NCBI GenBank assembly: GCA_963762565.1
Contig: CAVXLD010000012.1
Location: 352,001 to 416,000, forward strand
Direction: 5' to 3'
Length of the DNA stretch: 64,000 nt
From: an uncultured Verrucomicrobiae bacterium
GTDB lineage: Bacteria; Verrucomicrobiota; Verrucomicrobiia; Chthoniobacterales; JAFAMB01
The number at the start of each line of letters is the position of its first letter. The first letter of the stretch is position 1. The notes under the pieces are model-generated. The model was not told the DNA's origin and did not search any database. It worked only from the letters and a program-made list of their open reading frames with translations. Below, one piece after another: positions 1 to 64,000 of the stretch. The translations under genes and the position numbers were made by a program.

Positions 1-270
1 TCGGTTTTGGAGGAAACTAATGACGGGTTTGCCATAGCGGAGGCCGATCTTAGATTTCGTGGCCCGGGCGACCTGTTGGGGACCGCTCAAAGCGGCCTTC
101 CTCCGCTGCGAGTGGCCGACCTTCTCCAGGATGCCGACCTCCTGGACGAAGCCCGGGGGATCGCCCGCTCGATATTGGACCTTGACCCGGAACTGCAATC
201 AGCTGGAAATCAGCGTTTCTTGCGTATCGTAAATGAGAGTACAAAAAGGGGGACCACCTTAGCCAGCTAG
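1..270 (+). CDS. recG: ATP-dependent DNA helicase RecG, C-terminal part (5' truncated by window)
   Basis: TRG motif DGFAIAEADLRFRGPGDLLGTAQSG. Confidence 0.9.
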   Translation, partial: SVLEETNDGFAIAEADLRFRGPGDLLGTAQSGLPPLRVADLLQDADLLDEARGIARSILDLDPELQSAGNQRFLRIVNESTKRGTTLAS

Positions 271-282
271 AGTAGGATTAGC

Positions 283-1767
283 ATGAAGAGCTTTTTGAAG
301 TTTCTTGTCTTCGTTCTCTTTCTGGCGCTGGCCATCTCGTTGATCTACGTGTGGCAGACGAAAGCCCCAGGGGTAGGCCAGGCTAAGCCCGAGAAGTTCA
401 CTCCGGCTGAAGGGCCGAAGGTCGACCTAGGCTCAGTCGATATCCTCCAACGTCTAAACGAGGAGTACACCAAGCTCTTCGGTGCGGTTGTGCCCAGCGT
501 GGTGAGCATCACCACAACTAAAACCGTTCAACGAACTCCCGATCCTTTTGAGTTCTTCTTTGGGTTTCCCAATAGCCGATCATCGGGACGGGAAAGAGTC
601 ACTTCCTTAGGATCCGGGTTCGTCGTTTCCAAGGAGGGACACATTGTGACCAATTATCACGTGGTCCAGGGAACGGACGATATTTTGGTGGAACTAAACG
701 ACGGGCGGCAGGCCAAAGCGACTGTGGTCGGTAGCGATCAACAGGTTGATGTAGCGGTTTTAAAAATCAATCTGCCTAACCTGACGCCGCTTCCCCTGGC
801 TGACTCCGATCTGGTCAAGGTCGGCCAGATCGTTTTCGCGATTGGCAATCCGTTTGGTCTCCGTGAAAGCGTGAGCCAAGGTATTATCAGCGCTCGTGAT
901 CGCCGAGGGATTAGCGATAGCTCCGTCGAGTTTTTCCAAACCGATACTGCGATTAATCCCGGCAATTCCGGTGGTCCGTTGGTCGACATCAAGGGAGAGG
1001 TCGTAGGAATCAATTCGGTGATCTATTCGGAGTCGGGTGGGAACCAGGGGGTCGGATTCGCGATCCCGTCCAACCTGGTGCGGCGCACGCTCAAGAGCAT
1101 TATCGAGAAAGGACGAGTCGTAAGGAGCTATCTGGGCGTCTCTGTACAGCAGGTGACGAATGACCAGGCCGAGCAATTCAAACTAGACCCGCCAATCGGC
1201 ACCGTGGTGATCGACGTTGAACCCGGCTCACCCGCTGAGAAGGCTGGTATTATCCGGGGAGATATTATCCAGAAGATTAATGGTCACGAAGTAAGAGACG
1301 CGGCCGCCGTGGGGAATCGGATAGCGGAGACCGATATCGGTTCGACCGTCACGATCGACCTAGTAAGAGAAGGTCAGCCCAAAACGGTTACCGCTCAGAT
1401 CGTTGAGCAACCGGCGCAGGTTGGAACCCGGCTTGGTCGCAATCGTTCTAACGGTCGAAATAACAACAACAACCAGGGTGCAAAAGCGTTCGCCGGGGTT
1501 GAGGTTCGGACCCTCGATTCCCAACTGCGTTCCGAGGCGAACATACCCGACGATACTCAGGGTGTATTTGTGATGAGCGTCGATCCGTCCTCCAAACTTT
1601 CCCAGGAATTGCAAGCCGGCGATGTCATCCAGGCAATCAACAACCAGCCGATCGCCAGCGCCGAAGATTTCCAGAAAATTGCTCAACAACTCGACCCCAA
1701 TCGACCAGTGATCCTGGTGCTTGACCGAGACGGCCAGCAATCTTTCATCGTCGTCCAGCCGGGCTAA
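283..1767 (+). CDS. degP: HtrA/DegP (Do) family serine protease with two PDZ domains
   Basis: N-terminal TM, GSGF, TNYHVV, DVAVLK, INPGNSGGPL, two PDZ-like repeats. Confidence 0.9.
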   Translation: MKSFLKFLVFVLFLALAISLIYVWQTKAPGVGQAKPEKFTPAEGPKVDLGSVDILQRLNEEYTKLFGAVVPSVVSITTTKTVQRTPDPFEFFFGFPNSRSSGRERVTSLGSGFVVSKEGHIVTNYHVVQGTDDILVELNDGRQAKATVVGSDQQVDVAVLKINLPNLTPLPLADSDLVKVGQIVFAIGNPFGLRESVSQGIISARDRRGISDSSVEFFQTDTAINPGNSGGPLVDIKGEVVGINSVIYSESGGNQGVGFAIPSNLVRRTLKSIIEKGRVVRSYLGVSVQQVTNDQAEQFKLDPPIGTVVIDVEPGSPAEKAGIIRGDIIQKINGHEVRDAAAVGNRIAETDIGSTVTIDLVREGQPKTVTAQIVEQPAQVGTRLGRNRSNGRNNNNNQGAKAFAGVEVRTLDSQLRSEANIPDDTQGVFVMSVDPSSKLSQELQAGDVIQAINNQPIASAEDFQKIAQQLDPNRPVILVLDRDGQQSFIVVQPG

Positions 1768-1795
1768 GGCCCGCGGGGCCTCCCGCGGTCCTATT

Positions 1796-1910
1796 ACAAA
1801 TGACAAATGACAGATGACAAATGTAGGGTCCGGGAGCTAGATGCCGTGCTCCAACCCCTAGAGCCGCAGCGTCTCCTAAACGTCAAATTTGTCATCTGTC
1901 ATTTGTCATC
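1796..1910. repeat. Inverted heptamer micro-tandem repeat (CAAATGA/CAGATGA)n ... (TCATTTG/TCATCTG)n
   Basis: tgacaaatgacagatgacaaat (1801-1822) faces atttgtcatctgtcatttgtcatc (1887-1910); same family at 47466-47569. Confidence 0.85.
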
Positions 1911-1979
1911 TCGGCCTAAAGTTGCTGCCATCGGAATCGACAATGTCGTCGATTTCGATGGCAGCAACTTTAGGCCGAG
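1910..1979. repeat. Near-perfect 32-bp-arm hairpin
   Basis: ctcggcctaaagttgctgccatcggaatcgac-aatgtc-gtcgatttcgatggcagcaactttaggccgag, one G.T pair. Confidence 0.9.
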
Positions 1980-2000
1980 CTACGGTGTTTTGTAGATAGT

Positions 2001-2210
2001 ATGAGTCAAGGTTCTGCTGGTAATGTTCTTGCGGCTGTATGCAGCTTTATTATCCCTGGGCTCGGGCAACTGACCCAAGGTAGACTTTTAGCCGCGCTAT
2101 TATGCTTTCTCGGGAGTGGACTCCTCTGGGTAATCACGTTCGGATGGCTGGGGTGGCTCGGACACGTTCTATCCTGTTTCGATGCTGCAGTTTGGCGCCC
2201 GCGGAGGTAG
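2001..2210 (+). CDS. Small membrane protein (PGLGQ motif)
   Basis: 69 aa hydrophobic ORF with SFIIPGLGQ. Confidence 0.7.
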   Translation: MSQGSAGNVLAAVCSFIIPGLGQLTQGRLLAALLCFLGSGLLWVITFGWLGWLGHVLSCFDAAVWRPRR

Positions 2211-2314
2211 GAGTGGCAGGGGGTGGTAGCGTGGTCGGGGTGGCGCGAAGTAATCAGTGAGACAGTAATCAGTTCTAGGAGCTAGGAGGGGTTGTCGTCG
2301 CATGGCCCAGGACT

Positions 2315-2525
2315 GGAGGGGAGCCGCTATGTCGCTAGATAGCTCTGCCAGTTGGCAGCAGGCGGCTCCCGGGAATTTCTCAAGGCGTCGCAGTTCTATT
2401 GGCAGCGTTTTAATCGATTGAGATCGGAAGGCAGCCGATCGGTAATCGCATCCCGCGGGGTTATTCGCGGGAGCCGCTTGCTGCGATGCCGATAGAACTG
2501 CCGAATTGCAAAGCGGCTCCCCTCC
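2315..2525. repeat. REPIN/MITE-like element, family A
   Basis: Terminal IRs GGAGGGGAGCCGCT/AGCGGCTCCCCTCC plus inner IRs GGCGGCTCCCGGGA and its complement. Confidence 0.8.
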
Positions 2526-2678
2526 GGGCGCCGCGCCTGGATGCCGTCCGGTTGTTCTTTGCGGCGGGAACGAGTCCTGCGGGAGCGCCCCTCCTAGCTC
2601 CTAGATTCTAGCTCCTCGCTCCTTACCCTGATTACTGTTTTACTGATCACCGATTACTGAATCGTTGAGGTCCCCAAC

Positions 2679-3752
2679 ATGCAAAAGCTCCACTATCCGC
2701 CCCCTGGTTCGGCGCCCACGGCTGTGACTGTCCCCCCCGGATCGGAAAGCCATCCAACCCAAATCAAACTCATCGAATACGACGCTCACTCTTTCGTGGA
2801 GAAACAGGTGGGTGCAGTGGGCGAGCTCTTGGATTCGCTCGAAAACCAAAAGGTTACCTGGGTAAATGTTGAGGGATTAGGTTCGGTAGACCTGATCCAA
2901 GAGATCGGACGGCTTTTCCAGATCCATCCTCTCGCCATTACGGATATTTTGACTCTTGGCCAGCGGCCGCACGTGGACGCTTACGATCGGCAGATTTTTC
3001 TGTTGCTGCAGATGGTCTACCACGACCAGGAGCTGGAGCTGGTGTTTGCACAGCTCAGTATCCTTATCGGCGAACGCTTTGTGCTTACCTTTCAGGAGGA
3101 GCCAGGCCACGATGTATTTGAGCCGGTACGCAGCCGCCTTCGGGAAGGCGCCGGTAACGCGCGGTTTCTTCGCAATGATTATCTGGCTTATACCCTGATT
3201 GATACCGTCATCGATCATTATTTCCCGGCGGTGGAGAACATTGGTGAAGCGATCGAAGGATTGGAGGAGACACTTCTGGAAAAACCGACCCGGGAGAATC
3301 TCCGGCAAGTGCACGAAATCCGGGGCGCTTTAGCCGTGTTGCGGCGCGCTGTCTGGCCGCAACGCGATGCCCTATTGCGGTTGTGGCATGACGAAAGCGG
3401 CCTGCTTTCCGACCGGACCAAACCGTTTATCCGCGACACCTACGATCATGCGCTGGCGCTGATTGATCTTCTGGAAAGCTATCGGGACGCCACTGTGAAT
3501 TTCATGGAGCTTTACATTTCCGGCGTCACTATGCGCACAAACGAGATCGTCCGGGTTTTGACTGTGATCTCCGCGATCTTCATCCCTCTAACTTTCATTG
3601 CTGGAGTGTACGGGATGAATTTTGACCGGAGTCGCAGTGTATTAAACATGCCGGAACTCGGGTCTCCGATTGGTTATCCGGCCGTTCTGTTACTGATGGC
3701 TGCCGTCGCCGGCTCTATGGTGTTGTATTTTAAGCGGAAACACTGGCTGTAG
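2679..3752 (+). CDS. corA: Magnesium/cobalt transporter CorA
   Basis: C-terminal IFIPLTFIAGVYGMNF and MPEL motifs. Confidence 0.95.
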   Translation: MQKLHYPPPGSAPTAVTVPPGSESHPTQIKLIEYDAHSFVEKQVGAVGELLDSLENQKVTWVNVEGLGSVDLIQEIGRLFQIHPLAITDILTLGQRPHVDAYDRQIFLLLQMVYHDQELELVFAQLSILIGERFVLTFQEEPGHDVFEPVRSRLREGAGNARFLRNDYLAYTLIDTVIDHYFPAVENIGEAIEGLEETLLEKPTRENLRQVHEIRGALAVLRRAVWPQRDALLRLWHDESGLLSDRTKPFIRDTYDHALALIDLLESYRDATVNFMELYISGVTMRTNEIVRVLTVISAIFIPLTFIAGVYGMNFDRSRSVLNMPELGSPIGYPAVLLLMAAVAGSMVLYFKRKHWL

Positions 3753-3783
3753 GGGGAGCGTGCCGGCGTATCGGCGTCATGAG

Positions 3784-3903
3784 GGGAGGGCGCGCGTCCC
3801 CGCGCGCCGTGGAACAGGTCTGCTTCGGTGAAATAGCCCGGCACTTCGATCGGGCCTATAAGGGGCTTCGGTCACAGCGGATCGCGGGGACGCGCTCCCT
3901 CCC
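3784..3903. repeat. REP-like inverted pair, family C
   Basis: gggagggcgcgcgtccccgcgcgccg ... cggatcgcggggacgcgctccctccc; also 16817-16939 and a half copy at 21671. Confidence 0.75.
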
Positions 3904-4298
3904 CACCCAGGGGGCTGACCGTTCCCGGGGGCCCTCCTCAGTGAGCTTTCTGCTCGCTTCTGGGCGTCTTACCCGTTATTCAATTAGAACGTAGCCCGAG
4001 AAGGGTGCTGGCGGCTGGTGGACCCATGGTCTTCCGGTGCTGGCCCGGCGAGCATGGTTTGAGTGCCTTAACCGGTGCTTACCAATCGGCGGAGCTCTTC
4101 TCTAATGTTGAAACACGGAAAATATGCCCAGGCCCGGATGGCTAGCGATAGAACGGTTTGCTGATTCGGCGAATCTCAACCTCGCCACGGCTTTTCGTTG
4201 GCCGGAAGGCAATGACCCGTAAACTATCAAAAGCAGATTAACCAACGCCGGAAGTCTGTCGGCAGCCAAACCGAACCTCTCCATTCCAACCAAACACT

Positions 4299-4550
4299 AT
4301 GTTACACTTCCTTTGGTATATCATAATCGGCTTCATAGCTGGTTTCATCGCAAAATCGGTTATGCACGTTCCAGCGAACTGGATCGCATGTATCATCATC
4401 GGCCTAATCGGATCGATCGTTGGAGGTCTCGTTGCGAGATTGTTCTCCAAACCCGCGGACGGGTCGCCCATTCATCCTGCTGGTCTCATTCTCTCGATTA
4501 TTGGGGCAATTGTCATTTTGTGGGTCGGCGAGCTCGTCCACATCATCTAG
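4299..4550 (+). CDS. GlsB/YeaQ/YmgE (transglycosylase-associated) membrane protein
   Basis: IIIGFIAGFIAK...IGLIGSIVGG...SIIGAIVIL pattern. Confidence 0.85.
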   Translation: MLHFLWYIIIGFIAGFIAKSVMHVPANWIACIIIGLIGSIVGGLVARLFSKPADGSPIHPAGLILSIIGAIVILWVGELVHII

Positions 4551-4657
4551 TTTAGGCGGTTTGCTTTACCACTGCGGCCGCAGTTCCGAGCGGCCGCAGC
4601 GCTGAGTCGCCCGGTCGCCTTGTCGCTTTGTCGCCTTAGGCTCCTCAGCGAATAATC

Positions 4658-4754
4658 AATAGCCGATAGCCAATAGCCGACAGCCGGTGGCTCTGAAACA
4701 GGGACTCAGTCTTCTTTAAAAAATATTGGCTATCGACTATTGGCCATTGGCTAT
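4658..4754. repeat. Inverted heptamer micro-repeat (AATAGCC/GATAGCC)n
   Basis: aatagccgatagccaatagccga ... ttggctatcgactattggccattggctat; related motifs at 50821-50960. Confidence 0.7.
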
Positions 4755-4831
4755 GCCGAACGAGCCTCAGCGAACGAGGCCCAATTTTGCGCTTGCGAAT
4801 CACGGGTCAGAGCATACTTTACGGGCTCCTT

Positions 4832-5041
4832 ATGCCAAAACCGATCTCTCGACGTAAGACGAAAAAGGCGGTAGCCAAGCGCTTTAAAGTGACTGGCACC
4901 GGGAAAGTCCTGCGTAGCCAAGCGGGCCGGCGGCATTTGCTCCAATCCAAGAGCGCCAAGCGGAAACGTCATCTCGCTAAAACTGCGGTCTTGGATCGGA
5001 CAGACGAGGCAAGGATTAAAGAGAATCTTCCTTTTGCTTAA
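4832..5041 (+). CDS. rpmI: 50S ribosomal protein L35
   Basis: MPK...KTKKAVAKRFKVTGTGK...RHLL. Confidence 0.95.
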   Translation: MPKPISRRKTKKAVAKRFKVTGTGKVLRSQAGRRHLLQSKSAKRKRHLAKTAVLDRTDEARIKENLPFA

Positions 5042-5195
5042 CCGCGAAAGAAAGTCTCGCCGCGCGTAGTGACACGGCGGCGGGAGCTGTTGCCCACCTA
5101 CCGAAACTATTTCGGAGACTGACAGGCGAGGTCGGGGGACAGTTGACAATAACAACTGCCTGTCTATGAGGCGCCCGAAACCCGGGCGATAGTGA

Positions 5196-5567
5196 ATGCC
5201 GAGAGCAACCAACGCTCCAGCTAGTAGAGAACGCCGTAAACGAGTCCTGGATAAAGCCAAAGGCTACCGGGGACGGCGCTCCAAACTTTTCCGGTACGCT
5301 AAAGACGCGACCAGGAAGGCCCAGTATTGGGCCTACCGGGACAGAAAAACGCGGAAGCGAAATTTTCGCAATCTGTGGATTCAGCGAATTAATGCAGCTT
5401 GCCGCGACCAGGGAACGACCTATAGCCGGTTCATAGAGGGGCTGGCTGCTGCCAACATCGCGGTTGACCGAAAAACTTTGGCCGATCTCGCCGTGCAGGA
5501 CCCGGCCGCGTTTAAGTCGATTTTCGATCGGGCGGCTGAGGCGCTGCAGAAAAAGCACGCAGCCTAA
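5196..5567 (+). CDS. rplT: 50S ribosomal protein L20
   Basis: KAKGYRGRRSK, YAYRDRK-like WAYRDRK, LWIQRINAA. Confidence 0.97.
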   Translation: MPRATNAPASRERRKRVLDKAKGYRGRRSKLFRYAKDATRKAQYWAYRDRKTRKRNFRNLWIQRINAACRDQGTTYSRFIEGLAAANIAVDRKTLADLAVQDPAAFKSIFDRAAEALQKKHAA

Positions 5568-5657
5568 GCGCGAATTGCGCCCAATCGCATGGGCGCCGAT
5601 TACTGTGCTAGGGTTCAATAGTCGTGGCGCCCATTCGATTTGGGCGCAATTCGCGCT
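5567..5657. repeat. Long hairpin filling the rplT-pheS spacer
   Basis: agcgcgaattgcgcccaatcgcatgggcgcc ... ggcgcccattcgatttgggcgcaattcgcgct. Confidence 0.8.
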
Positions 5658-6671
5658 ATGGAAAACGAACTGGTCAAATTCAAGGAAAGTGCTCTAGCGG
5701 AAATCGAAGGAGCTAAGACTCCAATCGAGCTGGATAGTGTCCGCGTTAAGTATCTGGGCCGCGCCGGTCTTATCTCGAAGCTCAGCGAGAGCATGCGGGA
5801 TGTTCCCAAGGAAGAACGGCCCCGGTTAGGGAAGCTGTTGAATGAGGTTCGATTGACGTTGTCAGGGGCTTTCGAAGCCCGGGCTGAGGCGTTCGCTACC
5901 CAGCACGACTTGGCGGCGATTGAGGATATCGACGAAACTTTACCGGGGACACCTCTACGAATCGGCTCGCTTCATCCGCTAACCCAACTCCAAGATCGTG
6001 CTATTCAGGTGTTCCGCCGTTTAGGATTCGCCTTGGCTGCAGGCCCGGACATTGACACAGAGTGGAATTGCTTTGATGCCCTAAATACTCCGCCGAATCA
6101 TCCGGCCCGCAATGAGACCGATACGTTTTATCTTTTTGATGGGCGTTTGCTCCGGACTCACACCTCGACGGTCCAAATCCGTACAATGTTAGCGGTGCCG
6201 CCGCCGGTGAGGGTGATCGCTCCCGGGGCAGCCTATCGCCGGGATGAAATGGATGCCACCCATCTTAGCCAGTTCAATCAGCTCGAAGGTCTTTATATCG
6301 ACAGGAAAGTGACTGTAGCCGACCTGAAAGGCACACTGGAATATTTTGTGCGCGAACTGCTTGGTTCGCAGGTCGAGACTCGGATGCGCCCGCATTTCTT
6401 TCCCTTCACCGAACCGAGTTATGAATTGGACGTTCGCCTTCCCGGGGTCAATGCCGGACGGTGGATGGAACTCCTGGGTTGCGGGATGGTAGATCCAAAC
6501 GTCCTCGAGAAAGTCAACGAAGGAAGGGGCGATCGCGCCTATGATCCGGAAATTTTCTCGGGATATGCATTCGGCATGGGTCTGGACAGATTGGCGATGG
6601 CCCTCTTTGCTTTGCCCGATATCCGTTTGCTGATCGAAAACGATCAACGGTTCTTAGCCCAATTCTCGTAA
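5658..6671 (+). CDS. pheS: Phenylalanine--tRNA ligase alpha subunit
   Basis: HPAR..DTFY, LLRTHTS, FPFTEPS, GCGMV, GYAFGMGLDRLAM. Confidence 0.97.
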   Translation: MENELVKFKESALAEIEGAKTPIELDSVRVKYLGRAGLISKLSESMRDVPKEERPRLGKLLNEVRLTLSGAFEARAEAFATQHDLAAIEDIDETLPGTPLRIGSLHPLTQLQDRAIQVFRRLGFALAAGPDIDTEWNCFDALNTPPNHPARNETDTFYLFDGRLLRTHTSTVQIRTMLAVPPPVRVIAPGAAYRRDEMDATHLSQFNQLEGLYIDRKVTVADLKGTLEYFVRELLGSQVETRMRPHFFPFTEPSYELDVRLPGVNAGRWMELLGCGMVDPNVLEKVNEGRGDRAYDPEIFSGYAFGMGLDRLAMALFALPDIRLLIENDQRFLAQFS

Positions 6672-9081
6672 TGAAGCTTTCGCTTAACTGGCTCCGAGAG
6701 TACTTGCCGGCGTTAGACCGCTCATCTGAGGAGATCGCGGATGCTCTGACCTTCACCGGAGTTGAGGTCGAAGGTGTCCATGTCCATGGAGCCGGTATTG
6801 AAAAGGTCGTAGTCGCTCAGATTGAATCTTTTCAACCGCATCCCAATGCGGACCGGCTTAGCGTTTGCCGGGTTTGGGACGGTTCCAAGGCACCGAGACA
6901 GATTGTTTGTGGAGCAAAGAATTTTCAGGCCGGAGATAAGGTGCCTTTGGCGTTGCCCGGCGCGGTATTGCCGGATGGGACCAAGATCAAGGCTAGCAAA
7001 CTTCGGGGCGTTGAGTCTGAAGGGATGCTTTGCAGCGAACGAGAACTCGGTTTTTCTGATGAAGCCAGCGGGCTAATGATCCTCGATCCTGGAGCGCCGA
7101 TTGGAGCTGCTTTGGGGGACCTTTTCCCACCTGACACAATTTTTGATCTCAGATAACACCGGATCGGCCGGATCTGTTGAGCTATGTTGGTTTGGCACGT
7201 GAATTAGGCATCATTTTCCAGCTACCCGGTTTTAACCTGCCGGACGCTTCGAGTGCTGGCGTCGCCAAGCCGGTTTCCGATCCCAACCAGGTTCGAATCG
7301 ACGCGCTACAAGCATGCCCATTCGCTGTTTTTCATGAGGTCCGAGACGTTACGGTTGGTCCAAGCCCAGATTGGATGCGTCGTCGGCTCGAAGCCGCCGG
7401 GCTCCGTTCCATCAACAATATTGTCGATGTTACGAACTATGTGATGCTCGAGACAGGGAAGCCGATTCACGCTTACGATTTGAGCAAGCTTGCCTTGCCA
7501 ATCATCATTCGCTTTGCCCGACCCGGAGAAAAGCTGCTTGCCTTGGACGGTAAAACTTACGAGTTGAGCCCACCGCATCTGATTATTGCGGATTCGGCGA
7601 AAGCGATCGGCCTGGGCGGTGTGATGGGCGGAGAAGACACTGGAGTTTCTTCTGGAACGACGACGGTTCTAGTCGAGAGCGCCTATTTCGATCCCGGATT
7701 GACTCGAAGTACCAGCCGGGGATTGGGCTTAATTTCGGATGCGAGTTTTCGATTCGAGAGAGGCGTGGATCCGAAGTCGGTCTTGTTTGCCGCTCAAAGA
7801 GCGGTCCAATTGATTAAAGAGGTCGCCGGTGGTACGGCTTCGACTTCAATTTTGGTGGCCGGGGAAGAGCCAAAGAACGAACGCCAAGTTTTATTCCGGC
7901 CGGAACGCTGCACCGACATTCTCGGCTCAGAAGTGCCCGATGCGACGCTGATTCTTCAGAGAATCGGTCTTGAACCTGCCGCCAAGGATTACTGGAAGAT
8001 TCCCAGCTATCGTCTCGATCTCAGCGCGAGATCGATTTGATCGAAGAAGTGAGCCGGTACTACGGCATCCAGAAGCTTCCCGGTCGCCTGCAAGGAAGCC
8101 CTACGACCAGCTCTCTGATCGATATCGCTCATGATGATGCGATGCTCTGCGCCGTAAACTCGAAGGTCTCGGTCTGGCCGAGGCTCGAACCTTGGTCTTT
8201 CTCGACGAGCCCTCACTGAAGAACGGCCTTGGACCGGTGGGGGAAACGCTGCAATTGCGGAATCCGTTGGCGGAAGATCAACAATGCTCCGCCCGTCTCT
8301 GATACCAGGTTTGTTGCGGGCGGCCAAACGAAACTTGAATGGGGGCGCCCATAGTGTGCCTTGTTCGAACTTGGAAAGGTTTTCGTCCCTATGGACTCGT
8401 CGCGCCATAGTCCCGCGCCCGAGGAGAGGCGGACCTGTCGCGCCGTAGCGAAGCGGAGGCGGAAGAATCGACGAAGCTGGCAATCTTGCTTTCGGGGGAG
8501 AACGCCGTTCCTTCATGGAATCAAACTAGCCGCGGTTACGATTTGTTCGATGCCAAGGGCATTTTGGAGACGGTTTACGGTTCTGGTCTTCAAACCCAGC
8601 GGATTGTTCCAATGATCTCGCCGCCCTAATTTGCGAGCTGGTCTCTAACGGTCGTAGGATCGGATATCTGGGATTGGTCAGGCCGCGTCAAGCACGTGAA
8701 ATGGGGGCAAAAAGCGCGGTGGTCCTTGCTGAGGTCCAATTACCGACCGCAGCAGCTGGTTCGGCTTTCAAGCTCAAGCCGCTTCAGCGATTCCCTGCGG
8801 TTACGCGCGACATCGCTTTCGTGGCGCCGCGGTCGATGCATTGGGGAGAAGTGGTTGCGACACTGAATTCGGCGGAGAATCGTTATTGGTCGATGTCCAG
8901 GTTTTCGATCTTTTTATCGATCCCAGCGGGCAAAAAGTGCCGGCCAATAAAAAATCATTGGCCTGCAGTTTGACTTATCGGCTGCTGATCGGACCTGACC
9001 CAAGATGAAGTAAACGAGGTTCATCAGCGATTGAAGAAACGGTTGGTTGATGAGCTCGGTGTGAATTTACCAGAAGGATAG
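6671..9081 (+). CDS. pheT: Phenylalanine--tRNA ligase beta subunit, split by several frameshifts (probable sequencing indels)
   Basis: MKLSLNWLREY, HPNADRL, IVCGAKN, SEGMLCS, INNIVDVTNYVMLETG, RFERGVD, LFELGKVF, RFPAVTRDIAF across successive frames. Confidence 0.93.
8394..8463 (+). repeat. Two tandem copies of dispersed repeat family E inside pheT
   Basis: gacctgtcgcgccgtagcgaagcggaggcgga (8432-8463) is 28/32 identical to the reverse complement of intergenic 46416-46447; related copy at 32515-32546. Confidence 0.75.
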
Positions 9082-9160
9082 TTCTTTAAAAACGTAGACG
9101 CGTTCCGTTCCGCGATGGCGGCGGAAACAACTTTGCCCTGCGGTGCTCGGGATTTAAGGC

Positions 9161-9312
9161 AATTGCCCCAGCCCCGATATAAATATCCCAAGGAGGCTAG
9201 GTCGTGCGCGGTTAATGACAGGCCTTGATTGGAAGTCAGAAACGTGCCGGCGGTGATCCACCCTTGCTAAGGGGAATGGGAGCTTCGCCTAATCGGCATT
9301 AGTGGGGCAACT
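9161..9312 (+). ncRNA. ssrS: 6S RNA (ssrS) candidate
   Basis: ~150-nt rod: ttgcccca/tggggcaa closing stem, ccgat/atcgg, unpaired central bubble, tccca/tggga, caagg/ccttg, gcgcg/cgtgc, tgac/gtca; lies just downstream of pheT; no ORF. Confidence 0.55.
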
Positions 9313-9318
9313 TATACG

Positions 9319-9360
9319 ATAGGCGCCTCATTGTTCTACAAAGGCGCCTATGGTCTTTTT
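9319..9360 (+). terminator. Hairpin plus T-tract after the ncRNA candidate
   Basis: ataggcgcct-N-aggcgcctat followed by ggtcttttt. Confidence 0.5.
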
Positions 9361-9380
9361 GGGTTCACGGTTCGCAGTTC

Positions 9381-9483
9381 ACGGTCGGATCTGGCCGGGT
9401 GCCGGCTCATTACGAGCACTCGATCGCTCAGCAGGATCGCTTCGTCCACGTCGTGGGTGACAAACACAATGGTCATCTTCAAG
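9381..9483 (-). pseudogene. Remnant of an ABC transporter ATPase (TauB/SsuB-like H-loop region)
   Basis: Minus strand reads [29 protein letters not shown]; no Walker A or signature motif nearby. Confidence 0.7.
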
Positions 9484-9745
9484 GGGCGGCTTTCGCGAGC
9501 GCATGACGCGTGCCCGGCTCCAGCAACGTCGCCACGATGCGGCGACCAAAAGCGATCGCCCGCCCAAGAAGCGACAGACCCAACACCCCCTATAAGTCAT
9601 ATAGGTCCTATAAGTCCTATTCGCCCTGGCCGCCCTACCGCCCACTCCTCTCGCCAAGCTCTTTCCTGAGGCCTGTGCTTGATTTGTCTTATGCCGGCTT
9701 TTCTGTATGTGAAGCCTCAATGAAAATCGACCAAACGTGCAGGAA

Positions 9746-10561
9746 ATGAGGATATACGCGCTGGTAGCGATCGGCGGCGGACTCGGCAGCTTGCTCCGCT
9801 TCGCTATTTCTCAGTGGATGGCTCCAATGCCGGTCTGGTCCCCTTTATCGATTCTCATGATCAATGTGAGCGGATGCTTCCTGATCTCTTTTCTGAATTT
9901 TGTTTCCGATCCGACCGGTGAAATCTACCTGGGACCGAATATTCGCGTTTTTCTCATGGTCGGTGTCTGCGGCGGTTACACCACGTTTAGCACCTTTAGC
10001 CTTATCTCCTTTAATGCTCTACGTCATAATACGGTGATAGATTTATGGCTAAACATTGGCCTGTCGCATCTCCTTTGTTTGTTGGCTATTTGGGTTGGCG
10101 CCCTCGTTGCGTTCGGCCTTCCCCGGGCAGTTGCGGGGGGGTTGTCTTCGCAGCTAGATGCAATCCAACAAAACATGCTGGCAATTATTTTAGTATTTAT
10201 CGGCGGCGCGCTAGGTTCTATCTGGCGGTTTTGGTGGTCCGGCTGGGTCGCGGAGCGATTCGGAGAGACTTTTCCTTTCGGCACATTAGTCGTCAATGTC
10301 GTCGCATCGGCTTTGCTCGGACTGGTCTCAGGGCTGATACTCCGCCTAGGCGCCACGGACACTGCCGCGGTATTACAACAATTTATTTCAGTTGGCGTCT
10401 GCGGCGGATTAAGCACCTTTTCGTCGTTCAGCCTGCAAACCTGGAACCTGCTGATGGAAAGACGGTGGATAGCCGCCATCACAAACATAATTGTTTCAAC
10501 TGCGGTCTGTTTCGCGTCGATCGCGCTTGGATGGCAGGCTTCTGTTAATGCTCATCTATAA
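9746..10561 (+). CDS. crcB: Fluoride channel Fluc/CrcB, two domains in one ORF (second starts at ATG 10175; may be two genes)
   Basis: Two copies of the Fluc pattern: GGGLGSLLRF..NVSG..GVCGGYTTFSTF and GGALGSIWRF..GTLVVN..GVCGGLSTFSSF. Confidence 0.92.
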   Translation: MRIYALVAIGGGLGSLLRFAISQWMAPMPVWSPLSILMINVSGCFLISFLNFVSDPTGEIYLGPNIRVFLMVGVCGGYTTFSTFSLISFNALRHNTVIDLWLNIGLSHLLCLLAIWVGALVAFGLPRAVAGGLSSQLDAIQQNMLAIILVFIGGALGSIWRFWWSGWVAERFGETFPFGTLVVNVVASALLGLVSGLILRLGATDTAAVLQQFISVGVCGGLSTFSSFSLQTWNLLMERRWIAAITNIIVSTAVCFASIALGWQASVNAHL

Positions 10562-10576
10562 TCGAATCATGCGCAT

Positions 10577-10924
10577 ATGGAACTTTCTCAAGACGCGCTG
10601 CTTTTAAGAATCTTCATCGGCGAAAAAGACGAATATGAAGGGCAACCGCTCTTTAAGGCTCTGGTCTTAAAGGCGCGCGAGCTGCATTTAGCTGGTGCGA
10701 CGGTTTTCCGCGGTCCTTTGGGGTTTGGAAGGTCAAGCCACCTTCATAGCAGCGGGATTCTGCGTCTATCGTTCGACCTGCCCATGGTGATAGAGATTGT
10801 CGACACAGAAGAGAAGGTCCAGAGCTTCGTGGCCCAAATTGAAAGCATGGTCGGCGGCGGTCTGATTACCGTCGAACGGGTGCAGGCAATCTTCTACAAG
10901 GGCCGCGGGGAGAGTGATGGCTAG
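10577..10924 (+). CDS. DUF190 domain protein (PII-like, CrcB-associated)
   Basis: LLRIFIGE, LAGATVFRGPLGFG, LSFDLPMVIEIVD, GLITVE. Confidence 0.9.
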   Translation: MELSQDALLLRIFIGEKDEYEGQPLFKALVLKARELHLAGATVFRGPLGFGRSSHLHSSGILRLSFDLPMVIEIVDTEEKVQSFVAQIESMVGGGLITVERVQAIFYKGRGESDG

Positions 10925-10931
10925 CCAAGGA

Positions 10932-10970
10932 GAAGGCGGATCCGCGCTACCAGAGCGCGGATCTGCCTTC
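10932..10970. terminator. Hairpin between convergent DUF190 genes
   Basis: gaaggcggatccgcgct-acca-gagcgcggatctgccttc. Confidence 0.6.
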
Positions 10971-11364
10971 ACTTTAGCTCGTGCTGATATCGAATGATCT
11001 GCGCGCGCTCTATGGTGATCAGCCCTCGCTGCATCATCTTCCGGAGCTCAGGCAAGAACTCCTGGATCGTATCTGGCGTGTCCACGATCTCCACAATCAT
11101 AGGCAAATCGAGAGAAAGCCGCAGGATGTTCGCGTTATGGAGATGATGGGAACGGCCAAATCCCATCGGACCCCGCAATACCGTAGCGCCTGCAAGCTTC
11201 AACTCCCGTGCCCGAAGCACGATGGCCTTGTAAAGAGGGCGGTGATTGTACTCCTCGGCCTCTCCGATAAAGATACGGAGCAAGAGGCATTCTTGCGGTA
11301 GGTCGCGCGTCCGCCGAGAAGGCAACTGTCCGGGGGAAGATGCAGCCTGAGGGGTAGTGACCAT
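10969..11364 (-). CDS. DUF190 domain protein
   Basis: LLRIFIGE, LAGATVLRGPMGFG, LSLDLPMIVEIVD. Confidence 0.9.
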   Translation of the reverse strand: MVTTPQAASSPGQLPSRRTRDLPQECLLLRIFIGEAEEYNHRPLYKAIVLRARELKLAGATVLRGPMGFGRSHHLHNANILRLSLDLPMIVEIVDTPDTIQEFLPELRKMMQRGLITIERAQIIRYQHELK

Positions 11365-11469
11365 AACGGGAATAAATTCCCTGAGCGGTTCACCGACACC
11401 CTCACGAGATCTTAGGTACGAGTCTAAATAGCACGGGTAGCTGAAGCAAATTTGACACTGTGCAATTGT

Positions 11470-11811
11470 CTACTCGGCTTCATCAAATAGATCGACTACT
11501 TGCGCTTTCTCCAAGGTGATCAACCCGCTCGGCATCATCTGCTCGAGTACTGGAAGAAAAGCGTTGATCTTCTCCGAGCTGTCTACAATCTCGATGACCA
11601 CTGGTAAATCGGATGAAAGCCTCAGCGGATTCGCCTGATGAAGTCGACTCGATTTCCCGAACCCGAGGGTGCCATGTAAGACCGTAGCGCCGGCTAGCTG
11701 CAACTCGCGCGCCTTCAATACGATGGCCTCAAACAGTGGGCGATGGTGGAACCGGTTTTTATCGCCGGTAAAGATTCGCAATAGCGTTGACTCATCCGGA
11801 GGTGCAGCCAT
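11470..11811 (-). CDS. DUF190 domain protein
   Basis: LLRIFTGD, LAGATVLHGTLGFG, LSSDLPVVIEIVD. Confidence 0.9.
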   Translation of the reverse strand: MAAPPDESTLLRIFTGDKNRFHHRPLFEAIVLKARELQLAGATVLHGTLGFGKSSRLHQANPLRLSSDLPVVIEIVDSSEKINAFLPVLEQMMPSGLITLEKAQVVDLFDEAE

Positions 11812-11973
11812 ATCCAACGTTAACCTTATCGGAGCCGAGCCACCGGTTCAAGCTGACAACAGAACCGGCGACCGAGCAAAAAAATGATCTTCACTCAGCA
11901 ATACGCAATACCGACCTGCTCCGCGTTGTTAATTCCAAGCCTGCAAGCGGCGCTCTAACCCCAATTCCGAATA

Positions 11974-13491
11974 TTATACACCTGAGGGCTCTCCAAATAT
12001 CTGGTTATAGAGATCTTCTCCGTAACTGGTCTCCAATGGTTCGGCTTCGACTAACTTAAACGTGCGAGTCCCATCGCTTTCTCTTTCCGCCCGTAAAAAA
12101 AGTATATTTTCCTGTTTTGTTGCATGGAATCCAGAGGCAAACGTATACTGATGGCTTACAAAAAAGATTTTAAACCCCTTTTCGATCAAAGCCGACACAA
12201 TCTGCCTTGCAATCTCCGATCCTTCTCGTTCGTTCGTAGCGGCAAACGATTCGTTAAATAACAATATCGAATCCGGGACCAAATGTTCTGCGATCTCGCT
12301 CATTCTGGTTAGTTCTTCATCGAATTTCCCGCTCTTCATGCTTGCGTCCTCCTCGCGCTTGAAGTGAGTAAACACGCTCGGACACATATTGGCCGAGAAA
12401 GACTCCGCCCCGACGAACATGCCCGCCTGCATCATCAATTGAGCCAGACCGACGCTCCGCAAAAACGTGGACTTTCCTCCCTGGTTCGCACCCGTAACGA
12501 TAATAAGATCTTTTTCGTCTGCGTCGACGTCATTTCCGATCACTCTCTGTCGCAAACGCAACGATAAGCAGACATCGTACAGTCCACGAAAAGAATGCTT
12601 TCGTTCGGTTGCAGGGACTGGCTCCGGCCAGCAGATCGGCTCCCCCTTTTTCGCCAGTTGTTCCCGCAGATTCAGGCAGCTAACATAGAACGCCAGTTCG
12701 GCTCTCAACATCTTGAAGAAATTCAGGATATGATCCGTAGATTGCGCTAGCGCGTTCGCTACCAGGTTAATCCCCCGTTCGTTCAGCTCAGATAAGGCTC
12801 TGGCACCGTTTTCGTCACGGGGATCAAGAACAAACGTGTAACCGGCCTCTCTTATACCAAAGTACTGCTGAAGCCAGGAAATAATCCAATGCTGTTTGAT
12901 TCGCGCCTTCCTGAGGATATAGTTCCTTCCCTTATTACCTTTCCCCAGCTGCGCACTGATCAAGACGCCGGCGCGGAATTTCATTTCCTTTAGATGAGCC
13001 TTTATGCTGGCGAAATATTCGTCGGTTAGTTCGGCCTCCAGCGTAGCCAATAGATTTCTAAAGCCCTCAGACTGGAATGCTGCGCCGTGCTGCGCCGACG
13101 CTGATCTCAATTTTTGCAGAACTTCGATGAGGTAGTACAACAGCTCGATCGCCCGACCGAGAATCCCAGCTGGATATTTGCTGAAGATACCCCAGGAGCA
13201 CTTTCTCTCACATTGGATTCCTTCTACCGCCAGCGCATAGAGCCCCCGAACGACGGCAGGATTCTTCAGGCAGTCCTGTAGGATACGCTGCCGATACAGA
13301 ATAGTGTCCAAATCGTTGTCCAAGCTGCAGAGGACAACGGATTCAGCTACTCGCAACAGAAACTCATCACCAGTGGCCATCGCGCCGAACAGAGTGTCCA
13401 GTGCCAAGTCCGGCATCAGCGTTTTCTTGCTCCACGGTAGGGTTTGTCCAAAATCAAAGTCGCGGTCTCGAAAAAGCAGAAATGCTTTCAT
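11974..13491 (-). CDS. MutS-related protein (ATPase domain V, no mismatch-binding domain; MutS4-like)
   Basis: IIVTGANQGGKSTFLRSVGLAQLMMQAG, THFKREED, SGKFDEEL, LFNESFAATNEREG, SYGE. Confidence 0.88.
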   Translation of the reverse strand: MKAFLLFRDRDFDFGQTLPWSKKTLMPDLALDTLFGAMATGDEFLLRVAESVVLCSLDNDLDTILYRQRILQDCLKNPAVVRGLYALAVEGIQCERKCSWGIFSKYPAGILGRAIELLYYLIEVLQKLRSASAQHGAAFQSEGFRNLLATLEAELTDEYFASIKAHLKEMKFRAGVLISAQLGKGNKGRNYILRKARIKQHWIISWLQQYFGIREAGYTFVLDPRDENGARALSELNERGINLVANALAQSTDHILNFFKMLRAELAFYVSCLNLREQLAKKGEPICWPEPVPATERKHSFRGLYDVCLSLRLRQRVIGNDVDADEKDLIIVTGANQGGKSTFLRSVGLAQLMMQAGMFVGAESFSANMCPSVFTHFKREEDASMKSGKFDEELTRMSEIAEHLVPDSILLFNESFAATNEREGSEIARQIVSALIEKGFKIFFVSHQYTFASGFHATKQENILFLRAERESDGTRTFKLVEAEPLETSYGEDLYNQIFGEPSGV

Positions 13492-15071
13492 GGTTCCATG
13501 CGCGCTTTCAATTGCTCGAAAGTGAGCCCATGTTTTTCAGCAAGGGACAGCGCGTACGAGAGTCCGGCGGCCGGCTTTCGCAAAACCTTAAAAGTCCTTA
13601 TTGTCGGGTCTTGCGGATCAACCATGCTAACCAAACTCACTACCTGCTGGGAAAATGAAGCTAAGTCGTCGACGAAGGTTACCCAGACGCACACCGCGTC
13701 TCGCTCGATTATTTTCTCGATTACCTTCTTACTGAGAAACAGCGCGTCTCGAAGAGTTGTGGAGGTAAAAATCTCATTCATGATAATGAGGCTGTTCGAA
13801 GTCGCCTCTTCAGAATTTCATGAATTCTTACTACGTCATCTTGGAGTTTGCCCCGCAGGTTCGCCATGTTTTCTTGCCTCTCGAAATGGGCTAGGATTTT
13901 GTCGAAGAGGAAGACTCGAGACGGGTACCCGGAACTGGACAGCCGATGCTAGCCAAGTAGTGAATCTGGCCAAAAGCACGGGCGAATGTGGTTTTTCCAC
14001 CTGGATTCGGCCCTGACACCACGAATATCCGTTCGGGATCTTTCAGGTAGAAGTCGTTACAAACAGTTCCTGCGTCGTTGATCACTTGCTGATGAGCCAG
14101 GGCCAGGTCGAACCCTTCATAGTTGTAAACCTCTTTGGATCGAGTTGGAGATTTCCGGATAACAAAATTTCAATCCGGTACGTTCAATCAATTCCGCAGT
14201 ATTCGAGATAAGCAAGGTAGAACTGGATCTCGCGATCGAAACGCTCGACGGTTTTATCTATATAGTCGGCGTTGCGGTACGCAGACGATCCAGATAAGTG
14301 AAGTGCCGGATATAAGCAGACGACAGAATTCCAGGATCTTGGCTTCGATCTGATTCATCGACAGGCGGTTCTCAAAATCAACTTATAGTCCTTTACCGCG
14401 CCCTGCTTGAATTTCTCAAACGTCTCTTCGACCTCAGTGCTATAATCGGTCTGGTCGTCATATCTCCGATCGTGAAATTTCCAAGCCGGACATTTACTGT
14501 ATAGGTGATTGACGATAGATCGGTGTTCGGTTTTTGCGCTTCCAGTGTTAGCAACCGGAAGGACTCGGATTCAACGTACGTCTTGAGATAACTCCGGAGA
14601 CCGGTGAAATTATGGACCTAAACGTACCGTTAAGAGCTCTTGAGCAAAGCTGTTAACCGCCTCACAATAGGTTCCCAAGGCGTCCAAAAAACAGCGGCGC
14701 TTTTGATATTGGTAGTACAGCTTGCCTACGGTGGTGAGATGCTCGCGCATTGTCCCCATTTTCGCGGCAAACGATCTCACGGATCGCAATAATCCTGCGG
14801 CCTCCAGATCTTGAAACACCTCATGGCGGTAGGCGATTGCATCAATGTCGCCTAACGGAGTGTAAAAAAACGGTTTCAGCTCGTAGCCGGCCTTGCCGAC
14901 TGTGATGCCGTCCACGATCTGATCAAGATTTAGGTCACGAAAAAAGTCACGAGTGTCTGCCGTCTCCTGATTTATGCCATCCTCGGGTCTCGCAAAGAGT
15001 ATGCTCTGGAAAGCCGGAGAGCTTCCCGTTGTTGTTTCGATCAAATCATCCAGTGTCGCCTCATACTTCAT
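13488..15071 (-). CDS. MutS-related protein (first of the tandem pair), frameshifted
   Basis: [62 protein letters not shown] across frames; ATGA overlap with the next gene. Confidence 0.85.
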
Positions 15072-15105
15072 TGCCCTCCCCCTAGTGTTTGCGAGTTATT
15101 TACAC

Positions 15106-15165
15106 TAGGAGTCATCAGCCCAAACTGGGTGGTTTGCCGTCTCCGGCGAGGCTAACTCCATAGCC
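15106..15165 (-). promoter_or_regulatory. Fluoride riboswitch (crcB motif) controlling the MutS-like pair
   Basis: Minus strand GGCUAUGGAGUUAGCC-UC-GCCGGAGACGGC-AAACCACCCAGUUUGGGCUGAUGACUCCUA: P1 GGCUA/UAGCC, pseudoknot GGAG/CUCC, conserved CUGAUGAC. Confidence 0.9.
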
Positions 15166-15175
15166 TCTTGAGAGG

Positions 15176-15204
15176 AAGCTATGGGATAATCGGGTGGAAA
15201 TCAA
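15176..15204 (-). promoter_or_regulatory. sigma70-type promoter for the minus-strand riboswitch
   Basis: TTGATT-N17-TAGCTT ending 10 nt before the aptamer. Confidence 0.6.
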
Positions 15205-15210
15205 TACCTC

Positions 15211-15239
15211 TTGGCGGGCGGCCAGTGAGGCATTATCAT
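15211..15239 (+). promoter_or_regulatory. sigma70-type promoter for the plus-strand riboswitch
   Basis: TTGGCG-N17-TATCAT ending 6 nt before the aptamer GGCAAUGG. Confidence 0.65.
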
Positions 15240-15245
15240 GATGAC

Positions 15246-15307
15246 GGCAATGGAGTTTGCCGTCATGGCTTCGGCCGGGACATCGCGGTCCTCGCTGATA
15301 ACTCCTG
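15246..15307 (+). promoter_or_regulatory. Fluoride riboswitch (crcB motif) upstream of a P-loop NTPase gene
   Basis: GGCAAUGGAGUUUGCC-GUCAU-GGCUUCGGCC-GGGACAUC-GCGGUCCUCGC-UGAUAACUCCUG: P1 GGCAA/UUGCC, pseudoknot GGAG/CUCC. Confidence 0.87.
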
Positions 15308-15321
15308 TTCATCACCTTCCG

Positions 15322-16008
15322 ATGCACAGAGACCAACTACTCGAAGAACTGCGACGGTTGCATTGCCAGCAAGAGAATGTCTTACTGATCGGGCCGACCG
15401 GAATCGGTAAAACCACGCTTTTGCGGACTCTGAGTGAAACTCTGCCGCTCACAATTTGCGACGAAACGTTCGACCTCGGCCGGCTTTGCGATTGCCTCGA
15501 AAGCCGGATGCGCTGGTCTCATGAGAAATTTAGCATCATCGTTCGCAAGAACCGATTGCTCCGGCATCTGAGAACGCACCCGGATCCAGTCGCGTTCGAT
15601 CATGTGGCTGGAACGCCGCCACGGGTGGCGCGCTTTATTGGGCATTTGCTCGACGATATGCCCGTCTCGATCCGTGCCGTTCCGATCGCCGTCGAGACAT
15701 CGGTCATGTGTGGGAAAATCTCTCCCGGTTCGTTCGAATTGAAGTACCGCCCTTCACAGAGAGTGAGGCAGCACACCTGATTGCGGTTGCAGTTATTCCG
15801 GAAAGATCCAACCAGATGCGGTTCGGCATTGCCGGACCTTTATCGTCTAAGCCACGGTTCACCTCATACTTTGCAAGAACTCATAACCGAGCTCACCACT
15901 CGCAAATACAACATGAGCAGCGCAGCCGGCCTGAGGTTGTTGGAACTGGACCGGAAGATTCACAGACTGAATAATTTTGAGAGGCCGAACCTTTCGGGAG
16001 GGAGGTAG
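15322..16008 (+). CDS. Uncharacterised small P-loop (AAA-like) NTPase, frameshifted
   Basis: ENVLLIGPTGIGKTTLL Walker A, VAFDH Walker-B-like, then FVRIEVPPFTESEA and LYRLSHGSPHTLQEL in other frames. Confidence 0.75.
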
Positions 16009-16103
16009 TCGCTGCGAAGAAAGATTTAGACTGGCCTTTCTGACTCGGTATGCCGACGTCTGCCGACTGGCTGAATGTGGTTCTGAAGTTTAAGGTAAAT
16101 GGA

Positions 16104-16787
16104 ATGTCCTCTTTTTCGTTGATCGACTTCGCGTGTTGGCTGGTCGTGTTCCTTGGCTCAATGACCGCGCATGAGGCGTCTCATGCTTTTGTGGCCAAAC
16201 TTCTCGGTGACCCAACGGCGTATCTTGGCGGCCAAGTCACGCTAAACCCGATCCCTCATATTCGGCGTGAGCCGTTTGGGATGTTGCTGATTCCGATTAT
16301 CTCCTATTTGGCTGCAGGATACATGCTTGGCTGGGCCAGAGCACCGTACAATGCTGCTTGGGCCGGCCGGTTTCCCCGGCGGGCTGCCATCATGGCTCTG
16401 GCGGGACCGGCAGCAAATTTTGTAATCGCGTTGCTCTGTTGGATAGGGCTCAAATTCGGATTAGCAACCGGACTGTTCGTTCCAGGTATCACTGGGCGTT
16501 TTTCTGAAGCGGTCGTTTCATTGGAACCGGGTTTATGGAGCGTCGTAGCGATACTGCTGAGTCTTGGATTCTCGTTGAACCTACTCCTTGGTGTCTTCAA
16601 TTTGCTTCCGGTTCCACCACTTGATGGTAGCGCCTTACCTCTTTTGTTCCTCACTGGAGAGGCTTCTCTAGCCTACCAAAGAATCAGCCGCGGGAGCCTA
16701 GCCTTCCTTGGAATACTCGTGGCCTGGCAAATTTTCCCAAGAATCTATCGCCCTATCTGGTACTGGATGGAGTCGACGCTGAGGTGA
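16104..16787 (+). CDS. Site-2 protease family (M50) peptidase
   Basis: HEASH, GDPTA, LAGPAAN, FNLLPVPPLDG. Confidence 0.92.
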   Translation: MSSFSLIDFACWLVVFLGSMTAHEASHAFVAKLLGDPTAYLGGQVTLNPIPHIRREPFGMLLIPIISYLAAGYMLGWARAPYNAAWAGRFPRRAAIMALAGPAANFVIALLCWIGLKFGLATGLFVPGITGRFSEAVVSLEPGLWSVVAILLSLGFSLNLLLGVFNLLPVPPLDGSALPLLFLTGEASLAYQRISRGSLAFLGILVAWQIFPRIYRPIWYWMESTLR

Positions 16788-16791
16788 GCCG

Positions 16792-16978
16792 TTGGCGTTT
16801 GGCGTTCGGCGGGTAGGGGAGGGAGCGCCTCCCCGCGCGCCGCGAGGACGTACCATAACCTAACGGTGTATTCTTGTTCCCAGATTACAGCAAGTCCTCG
16901 GCTTTGATTACAACGGATCGCGAGGACGCGATCCCTCCCGGGCCACCGCCCGAACGCCGAACGCCGAACGCCAAACGC
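16792..16978. repeat. (GGCGTTC)n ... (GAACGCC)n inverted micro-repeats enclosing a family C element (16817-16939)
   Basis: Seen directly between convergent genes. Confidence 0.75.
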
Positions 16979-17316
16979 TAACCGGGCGGCCAATGCATCG
17001 AGCGACCACCCAACACATGTACGTGCAGATGCGGTACAGTCTCCCCACCGTTGCGACCACTATTGATAACCAACCTGTAACCGCTTTCGCTTAGGCCCAG
17101 ATCTGAGGCGACTTGCTTGGCAGTCAACAGCAGGCGTCCTAACAGCGGGGCGTCGGCAGGTTGAGCTTCAGCAATCCGTGGGATCACTCTTTTCGGAATT
17201 ACCAGCACGTGAACCGGCGCTTGCGGATTGACGTCATGGAAGGCCAAAATCTCGTCATCTTCGAAGACCACTTTCGCCGGGATTTCGCGGGCAACGATTT
17301 TTTCAAATAAGGTCAT
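16978..17316 (-). CDS. hinT: Histidine triad nucleotide-binding protein
   Basis: AFHDVNPQAPVHVLVIPK, VPHLHVHVLGGR. Confidence 0.93.
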   Translation of the reverse strand: MTLFEKIVAREIPAKVVFEDDEILAFHDVNPQAPVHVLVIPKRVIPRIAEAQPADAPLLGRLLLTAKQVASDLGLSESGYRLVINSGRNGGETVPHLHVHVLGGRSMHWPPG

Positions 17317-17867
17317 CGGATCGTTAACAGGACTTCAGATTTATCCTTTTCAAGCTGGGCGCGAAGAAAATCCACGATTTCCGTCCGCAACTCGGAACAG
17401 CCACGGCTCCAGGTCTTAACCGATTGAAGAAAGCGGACGCAGTTTTGCAGTCCCAAGACATTGATGTTTGGTGCTCGCCGCGAAAGCATTGGCTGCATCC
17501 GTTCTTTTAAAAGTTGGAAGAACGCCAACTCGTAGCCGGGACCGGCCTCCGCAGCAAGATCCGAAAGCGAGATTACGCCGGGTGGCTCGAGGGTTTCATA
17601 TTTCAACGCGATCTCGCCATGACCGATCGCTTGTAATGCGGACCGGATCACTTCGTTCAATTCAGAAATCGTGATCGCCGGCTTATCGTAGCAGTTGCCG
17701 AGAAAACAGAGGATGCTTTCGGTAACATGTCCTGCCAGCCACCATTGCGCGTAACCTGCTTTTACAGCGGCTCGAGCTAAGCATCCACACAACCAATCAC
17801 GGCGGATTATCTCGATTGATCCGTCGTCCAGTCGAAGCACGGGAATTGAGTCTAGGAGCGCGATCAC
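17313..17867 (-). CDS. Hypothetical protein with ATP-cone-like N-terminus
   Basis: 184 aa, 4-nt overlaps with nrdR and hinT; N-terminal pattern parallels the NrdR ATP-cone. Confidence 0.75.
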   Translation of the reverse strand: MIALLDSIPVLRLDDGSIEIIRRDWLCGCLARAAVKAGYAQWWLAGHVTESILCFLGNCYDKPAITISELNEVIRSALQAIGHGEIALKYETLEPPGVISLSDLAAEAGPGYELAFFQLLKERMQPMLSRRAPNINVLGLQNCVRFLQSVKTWSRGCSELRTEIVDFLRAQLEKDKSEVLLTIR

Positions 17868-18355
17868 GGTATGAATAGCTCTGGTTGTTGAGCGTTACGT
17901 TTTGGTCTTTTGCCGAGGGATTCGATCTCGTTAATAAATTCGCCGATGTCTTGAAATTGACGATAGACCGAGGCGTAACGGATGTAGGCGACTTCGTCTA
18001 ACGAATGCAGCCGTTCCATTACGCGGACTCCGATCTCTTTGCTTGGAACCTCGTGGTCGAAAGTTTGCTCTAACTCGTGAATCACTTCCTCCGCGGCTCG
18101 TTCCAGAGCATCGTAGGCGACTGGTCGCTTTTCGCAGGCTTTGACCATTCCACCCAGTAACTTTTGCCGATCAAATGGTTCGTGACGACCATCTCTCTTC
18201 ACAACTCGCAAGTCTCTTCTCTCAATTTCTTCGTAGGTAGTGAACCGATGTTGGCAGGCCAAACACTCGCGACGCCGGCGAATTGCAGCTCCGGACTTAG
18301 CGGAGCGAGAATCGATTACTTTGTCTTCCAGATTGCCGCACTTCGGACAGCGCAT
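17864..18355 (-). CDS. nrdR: Transcriptional repressor NrdR
   Basis: MRCPKC..KVIDSR..IRRRREC..RFTTYE, ATP-cone, EVAYIRYASVYR. Confidence 0.97.
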   Translation of the reverse strand: MRCPKCGNLEDKVIDSRSAKSGAAIRRRRECLACQHRFTTYEEIERRDLRVVKRDGRHEPFDRQKLLGGMVKACEKRPVAYDALERAAEEVIHELEQTFDHEVPSKEIGVRVMERLHSLDEVAYIRYASVYRQFQDIGEFINEIESLGKRPKRNAQQPELFIP

Positions 18356-18374
18356 AAAAACCAGTCACGTATGA

Positions 18375-18390
18375 CCACAACATATAGTGG
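18375..18390. promoter_or_regulatory. NrdR box upstream of nrdR
   Basis: ccacaacatatagtgg matches acaCwAtATaTwGtgt consensus, 20 bp from the nrdR start. Confidence 0.7.
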
Positions 18391-18511
18391 GTGGGGAATC
18401 AAAAAAATACAACTAAAGTTTCTCTTGACCGCGCTGGCGGTCGGAGACCATGGAGCGCTGCCTCGCTTGTCCGGGCTCGCTGAGGCTCGCCCGGTCACGG
18501 CTCGCCACTGC

Positions 18512-18546
18512 AAAAAAAAGCGCAGAGCGGCTAACCGCCCTGCGCT
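18512..18546 (-). terminator. Rho-independent terminator
   Basis: GC stem (agcgcagagcgg/ccgccctgcgct) plus A8, a U-tract on the minus strand. Confidence 0.8.
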
Positions 18547-18580
18547 GGATGCATAGCAAGACTTTCTAGACTAAGTCGAA

Positions 18581-21448
18581 TTAGCTATTCGAATCTTGGC
18601 TGGTCTTAACGGCGCTAGCCTTCTTCAGGATCAAAGCGCGGTTTTGTCGCAGATCTGCTCCCGTGCGAACGGTCGGGTAGGGGACGTTACTGCCGTGTAG
18701 TCCTTCCCAAATGATGCGATTGAATTTATTCACATCTTTGATGGCGTCCTCCCGAACGAAATTGAACCCTTTGGTTACACGAGCCCAATAAGCCCCGTCG
18801 TGGGTCGCTTTCGGTATCGGACCGGCATTGGCCTGCCGAGGCGGCAACGGAAGTTGCGTGTTGTACAGGTAGCTAGATGGAGTGGCGTTGAACGTCCAGG
18901 ATGCCTGTTTCGTATCGAAAACATCGGTCATCGGAGTCGCGGATGCCGTGAGAGCATCGATATGATCCGCTCCAAGGATATCTTCGATCGTCGCGATCAG
19001 GTTCACCGTGGTGTAAGGAGTCGAAACCACTGCTCCTTGTTTCACGTACGGACCAGCGATATAGATGGTCGAACGATGGGAGTCGACGTGATCTGCACCG
19101 TTTTGTGAATCGTCTTCAATGGCCACAATCAACGTGTCCGAAGCATATGGGCTATTAGCGACGGCCTGGATCAGCAATCCGGTGGCATAGTCGTTATCAG
19201 CCTGTTGATACTCGGGTGTATTCACTCCTTGGATGGCAGTGCCGAAAGAGCCCATGTGATCGTGCATGAAACGCACCATGGACAGCGCCGGCAGGTTATT
19301 GTTTTTCACATAACCCTTGAATTCGCGGTTCCATTCCCACTCGCGGTACCAGTCAGGGAAATTGTTGTCGAAACTACGGAAATACGGATCCGTGACTGAA
19401 TCCGACATCAATTCCAGTCTCGACGGGAATGCCACACGCTCTTTGGTCTGAACTGGATAGAGTGTCAGCGGCGTCGGTACTGCGTAATACTCGCTCTCGT
19501 CGCAATCATAGCCGTAGTTTCGAACGACTAAACCGGCGCGCATCACGGAGTCCCAGATATATCCGGTCTGGAAATCGCCTGCGTCCGGGCCGTCCACGGC
19601 GCCGACATCGAGCGTACCAGGTAGAATGTTAGGATCCGTTGGGCCAATGGGCTCCCAAGTTAGCCGCTCTGCATTCGTCGCGAATCCCATGTTGATATCG
19701 CGGTTCTGACCTTCTGAGTCGTAGGGTTCACCTTGGACACTGTAGTCACCAGGAATCGATTTTGTGGTGAGATCGTTCTCCCGGCCAGCAAAGCTCCACA
19801 CCAATCCGTCGCCGCTCACATCGCCCGGGACATAGTAATTGTCCAAGTCAACGAATTGCTGCGCGATGGCATGATAGTTCGGGGTGATGGCTTGACCGAA
19901 ATCTGTCAAGCTGGGGTCACCATTACCAATCGGCAAGTCGCCCAGGATTTGATCGTAGGTCCGATTCTCTTTAACCAAGTAGATCACATGTTTGATGTGC
20001 TTGTGCAGGAAGTTGATGATGGCCTGCTGTTCCGAGGTCAGCTGAGAACCGTAGTGATCATTCGTAGCGACTTGATTCGTCAGCCTCTTCAATGCAGATG
20101 CTGAGGGAATTGCGAAGCTTTGCAGGTAACCTTTCTGTAACTGCTCTACGTATTGGTTTGGCTGGCCGTTGTAGTAGGTCTCGCCCGGGTTTGGACCGGT
20201 GACGCCTTTTCCATTAGCAACGTAAGCGTAGGTACCGTCGTTGCTCAGGCTGATGGCGTTAGGATAATAGCCGGTCGGAATCAGACCAATTACCGTCGGA
20301 TGAGCCGGGATACCCGTTACAACTGAGACCGCGTTGGCGCCGCCCAACGTGACGTAGAGCGTGCTGCCATCCGGAGAAAACGCCAAGCTGTTTGGCGCGC
20401 TGCCCTTGTAGTGACGAGCGGCTGCGAAAGCCGGCTCATCTGGGGCGCTTACAATCGCGCTCTGAAAGAGCGTGTTGGTGCTCGTGTTAATGATTTCGAC
20501 CAGGTCACTGTTGTCCTCGGCCACGTACAAATAGCTCTGCGTGCTGTCCAACAGAGATTTCAACGGAGTACCAGCCGTCGTGATGCGGGTCACTAAGGTT
20601 GGCGACGCTGGAGTCGAAAAATTCACCACATCGATTTCCCGATCGCGCGCACAGCTGATGTACGCCGTAGAGTTGCCGACAACGCTAACCCAGAACGGAT
20701 ATTCACCGCCCGGAACCCCGCTGTCAGCCGGATTGATGACACCCGGACGCAAATCCAGGGTGCTGATCAGAGAGGTCGCAACTCCGCTGGAGTTGACCGA
20801 CACGAACGACACCGAGTCGTTGCCATAGTCCGTCACTACAATAATGCTGCCATCCTGAGTCGTGGCCAAACCGCCCGCCATCGCTGGATAGTCGCCGGGA
20901 TAAAGTCCATACGCCGTCGTGAACCCGAGCTCAACCGGAGTTCCGACTACGGTCCATTGACCGCTCACCAGCTGATACGAAACGACTGAATCGGCAGAGG
21001 CAGTGCTGATATAAAACGTTTGGCCGTTAGGAGCCCAAGCGAGGCCGACAAAGGCGTTCGCCGTCTGGATGACTTGACTCAGTACCGGGGTCTTGCTGCT
21101 GATGTTGTAAACGAAGATATACTCGTTTGAGTTGGAGGTGTTAGGCCCGGTTTGAATGTCGTTGTAGCCACCTGTCAAAACGAGCAGGGTATTTCCGTCC
21201 GGGCTCACCGCCGTGGTGTACGCGCCGTCGGCGACGAAATTCGGTACCTTGGGTAAGCCCGGGTTAAGAGCCTGGTAGGTTGAGTTTGGTGCAGCTGTCG
21301 GTGTTATTGAGAGGCCGTTAGGTAGAAACGTAGACTTTGGAGAACCCAACGCATTTTGGGGCGCCGTCATCACTAAGGATGACAGCGTCATTGTGCCAAC
21401 GAGTGCGGCACGACAGAGTGCTGTCCTGAGGTTCATTTTATCGCCCAT
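18581..21448 (-). CDS. Secreted YncE/YVTN beta-propeller plus phosphoesterase (alkaline phosphatase superfamily) protein
   Basis: Signal peptide, SPDG propeller repeats, IKHVIYLVKENRTYDQILGD, DNDYATG, EDDSQNGADHVDSHRS. Confidence 0.88.
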   Translation of the reverse strand: MGDKMNLRTALCRAALVGTMTLSSLVMTAPQNALGSPKSTFLPNGLSITPTAAPNSTYQALNPGLPKVPNFVADGAYTTAVSPDGNTLLVLTGGYNDIQTGPNTSNSNEYIFVYNISSKTPVLSQVIQTANAFVGLAWAPNGQTFYISTASADSVVSYQLVSGQWTVVGTPVELGFTTAYGLYPGDYPAMAGGLATTQDGSIIVVTDYGNDSVSFVSVNSSGVATSLISTLDLRPGVINPADSGVPGGEYPFWVSVVGNSTAYISCARDREIDVVNFSTPASPTLVTRITTAGTPLKSLLDSTQSYLYVAEDNSDLVEIINTSTNTLFQSAIVSAPDEPAFAAARHYKGSAPNSLAFSPDGSTLYVTLGGANAVSVVTGIPAHPTVIGLIPTGYYPNAISLSNDGTYAYVANGKGVTGPNPGETYYNGQPNQYVEQLQKGYLQSFAIPSASALKRLTNQVATNDHYGSQLTSEQQAIINFLHKHIKHVIYLVKENRTYDQILGDLPIGNGDPSLTDFGQAITPNYHAIAQQFVDLDNYYVPGDVSGDGLVWSFAGRENDLTTKSIPGDYSVQGEPYDSEGQNRDINMGFATNAERLTWEPIGPTDPNILPGTLDVGAVDGPDAGDFQTGYIWDSVMRAGLVVRNYGYDCDESEYYAVPTPLTLYPVQTKERVAFPSRLELMSDSVTDPYFRSFDNNFPDWYREWEWNREFKGYVKNNNLPALSMVRFMHDHMGSFGTAIQGVNTPEYQQADNDYATGLLIQAVANSPYASDTLIVAIEDDSQNGADHVDSHRSTIYIAGPYVKQGAVVSTPYTTVNLIATIEDILGADHIDALTASATPMTDVFDTKQASWTFNATPSSYLYNTQLPLPPRQANAGPIPKATHDGAYWARVTKGFNFVREDAIKDVNKFNRIIWEGLHGSNVPYPTVRTGADLRQNRALILKKASAVKTSQDSNS

Positions 21449-21560
21449 ATTGGTTTACGATTAGGAGGATGCAGACGGCGCTGCCCGAACAGAGCAATGG
21501 CTGTGACGAGCCATGCGCCAGCTGCGTAATCAACTAAGCCGAGGCGGCTGAAAGCTTCTT

Positions 21561-21626
21561 TGACGCTTATGTTACTTTTCGGTCACAAAGCTTTCCATGC
21601 AGGTTCGAAGATGACGCGAATGTCAT
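21561..21626. promoter_or_regulatory. CusR/CopR-type boxes
   Basis: atgacgcgaatgtcat (21611-21626) and tgacgcttatgttac (21561-21575) resemble ATGACA-N4-TGTCAT. Confidence 0.55.
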
Positions 21627-21746
21627 TTTAAAGGGGCGAACGTCCAAGCGATGAGGAATGAACACGATCTGGGAGGGCGCGCGTCCTCGCGCGTTAGTCC
21701 GATTTTACAATTTTGACCGCTTCTGCTATCTCCTTTGCATCAACGC

Positions 21747-22427
21747 ATGGACGGTATGCAGGTACTCGTGGTCGAAGACGAAGCGAAAGCCGCGACCTTC
21801 CTTTCCAACGGCTTGTCCGAGAATGGCTGGTCCGTGGACATCGCGAATGATGGCAAAATTGCTTGGGGTTTCCTGCGAGAGAAGCAGTACGATATTGTCC
21901 TGCTGGACGTCTTGCTTCCCGGGCTAGATGGCTGGAGCATTATTCGTCAGATGCGGGCCAACGGGATAGCGACGCCGGTCATTTTTCTGACCGCCCGAGA
22001 TAGTTTGGGAGAGCGGATCCGCGGTTTGGATCTGGGCGCCGATGACTACCTGGTGAAGCCATTCGCGTTTTCAGAGTTAATGGCGCGGATTAGAACTGTG
22101 CTTCGACGTGGCCGGGATACTAGTCCGACTAGTCTGCGGGTTTCAGATCTGGAACTGGACTTGATCCGACACAAGGTTGTTCGCCGTAATCAACCCATTG
22201 AGCTCACCCAAAAAGAGTTTGCGCTATTACTTTTGCTGGCTCGGACACCGAATGAAGTGGTCGGTCGCAAGGTAATCGCCAAAGAAATTTGGCACATGGA
22301 TTCGGCGAGCGATTCCAATGTAGTGGATGTCGCTGTTCGACGGTTGCGCCGGAAGGTTGATTATCCATTCGACAAGCCTTTGATTCACTCCGTCTACGGC
22401 GTTGGTTATGTACTCGGAGAACGTTGA
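21747..22427 (+). CDS. Heavy-metal response regulator (CusR/CzcR-like, OmpR family)
   Basis: VLVVEDE, LDVLLPGLDGW, GADDYLVKPFAFSEL, SNVVDVAVRRLRRKVD..LIHSVYGVGY. Confidence 0.9.
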   Translation: MDGMQVLVVEDEAKAATFLSNGLSENGWSVDIANDGKIAWGFLREKQYDIVLLDVLLPGLDGWSIIRQMRANGIATPVIFLTARDSLGERIRGLDLGADDYLVKPFAFSELMARIRTVLRRGRDTSPTSLRVSDLELDLIRHKVVRRNQPIELTQKEFALLLLLARTPNEVVGRKVIAKEIWHMDSASDSNVVDVAVRRLRRKVDYPFDKPLIHSVYGVGYVLGER

Positions 22428-22436
22428 GGTCGCGAG

Positions 22437-23903
22437 ATGAGGCCGAGACGTTCCTGGTCGATGGTGTTTCGTCTTTCTGCGTCGTATGCGGTTATTACCA
22501 TCGCCCTGCTATCCCTGTTCGGTGCGTTTCTCTACTTTTCTCTAAAAGAGAGTCTCCAGGTATCAGCTCGAAATACGCTCGCGGATAAGATTTCAGTGAT
22601 GCGGCAAATTCTGCGCGAGCGGCCCAACGATCAAGAGGCTTTGGAAGAGGAGGTCCAATGGGAGAGCACCGCGCGACAAAGTAGCGTGTATTATAGCCGG
22701 TTGCTGCGGGAGGATGGTACGCTGGTGATTCAATCGTCTGGAGCAGCAGGCCTCATTCCTAAGCTCTCGCTCTGCCCTACGCCGGCCCCGGAGAATCGGC
22801 CATTTGGGGAGACCCGCGAATTTCGCCCGGCGCCAGAGAGAACGTTGCTAGTGAGTAGCGCTTGGGCAACCAGCGCCGGCGCCGGAGACGCAGCCGAAGG
22901 AAAGCCGCAACGTTTCATTTATACCGTGACGCTCGATACGAGCACTGAGCAAGGCGTTCTCCACGACTACCGGAACAAATTGCTCTTGGTCCTGATCGGA
23001 GGTTCGGTCATATCGGCTTTCATAGGAACATTTGTTGCCCGGCGAGGGATCCGGCCAATCGAAGAAATTTCGGCGGCAGCTCATCGGATCACCGCAAATG
23101 CTTTAGCCGAAAGAGTTGGTTCTATGGCTTGGCCGCGCGAGCTCGCCGGCTTGGCAACTGAGTTCGATGCCATGCTCCAGCGCCTGGAAGATTCGTTTCG
23201 ACGTTTGTCTCAATTCTCTGCGGATATTGCCCATGAACTTCGGACCCCGATCAACAACTTAATGGGAGAGGCCGAAGTAGCCCTAAGTCGAGAACGGACC
23301 TCGGGAGAGTACGCTAAGGTTATCGCTTCAAGTCTCGAGGAGTATCATCGTTTAGCGGAGCTAATTGACAGTCTGCTGTTTCTTGCGCGAGCTGAAAACG
23401 CCGATTTGTCACTGCAGAAGTCTTGGTTCCAGATAGCGGATGAGCTAGCCAACCTGCTCTCGTATCACGAGTTGGAGGCGGCAGAATTAGGGGTTGCTCT
23501 TGGTTTTTCCGGGGACGCAATGCTTTTTGCGGACAGCACCCTTTTCCGGCGTGCGATCAGTAACGTTGTCGCGAATGCCCTAAGACACACGGCGAGCGGC
23601 GGGAACGTCAGCGTTGAAGTCCACCCTGAGCGTGATGCCGTCAAAATTCTGATCCGAGACAATGGGACCGGTATTCCGGCCGAACATCTTCCGCGACTTT
23701 TCGATCGTTTCTACCGAGTTGATGCTTCCCGGAACACGGCGATGGCTGGGACAGGTCTCGGCCTGGCCATTGTGAAAACCATCATGGATCTACACGGCGG
23801 TTCGGTGACGATCCAAAGCGAATTAGGAAAAGGGACCCTGGTGACGCTAGTGTTTCCGGTCAATGTGGCACAGGTCCACTCGGTGGCGGCTGTTGTGCGT
23901 TGA
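22437..23903 (+). CDS. Heavy-metal sensor histidine kinase (CusS/CzcS-like)
   Basis: Two TMs, HAMP, QFSADIAHELRTPINNL, FDRFYRVD, GTGLGLAIV. Confidence 0.9.
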   Translation: MRPRRSWSMVFRLSASYAVITIALLSLFGAFLYFSLKESLQVSARNTLADKISVMRQILRERPNDQEALEEEVQWESTARQSSVYYSRLLREDGTLVIQSSGAAGLIPKLSLCPTPAPENRPFGETREFRPAPERTLLVSSAWATSAGAGDAAEGKPQRFIYTVTLDTSTEQGVLHDYRNKLLLVLIGGSVISAFIGTFVARRGIRPIEEISAAAHRITANALAERVGSMAWPRELAGLATEFDAMLQRLEDSFRRLSQFSADIAHELRTPINNLMGEAEVALSRERTSGEYAKVIASSLEEYHRLAELIDSLLFLARAENADLSLQKSWFQIADELANLLSYHELEAAELGVALGFSGDAMLFADSTLFRRAISNVVANALRHTASGGNVSVEVHPERDAVKILIRDNGTGIPAEHLPRLFDRFYRVDASRNTAMAGTGLGLAIVKTIMDLHGGSVTIQSELGKGTLVTLVFPVNVAQVHSVAAVVR

Positions 23904-23932
23904 GTTCGGGAGCCTCGCCCCACCAAAGGCTC

Positions 23933-25417
23933 CTACGCTGCGTGTTCTTTCGCGCGATTTTCGAAGCGCGTGTATTCCTTTCGGAACGTTAGCAGAATCT
24001 CGCCGGTCGGACCGTTACGTTGTTTCGCAATGATGAGTTCGGCTTCTCCTGCGCTACGCTCTTTTTCCTCCTCATCGGTGGCATAATATTCAGGGCGTAC
24101 CAGCAGCCCAACAACGTCGGCATCCTGCTCGATCGATCCCGACTCGCGCAGATCACTTAACCGCGGACGGCCAGGGGAATCCCCTTTTGCGCGCGCATCA
24201 GGCTGGCGGTTTAGCTGAGCAACCACGATTACCGGAATCTCGAGCTCTTTCGCTAATGCCTTGATGCCGCCCGAAATTTCGGAGATTTCCAGCTGGCGAT
24301 TGTCTTGGGCCCGTCGAGTCGTGGATCGCAACAGTTGAAGATAATCGATCACCAATAGCTCGATTTTATTATTTGCCTTCAACCGGCGCGCCTTTGCCCG
24401 AAGCTCGGAGATAGAAAGCCCGGGAGTATCGTCAATATACAGATTTGCGCCCGCCAGGTGCGATGCGGCCGTCGTCAAACTCGGGAAATCCCGCTCCGAA
24501 AGGAAACCGTTTCTGACCTTCTGGAGATCGACTTTGGCTCGAGAACACAATAGGCGCTGAACAAGTTGTTGGCTGCTCATCTCCAAGCTAAAAACACCGA
24601 CAGGCCTTCCCACATCCAAAGAGACATGTTCCGCGACGTTCATGGCGAACGCGGTTTTGCCCATGCTCGGTCGCGCTGCGATTACGATCATCTCGGCGGG
24701 ATGCATTCCGCTTGTCATCCGATCAAGTTCGACGAACCCAGTCGGCAAGCCGGTTACAGCGCCGCGATTCTCATAAAGATGCTCAATTTGTTCGATCGCC
24801 TTAATCACCAATTCCTTGGTGGGAACGACGTCAACTCTGATATAGTCACCTCGGATTTGCAGAATTTCGCGTTCGGCGTCGTCCATTAGCGGCTCGACAT
24901 TTTCTTGTTCGTCATATGACCGGCCGCTAAGCGAGTCACAGGTCAGGATCAATCGTCTGAGTAGATACTTCTCCCGAACAATATCGATATAGTAAGCTGC
25001 GTTTGCCGCCGTCGGTACAAAGCCATAGAGCTCGTTCAAGAACTCGACTGCTCCGATTTCTTCCAGCTGGCCCCGATCCTGCAACGTCTGTTTCAGGGTG
25101 ATAAAGTCGATGGGTTTGCTCTTATCGGCGAACTCGATCACCAACTCGTAGATGATTTGATGGGCTGGAACGTAGAATGCCGGCGGCTGTAAACGGAGGA
25201 CGCAAAGATCGCTGACGTCCCGCGGGGACAACAACATGGAGCACAGGACACCTTTCTCGGCGTCAGTGCTGAATGGGAGGGACCTCGGGGCGTTTTTGCT
25301 TGGGGATGGGTTGTGAAGAGATTGTGAATAACTCTTCCCGCTGTCCCTGCGCGCAGCGCCCTGTTCACTCCCGGGCTTCTCAAGAGGTTTCGCTAAGCCT
25401 TGAGAACCTTTCGACAT
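23933..25417 (-). CDS. dnaB: Replicative DNA helicase
   Basis: AARPSMGKTAF, FSLEMS, IDYLQLL, QLNR, DLRESGSIEQDAD, KQRNGPTG. Confidence 0.97.
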   Translation of the reverse strand: MSKGSQGLAKPLEKPGSEQGAARRDSGKSYSQSLHNPSPSKNAPRSLPFSTDAEKGVLCSMLLSPRDVSDLCVLRLQPPAFYVPAHQIIYELVIEFADKSKPIDFITLKQTLQDRGQLEEIGAVEFLNELYGFVPTAANAAYYIDIVREKYLLRRLILTCDSLSGRSYDEQENVEPLMDDAEREILQIRGDYIRVDVVPTKELVIKAIEQIEHLYENRGAVTGLPTGFVELDRMTSGMHPAEMIVIAARPSMGKTAFAMNVAEHVSLDVGRPVGVFSLEMSSQQLVQRLLCSRAKVDLQKVRNGFLSERDFPSLTTAASHLAGANLYIDDTPGLSISELRAKARRLKANNKIELLVIDYLQLLRSTTRRAQDNRQLEISEISGGIKALAKELEIPVIVVAQLNRQPDARAKGDSPGRPRLSDLRESGSIEQDADVVGLLVRPEYYATDEEEKERSAGEAELIIAKQRNGPTGEILLTFRKEYTRFENRAKEHAA

Positions 25418-25419
25418 TC

Positions 25420-25956
25420 TCAACTCGCAGCCGTCTTGCTGCGCTTACGGGTCTTTGGCTTGCCGTCCTTTGCTTCCGGTTCTGGTTCCTTCTGGGCAGG
25501 CGTATGGGCCTTAACTTCGAGTTTTAAAGTCGCTGTCACATCTCCGTGCAGATGAATTGGAACCTCGATTTCGCCGGTTTCTTTAATCGGTCGCTCGAGG
25601 CGAATCCGGTGGCGATCAATCTTAATATCGGCTTCCGCAAGCAGTTTATCTTCAATATCTTTTGCCGTAACTGAGCCGAATGCTTTTCCTGTCTCGCCCG
25701 TCTCTAGAATGAAGTCGAGCTTCGCCTTATTGATTTTGCGGGCGAGTTCTTCGGCTTCGTTCAATTCCCGGGCTTCCCGTTCGGCTCGCTTGCCTTTTAG
25801 CAGGTTCAGACGCTTCAAGTTTGCCGGAGTCACTTCATAGGCTTTACCTTGAGGAACAAGGAAGTTTCTGGCGAATCCCCTGCGCACCTTGACCACGTCG
25901 GCCTCGGCGCCAAGACCGGGAATATTTTCTTTGAGAATGACTTCAGTGACTGCCAT
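25420..25956 (-). CDS. rplI: 50S ribosomal protein L9
   Basis: VILKE..LG..DVVKVRRGFARNFLVPQGKA, FGSVT. Confidence 0.95.
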   Translation of the reverse strand: MAVTEVILKENIPGLGAEADVVKVRRGFARNFLVPQGKAYEVTPANLKRLNLLKGKRAEREARELNEAEELARKINKAKLDFILETGETGKAFGSVTAKDIEDKLLAEADIKIDRHRIRLERPIKETGEIEVPIHLHGDVTATLKLEVKAHTPAQKEPEPEAKDGKPKTRKRSKTAAS

Positions 25957-26048
25957 GCATAGCTCCGGCTGAAATTGAATGGGAGGAGACAGCTAATGGA
26001 CAAGCCATGGCCTGTCAAGCTGACGTACCAGACAATTTAAATAATTGC

Positions 26049-26084
26049 AAAAAAAAGCCGGCCGGGTAAATCCCAGCCGGCCTA
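26049..26084 (-). terminator. Rho-independent terminator after the sigma factor
   Basis: A9 followed by gccggccggg-taaa-tcccagccggc. Confidence 0.8.
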
Positions 26085-26115
26085 ATAAAACTTCTTAACA
26101 GGAGTAAATCTCTCT

Positions 26116-26976
26116 TTAATTAAACTCGAAGATCTCCTGCGGGATCTCGATCGGCTTCTCCTTCTTGCTGAGCGCCCGGCGCAATTTCGCCAACGCGATG
26201 TTTTGCAACTGCCGAATTCGTTCCCGAGTAACCCCGAATTTCTTACCTACTTCCTCGAGGGTCTTCGGTTTTCCACCGTCGAGACCAAACCGTTGGAAGA
26301 TGATCTTTCGTTCGCGGTCGTCCAAAACTTCCAGGAGCTCACTGACCTCGTCGCGCAGGTTCTTGTCTCGCAAGAGCTCGAACGGAGTTTGCGCGTCCTC
26401 GTCACCGACGATTTCACCGAACTCGGTGGAGTCATCGTCGCTGATGGGCGCATCCAGTGAGGCAGGCCGGATTGAAACGGTCTTCAATTGCGACACCTTG
26501 CCGCTCGAGATACCGATTTCCTCGGCCAGTTCTTCGTCGGTAGGTTCGCGACCTAGTTCCTCGCTCATCTGCAGCGAAACTCGCCGCATTTTGGAAATCT
26601 TGTCGACCAAATGCACCGGCAACCGGATCGTTTTGCTCTGGTTTGCCAACGCTCGCTTGATAGACTGTTTAATCCACCACGCGGCATAGGTACTGAGCTT
26701 ACCTCCCTTTGCGGGATCAAAACGTTCCACGGCCTTCATCAAGCCGATGTTGCCTTCGGAAATCAGGTCCAACAACGGAAGTCCCAAATTCGCGTAATCA
26801 TGGGCGATCTTAACAACCAGTCGCAAATTCGCCTTGATCATCAGAGCTCGCGCTTCTCTGTCTCCTTTTTTGATACGGGCAGCGAGCTCGATTTCTTCTT
26901 GGGGAGTGAGCAACGGAATTTGCCCGATTTCCCTAAGATAAATCTTAATGCCCGTATCTGAATCTTCGCCAGCCAT
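26116..26976 (-). CDS. RpoD/SigA-family sigma70 factor lacking region 1.1
   Basis: YLREIG..LLT, NLRLVV.IA, DLISEGNIGLMKAVERFD, STYAAWWIKQ, TLEEVG..FGVTRERIRQ. Confidence 0.93.
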   Translation of the reverse strand: MAGEDSDTGIKIYLREIGQIPLLTPQEEIELAARIKKGDREARALMIKANLRLVVKIAHDYANLGLPLLDLISEGNIGLMKAVERFDPAKGGKLSTYAAWWIKQSIKRALANQSKTIRLPVHLVDKISKMRRVSLQMSEELGREPTDEELAEEIGISSGKVSQLKTVSIRPASLDAPISDDDSTEFGEIVGDEDAQTPFELLRDKNLRDEVSELLEVLDDRERKIIFQRFGLDGGKPKTLEEVGKKFGVTRERIRQLQNIALAKLRRALSKKEKPIEIPQEIFEFN

Positions 26977-27736
26977 ACTTGATTAACTTGTTCAATGGTT
27001 TCGTAGCCAACCCTTTAAAAAACTAAAGAAATATCGCCCCCTAGCTGACGATATTGCTTAACCTCCTTAAGAATAACCTGTCCTTTGACAACGTGGCCTT
27101 GCCGGTTGTTCAACGTTTTTTTTCTTCTTTTCGGCAGTTATAGAAAGGCCAATGCCTCGAACGGACCGTCATCAACGCCTTCACTCGTACAATTACTTCT
27201 CGCAGCGCACTTCTGCTGCTTCGCCTTCAAATCTAATACGCATGAGAGGCCAAAAATGCTTCATGTTTTTTGCAGCCCCCAGAATTTCATTTGATAAAGC
27301 GAACAGCCACTAAAACATAAGAACCACCCTCGGTCAAACCTAAATTCCGAGGCCAAATTACGTCCCTGATCCACGCGCCTTAGACGCAACCAGACTGCTT
27401 TTTCTTCAGGAAATCGTTCAGGGCGCATTAGAATCTGTTGTCGTGGTCTTTTCCCCGAGGGGCTGGCGAGCTCAGTCGGGTCGCTACGATCATTCTGTCC
27501 CCTCCTCCTTCGCCGTCCTGGCTACGGTGGAAAGGCCGGGACTGGGCCGATAGCTGAGGACCCAAAATCCCACACTTGACAACATGCGTCGTATAAGCAA
27601 CATAAGTCGGCAAAAGATGCGCCAATCTACCACCTTTCGGTTGTCTCTCCTCTGCCTCCCGTTTCTAGTCTCACTACTTTCCTTCCTCTTTCCCCAGGAC
27701 AAACCAAAACCCATTGACCTCACTTCAAACAAATCG

Positions 27737-28305
27737 ATGAAAAAGCACTATCTCTCCCTATTAAGTATCCTCGCCTTCGCTGCGACAACGGTTGCCCAGG
27801 CCGATTCCTTCAAGATCGACCCCGTCCACTCGTTTATCCTCTTCAAAATCGGGCATTTTGGGGTCGGCAACGTGTATGGCCGGTTCGATTCCTTCAGTGG
27901 CAAATTTACGCTCGATCAAAATGATCCATCGAAAGATGCGGTCAGTGTTGAGATAAAAACCGATAGCGTCGACACGAACTTTGCCGACCGCGATAAACAC
28001 ATTAAGAGTCCTGATTTCTTCAATGCGGCACAATTTCCCACCGCCACCTTCAAGAGCACGCCGTTAAAAAGGTCGACGATAAAAACTACGAAGTAACCGG
28101 AGACTTTACCCTTCGCGGTGTTACTAAACCTTTGACTCTAAATGTCCAAGCCATCGGTAGCGGCCCAGGTCCGAAAGGTGCGTTTCGTTCCGGCTGGGAA
28201 GGGACCGCCACCCTGAAGAGAAGCGACTTCGAGGTAAAGACTTTCTTGCCGGCCGTGTCGGACGAGGTTGGCCTTATAATCGCGGTCGAAGGGATCAAGC
28301 AGTAA
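27737..28305 (+). CDS. YceI family secreted protein, one frameshift
   Basis: Signal peptide, FKIDPVHS, GRF, SVDTN...RDKHIKSPDFF; second frame GDFTLRGVTKP...KRSDF. Confidence 0.88.
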
Positions 28306-28328
28306 GAACTCCTGCCTAAGCCGGCCAT

Positions 28329-29176
28329 ATGAACCAGATGGTTGTCCAATCGCTTCAAGGGGTCGGTTTGCCGGCTCTGGCGGTGCTGATTGCAAGTGCG
28401 TTGTGGTTTGCCGTGTTCCCAAAACATCCGCGGGTTCGCGCGATTGGCATTGGGCTGATCGTCGCCGGGGGAACCATTTGGGCTATATTATTTGCCTTCG
28501 GCGGGTTGGCTTATCCTCCTCGTGAATCCGGCCAGTGGATTCCTTATCTAGCTGGAGTGGTTGCCTTAGCTGGTTGCCTTCAGGGCTTCCGGCTAGGGCG
28601 GCAGGTGACGAGTCTGGTTCTTTCGCTGATCACGGCGCTCATTTTATATTGGTCTCAAATATTCGGGAACCCCATGGCTTGCTCTGGATCCTCGCGATTA
28701 CGGTCGTGCTCTTCGTGAGCGCGATCTTGCTTCAACAGATGATTGAAGAACGTTGTTCTGGAGCGGAGCTCTCTCTCGGTCTGGCTCTTTCCGCTGGGGC
28801 CGGAGGTATCGCCATTTTCCTGGGAGGATCAGCGGTGCTCGGCCAAATCAGTGGGGCCCTTGGGCTCATCCTGGGAGTGGTCGCCATTCTGGCGTTCTTT
28901 TTTAATGCAACCGTGGGTCCAATTGTTCCGCTGATCTATGTGATGATTTTCGGGAGCTTGCTGCTGAACGGTTGCTTATTTGCCCAGCTGCCGTGGCTGA
29001 CGGCGATTCTTTTGTGGATCACCCCCTGGGCCCTCCTTTTCGGACAACGTTCGGACCAGCCGAGACTTGGTCGTCGAGCTGGTGCGCTCTGTCTGCGGCT
29101 AATCGGTGTTGTGATTATGGTGGCTGTCGCTCTCGGCTCCGTTTTCCTGCTTGCTCCTCCTAGTTCCGATATTTAA
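28329..29176 (+). CDS. Hypothetical multi-pass membrane protein, frameshifted
   Basis: Two overlapping hydrophobic ORFs (28329-28718, 28535-29176) read as one. Confidence 0.65.
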
Positions 29177-30304
29177 CCGACGGGTTATGCCCTGCATTTC
29201 GCCGCTGGTAATTGCGTCCCTTCCAAGACGATCTTTGCCCTCTCCAACACCGAATCGCCGACGACCAAGTCATCAGCAGATAAAGCGTAGCGACCAAAGG
29301 CAGGGTGATCACCAGCACAGGGGACTGCCGATAAAAACGAACGGTCGGCAGATAGGTGCCCCACATCAAGAGCAGCCCGAGCCCAGCGAAACACTTTGCC
29401 AACATCGAGTGGCTAGCCAGGCCCAAGACTGGAAACCAAAACAGAGTCAGCATCAAAAACGTCGTCACGAACAGCCAGAAGATCGAATAGTGGAGCTGGG
29501 TGAACGCGGTCCGAGTGACCATATGCCAGAAACTGCCAAGGTCGAGGTACCGCGCTGGCTTTTAGCCGAGTGTGTCAATCCGATCCAGGTGCTGCCGCCG
29601 ATTTGCTTGACCCTCTTCGCCAACTCGCAGTCATCGATAATGTTGCCTTTAAATGCAGCGAATCCTCCGATAGCCCGGAGCGTGTCGGCTCGGATCAGGA
29701 TACAACCTCCCGCCGCCACACCGAGTCTGGGAACGCGGATCGTTTCCCAGCCAAAGGGATAAAGCAGCTTGAAGAAGAAAATAAACGCCGGGCAAAGAAC
29801 ATTCTCCCAGAAAGTTTGCTTGCGTAATCTGCCATCAGCGAGACCAGGTCGAGTTTTCGCTCTCAGTTTCGTTTTGAGTGCGTCAACGGTGCCTGGCGCG
29901 AGCTCGATGTCTGCGTCGAGCAGCAAGATCATCGGCGTGGTCACCTGCTCGGGCCTTGCTGAAGAGCCCAAAGCTTGCCGACCCAACCTTCCGGCAATTC
30001 CCTGCCCGATAACATTGCAGATCTCCGCGCAAAGCTACTTTTCGGCGAGCTCGGCGGTGCCATCGGAGGACTGGTCGTCAATCACGACCACCGCCAGATC
30101 CTTGCCTTGCTTTTCCAGCGGCCCAGGGTGTCCGGCGAATGAAGCGGCCTCATTGCGGGCTGGAATCAGGACCTGAGATCGGATAGATCTGTATCCGATA
30201 TGCTCCGAGCTGTCGTGCTCCAGTAGTTCTCCGCGTGCTCCACGGCCTCCAGGGGAGCAGCAAGATGAATGGCCAGACGCGAGCGAGCCAATGAACAACG
30301 TCAT
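29160..30304 (-). CDS. Family 2 glycosyltransferase (HpnB-like), frameshifted
   Basis: VLIPARNEA, VIDDQSSDGT, LLLDADI, AAGGCILIR, IIDDCELA, MVTRTAFTQL, WKGR. Confidence 0.8.
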
Positions 30305-30413
30305 TCACTTCTCTTTAAGATCGTGCTAAATCAACAGTGCCATCGCGACCGGTATTGTCATGATCGCCCGTGCATTAAGCGAAAACCGGGTTCGTTCGTT
30401 GGGTCTTAGAAAG

Positions 30414-31381
30414 CTACCGGATCAACTGACCGACGATTTCAGATGCCATCAACTGAAGAACGTCCTTGCGCGACAGACGAAATAGATCGCCTTCAGTCGT
30501 CAACTGAAGCGCGCTCATGGCCACTCCGTACTGCAATCCGCGAACAAAGTTTCCCTCCAAGAGACCGGAGATCACACCCGCTGCGAAACTGTCTCCGGCA
30601 CCGATCCGATCGATCATGTCGACCGGGTATCCAGGAACGTGAACGGTGTTGCCTTGTTCGAAACCAACAGCCCCTGGTCACCGGTGGTGATGGCGACACG
30701 CGGCATCCCGAACAGGCCATGCAACTCTTTCGCGGCCGTAGCCGCTTCTCCGCTGATCTCGAAAATAGGTCCTAGATCGCGCTTACTCACAATCAAGGTG
30801 TCAACTCTGGACAACAGCGGCGCCAACTGGCTGCGGCACTCTTTGTGACTCCACAACAGAGCACGATAATTGACGTCAAAAATGACGGGGATTTTTGAGT
30901 CGTTGGCTCGGGCGATAACATTCTCAACTAGCCGGCTGCAACCCGCAGAAAGCGCGACGGTGATCCCGGTTAAGTGAATAAAACGCGCTTTGTTGAAGAG
31001 GGATAAGTCGAAGGTCGTTTCGTCCATGTTCCGGGCAGCGCTGGGAGCCCGGTCATACAAAACCTTTGTCGGACGCGGCGACGCCCCAAATTCTAGAAAG
31101 TAAGTTCCGACCCGGTCGATATCCGACCATGCGACATACGAACAATCAACGCCGTAGCCGGAAATCGTGTCCGCGATGCGATGGCCAAGAACGTTGTCCG
31201 GAAGCCGAGATAGCCACCGGGAAACGAACCCCATGCGGGCGACTGCCACAGCCACGTTACTCTCCGTTCCCGCAACATGAACGTCGAACGCCGGTGCATC
31301 CGCAAGCAACCGCCCCGCCGGAACCGAGAGACGCAGCATCGATTCACCGACGGTAACAAGATCAACCTCAGATGCTGGCAT
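30414..31381 (-). CDS. PfkB-family sugar kinase (KdgK-like), frameshifted
   Basis: GESMLRLS, AGTESNVA, FDVNYR, DRIGAGDSFAAG. Confidence 0.88.
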
Positions 31382-31401
31382 GGAATGACTGAAGAAATTT
31401 C

Positions 31402-31610
31402 ACCACAGAGACACAGAGAACACAGAGTAAACGATCCGCAGATTACGCAGATTACGCAGATTTCGTCTCGAGGTTTCGGTTGGCCATAGAATAAACATTA
31501 CGTCGCTAACACTAGAGTATGCTTTTACGTCGGCCGCTCAATTGGCGCGCCAAATCGTAATCTGCGTAATCTGCGAAATCTGCGGATAATTTACTCAGTG
31601 TCTCCGTGGT
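31402..31610. repeat. Nested inverted 9-mer micro-repeats (CACAGAGAA / CGCAGATTA)
   Basis: ccgcagattacgcagattacgcagat ... atctgcgtaatctgcgaaatctgcgg. Confidence 0.85.
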
Positions 31611-31613
31611 GAA

Positions 31614-32468
31614 TCATTTGGGTTTATGGGTGCGCCAACTGTATTTGGGCTCGTATTTCAGGATTCGCCTCGCTTTTTCAATCGAGAACAGCGACTGGTT
31701 CGGCCCGAAAGAACCTTTCTGCGGAACGTCGGGAAATACTTCTGCCAACAGTTCTTTGTTGTCCCTGAGCATCACTGTGTCAGCATTTGCGATAATGAAA
31801 ACTTCGGCTCCCTTCAGATCGACTTCTAGAGCCAACCGGAACGCTTGAGCCGCATCTCGCGCGTCGATGTAACTCCAGACGTTCCATTTTCGCTTTCGAG
31901 GGTCATCCTGAAAGCCGGGGAACCGGGCATAATTTTCCGGATTCATCACGTTAGATAGACGGAGACCGATGATTTTGAGATCTGGGTCCCATCGGCAAAA
32001 CTGCTTGGCCATTTCTTCGCCAACTAGCTTGGAAAGCGAATACGCCGTTTCAGGTCTACCCGGGTATTCTTCATCCACTGGGACATAGGGGGGTGGTGTA
32101 TCGAATGGCAATCCTAAGACGGTTTCGCTCGACGCCCATACGATGTTCTTGATCTGGAGTTGTCTGGCTGCCTCGAACACGTTGTAGGTGCTGATTGTGT
32201 TAGTCTCAAATATCACGTGATTAGGGGCCAGACCCGGGGCTGGGATTGCGGCCAGATGAACAATGCCGGTTACCTTTTGCACCCGCTCATCGATCGCCGA
32301 TAACGCTGCCATCGTTTGACCGAAATCGGTTATATCAACCCGGCTGCCCGGAACACCCTGATCGCCCGCCGCAACCTGATCGATATTGCAGATTTGATAT
32401 CCGTGAGCCACGAGTTCCTTGATACAGGCTCGACCCGCTTTGCCGCTACCGCCGGTAACCACAATCAT
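31614..32468 (-). CDS. NAD-dependent epimerase/dehydratase
   Basis: VVTGGSGKAG, VHLAA, YSLSK, YIDARD. Confidence 0.9.
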   Translation of the reverse strand: MIVVTGGSGKAGRACIKELVAHGYQICNIDQVAAGDQGVPGSRVDITDFGQTMAALSAIDERVQKVTGIVHLAAIPAPGLAPNHVIFETNTISTYNVFEAARQLQIKNIVWASSETVLGLPFDTPPPYVPVDEEYPGRPETAYSLSKLVGEEMAKQFCRWDPDLKIIGLRLSNVMNPENYARFPGFQDDPRKRKWNVWSYIDARDAAQAFRLALEVDLKGAEVFIIANADTVMLRDNKELLAEVFPDVPQKGSFGPNQSLFSIEKARRILKYEPKYSWRTHKPK

Positions 32469-32654
32469 GGAGGGCACTGAATCGTAGCCCGGAGAAATAG
32501 CAACCGCGAATGGATCCGCCTCCGCCAAGCCTACGGCGCGACGGGCCGCGAAGAGAAACCCCAATTCAACCGCGGATCAACGTAGATGGAAGGCGCATGG
32601 CGGGCAGTGGGTTCACACCGTCCACTCAGTCCACTGTGTCCACTCAGTCCACTT

Positions 32655-33899
32655 CTACGCCGGTTCCACCAACGAGACTCCCATTCTTGTCCTGCGGAAA
32701 TGAAAATAGGCCTGCACAAACGCCATAGCCTGGGCCAAAGCCGCTACAAAGAATACAATGCCCACCCGGAAATCCGTGGCCTGAAGACCGGAGACCTGTG
32801 CTAGCAACGGTGCTCCGACTAAAGGTGCGATTACTCCCATGATACTACTGATCGAGTTCAGCGAACCCAGCATTATCCCTTGGTGACGCGGATCCACCGC
32901 CTTAGACACGATCCCTTGCAAGGCTGGGTTTATAACGAAACCCAACACGTTGATTAAAATGATCGCGTACATCATCCAGCCTTGGAAAGCGAGTCCGTAG
33001 AGCACGTAAGCCACTGAAGAAGACGCCATACCCGCTAAGGCCGTGCGAGTGTCACCGAATTTCTTCAAAAGCAGGCCGAGCAAACCCGCTTGAGCGATGG
33101 TGCTGGCAATGCCAACTACAAAGAGCGATATGCCATTCGCTTGTGGCCCCCAGCCGAATCGAAACGAAGTGTAAAGCACCCACGTGGTCTGGAGCATGAA
33201 TTGGCCAAACACACTGAAAATATAGACCAGCACCAAACTGCCGATTCCCCGCACCTGCGTCAGCGCCAGGATCGCTGAGAACGGGTTTACTTTCTTAAAA
33301 TCGATCGCAGTCCGGCGTTCCTTCGACAGGGATTCCGGCAAAATAAAATAGCCGTTAAGCCAATTTAACAGAGCAAGAACGGCTGCGGCGAAATAAGGCA
33401 ACCGCAAGTTATTAGCGGCTAACAAACCACCGATCATCGGTCCGCAGATGAAGCCAAGCCCGAACACGGCGCCCATCAGTCCAAAGCTCCGGCTGCGATT
33501 CTCCGGTGTAGTGACATCGGCAATGTAAGCGCCAGCCACGGTGTAACTTGCGCCCGACGCACCGCCGATCAGACGAGATACCAGCAAAAGCCAAAGCCAG
33601 GGGGAGATCGCGGTAATTAAAAAATTGAGTCCAAGACCAAAGATCGAGATGAGCAGAACCGAACGCCGGCCGAACCGATCGCTAATCGCGCCAAGCAGCG
33701 GAGCGGAGAAGAATTGCGCCAATCCGTACGAAGCCAATAATGCTCCGTACCAATACGCTTGTGCCGGTTTGTCGGCCGTCATGCTGGAAACGAGCGCCGG
33801 CAATACCGGGATAACAATCCCGAACCCCAGCATGTCCAGAAATACTGTCGCCAGGATGAAGGGCAGACCGGCTTTTCGACCTCGGAACATAGAAATCAT
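32655..33899 (-). CDS. TCR/Tet family MFS transporter
   Basis: DMLGFGIVIPVLP, GAISDRFGRR motif A, GFICGPMIGG motif C. Confidence 0.9.
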   Translation of the reverse strand: MISMFRGRKAGLPFILATVFLDMLGFGIVIPVLPALVSSMTADKPAQAYWYGALLASYGLAQFFSAPLLGAISDRFGRRSVLLISIFGLGLNFLITAISPWLWLLLVSRLIGGASGASYTVAGAYIADVTTPENRSRSFGLMGAVFGLGFICGPMIGGLLAANNLRLPYFAAAVLALLNWLNGYFILPESLSKERRTAIDFKKVNPFSAILALTQVRGIGSLVLVYIFSVFGQFMLQTTWVLYTSFRFGWGPQANGISLFVVGIASTIAQAGLLGLLLKKFGDTRTALAGMASSSVAYVLYGLAFQGWMMYAIILINVLGFVINPALQGIVSKAVDPRHQGIMLGSLNSISSIMGVIAPLVGAPLLAQVSGLQATDFRVGIVFFVAALAQAMAFVQAYFHFRRTRMGVSLVEPA

Positions 33900-34047
33900 T
33901 GGGTGCGGGAGGTCGCGAAAGGTACCGCGAATGCATGCTAATGAAAGGCGTAATAGCAGGAGTTCAGGGTGGGGTGGACTACAACATTGCAAGCATGAAG
34001 GTCCTATGCACGAGAATCGTAGAACAACCCTATACCCAAGATAGCAG

Positions 34048-34084
34048 GCTCCTGAACTCCTGAACTCCTGCAACTCCTACTCCT
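34048..34084. repeat. (GAACTCCT[T/G])n micro-tandem repeat
   Basis: ctcctgaactcctgaactcctgcaactcctactcct; also 41168-41199, 46475-46513 and ~50160. Confidence 0.7.
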
Positions 34085-35060
34085 TTAATCTGCTCTGCGT
34101 TGTGGCGCGATGAAGAGTCTGCCTGCCTGGCGCCGGCAGGAGTTACCGGCTGAAAGATTGACCTTTGCGATCTCTTGATGGTTTAGCATGGAGCGGATTT
34201 GTTCTACCTCTTCAAAACCGACATCATTGATCTGTTTCCGAGTTAACCATTGGTGAATTACTCTGCGTTGTAGCGCCACGGGTAGCGTTCTCAGGTCGCG
34301 CACAGGCAACTGCATCTAGTTCCCACCAGCCAGGTGTTAACTGACGGAGCAGCTCGGCTTCATCAGCCGCAATCTCACATAGTCGCAAAAGATTTGCTTT
34401 AAATGGCCGGCCTAGGATTTGCTCAATCTGGGGCACTAACAGATTCCGGATCCGGTTACGCGTAAATTTATTCTCCGCGTTAGTAACGTCCTCGGAAAAT
34501 TTGAGACGCCGTTTCCTGGCATAATCGCGAATTTGCGTTTTCCAGACCTGGAGGAGAGGCCGGACGAAAACAAGCTCGGATCCCTCCACCGAGATTCGCG
34601 TTTTTGTTCGCATCGCCGCGTGGCCAATCGCACCCGTGCCACGCAGCAGGTTCAACAGAAAAGTTTCAACTTGGTCATCCGCATGATGACCGAGAAAGAC
34701 ATGCTTAGCGCCGAATTTCTTCGCTGCCTTAGCAAAGAAATGCTGGCGAGCTTGGCGAGCAGCGGTTTCCAGGGAAAGTTTGGCCGGCCATTCCTCGACT
34801 TGATCCTGAAAGATTGGCAGCTTCAGACGGCTCGCCAGTCGCCGGATGAATTGGGCTTCTCGTTCACTATCGATACCACGCAACCGGTGATCGAGGTGAC
34901 AAATCACCAGGTTGCCGAGGCCTGCGTCCAACAAGATTTGTAGGAGTACCCGGGAATCGATCCCGCCAGAAACACCGACCAGGTAAGGCGGTGCTTTTGG
35001 ATAAGGTTGAAGGCTCTGGGTCGCCTCTTCGACCCAGGCTAAGCGTTGATCTACAGGCAT
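34085..35060 (-). CDS. tilS: tRNA(Ile)-lysidine synthetase, frameshift near the 3' end
   Basis: VGVSGGIDS PP-loop, HLDHRLR, GHHADDQVET, RPLL, RNRIR. Confidence 0.92.
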
Positions 35061-35110
35061 GGTCCTTTTTCATAGAACCATGCCTGTGCAGCTTGAGCAA
35101 TTAACCTGAT

Positions 35111-36706
35111 CTAGAGATTAGGGTCGGTAGCTAAAGTCTCGCCAATGGGTGAGCCGATGCCGCTCACGTTATCGTATCCAACTTTGGCATTATATTCACC
35201 ATTGCTGCCTTGAGTCACGTCGTAGAAATCGGTATACCCGGACTTCTTGAACGCCCTGTAAATGTCCGGATTAACGTAGCCTAGCCGCGTTCCTTTCACT
35301 TGATTGATCTCAAGTTGGAGCGCCACATAGGTAGGTGAGCTCCAGGAAGTGCCTTCACCCGATACCCATCCTCCTGAGACAAAAATGTCAACCAAGTCAG
35401 CTGGGAACGATAGATCGGGCACATTCCGGGTGGTGGTTGACGCTAAGCCGCTGACCCCTTTTTGATACTTGGGAATCGCGTACAAGCTGGAAACGCCGCC
35501 GCCCGAACCGCTCCAAGCTTGGTCAGTCACATATGTACCACCGCTGTAGCTGATATCGGTTCCGCCCAAGGAGATTACCTGCGGCACTACCGCGGGCCAG
35601 CTAACGATCCCGCCGTTGGACCCACTGTCACCGCTCGATGCCGACCAGGTGATGCCTTTGGCTTCCCCGGCTTTCACAGCCGCCGTGAACGTTGCGTCTT
35701 TGAACTCGTCGCCCCCAAAACTCATATTCACCGCTTCCGCAGTATTGTCGGAAACGATTTTATTGGCCGCGCCGTTAATGTCAGCGGTAGACAATTCCTT
35801 GATCAGGTACAGGATGATGTCGGCTCCCGGCGCCAGGCCGCCGATTGTCTCGGTGTCGAGTGCTGTCTCATCCACATCGCTATTGATCGCGCCGGTACCG
35901 CTGACGATCTCGCGGGAGATTGTACCCGTGCGCGTGATCGGGAAATAGGAGAAAAAGCTGGTCAAGTCCGAAGTTTTGACATTCGAATCGATGATGATCG
36001 CAGCGGTATGCCCGGTGCCGTCGTATCCATTCTGGACCGGGAAATTGAAATCGTTGGCTAAGGCTACCGGAGTATATCCACCACCTGGACCTTGAATCGG
36101 GCCGGTAATGGAGTCCCGATGAACACCGACTTTCGCCACGATCAAGTTGTCGACATGAATGGCGAGAACCAGCGGAATCAGAGAATCCGGTAACAACGCG
36201 GGTGTCACGTTCATGTAACGGTCGCCGCCGGCAGCTTGCGCAACCGTGTGGATCTCAGTCTTGAAGTAGCTTTCCACTAGAGCGCTCGTCGCCTTTGCAT
36301 ACACCAGGACCCGGTTTGACGTGGTCTGGGTTATCTGAAAGCCGGCTTTTTGGAGCGCGCTGGTCACGCTGTTTAATTGTTCAGCCGTGGGCCCAAATCG
36401 CTCGTCAAACTGAGCAGTTGTCAAATACTTGTGGTAGTTCGCGGAGCTGGGATCGCTCTGTTCCTCTACGAGTCGATCCAGATCGTCGGAGTGGTTGTAA
36501 CGGAGGGTAACAACAACATCGACCAGTGCGCTTCCAGCTCGGCGACCTAAGTCTTGAACGCCAGCTATCGGTAGTACTTCGGCACCGATGGCTGGGTTTT
36601 CGTTAGTGGTTGCCGCGTCATCTCCTGCATAAACTCGGCTGATTCCAATACAAGCGAATAGGAGCCCAGAGAATAGACCGATGCGATACAATTCCTGCTT
36701 CAACAT
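35111..36706 (-). CDS. Secreted S53 (sedolisin/kumamolisin) peptidase with pro-domain
   Basis: Pro-domain YHKYLT..FGP, ETALD, SSGDSG, GSGGG.S, RNVPD, GTSWSSP, GYDNVSGIGSP. Confidence 0.92.
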   Translation of the reverse strand: MLKQELYRIGLFSGLLFACIGISRVYAGDDAATTNENPAIGAEVLPIAGVQDLGRRAGSALVDVVVTLRYNHSDDLDRLVEEQSDPSSANYHKYLTTAQFDERFGPTAEQLNSVTSALQKAGFQITQTTSNRVLVYAKATSALVESYFKTEIHTVAQAAGGDRYMNVTPALLPDSLIPLVLAIHVDNLIVAKVGVHRDSITGPIQGPGGGYTPVALANDFNFPVQNGYDGTGHTAAIIIDSNVKTSDLTSFFSYFPITRTGTISREIVSGTGAINSDVDETALDTETIGGLAPGADIILYLIKELSTADINGAANKIVSDNTAEAVNMSFGGDEFKDATFTAAVKAGEAKGITWSASSGDSGSNGGIVSWPAVVPQVISLGGTDISYSGGTYVTDQAWSGSGGGVSSLYAIPKYQKGVSGLASTTTRNVPDLSFPADLVDIFVSGGWVSGEGTSWSSPTYVALQLEINQVKGTRLGYVNPDIYRAFKKSGYTDFYDVTQGSNGEYNAKVGYDNVSGIGSPIGETLATDPNL

Positions 36707-36808
36707 AGGTATTTAGTTTGGATTAATGTCTACGGGGCCCAAAAATGGGTGACCAGCAGTAACATCTTTGCCTGAAACTGTCGAAAGCAATCTTACACGA
36801 CGTTTCTC

Positions 36809-36976
36809 GTGGAGCGTGCCTCGCTCGCGAGGCCGCGGTAAACAGGGTCCAGGGCTTGATGCAAGCCTATTTTTGTCAGCGCTCTGGATCTTCATGCAAA
36901 AGAGCACAGCCAAGCGAGGCGCCCACCGCGCTATCAGTCTTGCTTACCACGGCCTCGCAAGCGAGGCACGTTCCAC
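36809..36976. repeat. REPIN/MITE-like element, family B
   Basis: gtggagcgtgcctcgctcgcgaggccg ... cggcctcgcaagcgaggcacgttccac. Confidence 0.8.
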
Positions 36977-37008
36977 GAGAAGCGCGCTTGTTGCTTTCGG
37001 CGTCACGG

Positions 37009-38001
37009 CTATGCCGGCGTTAAGACAGCAGCGCCTTCCAATTTGCCTTTACGCGCTGCATCCAAGGCCTCGTTTGCTTGAGCGAGCGGAAACCGGGTAA
37101 CTCTGGGTTGGATCCTCGCCGCGGGGGCCAGCCGAAGAAATTCTTCGGCGTCTCGGCGAGTCAAATTAGCGACAGAACAGAGGGTTCGTTCTCCCCAAAG
37201 CCAGGCGTAAGGGAAAGCAGGGATATCGCTCATATGAATCCCACCACAAACCACCCGGCCTCCTTTATCAACTGCCTGCAACGCTTGAGGAACCAAAGGC
37301 CCAGCCGGAGCAAATATGATGGCGGCGTCGAGCGGGTCGGGCGGTAATTGGTCGGAACCGCCGGCCCAGGTTGCACCTAACTCTTTGGCGAAGAGCTGAC
37401 CAGGCGTGTCTCCCGGGCGAGTAAAAGCAAATATCGCTCGACCTTGGTAAGTCGCTGCCTGTGCTACCAAGTGTGCAGCTGCGCCGAACCCGTAAATACC
37501 AAGTTTTTTGACTCGGTCCGCTGGGCCGGCTAGAACCAGCGACCGGTATCCGATCAGTCCCGCGCACAACAAGGGAGCGGCAACCGCTGGGTCGCTATAA
37601 TAATCTGGAATTCTGAAACAGAAGCGTTCGTCGGCGACCGCATATTCAGCATAACCGCCGTCGCGTGTGTAACCGGTGAACAGAGCGTTCTCACAAAGAT
37701 TTTCTTTATCTGCGAGGCAAAACCGGCAATGGCCGCACGTGCGACCCAGCCATGGGATCCCAACTCGTTCCCCGATGTTGAATCGGCCAGACACACACTG
37801 GCTAACCGTGCCAACAATTTCGTGCCCGGGGATAAGCGGCAGTTTCGGTTTCGGCAGCTCTCCGTCTACAACATGCAGATCGGTCCGGCACACCGCACAG
37901 GCCTCTACTTTAACCAGTAGTTCACCATTCCTTGGTTTAGGTACCGGAACCTGAGCCGGACTCAATGGTGTTAAAGGCTGGGTTAACACCATGGCGAACA
38001 T
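37009..38001 (-). CDS. Zinc-dependent alcohol dehydrogenase family protein
   Basis: CAVCRTDLH, PGHEIVG, CGHCRFC..ENLC, PLLCAG, GIYGFGAAAH. Confidence 0.92.
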   Translation of the reverse strand: MFAMVLTQPLTPLSPAQVPVPKPRNGELLVKVEACAVCRTDLHVVDGELPKPKLPLIPGHEIVGTVSQCVSGRFNIGERVGIPWLGRTCGHCRFCLADKENLCENALFTGYTRDGGYAEYAVADERFCFRIPDYYSDPAVAAPLLCAGLIGYRSLVLAGPADRVKKLGIYGFGAAAHLVAQAATYQGRAIFAFTRPGDTPGQLFAKELGATWAGGSDQLPPDPLDAAIIFAPAGPLVPQALQAVDKGGRVVCGGIHMSDIPAFPYAWLWGERTLCSVANLTRRDAEEFLRLAPAARIQPRVTRFPLAQANEALDAARKGKLEGAAVLTPA

Positions 38002-38097
38002 GCTGCTGGGGACTTCCACGGTTGGCACGCTGAAAACCGTCGAGCTTGGTGTCCCGGCGTCAAGGCCGTATTCGTAGTAGTCGTTCCGTCGTTTTGG

Positions 38098-38305
38098 AGG
38101 GGTCGCCACCCGTGGAGCGCTGCCTCGCTTGCGAGGCCGTGGTAAACAGGGGAAAACCGTGATGCATATCGAATTTCTGTCTGCGCTCTATTGCGAGGTC
38201 GGCCTTTTACACAGAAGAGCGCAGCTTGACGATTCGTCTTTCCACACCCTTGGCTCCGCTCACCACGGCCTCGCAAGCGAGGCACGCTCCAGGGGTGGCG
38301 GCCCC
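38098..38305. repeat. REPIN/MITE-like element, family B
   Basis: ggggtcgccacccgtggagcgctgcctcgcttgcgaggccg ... cggcctcgcaagcgaggcacgctccaggggtggcggcccc. Confidence 0.8.
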
Positions 38306-38447
38306 TTCAACTTTTCGAGCACGAGGACGAGGACGATTACGAGAACGATTTTTCAGCGGTTATTACGACCGCTAAAAAAGTACAGCACCAACCCCCCTCC
38401 TAGAGGTTGGTGCTGCTCGGCTGCATCGCCAGAACCGCCGGGCGTGC

Positions 38448-40376
38448 TCACTCACTCACGCTCGGCGAAGGCTGAGGCGATGGGTCTACTTTGGGCTCTT
38501 CGGGAAATTGTTTGGGCAAATCTGAAGCTCCAGGCCGAGGAGCAATTTGTTCTCGCTCCTGGAAATGCGGGGCTAGAAAGAAGAATCGGTTTTCAGGCGG
38601 TAGCGCTTCAATAGGTCCAGGCATTCGTCGGGTGATGACAAGACCCGCATCGTCTTTCAGCTTGTTGATACCATCGATGCTCCGCCTATAAGCGTCCTTC
38701 TGTTGCTCGAGCACGTCCGGAGGAACCGCGACACGCTTCCCGTTCACAACGAATCCTTGTACTTCTGCGCTCTCGCCAGTGATTGCCCGTAATGCCACCT
38801 TGCGTAATTGCGGATCGGGGTCCTGCTTTGCGATCGAGATCAAGAATTCTTTGGCGGTTTTTGAGTCGGTTGCACCTAATCCTCGCAAACACGCTGTCCT
38901 GACCGTCGCGCTGGTTGCGCTACGATAAATCGTGATTAGCTGGTTGATAGTCGCTTCATCGAGATGTCTGGCGAGTAACTCAATCGCCGCGGTCCGAATG
39001 GCATCCGATGTCTCGTGCAGTGCCAGATCGTTTAGTTTCTCCCTCACCCGCGGATCCGCTCCCCGTCTTGGTGTCATCCGATACAAAATGGTTAGGCGGA
39101 TTTGTTCGTCTTTACTTTGGTTGAACAGCGCGAGCAACGCGGCAGTAACGTCATTGCCCTCGTGGTCACACAGCGCAAACGTCGCTTCTTGGCGAACACT
39201 CGGATCAGGGTCATTCAATGCCGAACTGGTTAGGAGTGAAATAATCTCGGGGTCCAGCGAGGATCGAGTTATTTCCATGCCGTTAGGACCCACTATGGTT
39301 CCGGATTCATTTGCCTGCGCGCTCGGGGTCCACACTATGGCCGGCAACCAAACTAACCCGGCTACGCTGGCGCCCATCAGTCCGATGGCGGCGGCCATGA
39401 TGTTGCGCACCGACGGCCGGACATTCCGGTTACGGGTTCCGTCCAGAATTCGTGTCAGTCTCTGATACAACTGTTTTCCTTGACGGCTAACACCCGCTGC
39501 CAATAGAGACCGTTCTGTGGCTCCGTCTGCCAGGCGAGCCAGTAGGTGGGCATAACTCTTTGCTTGATGAGTCTCGCTCAATACCCGGTCGTCACAAGCC
39601 GCCTCTTGGTGTAGGTGCAAGATCCGGTTGGTAGCCCATAGAAAAGGGTTGATCGGAAAGGCCGCCAGCAATAGTTGCTGCAAGAAAGTCGACCAGTCGT
39701 CAAGCCGTTCCAGGTGGGCGATTTCATGGAGCAGCACATTCCGTTGCTCCATAGCAGAGAACTGCGATTGAAACCCTAACGGCAATAACACCGTTGCTGG
39801 CCAAAGACCGACTGCAACCGGTGAAGAAACTAGCGAGGATTCGGCGATAGTAATCCGCCGGGAGCTAAATACCTGTTCGGTCAGCGACACCGGCTGCGCG
39901 CTGCGGTGGAGCACTCGCAATCGATAGAGTGCGGCCAGCAACCGTACGCCGCAGACGAAACTGAGTAACGCCCAGCCGGCGAAGAGTAGGAGCAGCCAGT
40001 CGACATTCTCAAGCCAAGCTGGTTCCACGATTGGGGGCGCTTTTCGTTCCAAACTGATTGGCTCACGAATTAGCCGGCCCATGAGCGGTGCCGATGGAAG
40101 GTTGTTCACCGCGGCGTCCTTATTCGCTGCTTGAGCACTGTGGACTGCGGGGCTCGGTTGGCCAGGTTTGAGAACAACCAGCAAGGGTGTGCTGGCCAGA
40201 ATCACGAAGGTTAGTAACGACACCCAGTGCCGGGTCGTTGCGCTCCACCGGTCAGCACGAAAACAAAGCGGCAATAGAATTACAGCTCCGATGAAGATAG
40301 GTGCCGATAGAATCAGCCCGTTCAAAAGGTGAGCTGCCACGAGATCGGCAAAATCGGTGAGCGCAGGGATGCTCAT
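38448..40376 (-). CDS. BlaR1-type M56 metallopeptidase with C-terminal HEAT repeats
   Basis: LLHEIAHLERLD, EAACD, TMs, DPDPSVRQEA/DPDPQLRKVA repeats. Confidence 0.88.
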   Translation of the reverse strand: MSIPALTDFADLVAAHLLNGLILSAPIFIGAVILLPLCFRADRWSATTRHWVSLLTFVILASTPLLVVLKPGQPSPAVHSAQAANKDAAVNNLPSAPLMGRLIREPISLERKAPPIVEPAWLENVDWLLLLFAGWALLSFVCGVRLLAALYRLRVLHRSAQPVSLTEQVFSSRRITIAESSLVSSPVAVGLWPATVLLPLGFQSQFSAMEQRNVLLHEIAHLERLDDWSTFLQQLLLAAFPINPFLWATNRILHLHQEAACDDRVLSETHQAKSYAHLLARLADGATERSLLAAGVSRQGKQLYQRLTRILDGTRNRNVRPSVRNIMAAAIGLMGASVAGLVWLPAIVWTPSAQANESGTIVGPNGMEITRSSLDPEIISLLTSSALNDPDPSVRQEATFALCDHEGNDVTAALLALFNQSKDEQIRLTILYRMTPRRGADPRVREKLNDLALHETSDAIRTAAIELLARHLDEATINQLITIYRSATSATVRTACLRGLGATDSKTAKEFLISIAKQDPDPQLRKVALRAITGESAEVQGFVVNGKRVAVPPDVLEQQKDAYRRSIDGINKLKDDAGLVITRRMPGPIEALPPENRFFFLAPHFQEREQIAPRPGASDLPKQFPEEPKVDPSPQPSPSVSE

Positions 40377-40756
40377 GAGTTGTCTCCTTTTTTGATCAAT
40401 TCGCGAATTCGTTGAAGATCTTCCGCATCAAGTTTTTCTGTTTCCAAAACCCGTAACACCAGGAGCTCGGGTGAATTATCGAAAAAGCGGCTAAGAATAT
40501 GTTTTAAGACCTTTTTCTGAGCCTGGTTCTGGTCAACGACTGCATGGTAAACGTAGGCTTGACCCTCTTTCGTGTGGGTGGCGTAGCCTTTCTGTTCAAG
40601 GATTCTGAGCGTAGTCAACACCGTGCTGTAGCTAAGTCCCAGTTCTTTGGGTAGAGCATTCACAACATCGGACACGGTGGACGGACCGCGCTCCCAGAGC
40701 ACTTCCATGGGCCGCAACTCAGCGTCGGTTAAGGTAGGTGAAGTTCTCCGAGCCAT
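40373..40756 (-). CDS. BlaI/MecI/CopY family repressor
   Basis: LTDAEL..MEVLW, YSTVLTTLRILEQKG. Confidence 0.92.
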   Translation of the reverse strand: MARRTSPTLTDAELRPMEVLWERGPSTVSDVVNALPKELGLSYSTVLTTLRILEQKGYATHTKEGQAYVYHAVVDQNQAQKKVLKHILSRFFDNSPELLVLRVLETEKLDAEDLQRIRELIKKGDNS

Positions 40757-40758
40757 TT

Positions 40759-40821
40759 CTATTAAAGAATTAATAGGGTTTTAATCGGAACGATCGCGCC
40801 CGTCAACTAATTCTTTAATAG
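40759..40821. promoter_or_regulatory. Two putative BlaI-type operators around a TTGACG-N17-TAAAAC promoter (minus strand)
   Basis: ctattaaagaattaatag (40759-40776) and caactaattctttaatag (40804-40821; its reverse complement is 16/18 identical). Confidence 0.7.
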
Positions 40822-40874
40822 ATCGCAAAAAAAGGAGTTCACGAGGAGGTATCGTGTAAGCGCCGCGCCAGACT

Positions 40875-41151
40875 GGAGGGGAGCCGCTTTGGTGCGTGAC
40901 TGTCTGACCGCGCGTATTTATTCGAGCGCTGGTCCGGCCTGAGACATGTGCCAAGCAGGCGGCTCCCGGGAATGACCCAGTGATTCGCATTTCTATTGGT
41001 ATCGCTGAAAATGAACGAACAGAATCGCTGGGTAAGAACCTAACGCTGGATAATTCCCGGGAGCCGCCTGTTTTGCACCCGCCGAGGTCATCTCCACCTT
41101 TGGAAGAAATACGCGAGGTCTTAAGTCCACGCGCCAAAGCGGCTCCCCTCC
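40875..41151. repeat. REPIN/MITE-like element, family A
   Basis: Same outer and inner IRs as 2315-2525. Confidence 0.8.
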
Positions 41152-41201
41152 AGTGCCGAAAGCACGCTCCTTGAACTCCTCGTACTCCTTGAACTCCTTT
41201 T

Positions 41202-42245
41202 CTATAACCGTTCCAAAAACTCCAGGCCCTTCGCTTTGGGTGTGAGTCCCTTTTGGGCCAGCCACTCCGGATTATATAATCGCGAAACGTAACGTGACCC
41301 GGCATCGCATAGGATCGTCGCGATGACTTGCCCGCTTCCCCCTTCTTTTGCCAGCTTTACGGCGCCGCACACGTTGATTGCCGACGAGAGACTCAGAAAG
41401 AGACCTTCTGCGTGCAGCAAATGATAAAGCATCTCCACCGCCACATCGTCCGAGATACGATAAGCCTGATCGATCTTTACTCCCTCCAGGTTCTTCGTGA
41501 CGCGGCTCTGTCCGATTCCTTCCGCTACGGAGTCACCGTCGTTGATGTCGGTATGCCCGAACTTTACCCAGGACCAGATAGCGGCTCCATACGGATCCGC
41601 CGCCACAATCTGCACGTTCGGGTTCTGTTCTTTGAGAAAGAGGGCGACGCCGGCCAATGTGCCGCCAGTGCCGATGGAGGCAACAAAACCTGTGAGCCGA
41701 TGTTCAGTTTGCTCCCAGATTTCCGGGCCAGTCGAATGATAATGCGCCAGACGATTCGCCACATTATCGAATTGATTCGCCCAAAAACCTTTTGGGGTCT
41801 GTTCGGCAACGCGTTGGGAAACGCGAATGTAATTATCCGGATCTTTGTACGGCTTTTCCGGAACTGTTCTGACTTCAGCGCCCATGGCCCGCAAGCCTTC
41901 GATCTTTTCTTTGGATTGGGTTTCGGGGATGATGATCAACGTGCGATACCCCCGCGCGTTGCCTACGAGCGCCAACCCAATGCCGGTGTTCCCGGCGGTG
42001 CCCTCCACGATGACTCCTCCAGGCTCGAGCGCTCCCGAGACTTCACCATCGAGCACGATCCCCAAAGCTGCGCGATCCTTTACCGACCCGCCCGGGTTCG
42101 CGAACTCTGCCTTCCCCCAAATTTCGCATCCGGTGACTTCTGACAATTTGTGCAATCGAAGGAGCGGAGTTCGGCCGATGGTTTCGCAAAATCCATCCGT
42201 AACAAATCCGAAAGGCGCAGGTTTGGAGGATGCAAACGTGAGCAT
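41202..42245 (-). CDS. Cysteine synthase (PLP-dependent, CysK/CysM family)
   Basis: IGRTPL, KAEFANPGGSVKDR, EGTAGNTG, NQFDN, GTGGT. Confidence 0.92.
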   Translation of the reverse strand: MLTFASSKPAPFGFVTDGFCETIGRTPLLRLHKLSEVTGCEIWGKAEFANPGGSVKDRAALGIVLDGEVSGALEPGGVIVEGTAGNTGIGLALVGNARGYRTLIIIPETQSKEKIEGLRAMGAEVRTVPEKPYKDPDNYIRVSQRVAEQTPKGFWANQFDNVANRLAHYHSTGPEIWEQTEHRLTGFVASIGTGGTLAGVALFLKEQNPNVQIVAADPYGAAIWSWVKFGHTDINDGDSVAEGIGQSRVTKNLEGVKIDQAYRISDDVAVEMLYHLLHAEGLFLSLSSAINVCGAVKLAKEGGSGQVIATILCDAGSRYVSRLYNPEWLAQKGLTPKAKGLEFLERL

Positions 42246-42322
42246 GTATCAAATAGAGCCAAAGATGTGGCGCGGGAAAGCAAATCCGAATTCTATATCT
42301 ACTTTCGAATAAAGAGGCCGCC

Positions 42323-42865
42323 TTGACGATGGTTAACCCAAAATCCCTCTCCAAAAGAACGACGTTGAGGCTGAATCATCGGGCCATCGTGACCGGCCTG
42401 ATCATCCTCTTGTATGTGGTAGCATGTTGTTGTCCTGCGCTCAGGTTCGACAAGTATTATCCTGGCGATAACGCCCCTCAATTGAGCGAGACTTGGTTCG
42501 GCTGGACTGCTTTGTTGCTTGGCTGGCTCGGCATTCTGGTAGGGTCAGTGGGTTGGCTGGCAAACTTCCTACTTGGTTTAACCCTGATCTTTCTTTTGTC
42601 CGGTCTCCGTTGGGCGACTCTTATTTCAAGCGCGGTCACGGTTCTTGTCAGCCTGGACTTCTTTCCTTTGTTCTGGGCCAATATTCCAGCCGACGAAGGG
42701 GGCGTTGGGCGAGCGGTCCTACGCCCGCCGGAAGCAGGCGTCTGGCTTTGGTTCGCCAGTATTGCCGCCGCTTTCGCCGGCGCCTGGATTTTGTTCCTAG
42801 CGCCGAGAACGGAACCGCAGATGGAGGCAAAGAAAACACCTCAACCGCAGATGAACGCAGATTGA
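42323..42865 (+). CDS. Hypothetical membrane protein
   Basis: 180 aa, about four hydrophobic segments. Confidence 0.65.
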   Translation: MTMVNPKSLSKRTTLRLNHRAIVTGLIILLYVVACCCPALRFDKYYPGDNAPQLSETWFGWTALLLGWLGILVGSVGWLANFLLGLTLIFLLSGLRWATLISSAVTVLVSLDFFPLFWANIPADEGGVGRAVLRPPEAGVWLWFASIAAAFAGAWILFLAPRTEPQMEAKKTPQPQMNAD

Positions 42866-43070
42866 CGCAGATTGAATACAGGCCTGCCGAATCAACGACT
42901 ACAGATCAACCGCGAATGGACACGAATGGACGCGAATGTTTAGGCGAGGGGATGCATTGCGTTTGTTCGTAACGCCTTTATCTGTAAATCTGCGTTGATC
43001 TGCGGTTAAGGGTTTTTATTCGTGTTAATTCGTGTCCATTCGCGGTTAAGGTCAGTATCCATTCGCGGTT
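42843..43070. repeat. Nested inverted 9-mer micro-repeats (CGCAGATGA / CGCGAATGG)
   Basis: aaccgcagatgaacgcagattgacgcagat, aaccgcgaatggacacgaatggacgcgaat and their complements; also 50033-50256 and 55785-56082. Confidence 0.85.
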
Positions 43071-43838
<768 letters not shown>

Positions 43839-43865
43839 GACGGTAGGATGAGCCGCCGAACGCCT

Positions 43866-44062
43866 GGAGGGGAGCCGCTTTGTAGGTTGGCAGTTCTGTG
43901 AGTATCTAGCAGGCGGCTCCCGAGAATTACACAGCGTGTTCACTTCGGTGCAGGTGTTGCTCAAAAAATCCGATTTTATGGGCTGGCTTGTTCGGGGGTA
44001 ATTCCCGGGAGCCGCCTGCTAGATACCGATAGAACTGCCAAGCGACAAAGCGGCTCCCCTCC
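43866..44062. repeat. REPIN/MITE-like element, family A
   Basis: Same outer and inner IRs; lies between convergent genes. Confidence 0.8.
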
Positions 44063-44090
44063 AAATGATGTCGGCGGCTCCTTATCCCTG

Positions 44091-46265
44091 CTACGAAAAC
44101 AGTTCGCCGAGAAACTGCCGGAATGCCGCTGGATCGGGGATTCTGAACCGGGCCTGAGTTGGGCCCGATCCGACCTTGATCGTTAGCAACCGCGGCAGCC
44201 TGAGCTCGAACATCCCTTCATCAGTCAGGTCATCGCCGGCGCAGATGGCGAGTCCATAATCAGGCAATTTCTCGAGTACCCGCGCAACGGCTGCCCCTTT
44301 GTTAATCTCCGCTGCATTCACTTCTACCATCTTCTTACCATGCCGTACCTTAATTGGTTCGTTGGCGGCCAGTGCCGAGAGTTCCTGGGTTAGACGATTC
44401 GCTTTCCATCCGCCGAATTCTTCGTCCGCTCTGCGATAGTGCCAGACGATTGCCGAGGGTTTCTCTTCAACCATGCTTCCCGGTGTGGCTTGTTCGTAGA
44501 CTCGCAAGATCGGAAGCAGTTTGTCCTTCCAAGTGTACTTCAAATTATGATCGGCTCTTTCCCAGGTTTTCTTTCCCACCTGTCGCCAACTGGCTCCGTG
44601 CTCGGCAATAAGTCGAAAAGAAAAGCCGCCAAAAAAGCTTTCTAAATCGGTTTCGGATCGCCCGCTCAAAATCGTGACGTCCAAATTTGGCTGTTGTTCG
44701 AGCTGGCGCAGCAAGGTTTCGATAGCTGGATTTGGCGTTGCCGCGCTGGGCTCGACCTCGATTTCACGCAAAGTGCCGTCGTAATCCAGGAAGAGGGCAA
44801 TTTTCTCGTCGCTTTGAATTGCCCGTCTGATCTGATCGCTCGCTTCTTTAATGTTGGCTTTTCCCGTTCCGGTGTCACCAGCCGAATCCGATGCCAGGTC
44901 CTCGATAAAAGAACGGGCCCAGTGCTGGGCGTCATAACGGATCACGCGTTCTCGCATCGCCTGAATGCCGGTTCTCCTTTGCTCGACCGGCGTGCCTAAC
45001 GCATCGATTAACGTTGCTGCTACCGCGTCGGAATCATACGGATTGACAAAGAGGGCGTTGAAAAGCTCTTCGGCGGCGCCGGCAAATTCGCTTAAGATGA
45101 GGAGCCCGGCGTTCTCGCGTTGGCAGGCAATAAATTCTTTAGCCACCAGATTCATACCGTCGATCAGCGGTGTCACTAAGGCCACATCCGCCAAAGCATA
45201 CAACGCGCACAGGTCGACAAAGGGAATCGAGCCATGAATGAAATGAATCGGGCTATTCAGTAGGGTCGCATACTTCCCATTTAGCTGGCCGATCCTCGAT
45301 TCGACTTCCTCCAGCAAATGTTGATACTCTTCGATCCCTTCGCGCGACGGCACGCTGACAAAGATGAAACGAATGTTATCAATTTGTTTCCACCTGGTTA
45401 GGAAATCATCGATCGCCTCGAGCCGATGTAGAATTCCCTTTGTGTAATCCATCCGTTCTACAGAGACGACCAGGCGTTTCCCCTCGTGTGCCCGGCGAAA
45501 CTCGTCTCGGCGTTTTCTGAATTCTTCCGAATCCATCGTTTCCTCAAACTTCGGCGCATTGATGCCGATTGGATAAACGCCGAGCGCTGTAGTGTGCCCA
45601 TCGCTTGAAATTTGGGTAAGCTTTGTCTCGATCCGCAAGAGCCGCCGGACCGCGCCGCTGAAGTGCCTGAGATAGTTGAAAGCGTGAAAGCCGATACGAT
45701 TTGCACCGAGCATTCCCGCAGCCAATTCGCGACACCGAGGATGGAATCGAAAAACCTGCGGCGCCGGAAACGGTGTGTGCAAAAAGAAACCGATCCTGAG
45801 GTTTGGCGCCTCCGCTCGCAAAATGGCGGGGAGTAGCATCAATTGATAGTCGTGCACCCAGACCAGGTCACCATCCTTGGCGACGTCTAGCACTTTGTTA
45901 GCAAAAGTCTGATTGACCTTCCGGTAGTCCTCCCACCACTCCGGTTCGTACCGCAGATAGTTAGGCAAATAGTGCAGCAAAGGCCAGATGCTGGAATTTG
46001 AAAACCCTTCGTAAAACCCCGCTGCCTCCTCTTTACCGAGAAAAACCGGAATACACCCATATTCGTCAGCGAGCTTACGTCCGATTTGCTTCTGCTCTTT
46101 TTTATCTGGGATTTCTGCTCCGGGCCAGCCGATCCATTTTTGTTCGTAGTGCCCTTTTGGCAGCCCTTCCAATGCTGCCACCAATCCGCCGGATGATTTG
46201 GTCATCTCGCCGTTTTTCACCGCAACCGGCAGCCGGTTAGAAACATTGATTAGGGTATTTGACAT
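44091..46265 (-). CDS. Bifunctional trehalose-6-phosphate synthase/phosphatase
   Basis: VSNRLP, SGGLV, WVHDYQL, FFLHTPFP, DGMNLVAKEF, HAD motif FLDYDGTL, GDDLTDE. Confidence 0.95.
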   Translation of the reverse strand: MSNTLINVSNRLPVAVKNGEMTKSSGGLVAALEGLPKGHYEQKWIGWPGAEIPDKKEQKQIGRKLADEYGCIPVFLGKEEAAGFYEGFSNSSIWPLLHYLPNYLRYEPEWWEDYRKVNQTFANKVLDVAKDGDLVWVHDYQLMLLPAILRAEAPNLRIGFFLHTPFPAPQVFRFHPRCRELAAGMLGANRIGFHAFNYLRHFSGAVRRLLRIETKLTQISSDGHTTALGVYPIGINAPKFEETMDSEEFRKRRDEFRRAHEGKRLVVSVERMDYTKGILHRLEAIDDFLTRWKQIDNIRFIFVSVPSREGIEEYQHLLEEVESRIGQLNGKYATLLNSPIHFIHGSIPFVDLCALYALADVALVTPLIDGMNLVAKEFIACQRENAGLLILSEFAGAAEELFNALFVNPYDSDAVAATLIDALGTPVEQRRTGIQAMRERVIRYDAQHWARSFIEDLASDSAGDTGTGKANIKEASDQIRRAIQSDEKIALFLDYDGTLREIEVEPSAATPNPAIETLLRQLEQQPNLDVTILSGRSETDLESFFGGFSFRLIAEHGASWRQVGKKTWERADHNLKYTWKDKLLPILRVYEQATPGSMVEEKPSAIVWHYRRADEEFGGWKANRLTQELSALAANEPIKVRHGKKMVEVNAAEINKGAAVARVLEKLPDYGLAICAGDDLTDEGMFELRLPRLLTIKVGSGPTQARFRIPDPAAFRQFLGELFS

Positions 46266-46512
46266 CTACACAATAGATCGTGTCTGGGCGGCTAATTAGT
46301 TTGCCGAGAGCGCGTTTTCCCGACGAGTGGGCGCTGGGCCATTGCTCACTCGTTACGTAATTCGGATGCATGCGTGTTTATTCGTGGTTCCTCTATCTGC
46401 GTAAATCTGCGTTCATCCACTTTCGCTACGCTACGGCGCGACAGGTCTGCGGTTGAGTTTTGTATCCCGCGTGCCTTGAACTCCTCGTACTCCTTGAACT
46501 TCTTGAACTCCT

Positions 46513-47493
46513 TTATTTTCCCGTCAAAGTCGCGACTCTGTCCACATTCTCCGGGGTAACAAAGCTTGGTCCGGTCAATAATAAGTCGTTTTGGGGTATG
46601 GCGCCGTGTTTCGCGTAGTTGGCCAGAAAGATTACCGGGAGATATCCTTGCAGCCATTGTTGCTGGTCGACGGCAAAGCTCATCTGCCCTTTAGATAATG
46701 CCTGAATTACTTCCGTCGAGATATCGAACGTGCAGAGCTTGATCTTACCAAGTTCACCCATCTCGCCGAGTGCTTGCAGGGTTGGCTCAGCGACGACCGG
46801 TCCCAGTGCTAAGATTCCGTCGATTTCCGGATGTTGTGTCAGGTAGGCAATCACCGCGTCGCGGCATTCCTCGGACTTGATAGTCACCGCCACCACCTGC
46901 ACATGATGGAAAGGACCTTCAAAGCCGTCTTTGAACCCTTTAATTCTTTGGTCAAGACCAGCATTGCCGGTTTCCTGGTTGAGAATCATGACCTCGGTTA
47001 CGCCGATATCCTTCATTCTCTCACCGGCCGCTTTCCCGGCAGATTCTTCTTCCTGGCCAATATGCATCATGCATCCAAGCTCCCGAGACACCTTTAGGCC
47101 TGAGTTTATCGAAATCACCGGAATCTTGGCCTTTACTGCAGCTTGAATCGATTTGCCTAGTACATCGGCGTCCGGGATGGAAACGATCAGACCATCGGGC
47201 TTCGATGCGACTGCCGCATCGATCAGATGCGACATTTCCACCAAATCGAATTTTGCTGGAGACTGATATTCTAGTTCAGAATCTGTCTCCTTTGCGGCAG
47301 TCTCCGCACCTCGGCGGACAACAGTCCAAAAAGGGTCGCCGGCCTGACCATGAGTGATAAAAGCAATTCTGGGCTGCTTTTGAGCCAACCCGGTCAAGGG
47401 AACAAGCCAACCGGCTGCGAACAGGAACCAAGCTGCGAGCCGAACTCGCCTGAGCGTCGTCCGGAATGACAAATTACAGATGACAGATGACAA
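46513..47493 (-). CDS. Sugar ABC transporter substrate-binding protein (true start probably slightly downstream)
   Basis: THGQAGDPFWTVV, DAAVASKPDG, AVDQQQWLQGY. Confidence 0.85.
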   Translation of the reverse strand: MSSVICNLSFRTTLRRVRLAAWFLFAAGWLVPLTGLAQKQPRIAFITHGQAGDPFWTVVRRGAETAAKETDSELEYQSPAKFDLVEMSHLIDAAVASKPDGLIVSIPDADVLGKSIQAAVKAKIPVISINSGLKVSRELGCMMHIGQEEESAGKAAGERMKDIGVTEVMILNQETGNAGLDQRIKGFKDGFEGPFHHVQVVAVTIKSEECRDAVIAYLTQHPEIDGILALGPVVAEPTLQALGEMGELGKIKLCTFDISTEVIQALSKGQMSFAVDQQQWLQGYLPVIFLANYAKHGAIPQNDLLLTGPSFVTPENVDRVATLTGK

Positions 47494-47670
47494 ATTGGGG
47501 AAAATCGTAAGCCGCGCCTGTCCGCTTCGTTATAACTCATCTGTCATTTGTCATTTGTCATCTGTCATTGAAACGAGCGTCTATTTGGCTCGTCCTCGCG
47601 CTGGAAAGAATATCATGGGATCTTTAAGGCACGACCCAAAGCGGCTCCCCTCCAGTTAGACGTTTGCCCT

Positions 47671-49476
47671 ATGGATCAACCCCAGCCACAGAAACCTCAG
47701 CGATACCCGACGCCTTTAACTCAGCGGTTGCTGAAAGTGAAGGTCTGGTTCGTTGACCGCTTCCACCTTCGTGAACGGCAGCTCATGTTGGTATGGGCGG
47801 CGTTGATTGGCCTACTGGGCGCGATTGCGGCTGAATGTTTTCGCCGAGCCAGCGATATCGTTCACTTTCTGGCAACCGGTAACGACATGGAAATCATTTC
47901 CTCATTTTCCCAGCTGCCGCTTTGGCAAAAACTCGCGGTGCCGGCGGCTGGTGGATTCCTGGCTGGGTTGACCCTGTGGATCGGTAATCGTTTTACGATG
48001 CGCCTCCGTCAGAAAACCACGACGGACTACATGGAGGCGATCGTGGTAGGAAATGGCAACATTTCGCTACCGGCGAGCCTGGTGAAGAGTATCTCCGCTC
48101 TTTTTTCGATCAGCACCGGGGCATCGATTGGACGGGAGGGACCATTGGTTCAGCTCTCGTCCCTAGTCGCCTCGTTAGTAGGTCGAGCTCGAAGCTTTCC
48201 GGTTGCGCAACGGCGTCAATTGGTGGCCTGCGGCGCGGCGGCAGGGATCGCTAGCGCCTATAACGCGCCGATTGCCGGATCTTTTTTTGTGGCAGAAATC
48301 ATTTTAGGAACTGTCGCTGTAGAAACGTTGGGACCGCTCATTCTAGCGGCGGTGGTGGCAGCCTTCACCGCGCAACTTTTGCATGGCGGCGGCCCTATCT
48401 ACAAATCTCCGGGGTTCGCGTTGCATAGTTATTGGGAGATTCTTTTTCTCTCCTTTATGGGATTGGTTTCAGGGTTGTTAGCTCCAGTCTATCTTTTCTT
48501 TTTACGGACCATCGAGCGGCTCTTTTCCAAACTGACGATCGGTCCGCCGGCAAAGCTTGCGCTCGGCGGCGGCATCGTCGGCTTGCTAGCCATGATTAGT
48601 CCTGACGTTTGCGGCAATGGCCAAGGTCTGCTCAATACGCTGTTTAACCAGAATTGGTTCTCCAATGAAATTCTAGCGATTCTGTTGCTGAAAGTCGTGG
48701 CAACGGCGGCAGTATTTGGCTCCGGTGCGGTCGGCGGGGTTTTCACACCCACCCTTTTCATCGGCGCCGCCCTGGGAATGTTGTACGGCCGAACCTTGCT
48801 TTTACTCTTCCCCAGCTTCCACCTCGATCCCGGTATGTATGGCATTGTCGGCATGGGTTCTTTCATCGCTGCTACTACCGGTGCACCACTGATGTCGATT
48901 CTCATGGGGTTTGAACTAACTCTCGATTACACCTTGGCGCCGTTGCTCATGGTGACTTGTGTTATCGCTTATTACTGCAGCAGCATCTTCGAAAAGCGGT
49001 TTATCTATGGTGAATCTCTCGAACGCAAAGGAGCGTCGTTTTTCAATCAACAATTGGCCGAAGCCAAAATTGAGGATCTCATTCAGCCTGACCCCATCAC
49101 ACTCCCCGGTAAGGCCACTTTTGCTGAAATCGCCAAGACCTTTGTGCAGCAACCGCTACAGCACCTCTACATCGTTGGACAAAACAACCGGTTTCTAGGC
49201 GCCGTCTCTCTGCATGATATCAAGGAGTACCTGGATCGGCCTGAGCTGGCCACTATGTTCATTGCGACCGACCTCATGAACGAAGATTTTCCTAGGATCT
49301 CGCGTTTTCAAGGGATGGGCGACGCTTTCGAGAAATTCTCTGAGGTCCGCTCCGAGCGACTTCCGGTAGTTGACGATCTGGATTCCTGTCGCCTGATCGG
49401 CAGTATCTCCAAGACGGACATCATGATGTATCTGGCCGGGAAACAGAAATTAAAGGAGCCAGGAGCTAGAATCTAG
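47671..49476 (+). CDS. ClcB-like ClC chloride channel with CBS domains
   Basis: GASIGREGP, YNAPIAG, GGVFTPTL, C-terminal CBS pair. Confidence 0.92.
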   Translation: MDQPQPQKPQRYPTPLTQRLLKVKVWFVDRFHLRERQLMLVWAALIGLLGAIAAECFRRASDIVHFLATGNDMEIISSFSQLPLWQKLAVPAAGGFLAGLTLWIGNRFTMRLRQKTTTDYMEAIVVGNGNISLPASLVKSISALFSISTGASIGREGPLVQLSSLVASLVGRARSFPVAQRRQLVACGAAAGIASAYNAPIAGSFFVAEIILGTVAVETLGPLILAAVVAAFTAQLLHGGGPIYKSPGFALHSYWEILFLSFMGLVSGLLAPVYLFFLRTIERLFSKLTIGPPAKLALGGGIVGLLAMISPDVCGNGQGLLNTLFNQNWFSNEILAILLLKVVATAAVFGSGAVGGVFTPTLFIGAALGMLYGRTLLLLFPSFHLDPGMYGIVGMGSFIAATTGAPLMSILMGFELTLDYTLAPLLMVTCVIAYYCSSIFEKRFIYGESLERKGASFFNQQLAEAKIEDLIQPDPITLPGKATFAEIAKTFVQQPLQHLYIVGQNNRFLGAVSLHDIKEYLDRPELATMFIATDLMNEDFPRISRFQGMGDAFEKFSEVRSERLPVVDDLDSCRLIGSISKTDIMMYLAGKQKLKEPGARI

Positions 49477-49637
49477 GAGCTAAGAGACGCGCGCCACGTG
49501 GGTCGTACTCGTCCTCGTCCTCGATTCAGGCTCCTGGGTTGCGCCGAGATCCCACCCTGACTCAATCGCCAGGCGAATCCGATTCGTCGTGGTGATTACC
49601 GCGCTCCAAATCGAGCGCGAGTACGATTCACGCGCCG

Positions 49638-50000
49638 TCATCTCCTAGCTCCTAGCTCCTGCTGGTCGTACAGTCCATCGACCTTCGCGGCCACGACAAA
49701 ATCATTCCGATGCAGTCCGCGAATCTTATGGGTCCACAGGGTCACCGTCACGCGACCCCATTCCGTCAGGATGGCCGGATGATGACCTTCCTCTTCAGCA
49801 AGATCACCCACCTTGTTGCTGAAGTGGAGAGCTTCCGCAAAGTTTTGGAACCGAAAAACCCGTTCTAATCTCGGGATCCCTTCGCGTTCCAACATCGTCC
49901 ATTCCGGGATCTGTGGTTTGAGCTCCGCAATCTCAGCTTCGGTCACTGGAGGAGAATCACGGCGGCAAGCAGTACATTTCTCAGTCGTCAGTGTTGCCAT
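49638..50000 (-). CDS. phhB: Pterin-4-alpha-carbinolamine dehydratase
   Basis: AEEEGHHP, WTHKIRGLHRNDF. Confidence 0.92.
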   Translation of the reverse strand: MATLTTEKCTACRRDSPPVTEAEIAELKPQIPEWTMLEREGIPRLERVFRFQNFAEALHFSNKVGDLAEEEGHHPAILTEWGRVTVTLWTHKIRGLHRNDFVVAAKVDGLYDQQELGARR

Positions 50001-50356
50001 ACCTCTAGCTTAAGAGAAGCACGCCAAAAGCAACCGCGAATGGACACGAATTGACAAGAATAAGCACAAGGAGTTCTGGGAAAAGGTCAAAGGTGACGGG
50101 TGAAAAACCGGAGTGCTCTCTGTTTATCATTTACGAGCCAAGTGATTCTCGAACTGCTGTAACTCCTGAACTCCTCTTTTATTCGCGTTCATTCGTGTCC
50201 ATTCGCGGTTCAATCGTTCGTGTCTTATCTTTGTAAATCTGCGTCCATCTGCGGTTCGTTTTTGACCGATTTTGGTATTCGTGGGTCGTTTTTTGTCTTG
50301 TAACTGGCAAAAAAGTTGTTGCACGGTCCGCGATATCATGAAACAGGGGCGGTTCC

Positions 50357-50833
50357 ATGAAGAATTGGATCCTCTGTAATCTTTTAGTTCTTGGTCTTCC
50401 GGTGACGATGCATGCCTCGGATGAGAGCTTTCGCGTCTTTCGTCCGGTTGATCCGGCCAGGCTAGAAAGGAAGGTGCCGGCCGGTTACGGCCAGGTGTTT
50501 ATTGAAGCTGGTCGTCAGAATAATATCGATCCACTTCTGTTAGCGGCGATCTCAGCACATGAGTCGGGTGCCTGGAAAAGCGCAGCCGCGCGTCACAAGA
50601 ACAATTGGATGGGCTTGATGACCAGGTTTGGGACTAAGCGATTTGCCAGTTCTGCTCAATCGATCTTCTACGCAGCTGAGCTGCTGAATCGTAGACCGTT
50701 CAAAGGCCGCAACACTTTGAGCGAGATTGCATCCGTCTATTGCGCCACCAATCCCGGTTACTGGGCGAAATCTGTTCTGGAGTGGGAAAGATTGTTAGGC
50801 GGCGGCCGTCTGCGTTTAGCTAATAGCCGATAG
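50357..50833 (+). CDS. Secreted lysozyme-like/glucosaminidase-domain protein
   Basis: Signal peptide, IDPLLLAAISAHES, KNNWMG, IASVYC...W. Confidence 0.7.
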   Translation: MKNWILCNLLVLGLPVTMHASDESFRVFRPVDPARLERKVPAGYGQVFIEAGRQNNIDPLLLAAISAHESGAWKSAAARHKNNWMGLMTRFGTKRFASSAQSIFYAAELLNRRPFKGRNTLSEIASVYCATNPGYWAKSVLEWERLLGGGRLRLANSR

Positions 50834-50972
50834 CCCATCCAGTAGTCAGTAATCATGATTGGCGATTGGTGATTGGTGATTGGTGATTGGTGATCGGTGT
50901 GCCGATGCGCCAATTTGTCATCTGTCTCTCATTGGCTTTCGGCTATTGGCTATTGGCTATGCCGCGAAGCGG

Positions 50973-51743
50973 CTACAGCCCAGGTATAACCGTCCGCAGC
51001 GCCCGAGCTTGGCGTTCGCTGACTTCGATTTGGGTGCTGGCGGGATCATCCATGATTAGCATGAAAGCGCTGCGGGCAGCCGGTCGAATCTCCTTTACCC
51101 TGCGCAAATTGACCAGAGATGAGCGATGCGCCCGAAAGAAATTGAACTCGCTTAGGCCCTGCTCTAGGTCGCTGATTTGATAGTTTACCCAAACCGTGTC
51201 GTTGTTAGTGCGTGCGCGTACGATCCCATGATCGATAAAGAAATACACGACATCGGTTGGATCCAAAAGTAGGAATCGGTCCAGTTTTCGAGCGACGATC
51301 TGCTGGAAATTTCGGGGCACACCGGCACTGAAACGATGAATTTGATCGGTAACTTGCGCGCGGTCGTCTGCAAATTGATGTAATCGCCACGCGCGTTCCA
51401 CCATCTCGCGAAGCCGTTCAGCTTCGATCGGTTTCAACAAATAGGCAATCGCGTTTGCCTCGAAGGCCGCCATGGCATGTTCATGAAAACCGGTAACGAA
51501 AATAATCAATGGTAGCGTTAAATCGGCCGGTAACGCCTTGAGGGTTTCGAAACCGTCCAAGCCCGGCATTTGCACGTCCAGAAACACTAAGTCCGGCCGC
51601 AACCGCTGAATCTCAGCCACTGCTTCGAGACCATCTTTCGCTTCACCAATAACCTCGACGTGCTCTTCCTCCTTCAACAACCTCCGTAATCGCAGCCGAG
51701 CGTTCGGTTCGTCATCAATAAGCAACGAGCGCAATTTTTTCAT
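50973..51743 (-). CDS. LytTR-family response regulator
   Basis: IDDE, FLDVQMPGLDG, YLLKP, FFRAHRSSLVN, VSER. Confidence 0.93.
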   Translation of the reverse strand: MKKLRSLLIDDEPNARLRLRRLLKEEEHVEVIGEAKDGLEAVAEIQRLRPDLVFLDVQMPGLDGFETLKALPADLTLPLIIFVTGFHEHAMAAFEANAIAYLLKPIEAERLREMVERAWRLHQFADDRAQVTDQIHRFSAGVPRNFQQIVARKLDRFLLLDPTDVVYFFIDHGIVRARTNNDTVWVNYQISDLEQGLSEFNFFRAHRSSLVNLRRVKEIRPAARSAFMLIMDDPASTQIEVSERQARALRTVIPGL

Positions 51744-53734
51744 CGAGCGACCCGCACCACACCTGCTGCCTCCTCCCGAATCTGACTTTTTTTAGTAATC
51801 GGAATCAGGATCTGAGCGCGTGAACCTGAGCGAGGAACACTTTCAAAGCTGAACTGGGCGTCGCCGCGATAGACAGTCTGGAGTCTCTCTTCCACGTTGC
51901 GAAGCCCCAGCCCCGTGGAACCCCGACCGGCGAGCTTCAGGCTGACATTCGCGCCAACCCCGTTGTCTTCCACCGTAAGCTCAAGGTGCTCGGTGACTTG
52001 GCGGGCCCGGATGGTCAAAAGATTCTCGCCCACCTTCGGCCCGAGACCGTGCTTAAGCGAGTTCTCCACCAGAGGTTGAAGGATGAAAGTCGGAATCGCG
52101 AGTTGCGACGTCGCTTCCTCGATCTCGAAGTTTACCCTTAAACGGTCCCCAAACCGGATCTTTTCGATTTCTAAATAAGTGCGGAGAAAAGAAATCTCGT
52201 CGTTGACCGAGCTAAATGGGCGATCGTGATAGGTTAGGACGTGTCGAAAGATCTTCGCTAATCGAACAATCATTTCCTCTGCCACTTCTGGCTCTGCTGT
52301 AATCAGGGCCGCGATACTGTTCAACGAGTTGAACAAGAAGTGCGGATTGATTTGAGCGCGAAGCGCGCGCAACTCCGCCTCCACTAGTTGTTTCACCAGG
52401 TGCGCTTCACGCCGGGCCCGTTCAATGTTTTCTTTCTCCCGATCGATCGCTTCGAGGCGGCGCTCGATCGCTAAACAAACTTCGCGAAGAAAATCGACCT
52501 CAGCGTTGAACAGGATATGACGGCGCGTGCCCGTCGTGATCACCAAAGCGGTACCTGGATGATCGCCGCTTTTTGAAATATGGAAGACATAATCGCGACC
52601 GGCATCGCATCGAACCGTATCAGCGGATTCCCCAGCGGCATCGTCCGGACGAATGGCCGCATCGGCGATTCGCAATGTATTTTTCGCGAGTGCTCTTCCG
52701 GTTTCGAAGATAGTACCGACGTCTGATTCTCTGGATATGGCTTCTCGAAACGACTTTAAGGCGCGACGGTAATCTGTTTGCCGGAAAATTTGCCGGTCGA
52801 CTAGCCAATCACTCAAAGCAGTGATCTTGGCGTACAGCACGATCGCGATCCAGATGATCATGGCGAAACCGAGCACCGACAGCTTCATGGAAGCCGGTTC
52901 TTCCTGAAAAGGCGGTCCGAACAGGACGCGAGCTAGATGGGCAATCGCGAGCGCGATTAAGGCGCCAAGCAGAATGCGTAAACCGCGTTGCGCAAAGATG
53001 TCACTGAAGCGGAAGCGAGATAGCCCAAATAGGCCGCCGCCAACCAAAAGAACGACGTTGAACGGTCTGGCGAACTCAACCAGTGAGTGAAGCCAGAGTG
53101 GTGCCTGTCCAAAACTCTCTTCCAGGGCGTGGACTGTCGACAACGACATGCCCGTCAAGAGGGAGGCTACTGAAATCCAAGAGAGCCATCCTCTTAGCCG
53201 GCCTGGTAAGAAGACAAACGCGCCGGACCAAAAGAACAGAAGCCCATTGTATTCCGCTGGCAGGAGCGCGTCCATTGGGCTGACCATCCCATACTCGGTG
53301 TGTGCCGGGAGTAACCCAGCTACATGCGCGACACTTAAGATCACGGCAGACAAGGCCGCCAAACCAATCACCACCCGCCCAAGCTGGCGCCTCCAATCGG
53401 AAGAGAAGGGGCCTTGGGCCCAGAGTCCAAGAATTGTGACTGGCCAGGTCACCGCGGCGAAGAAAGCGAAGTCTGTGGCGAGAACCACGACTGGTGACTG
53501 AAGCGACTGACTTATGCTATACGCAACCTGCGCCAGGCAGGCGCTGACCGTGAAGGTCAGTGTGCACAGCGCAAAGCCAAGGCGGGCCGCCCGTTGTTCT
53601 TCGCTTGAACGCAGGGCCAGAATTAAGAGGAGGGTCGCAAGCGTGGCGCCGACGCCGAAACTAAAGCACTTCTGGATCGTGTTCTGATCGTTGCTGAATG
53701 CGAGAGCGAGTAAAAAAAAATGCTGCGAGATCAT
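51740..53734 (-). CDS. LytS-family membrane sensor histidine kinase
   Basis: Multi-TM N-terminus, LRAQINPHFLFNSLN, IEKIRFGDRL, LQPLVENSLKHG, GLGLRNV. Confidence 0.92.
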   Translation of the reverse strand: MISQHFFLLALAFSNDQNTIQKCFSFGVGATLATLLLILALRSSEEQRAARLGFALCTLTFTVSACLAQVAYSISQSLQSPVVVLATDFAFFAAVTWPVTILGLWAQGPFSSDWRRQLGRVVIGLAALSAVILSVAHVAGLLPAHTEYGMVSPMDALLPAEYNGLLFFWSGAFVFLPGRLRGWLSWISVASLLTGMSLSTVHALEESFGQAPLWLHSLVEFARPFNVVLLVGGGLFGLSRFRFSDIFAQRGLRILLGALIALAIAHLARVLFGPPFQEEPASMKLSVLGFAMIIWIAIVLYAKITALSDWLVDRQIFRQTDYRRALKSFREAISRESDVGTIFETGRALAKNTLRIADAAIRPDDAAGESADTVRCDAGRDYVFHISKSGDHPGTALVITTGTRRHILFNAEVDFLREVCLAIERRLEAIDREKENIERARREAHLVKQLVEAELRALRAQINPHFLFNSLNSIAALITAEPEVAEEMIVRLAKIFRHVLTYHDRPFSSVNDEISFLRTYLEIEKIRFGDRLRVNFEIEEATSQLAIPTFILQPLVENSLKHGLGPKVGENLLTIRARQVTEHLELTVEDNGVGANVSLKLAGRGSTGLGLRNVEERLQTVYRGDAQFSFESVPRSGSRAQILIPITKKSQIREEAAGVVRVAR

Positions 53735-54086
53735 CTGAGTGCTGCCGGCCGATCCACGGTCTTCGGGACAAACAAATTAGGCCGGTCTAGCACATTGGCC
53801 CAATAAATTATTTGTCGCTCCGCTCCGCCGAGTCTGTGCCCGAATCCAGTGAAAGAGCCGCCATCGGCGTTTGCCGGAAAGGAGAAATGGATTTCGTTCC
53901 CGAGGAACTTTTTTGTTTTTCATAGCAGCGAGTAATCCTGAGCCTAAGGCCGTCGCTGAGGCCATCAATCGATAACCGGGCCAGCGCGGATCATCGTTTG
54001 TCGAGCGCGGGGTATAAGGGCATCAGCGCGTGGGTTGGAAGGGCGAATGGGCGATGCTACCTATGAAACGACCGGAGCCCAACGTT

Positions 54087-54519
54087 GGTGGGGCGAGGCT
54101 CCGGAGTGAGCTCAAACGCTGCGCAGGGGTCAATCATGTGGTGTCATTATATGAAGGGTTGGGCCGACACGCTCTCGTTGCGAATGGGCGAAACGGCGTA
54201 GGGGCGAAGGGGCGACGCCGAGAAAAAGCGATGGGACGGTAATAAGCTTCGAAAGCGCTGATAAGCATTTAGTTCGGCAGCCGCCGGATTAGGCCCAAGG
54301 ATTATGCAAGTAACAGGAACCAGTACCGAAGGCCCAAGAGAAATCGCCGTTCCGCCGATTCGCCCATTCGCCGTTTCGCAAACGGGTTGGCTGGTGAATC
54401 CTGGGTGTTGGCGAATCAGGGGCGGCGGCTCGGCAGCGAATCAGCCTTGCACACTTTCTCGTCGACATCCGCGGAAAGCCCTGGAATTACCAGCGCCCGT
54501 TCCGGAGCCTCGCCCCACC
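54087..54519. repeat. REP-like inverted pair, family D, with internal micro-repeats
   Basis: ggtggggcgaggctcc ... ggagcctcgccccacc; also 59759-59970 and a half copy at ~23909. Confidence 0.7.
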
Positions 54520-54665
54520 ATTCTTGGGCTCCGACAAACGCCGACACGCCGAACGCCAAACGCCCCACACGCGTTCATCCCGCCAAGCTCGTCATTTATC
54601 CGCTTTTTCCCGCGCCGGTCCTGAATCGCTGGCTTCGACGGAGTCGACGTCTTTCAGTGTTGGCT

Positions 54666-54941
54666 ATGAGACCTCCAGAGGCGCAGGCAATTTCGGGTGG
54701 CGGACCGGCGCGCGACCTTGACCGGCAAACGAGACCGAGCCGCACGAATTGGCTCCACGTCATAATGGCTGCAGCCGGAATTACCTTGGTTAGCTCGGTG
54801 GCCGGAGTACTCGCTTATAATTGGTATTTCGATACCACGCTTGTTGCCTTGTCATCCTCTTTGCAGCCGATTTCCAGCGCTTTCCATCAGCTCGGCGGTA
54901 GTCATTTGAGGCAACCGTCATCACCTACACCCGGAAATTGA
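54666..54941 (+). CDS. Hypothetical single-TM small protein
   Basis: ATG 54666, hydrophobic WLHVIMAAAGITLVSSVAGVLAY segment. Confidence 0.5.
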   Translation: MRPPEAQAISGGGPARDLDRQTRPSRTNWLHVIMAAAGITLVSSVAGVLAYNWYFDTTLVALSSSLQPISSAFHQLGGSHLRQPSSPTPGN

Positions 54942-55111
54942 TGCAACCTGTTATGAACGCTCTAGTAGAGTTCGATGAAAAAGAATTTTGGATCCAACTC
55001 TTCTCGATTGCGGTGCGACGAGAGGCGAGAACAGAAGATGAGGATACTCACTGGGATGATGCAGCGGATACCTGCTTTCAACAGGAAGGGGAACTTGGCG
55101 CTGTTCGCTAA
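54941..55111 (+). CDS. Hypothetical 56-aa acidic protein (not in the ORF track)
   Basis: TGATG overlap with the upstream ORF; MQPVMNALVEFDEKEFWIQLFSIAVRREARTEDEDTHWDDAADTCFQQEGELGAVR. Confidence 0.45.
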   Translation: MQPVMNALVEFDEKEFWIQLFSIAVRREARTEDEDTHWDDAADTCFQQEGELGAVR

Positions 55112-55770
55112 ACGATTCTGTTATCCTTGACCGCTTCGTTCTTTTGTAGATTAAAATCTCTCGTCCGGGCGCTCGACTTTGCCCAGTACTTCGTGATCCG
55201 GACGGCCTGCAGAACGACCAGCCAAAGGAGCAGCCAGCGCGAGATGTACCAATGCCCTTTGCCGGCGATCGACTGGTGATAGATCAGGACCGCTGCCGCC
55301 ACGTAAGCTAGCCGATGCAGCCATTTCCAACGTTTGCTACCCAATCGGCGAACTGACCAGTTGTTGCTGGTCGCAGCTAATATCACCAGGATCGTTAGCC
55401 CAATGAGACCGAACCAGGTAAAGGGTTTGGTGAAACTCTGGAGCAGATCGTCCCAGTCGCCTTGGTAGAGTACATGACAGGAGAAATGGATTAATCCATA
55501 AATACAGGCTGAGACCCCGATATACCGTCGATGACGGTTCAAAGCGTTTACAATCGGGGAATGCGGAAAGAGTGCTCGCAACGGGCTTAAACTAAGGACG
55601 GCGCCCAAAGTCCAAATGGCAATTTCACCGGACACATGCAGGAGCCGATCAATCGGGTTAGCTCCAAGCTGGTCGGTCAGAGCGGGAACAACCAGAAACC
55701 AAACGCCCACGCCAACTAACACCGCGAGCGCGAAAAGCTTCTTGGATAAAATCCGAGCGATGACGTTCAT
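55108..55770 (-). CDS. msrQ: Methionine sulfoxide reductase heme-binding subunit MsrQ
   Basis: LGANP, RRYIG...YGLIH, LAATS, WKWLHRLAY; follows msrP. Confidence 0.88.
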   Translation of the reverse strand: MNVIARILSKKLFALAVLVGVGVWFLVVPALTDQLGANPIDRLLHVSGEIAIWTLGAVLSLSPLRALFPHSPIVNALNRHRRYIGVSACIYGLIHFSCHVLYQGDWDDLLQSFTKPFTWFGLIGLTILVILAATSNNWSVRRLGSKRWKWLHRLAYVAAAVLIYHQSIAGKGHWYISRWLLLWLVVLQAVRITKYWAKSSARTRDFNLQKNEAVKDNRIV

Positions 55771-56080
55771 GCCCGACTAGACCCAACCGCAAATGAGAAG
55801 CCCCAACCGCAGATGAACGCAGATGGACGCAGATAAAAAAACTGAACCGAGAATGGGCACAAAGGGATGCGAATCGATAATAACCGCGAATGCACGCGAA
55901 TTGACGCGAATGGAATCCTTTTTTGCTCCTTAGGGCCTCTGTAGAATTTCCGAAAGACGAATTTTGGGCAGACGAGATTTTTGGGCAAACAAAGCTCCAT
56001 TTAATTCGTGTCCATTCGCGGTCGATCCCTTTATCTGCGTGTATCTGCGTTCATCTGCGGTTGACTCTCCTCATTCGCGG

Positions 56081-57043
56081 TTAAAAGTTCTTCCTTAGGT
56101 CCAGTCCAGTGTACAGCGCGGCCACTTCCTTCTCGTAGCCGTTAAATTTCAGGGTTGGTTGTCTGCCTCCAAAGAAACCTGCGCCGATTACTCGCTCCGT
56201 TTTTTGGCTCCACCGAGGGTGATCGACCTCTGGGTTCACGTTTGCGTAGAAGCCGTACTCGTTAGGCGCCATTTCGTTCCAAAGCGTCTTTGGTTGATCG
56301 CTAACGAAATCGATTCGTGCGAGCGATTTCGCTCCTTTAAAGCCGTACTTCCACGGAACTACTAGCCGGATGGGTGCACCGTTCTGATTCAGCAACGGTT
56401 TTCCATAGATGCCGGTCGCCAGGAACGCCAGCTCATTGTTGGCCTCAGCCAAGGTCAAGCCTTCCGTATAAGGCCAAGGAAAATCCTGCGACTGTTGGCC
56501 CGGACAATTCTTCGGATCCAGAAACGAAGTGAACTTCAGAAACTTTGCTTCGGGCTTCGGTTGCGCCATGGACACTAACTTGGCCAAAGCAAAACCATCC
56601 CAGGGGATGACCATTGACCAAGCCTCTACACATCGGTGGCGGTAGTTTCTTTGCTCGATCCCACCGATAGTCTTTACCAGGTCATTGACATCATAGGTTC
56701 CTGGTTTCTCGCACAAGCCCCCAATCTGGATGGTCCAGGGTTCGGTTTTCCAACCGTGATTAGCATTCACTTTGGGATCGCCCTTATCGAGACCCCATTC
56801 ATAGAAATTGTTGTAACTAGTAACGTCGTCGTACGGCGTTAGCTTAACTCCAGCCAGAGCATACGTTTTATCTAGCGAATCGGGAAAACCAAAGCTAGCG
56901 CCACGGGCCAGAGCCGGAAACAAGGCGCCGGCAGCAACACCGAGACCAAACACGCGCAAAAATTGTCGCCTGCCAAGGTATTGAGACTCCGGTGTCACCG
57001 CAGAATCCGGCAGCTGCCACGAATGTTTTCTAATGATATGCAT
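56081..57043 (-). CDS. msrP: Methionine sulfoxide reductase catalytic subunit MsrP
   Basis: Tat motif RRQFL, YNNFYE, HRCVEAWS, QNGAPIRLVVPWKYGFK, EYGFYANVNP. Confidence 0.96.
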   Translation of the reverse strand: MHIIRKHSWQLPDSAVTPESQYLGRRQFLRVFGLGVAAGALFPALARGASFGFPDSLDKTYALAGVKLTPYDDVTSYNNFYEWGLDKGDPKVNANHGWKTEPWTIQIGGLCEKPGTYDVNDLVKTIGGIEQRNYRHRCVEAWSMVIPWDGFALAKLVSMAQPKPEAKFLKFTSFLDPKNCPGQQSQDFPWPYTEGLTLAEANNELAFLATGIYGKPLLNQNGAPIRLVVPWKYGFKGAKSLARIDFVSDQPKTLWNEMAPNEYGFYANVNPEVDHPRWSQKTERVIGAGFFGGRQPTLKFNGYEKEVAALYTGLDLRKNF

Positions 57044-57110
57044 GTGAATCTTCTAAAAGTTTGAGATGCCGAAGCGCCTCGATATTCCCTCGCGTCTCAG
57101 GTCCATGACG

Positions 57111-57419
57111 TGCGAGGCCGAGGGGTCGCCCCCGTGGAGCGCGCCTCGCTTGCGAGGCCGAAGGGGTCGCCACCCGTGGAGCGCGCCTCGCTTGCGAGGC
57201 CGAGGGGTCGCCACCCGTGGAGCGCGCCTCGCTTGCGAGGCCGAGGTGAGCAGGGCCGACGATGGTGCGGCCCTGTCCACTTGCTGCGCTCTTTTGTGTG
57301 TCCTGTTTGAAGAGCCAGAAATCGCGAGATAGAGCGCTGAATGGATAGGGCGCTACTGCACGATATCCCTTGCTCACCACGGCCTCGCAAGCGAGGCAGC
57401 GCTCCACGGTCTCCGACCG
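57111..57419. repeat. Family B element with a tandem array of ~42-44-bp units
   Basis: Three units of gaggggtcgccacccgtggagcgcgcctcgcttgcgaggcc, then an inverted copy at ~57376-57410. Confidence 0.85.
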
Positions 57420-57560
57420 AATTATCCACGCCCTCTCACTTCTTCCAACGCAGCCGCAAGTTCACGAACACCGCGTCGAATCTCGTTGGCACTAGTGGCA
57501 GCAAACCCAAGTTGTAATCCTTTTCGGTCCGGCCGGCCGCGGTCATACCAGCTGAGCGGA

Positions 57561-57978
57561 ATGACCTCCACCTGTCGAGCAGTTGCAGCTTTAGCCGCAG
57601 CCTCGTCGTCAATCTGCTGTCGCTGCTCGGTTTGGTCTCTGGGGAGACAATACCGGTCCCGACAGCTTCCAGCATTTTGTGGAATACACCGCGCAGGTTA
57701 ATTCCTTTATGCCGGCGTTCACGATTCCGTTTCTGGCTTGGGCTGCCACGGTCGCAGAGACCTTTCTCGGTATTACCTTGATTCTAGGAATTTGGACTCG
57801 CTTCATGGCACTCGCCGCCGCGGGGTTGCTGGTCTTGTTTGGCACCGCCATGGCGGTTTCGTTCGGTATCAAATCACCAGTAGACTATTCAGTGTTTTCC
57901 GCGTCCGCCGGAGCATTGCTATTAGCGATGTGCCAGATTCGAAAGGGGGAGGCTAAACCCAGGCTGGCACACGGATAG
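57561..57978 (+). CDS. DoxX family membrane protein, 5' frameshift or degenerate start
   Basis: SAVAARFGLWG..FQHFVEYTAQVNSF, ATVAE..LG, PVDYSVFSASAGALLL. Confidence 0.7.
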
Positions 57979-58012
57979 CGAGGGGTGATTTTGCGACCGT
58001 GGGCGAGTCCCT

Positions 58013-58230
58013 GGAGGGGAGCCGCTTTGTAGGTTTTTCAGGTCTGTAGGTAGGCAGCAGGCGGCTCCCGGGAACGGCCGTTGATTTGCCATGGTCTATA
58101 ATTTTCCCGAACGCCTTCGATGCGGATCTTGTTGCCGAGGCGTTGGACCAAAGGGAACACACTGGGTAATTCCCGGGAGCCGCCTGATGCATACTTATAG
58201 AGCTGCTAACCTGCAAAGCGGCTCCCCTCC
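58013..58230. repeat. REPIN/MITE-like element, family A
   Basis: Same outer and inner IRs. Confidence 0.8.
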
Positions 58231-58320
58231 ACGCCGGGGCCTCCGCTTGCACGCTCCCGGCGTTCCCGTCGCTCCCGGCGTTGACGACGTTTCCCAAGCG
58301 GGCCCATATTCGTCTCATCC

Positions 58321-59748
58321 ATGAAGGATCAATTTCTCTCCAGGAACTTCCTCTTATCCACGCCGACGAGTGAAAAGCTATATTTCCAGTTTGCGCAGGA
58401 TCTCCCCATATTCGACTATCATTGCCATATCCCGCCCGGCGAAATCGCTCAGAACCGGCGTTTCGAAAATTTGACGAAAATCTGGTTAAACGACGGTAAG
58501 TACGGGGATCACTACAAATGGCGGGCGATGCGAGCGCATGGAGTGCCTGAACGTTACATCACCGGCGACGCCAGCGATTACGACAAATTCCTCGCATATG
58601 CCAAGACGGTTCCTGCCACGATCCGCAACCCGCTCTATCATTGGACGCACCTCGAGTTGCGACGCTATTTCGATATTACCGAGCTTCTCGATGAATCCTC
58701 TGCTCCCCGGATCTGGCAACAAGCGAACGAGCGCCTGAAAGATCTCAGCGCCCAACGAATCATCCAAAAATTCAGGGTCTCGGTGATCTGTACCACGGAT
58801 GATCCGACGGATGATTTGGAGCACCATCAAACGATCAGACGCAGCGGTTTATCAGCGCGGGTCTACCCTGCCTTTCGCCCTGACAAAGCATTTGCCGTCG
58901 ATCAGGTCGAATCCTTTAATCAATGGACCGACCGGCTGGCAAAACTTAGCGGCTCTGCCTGTCGCGACTTATCTGAGTTCACAGACGCTTTGCGAAAGCG
59001 GCATCGTTTCTTTGGCGGGCAGGGTGCGAAATTGTCCGATCACGGTATCCCGTATTGTTATTCTGCGACGTGCGATGAATCCGAGGCCGGCGCCATCTAC
59101 GGGAAAGTCCGATCGGGAACTACGCCAAACGAGAACGAAACGCTTAAGTTCAGAAGTTACCTGTTACGGTTTTTTGGCGAACTAGATGCGGAGGCAGACT
59201 GGACAAAGCAGTTGCACCTCGGAGCGCTTCGCAACACGAACAGCCGAGCGTTCAAAGATCTTGGACCTGACGCCGGGTTCGACTCAATTGGTGATTGGCC
59301 CCAAGCGGAGCCGCTAGTCCGGTACCTCGACCAGTTGGAGTCCGCGGGAAAACTGCCGAGGATGATCGTCTATAATCTGAATCCGAACGATAATTATCTT
59401 CTGGCAACGATGGTGGGCAACTTTCAAAGCGGTCCGACTCCAGGCAAACTCCAGTTCGGGACGGGTTGGTGGTTTCTGGATCAGAAAGAGGCCATCGAAT
59501 GGCAATTGAATGCGCTATCGAATTGCGGGCTGTTGACCCATTTTGTTGGCATGTTGACTGACTCCCGCAGTTTCATGTCGTATCCGCGCCACGAATATTT
59601 TCGGCGAGTCTTGTGCGATGTCCTAGGCCGGGAAGTCGAGCGAGGCGAGATTCCGAATGATGAAGGTTTGTTAGCTAATTTGGTCACAGGAATCTGCTTC
59701 GATAACGCGAAGCGGTATTTCGGTTTGGAGTGTGGGGAAGGGCGGTGA
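58321..59748 (+). CDS. uxaC: Glucuronate isomerase
   Basis: PIFDYHCH, DHYKWRAMR, NPLYHWTHLEL, CTTDDP, GWWFLD, GMLTDSRSFMSYPRHEYFRR. Confidence 0.97.
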   Translation: MKDQFLSRNFLLSTPTSEKLYFQFAQDLPIFDYHCHIPPGEIAQNRRFENLTKIWLNDGKYGDHYKWRAMRAHGVPERYITGDASDYDKFLAYAKTVPATIRNPLYHWTHLELRRYFDITELLDESSAPRIWQQANERLKDLSAQRIIQKFRVSVICTTDDPTDDLEHHQTIRRSGLSARVYPAFRPDKAFAVDQVESFNQWTDRLAKLSGSACRDLSEFTDALRKRHRFFGGQGAKLSDHGIPYCYSATCDESEAGAIYGKVRSGTTPNENETLKFRSYLLRFFGELDAEADWTKQLHLGALRNTNSRAFKDLGPDAGFDSIGDWPQAEPLVRYLDQLESAGKLPRMIVYNLNPNDNYLLATMVGNFQSGPTPGKLQFGTGWWFLDQKEAIEWQLNALSNCGLLTHFVGMLTDSRSFMSYPRHEYFRRVLCDVLGREVERGEIPNDEGLLANLVTGICFDNAKRYFGLECGEGR

Positions 59749-60015
59749 CGCCGCCTTTGGTGGGGCGAGGCTCCCGAAGAGCGCGACGATAGACCAAGGG
59801 TGTACCGTGCGAACGTCGAGAGATGAATGAGCAAGGCCGACAGACGCGCCGAGCCGTGGCCCACGGTGGCCCACGGCTCGGCGTGATTCTAGGCGTAACA
59901 GCGCGATCCGGGCAGGCGTTGCCGAACGCTTCGTTCGAACCGTTGGGCCATTCGGGAGCCTCGCCCTACCAAATCGAGGACGAGGACGACGGAAGAGACG
60001 ATAGCGCGCTCGCCG

Positions 60016-60603
60016 CTACCCCACCAACCGTTCATACGCCTTAACATCATCCACATCGCGAACGACGTGATCATTCTCCATCTCTAACGCGTAAACCTTC
60101 TCTGGGTAACGTTTGATAACGCCTTTGCAACCAACATCACCGACGATACCCAAGATCGCCACCCTCAGCGATGCATCTAAAATCACCGGGTTGCCGCGTT
60201 CTCCTTTGAAGAAGGGGACCACAATGCTTTTATTCACTTTCTTGGCGTCAGCAAAGGCCGCGACGATCTGGTTAACGTCCGCTGGTTCAAGCAAGGGTTG
60301 ATCGGCTAAACAGATCATGATGCCATCAGCGTCCGGCGAAACAGCGTCAACCCCGGTTCGGACTGATGTGCTGAGACCCTCCCGATAGTCCGGATTATGA
60401 ACGAGCCGGACCGGTTTACCCTGGAGTTCAGCCCGCACCTTCTCGATTTCATGTCCTAACACCACAATTACTTCATCGATCTTTGAGGCTAGCAAGGTGT
60501 CGACAAGGCGAGCGATCAGAGGTTTATCTTTGAAGTTGAGGAGCAACTTGTTCCGCCCCATCCGGGTCGACAAACCAGCAGCCAGGACAACAGCGGAGAC
60601 CAT
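60016..60603 (-). CDS. mocA: Molybdenum cofactor cytidylyltransferase (MocA-like)
   Basis: VLAAGLSTRMGRNKLL, NPDYREGLSTS, LADQP, GNPV, GDVG, DVD. Confidence 0.85.
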   Translation of the reverse strand: MVSAVVLAAGLSTRMGRNKLLLNFKDKPLIARLVDTLLASKIDEVIVVLGHEIEKVRAELQGKPVRLVHNPDYREGLSTSVRTGVDAVSPDADGIMICLADQPLLEPADVNQIVAAFADAKKVNKSIVVPFFKGERGNPVILDASLRVAILGIVGDVGCKGVIKRYPEKVYALEMENDHVVRDVDDVKAYERLVG

Positions 60604-61484
60604 CAGTGCGCCTTGGATTCGCTCGACACCGATGCCGGAAGCGTGGGCCCCTTTAGTTCGTGATCGGGATTATCGAGGTTCGACTCGAGTAGGCGGACTT
60701 CCGCACTTTCGGCCATCGGCCGGCCTGAGCCGCCGCGCCGAACGGCCACGACTTCGCTCATGATGCTCAATGCGATTTCTTCCGGGGTCTGCGCACCAAT
60801 GCTTAACCCGGCAGGCGAACGTACCTTGGCCACCTCGTCCCGCGGCATACCGGCAGCCTCGAGGTATTCAAATATCAACTGGGATCGGGTCCGGCTAGCA
60901 ACCAAAGCGACGTAAGCAGATTGGCTATCGATCGCTTTCTTAAGTGACAAATGATCTCCTTTGTGATGAGTGGCGACCACCACATAAGAGGCGGGCTTTA
61001 GTTCGACCTCAGCCGAAGTTAATCCCGTAGAAAAAACGTGCTCGGCGGTTGGGAAAGCTGAGGGAGTAGCGCCAGGATCAGCGACGGTCACAGCGAAACC
61101 GAGCAAATGACCGAGCTGAGCCAAGCTTTCGGCGATCCGGCCGTGACCCGCAATGACCAGGTCAGGTTTTGGCAAGACTGGTTCAATCGCCACCTGCATC
61201 ATTCCGCCGCATGGCATTCCGAAAACCTCGTCGGTCAAATCGACGTTAATAACCCTGACTTTGCCGTCGCTCATACTTTCCAGAGCTTCGTGACAGACCG
61301 TGCTTTCCGCACATCCGCCACCGACCCATCCAAGCACCACCCGGCCATCCGTGTCTACAATAACTTTCGAGCCCGGTTTAGCGGACCCTGATCCTTGCAC
61401 GCTGATGACAGTTGCAATCGCAAACGGCTCGCCGCGCGATTTCAGCTCGTGTGCAGTTCCAAAAACATCGTCAAACATGCTCAA
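60603..61484 (-). CDS. XdhC/CoxI family molybdoenzyme maturation protein
   Basis: ATVISVQGS, GWVGGGCAE, GMPCGG, SPAGLSIGAQTPEEIALSI. Confidence 0.9.
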   Translation of the reverse strand: MSMFDDVFGTAHELKSRGEPFAIATVISVQGSGSAKPGSKVIVDTDGRVVLGWVGGGCAESTVCHEALESMSDGKVRVINVDLTDEVFGMPCGGMMQVAIEPVLPKPDLVIAGHGRIAESLAQLGHLLGFAVTVADPGATPSAFPTAEHVFSTGLTSAEVELKPASYVVVATHHKGDHLSLKKAIDSQSAYVALVASRTRSQLIFEYLEAAGMPRDEVAKVRSPAGLSIGAQTPEEIALSIMSEVVAVRRGGSGRPMAESAEVRLLESNLDNPDHELKGPTLPASVSSESKAH

Positions 61485-61589
61485 TAAAAAGGATGCACCG
61501 GTCCGACCGGCTCACAAGTGCTATTGCATATGCTCCGCTCCTCGCGCCTTGCCGGCGGCCCATTTTGATCGCAACGAAAGCCACGCTAT

Positions 61590-62579
61590 TCATGGGACAG
61601 GACACTTAGCTAGATAGTTTTCCGGGTGGAGATCAAACTCTTGTTTGCAGCCGGAGCAGCAGAAGTAATACGTCTCACCACGATACTCAGAAACGTACCT
61701 GGTCGTTCCCGGCTCCACCGACATTCCGCACACTGGGTCAAGGGATTTTGGCGGAGCCTCTTGGTTGGGTGAGGCAATGTTCTCGTCGCTGGGTACTGCT
61801 TCCGTTTTGCTGACCAAGACGATTTCAGCCAGAATACTCAATGCGATTTCTTGGGGAGACAATCCACCGAGACGCAACCCCGCCGGTGCTCGGATGCGGC
61901 TAAGCTTTTCCTGCGGAATCCCTTTCCGAGCCAGCAAATCGAAAACTTTGTGCGACTTAACGTCACTAGCTACAAAAGAGATGTAGGGAACATTCGTGCG
62001 GCAAGCTAGCTCCAGCGCCTCTTCATCCTGTTCTCCTTGAGTGGACACCACGATAAACGTTGAAGGAGCGAGGTCGCCCGGCGCTAATTCCAGCTCTTGT
62101 TTAGAAGAGTCCGCGTCCGGAAAAATTTCGGGTCCGGCTCCCGGCGCCATAACCATGATCCGATAGCCGATGGCTTTACCCAAACTGCATAAGGCCTGGG
62201 CAACCGCTGAACGGCCAAGAATTAAAATCTGCGGCTTAGCGAGAACTGGTTCGATATAAATGTCCAAAGCGCCTCCGCCATGACACGTCATGGTGTAACT
62301 GACCGTTCCCGCCTCCGGTTCCGTGGTAGGGGACGGCGTCACTCGAACTAACCTTGGCTTTCCATCAGCGATCGCTTTCAACGCCTCTCGCACCACCAAC
62401 GGCTGGACGCATCCACCTCCGATCCATCCCCAAATGCTACCGTCATTTCCGATGATGGCCTTGTCTCCCGGTTTACCCGAAACCGGTGGCAAGCATCTTA
62501 CTACCACCGCTGTCGCAAAAGGCTGTTCTCGCGAACGTAACCCGGCAGCTCGACTTAAGAACTCGTCGAACATTTTCAT
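61590..62579 (-). CDS. XdhC/CoxF family protein with C-terminal YHS domain
   Basis: SGKPGDKA, GWIGGGC, MTCHGGG, APAGL..PQEIALSI, DPVCGM..YYFCCSGC. Confidence 0.9.
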   Translation of the reverse strand: MKMFDEFLSRAAGLRSREQPFATAVVVRCLPPVSGKPGDKAIIGNDGSIWGWIGGGCVQPLVVREALKAIADGKPRLVRVTPSPTTEPEAGTVSYTMTCHGGGALDIYIEPVLAKPQILILGRSAVAQALCSLGKAIGYRIMVMAPGAGPEIFPDADSSKQELELAPGDLAPSTFIVVSTQGEQDEEALELACRTNVPYISFVASDVKSHKVFDLLARKGIPQEKLSRIRAPAGLRLGGLSPQEIALSILAEIVLVSKTEAVPSDENIASPNQEAPPKSLDPVCGMSVEPGTTRYVSEYRGETYYFCCSGCKQEFDLHPENYLAKCPVP

Positions 62580-63733
62580 CTAAGCCACCTTAAGATGCCT
62601 CTCTAACTGCAGAAGACTGTTTAAGTTATGGGCGGGAGCAAAAACGTCAATATAAGGCAGTGCTGCGCTCATTCCTCGCGTTACCGGTTCGTAACCCGGA
62701 AGCCCTAGCAACGGGTTAAGCCAGATCAGTTGCCTGATCTTGCCCTTAATTTTTTGAAGCTCATTCACCAAGCCGTCTGGTGCTTCGGTATCCCACCCAT
62801 CACTCAGGATGATGACGGCAGTATGTCTGGCCAGCAGTTTAACACCGAACAGCTGGTTGAACTCCCTCAAGGAGGCTCCGATTCGAGTACCGCCATACCA
62901 ACCTGTTATTGTGTCCGAAAGTCTTTCTAAAACCTCGGGCCAGGACTTAGCGTTTAGTGCTTCGCTGATATCAATGAGCTTGGTGCTGAAAACGAAGGGG
63001 ACGACTTCGCGAGAGCATCTCTTCAACGCATAGGCAAATTTCAACAGGAACAGGCTGTACGGATTCATCGAATCGCTGACATCCAATAGCAGAACCAGCT
63101 TTGTCCGCTGCCGGCGCCGCGTTCGATAGCACAATTCCACTAATTCCCCGCCATGTACCAAGTTCCGGCGGATGGTTCTGCGCAAATCGACAACACCAAG
63201 GCGATCGCTGATTTGCAGGCGTCTTGATAGCCGGTAGGACATTCGCCGCAGAAGCCGGAGCGATAACCGTTCGAGTTCTGCTAAGTCCTCTTGCGGGATC
63301 AGTGCAAAATCGGTTTTTGTCAGCCGTTCGATCAAACTGGCGCCGGAGGTCGCTTTGTCCGGATCCGACTCATCCAAGTTCAAGCTTTCGGCGTTGGTGA
63401 AAAGCTTTAACACGTCGTTCCCACGGCCGAATCCCTGACTGGAGAACCGGTTCTTACCCGACTTTTTTGGCGATGGCTTGGTTGGCGCCGGCCCCTCCCA
63501 AACTAAGGCGAAGAGTTTAGCAAACAGATCCCAGTCACTCTTCGAAGAACAGAGCACCGCTCTGAGTGCGTCCTCGATTGCGGCTGCTCCTTCGGTTTGC
63601 ACGATCCGTGAGCGCCTTGCAAGCAGTCGAGCGTCGTTCTGCCGGAACCTAAGCCGTTCGCGCGAGCACAACGGCAAAAGCGCACCACTGCTCGTTCTAG
63701 GTTGTCCGCATCGTTAGTCGGTTCGGCGCTCAT
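62580..63733 (-). CDS. coxE: CoxE-like VWA domain protein, frameshifted near the 5' end
   Basis: DLRRTIRRN, LLDVSDSM, GGTRIG, ILSDGWD, IWLNPL, PAHNL; N-terminus MSAEPTN..VVRFCR in another frame. Confidence 0.85.
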
Positions 63734-63811
63734 GCGTTCTTTCGTACTCGTCCTCGTCGTCGTCCTCGAAACGGTTGGCACGTTGATAAGGGGTGTATTT
63801 GCCCAACGTCT

Positions 63812-64000
63812 GGAGGGGAGCCGCTTTGGCGCGCATCTCGCCACCCTCGCTCCGTTCGCATCAAAACCAATCCAGCCGAAACATGCGAAATATCAGGCGG
63901 CTCCCGGGAACAACCCAGCGTGATGCATTTACCCTTCGCCTTGGGATCTTGTTTGCGCCTCACCGATAGAGCTGCCAACCGGTGGGTCGTTCCCGGGAGC
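63812..64000. repeat. REPIN/MITE-like element, family A, truncated by the window end
   Basis: ggaggggagccgct, ggcggctcccggga, tcccgggagc. Confidence 0.75.

What the first reader, a model, noticed from the sequence alone, without database searches (positions are those of the whole stretch)
15069..15330. Back-to-back twin fluoride riboswitches with divergent promoters
Seen in sequence: a 250-bp intergenic region holds two crcB-motif aptamers in opposite orientation (minus 15165-15106, plus 15246-15307). Each has the P1 stem, GGAG/CUCC pseudoknot and CUGAURAC core, plus an extra tetraloop hairpin (GCCG-GAGA-CGGC; GGC-UUCG-GCC). Each follows its own 17-bp-spaced sigma70-type promoter (TTGATT/TAGCTT and TTGGCG/TATCAT). 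Established: this motif binds fluoride and turns genes on. Inference: both act on translation. On the minus strand CUCCUAGUGU pairs with ACACUAGGGG and covers part of the SD. On the plus strand CUGU-UCAUC pairs with GAUG-C-ACAG and buries the AUG of a gene with no visible SD. Neither switch sits in front of a fluoride exporter.
Basis: partly seen in the sequence, partly recalled or inferred. Interest (0 to 1): 0.9.

Follow-up and report, generated by a model that had tools for sequence, protein, structure and literature searches.

The report
Divergent pair of fluoride riboswitches
Two genuine fluoride-sensing RNA switches sit back to back in a soil Verrucomicrobia genome and most likely turn on two outward-facing gene sets when fluoride rises; this is a well-known switch in a layout that recurs in relatives.

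Summary
The 250-bp gap 15072-15321 carries two crcB-motif aptamers on opposite strands.

- **Minus aptamer (15099-15174):** passes Rfam RF01734 (43.3 bits, cut-off 34).
- **Plus aptamer (15237-15314):** falls just short (31.7 bits, E 5e-7). A model built only from 21 relatives' aptamers scores the two alike (48.7 and 48.5 bits).
- **Mechanism:** neither switch has a terminator. Both have a hairpin built partly from the 3' pseudoknot strand, which covers part of the ribosome-binding site (minus) or the start codon (plus). Translational ON control is the best reading.
- **Genes controlled:** the minus switch heads two MutS-like ATPases and two DUF190 genes, next to the genome's only CrcB channel. 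The plus switch heads an uncharacterised P-loop ATPase.
- **Broken frames:** the frame breaks in both first genes match single-base differences from independent soil contigs, so they are assembly errors.
- **How common:** divergent pairs occur in at least five related genomes. This scan has noted such pairs in at least six other genomes.

Verdict: a real but ordinary new member of a known kind.

The parts
15099..15174 (-). Fluoride riboswitch aptamer (crcB motif), minus strand. P1 starts at 15165. The 3' pseudoknot strand CUCC is 15111-15108.
   Evidence: RF01734 43.3 bits, above gathering 34. Lineage model R1 gives 48.7 bits.
15136..15147 (-). Extra hairpin between P1 and P2 of the minus aptamer (4 bp, GAGA loop).
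   Evidence: Insertion in the cmscan alignment. Folds at -7.5 kcal/mol. An equivalent hairpin is predicted in 24 of 24 lineage aptamers.
15079..15111 (-). Sequestering hairpin of the minus switch. The 5' arm is 15111-15102 (CUCC plus UAGUGU) and the 3' arm is 15088-15079. The 3' arm covers the first four G of the ribosome-binding site GGGGGAGGG (15082-15074). The start codon is 15071-15069.
   Evidence: Present in the unconstrained MFE. Energy is -13.9 kcal/mol with CUCC and -3.9 without.
15237..15314 (+). Fluoride riboswitch aptamer, plus strand. P1 is 15246-15249 with 15258-15261. P2 is 15285-15287 with 15293-15295. The 3' pseudoknot strand is 15301-15305.
   Evidence: RF01734 31.7 bits, below gathering, E 5e-7. 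R1 gives 48.5 bits. The orthologous aptamer before the orthologous gene in G015 scores 36.2 bits.
15262..15281 (+). Extra hairpin between P1 and P2 of the plus aptamer (UUCG loop).
   Evidence: Folds at -9.5 kcal/mol. It is a 16-nt insertion relative to the Rfam model.
15303..15332 (+). Sequestering hairpin of the plus switch. It uses UCC of the pseudoknot strand and buries the AUG at 15322-15324. No purine-rich ribosome-binding site lies upstream.
   Evidence: Present in the MFE. Energy is -8.4 kcal/mol with CUCC and -4.5 without. The G015 ortholog goes from -12.4 to -4.4.
15211..15239 (+). Promoter-like site for the plus unit (TTGGCG, 17 nt, TATCAT). It ends 6 nt before P1.
   Evidence: The only consensus hit in 14900-15500. 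No transcript data.
15176..15204 (-). Weaker promoter-like site for the minus unit (TTGATT, 17 nt, TAGCTT). It ends 10 nt before P1.
   Evidence: 7 of 12 matches, below the scan threshold. No transcript data.
13488..15071 (-). First gene of the minus unit: a MutS-domain-V-like ATPase (MutSL_A). It is read in several frames in this assembly.
   Evidence: Pfam MutS_V on fragments. It is collinear with the intact 514-aa homolog of G014. Soil contigs carry 1-nt indels at the breaks they cover.
11974..13491 (-). Second MutS-domain-V-like ATPase (MutSL_B, 505 aa). Its start overlaps the stop of MutSL_A by 4 nt.
   Evidence: PF00488 at 2.9e-20. ORF coordinates.
10969..11817 (-). Two DUF190 genes (11470-11817 and 10969-11364) on the same strand downstream.
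   Evidence: PF02641 at 1.2e-36 and 5.5e-38.
15322..16008 (+). Gene of the plus unit: an AAA_16-type P-loop ATPase of about 226 aa. This assembly breaks it with a frame break after 15672, a return to frame near 15800-15835, and an in-frame TGA at 15778-15780.
   Evidence: PF13191 at 5.2e-7, below cut-off. Aligned to intact homologs. Soil contigs carry an extra G after 15672.

Best explanation
Two independent fluoride riboswitches (crcB motif) share an 80-bp divergent promoter region, from P1 at 15165 on the minus strand to P1 at 15246 on the plus strand.

Each transcript probably starts at or just before P1. Each aptamer has P1, a lineage-typical extra hairpin, P2 and the GGAGU/ACUCC pseudoknot.

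**Without fluoride (inferred).** The 3' pseudoknot strand pairs downstream. On the minus strand CUCCUAGUGU pairs with ACACUAGGGG and covers the 5' half of the ribosome-binding site. On the plus strand the strand lengthens a hairpin that buries the AUG of a gene with no visible ribosome-binding site.

**With fluoride (inferred from what is established for this riboswitch class).** The pseudoknot is locked, the sequestering hairpin loses its G-C-rich base, and ribosomes can start. Both are therefore translational ON switches.

**What they control.**
- The minus switch controls two MutS-like ATPases (translationally coupled) and probably two DUF190 genes.
- The plus switch controls an uncharacterised AAA_16-type ATPase and possibly the M50 peptidase gene behind it.

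**Shown here:** aptamer identity, the hairpins, and conservation in relatives. **Inferred:** fluoride binding, ON logic, level of control, and operon extent.
For: - **Covariance models.** RF01734 gives 43.3 bits and 31.7 bits. The independent lineage model R1 gives 48.7 and 48.5 bits. These are the only two hits in the genome.
- **Core pairs.** 96.9% of cells pair across 24 lineage aptamers, against 30-57% when partners are slid.
- **No terminator.** None is found in 14900-15500.
- **Sequestor stability with and without the four pseudoknot bases.** Minus: -13.9 to -3.9 kcal/mol. Plus: -8.4 to -4.5. G015 ortholog of the plus switch: -12.4 to -4.4.
- **Same design in relatives.** In 19 of 23 lineage platforms the fold loses stability when CUCC is removed.
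- **Orthology of the plus unit.** In G015 an aptamer of 36.2 bits ends 8 nt before the orthologous ATPase start, with the same hairpin.
- **Gene partners fit the class.** The crcB motif is reported upstream of mutS genes (PMC2864571, passages read). DUF190 and CrcB lie in the same cluster.
- **Genes probably intact in nature.** Soil contigs carry 1-nt indels at eight places that fall at or between the frame breaks of MutSL_A and the ATPase.
Against: - The plus aptamer is 2.3 bits below Rfam's gathering score, and its P2 has only 3 pairs in this assembly.
- When the aptamer through CUCC is withheld from pairing, the plus AUG stays paired (P unpaired 0.01) in a residual hairpin. The minus ribosome-binding site opens only from 0.49 to 0.70. 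Simple thermodynamics therefore predicts weak switching.
- The plus sequestor in this genome loses only 3.9 kcal/mol.
- Promoters are unverified. Promoter-like matches over 9300-16200 are at chance level (5 found, 5.3 expected).
- No fluoride-binding or expression data exist for this RNA.
- The assembly has indel errors nearby, so single bases in the leaders may be wrong. One extra A in the P2 loop is already seen in contigs.
Confidence: 0.85

Rival explanations
1. Only the minus switch works. The plus aptamer is a decaying relic in front of a dying ATPase gene.
For: - It scores 31.7 bits, below the gathering score of 34, with a 3-bp P2.
- Its sequestor is weak (3.9 kcal/mol difference), and the AUG stays paired in the bound-state mimic.
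- The ATPase reading frame is broken and carries an in-frame TGA in this assembly.
- Relic partners in such pairs were noted elsewhere by this scan (e1-984233, e1-3003411, unchecked).
Against: - The independent lineage model scores it 48.5 bits, equal to the minus aptamer.
- All pseudoknot and core positions pair.
- The G-to-A variant CUGAUAAC also occurs in 5 other lineage aptamers.
- The G015 ortholog passes the gathering score and keeps the same platform.
- The frame break after 15672 is absent from soil contigs of 3 runs, which points to assembly error.
- The second break and the TGA are not covered by near-identical contigs, so they stay open.
Confidence: 0.1
2. The switches act on transcription (premature termination, for instance Rho-dependent) or on mRNA stability, not directly on translation initiation.
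For: - Many fluoride riboswitches overlap terminators (PMC2864571, passage read).
- The thermodynamic mimic of the bound state opens the ribosome sites only weakly.
- Blocking translation can expose Rho sites (general knowledge, not tested here).
Against: - No hairpin followed by a T-run lies in either leader.
- The hairpins' 3' arms hold the ribosome-binding site or the AUG.
- The 3' arms of several relatives' platforms carry purine-rich SD-like runs just before an AUG (read by eye in the printed sequences).
Confidence: 0.05

Closest known systems
Fluoride riboswitch (crcB RNA motif, Rfam RF01734)
   Same: Same P1, P2, pseudoknot and conserved core. Located in a 5' leader. The expression platform overlaps the 3' pseudoknot strand. 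Gene partners include mutS-like genes (PMC2864571, passages read). Enolase and formate-hydrogenlyase-like genes appear in relatives' islands (review PMC11139923, passages read).
   Different: A 12-nt or 16-nt hairpin sits between P1 and P2 and is not part of the 64-position Rfam model. Here 51 of 56 hits in relatives are at least 73 nt long. Control appears translational, not by the terminators described as common for the class. The plus switch has no ribosome-binding site and buries only the AUG.
Back-to-back fluoride riboswitch pairs noted earlier by this scan (e1-4124420, e1-911609, e1-2365630, e1-2369227, e1-3003411, e1-984233)
   Same: Two aptamers on opposite strands in one short intergenic region. 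The notes mention MutS-like ATPase pairs, dynamin-like GTPases and an extra hairpin (AI notes, not checked by me on their DNA).
   Different: Different genomes and phyla (an acidobacterium and an actinobacterium are named). Here one partner is an AAA_16-type ATPase, and the spacing is tight: 62 nt between the model 5' ends, against 109-181 nt in the five related pairs.
Tandem riboswitches on one transcript (recalled from the literature, not read here)
   Same: Two sensor domains close together.
   Different: Here the two aptamers lie on opposite strands in separate transcripts. No cooperative or logic-gate behaviour is expected. They are two ordinary single switches that share a promoter region.

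Membership tests
Fluoride riboswitch RF01734 - minus aptamer 15099-15174 | Covariance-model score at or above Rfam's gathering score (34 bits) | tested here: met
   43.3 bits, E 1.1e-8.
Fluoride riboswitch RF01734 - plus aptamer 15237-15314 | Covariance-model score at or above Rfam's gathering score (34 bits) | tested here: not met
   31.7 bits, E 5e-7. The shortfall of 2.3 bits comes with a 16-nt insertion and a 3-bp P2. This is a curated cut-off, not a structural feature. The independent lineage model R1 gives 48.5 bits, and the G015 ortholog gives 36.2 bits.
Fluoride riboswitch RF01734 - both aptamers | P1 and P2 helices plus a pseudoknot between the P1 loop (GGAGU) and the 3' tail (ACUCC) | tested here: met
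   All 12 counted pairs form in both window rows, except one A-C in P2 of the minus aptamer.
Fluoride riboswitch RF01734 - both aptamers | Conserved unpaired core (AUGGAGUU loop, CUGAUGAC junction) | tested here: met
   The minus aptamer matches the consensus. The plus aptamer has CUGAUAAC, a variant shared by 5 other lineage aptamers.
Fluoride riboswitch RF01734 - both aptamers | Sits in the 5' leader of a co-oriented gene, with an expression platform that competes with the pseudoknot | tested here: met
   The start codons lie 27 nt (minus) and 7 nt (plus) after the Rfam match. The sequestering hairpins use CUCC or UCC.
Fluoride riboswitch RF01734 - both aptamers | Association with fluoride-response genes | tested here: met
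   MutS-like genes (PMC2864571), with DUF190 and CrcB in the cluster. For the ATPase family, 10 of 17 loci carry an RF01734 hit within the fetched flanks.
Fluoride riboswitch RF01734 - both aptamers | Binds fluoride and raises gene expression | not testable with these tools
   Needs in-line probing or reporter assays.

The most novel reading that the evidence does not exclude
The plus switch may represent a conserved fluoride-riboswitch platform that has no ribosome-binding site and gates translation only by burying the start codon 8 nt after the aptamer.

Its target is an uncharacterised AAA_16-type P-loop ATPase family of about 226 aa. In relatives this family sits in one operon with dynamin-family GTPases and enolase. 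It could be an unrecognised part of the bacterial fluoride stress response.

In this genome the response also looks rewired. The only CrcB channel has no riboswitch, and its block is inverted relative to five same-genus genomes. Both riboswitches of the genome control ATPases instead.
Probability: 0.35. Interest if true: 0.45.

Novelty: new member of a known kind. Interest (0 to 1): 0.27.

Why it matters
It adds a clean, well-supported example of two fluoride riboswitches sharing a divergent promoter region in Verrucomicrobia.

It shows that a sub-threshold Rfam hit can be a full family member once the lineage's extra hairpin is modelled.

It also points to gene families of unknown role (MutS-domain-V ATPase pairs, DUF190, an AAA_16-type ATPase) that cells switch on with fluoride. 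None of this changes how the riboswitch class is understood.

Tried and rejected
- **RNA evidence.** No RNA holder was listed for 13400-16100, so promoters, transcript starts and expression could not be checked.
- **Assembly artefact or inverted duplication.** Rejected. The two aptamers differ in sequence, and single soil contigs span both.
- **Pseudogenes.** The broken MutSL_A and ATPase frames first looked like decay. This was rejected as the main reading for two reasons. The essential pheT gene nearby is also split. Soil contigs carry 1-nt indels at the frame breaks they cover.
- **A hidden riboswitch before crcB.** A permissive scan of 8900-9800 found none, only a 6S-like RNA. R1 found none genome-wide.
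- **A riboswitch before the second MutS-like pair on contig C5.** None at E up to 1.
- **The search for related loci with the ATPase alignment.** It was replaced by the genome search.
- **MAFFT and RNAalifold.** They did not put the extra hairpin in register. It was assessed per sequence instead.
- **Papers.** The 2012 Science paper on fluoride riboswitches was not held, so its gene list is cited only through the review PMC11139923. A 2026 preprint (10.64898/2026.10.21.760802, passages read) uses 'divergent' for sequence divergence, not orientation. Searches found no paper on back-to-back fluoride riboswitch pairs.
Full report
**1. Observation**

The gap between the start codon of the minus-strand gene (15071-15069) and the ATG at 15322 is 250 bp. 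Rfam's fluoride model RF01734 finds one match above its gathering score in the whole window. It lies at 15099-15174 on the minus strand and scores 43.3 bits against a cut-off of 34, E 1.1e-8.

With permissive filters on 451 nt, a second full-length match appears on the plus strand at 15237-15314. It scores 31.7 bits, E 5e-7, and E 1.6e-6 for the whole 6.1-Mb genome. Both alignments show three things:
- a 4-bp P1 with the AUGGAGUU loop;
- the CUGAUGAC or CUGAUAAC junction;
- the ACUCC tail.

Both also carry an insertion between P1 and P2, of 12 nt (minus) and 16 nt (plus).

To test the sub-threshold aptamer without circularity, I built a covariance model (R1). It used 21 aptamers of related genomes and left out both window aptamers and the closest ortholog of the plus one. 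R1 scores the two window aptamers 48.7 and 48.5 bits. It finds nothing else in the genome; the next hit has E 0.94. The two aptamers are therefore equally good members of the lineage's fluoride aptamers, and they are the only ones in this genome, which is 93.7% complete.

**2. Quality of the DNA**

The first gene on each side is read in several frames. The MutS-like gene at 13488-15071 changes frame repeatedly. The ATPase gene changes frame after 15672, returns near 15800-15835, and has an in-frame TGA at 15778-15780.

The essential pheT gene at about 6671-8973 is also split into pieces that carry its tRNA_bind, B3_4 and FDX-ACB domains. Contigs from four soil-metagenome runs in two studies were laid on 13400-16100. 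They differ from the window by single-base insertions or deletions at 13811, 13925, 14144/14145, 14382, 14468, 14614, 14621 and 15672. These places fall at or between the frame breaks seen.

I conclude that the breaks covered by these contigs are consensus errors of the assembly and not gene decay. Three caveats apply:
- The best holders may come from the sample the window was assembled from.
- The second ATPase break and the TGA are not covered by near-identical contigs.
- The contigs also carry one extra A after 15288/15289, in the P2 loop of the plus aptamer, in 3 of 3 covering runs. This would allow a fourth P2 pair. That last point is an inference, because I did not rescore a changed sequence.

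No indel was reported in the minus aptamer or in the promoter region. Single contigs span both aptamers (X2 15058-15755, X1 15119-15643).

**3. Surroundings**

The minus unit holds, in order:
- MutSL_A, MutS domain V on fragments;
- MutSL_B at 11974-13491, PF00488 at 2.9e-20, whose start overlaps the upstream stop by 4 nt;
- two DUF190 genes at 11470-11817 and 10969-11364.

This unit meets, tail to tail, a plus-strand pair at 9737-10924: a fused double CrcB channel followed by a third DUF190 gene. The fused CrcB is the only CrcB locus in the genome, and it has no fluoride aptamer upstream.

The plus unit starts with a P-loop ATPase (AAA_16, PF13191, below cut-off on the truncated frame). An M50 peptidase gene follows 42 nt later.

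The ATPase family has 187 relatives at E up to 1e-5 in the large protein collection. They are mostly 226-240 aa, named hypothetical protein or predicted ATPase, and some come from Chthoniobacterales or Udaeobacter MAGs. Record titles of related loci name Verrucomicrobia MAGs.

**4. Relatives**

RF01734 matches occur in 29 of 61 related genomes searched, counting the window's own.

*Same-genus genomes.* The five same-genus genomes each have one aptamer directly before the fused crcB gene, next to the same M50, HIT and NrdR backbone. The backbone is seen in three of the five; the other two contigs end first. None has the ATPase (0 of 5) or MutS-like genes at that place. Relative to them, the crcB and DUF190 block of this genome is inverted. 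The MutS-like pair, the second aptamer and the ATPase are extra.

*Other divergent pairs.* By coordinates, divergent adjacent pairs occur in G028, G015, G014 and G022 (4 of the 60 relatives; confirmed for three of them) and in G298. The gaps between model 5' ends are 109-181 nt, against 62 nt here. Their gene partners vary: MutS-like pairs, enolase, a metallophosphoesterase, formate-hydrogenlyase-like membrane subunits, and unknown small ORFs.

*The ATPase family.* It occurs in 15 of 401 genomes of the order. Of 17 ATPase loci scanned, 10 carry at least one RF01734 hit at E up to 0.01 within the fetched flanks. In G015, an aptamer of 36.2 bits ends 8 nt before the orthologous ATPase, which is 55% identical and also starts MHR. 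It has the same downstream hairpin as here. This supports both the start codon at 15322 and the reality of the plus switch.

**5. The extra hairpin**

All 24 lineage aptamers examined fold a hairpin in the P1-P2 linker. Their sequences differ, and predicted energies run from -0.8 to -14.4 kcal/mol. Of 56 full-model hits in relatives, 51 are at least 73 nt long and 5 are 60-69 nt.

The hairpin is therefore typical of this lineage and not special to this locus. MAFFT did not align it in register, so I give no formal covariation count for it. I could not check whether the published consensus drawing shows an optional stem there, because figures are not held.

**6. Mechanism**

No intrinsic terminator is found in 14900-15500.

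*Unconstrained folds.* The minimum-energy fold of each leader contains P1, the extra hairpin and a downstream hairpin whose 5' arm starts in the 3' pseudoknot strand.
- Minus strand: the 10-bp stem CUCCUAGUGU/ACACUAGGGG covers the first four G of GGGGGAGGG, 5 nt before the AUG.
- Plus strand: an interrupted stem from 15303 to 15332 buries the AUG. No purine-rich site precedes it.

*Effect of removing the four pseudoknot bases.*

| Switch | With CUCC (kcal/mol) | Without CUCC (kcal/mol) |
|---|---|---|
| Minus | -13.9 | -3.9 |
| Plus | -8.4 | -4.5 |
| G015 ortholog of plus | -12.4 | -4.4 |

In 19 of 23 lineage platforms the fold loses stability in the same test, and 4 are unchanged. This fits the usual logic of the class. 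Fluoride locks the pseudoknot, the competing helix is weakened, and expression rises. Here the effect would be on translation initiation.

*Weak points.* In a crude mimic of the bound state (aptamer withheld from pairing), the plus AUG stays paired (0.01 unpaired). The minus ribosome-binding site opens only from 0.49 to 0.70. The size of the switch therefore cannot be argued from thermodynamics alone. Fluoride binding, ON logic and the level of control are inferred from the family, not shown here.

**7. Promoters**

The plus site TTGGCG/17/TATCAT (15211-15239) is the only consensus hit in the region, with 1 found against 0.4 expected. It ends 6 nt before P1.

The minus site TTGATT/17/TAGCTT (15204-15176) matches only 7 of 12 positions. 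In 10 of 24 lineage aptamers, a match of 8 or more of 12 ends 5-9 nt before P1 (no shuffle control was run). That is weak positional support for transcripts that begin at P1.

Over 9300-16200, promoter-like matches are at chance level, with 5 found against 5.3 expected.

**8. Comparison and novelty**

The class is known, and its link to mutS-like genes was reported with the motif itself (PMC2864571, passages read). Exporters, enolase and formate hydrogenlyase are listed as common partners in a review (PMC11139923, passages read).

Two switches on opposite strands are two ordinary switches. They are not a tandem device on one transcript. The layout recurs in this family. This scan has already noted it in at least six other genomes, with MutS-like pairs, dynamin-like GTPases and an extra hairpin mentioned (AI notes, unchecked on their DNA). 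My four literature searches found no paper on such pairs.

I rate this a new member of a known kind. The less ordinary points are:
- the start-codon-only platform without a ribosome-binding site, conserved with an uncharacterised ATPase family;
- the fact that in this genome the only fluoride channel lacks a riboswitch.

Noticed in passing
window 6671-8973, 13488-16008: Several genes are split by single-base frame shifts: the essential pheT, the MutS-like gene and the ATPase. Soil contigs carry 1-nt indels at the breaks they cover, so this stretch of the assembly has consensus indel errors.
   Followed up: yes
window 9132-9312 (+): A 6S RNA-like match (RF00013, 37.7 bits, below gathering 46.4, E 6.2e-6 on 901 nt), followed by a G+C-rich hairpin with a T-run at about 9321-9365. 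A similar sub-threshold 6S hit lies at L040 222-405 in a same-genus genome (34.1 bits).
   Followed up: partly
window 9360-10924: The genome's only CrcB gene is a fused double CrcB (274 aa, two PF02537 stretches) followed by DUF190. It has no fluoride aptamer upstream, and its block is inverted relative to five same-genus genomes, where an aptamer directly precedes it. By eye, the minus strand at about 9379-9560 reads like the C-terminal remnant of an ABC-type ATPase, possibly a rearrangement scar.
   Followed up: partly
G000:C5:109635-112723 (L071 2136-5224): A second, intact pair of MutS-domain-V-like genes (514 and 515 aa; 60% identical to MutSL_B) has no RF01734 match at E up to 1 nearby.
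   Followed up: yes
L038 (G022:C1:1-20000): Seven RF01734 aptamers lie within 17.5 kb. They control DUF190 pairs, a MutS-like pair, a metallophosphoesterase and formate-hydrogenlyase-like membrane subunits (NADHdh, Proton_antipo_M). This is an unusually dense fluoride island.
   Followed up: partly
L036 (G015:C81) 3644-11757: The ATPase family occurs twice here, each time beside a dynamin-family GTPase (705 aa and 618 aa) and behind a fluoride aptamer. One unit continues into enolase. G000 has only a distant dynamin-family gene elsewhere (25% identity, contig C1).
   Followed up: partly
L035 3155-3236 (+) and L038 16300-16383 (+): In two of the related divergent pairs, one aptamer is followed by no recognisable co-oriented gene; the next clear gene is convergent. 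These may be orphan aptamers or may gate small unannotated ORFs.
   Followed up: no
window 15778-15780: An in-frame TGA lies inside the ATPase gene, with homology continuing in the same frame after it. It is not covered by near-identical contigs, so it could be an error, a nonsense mutation or a recoding site.
   Followed up: no
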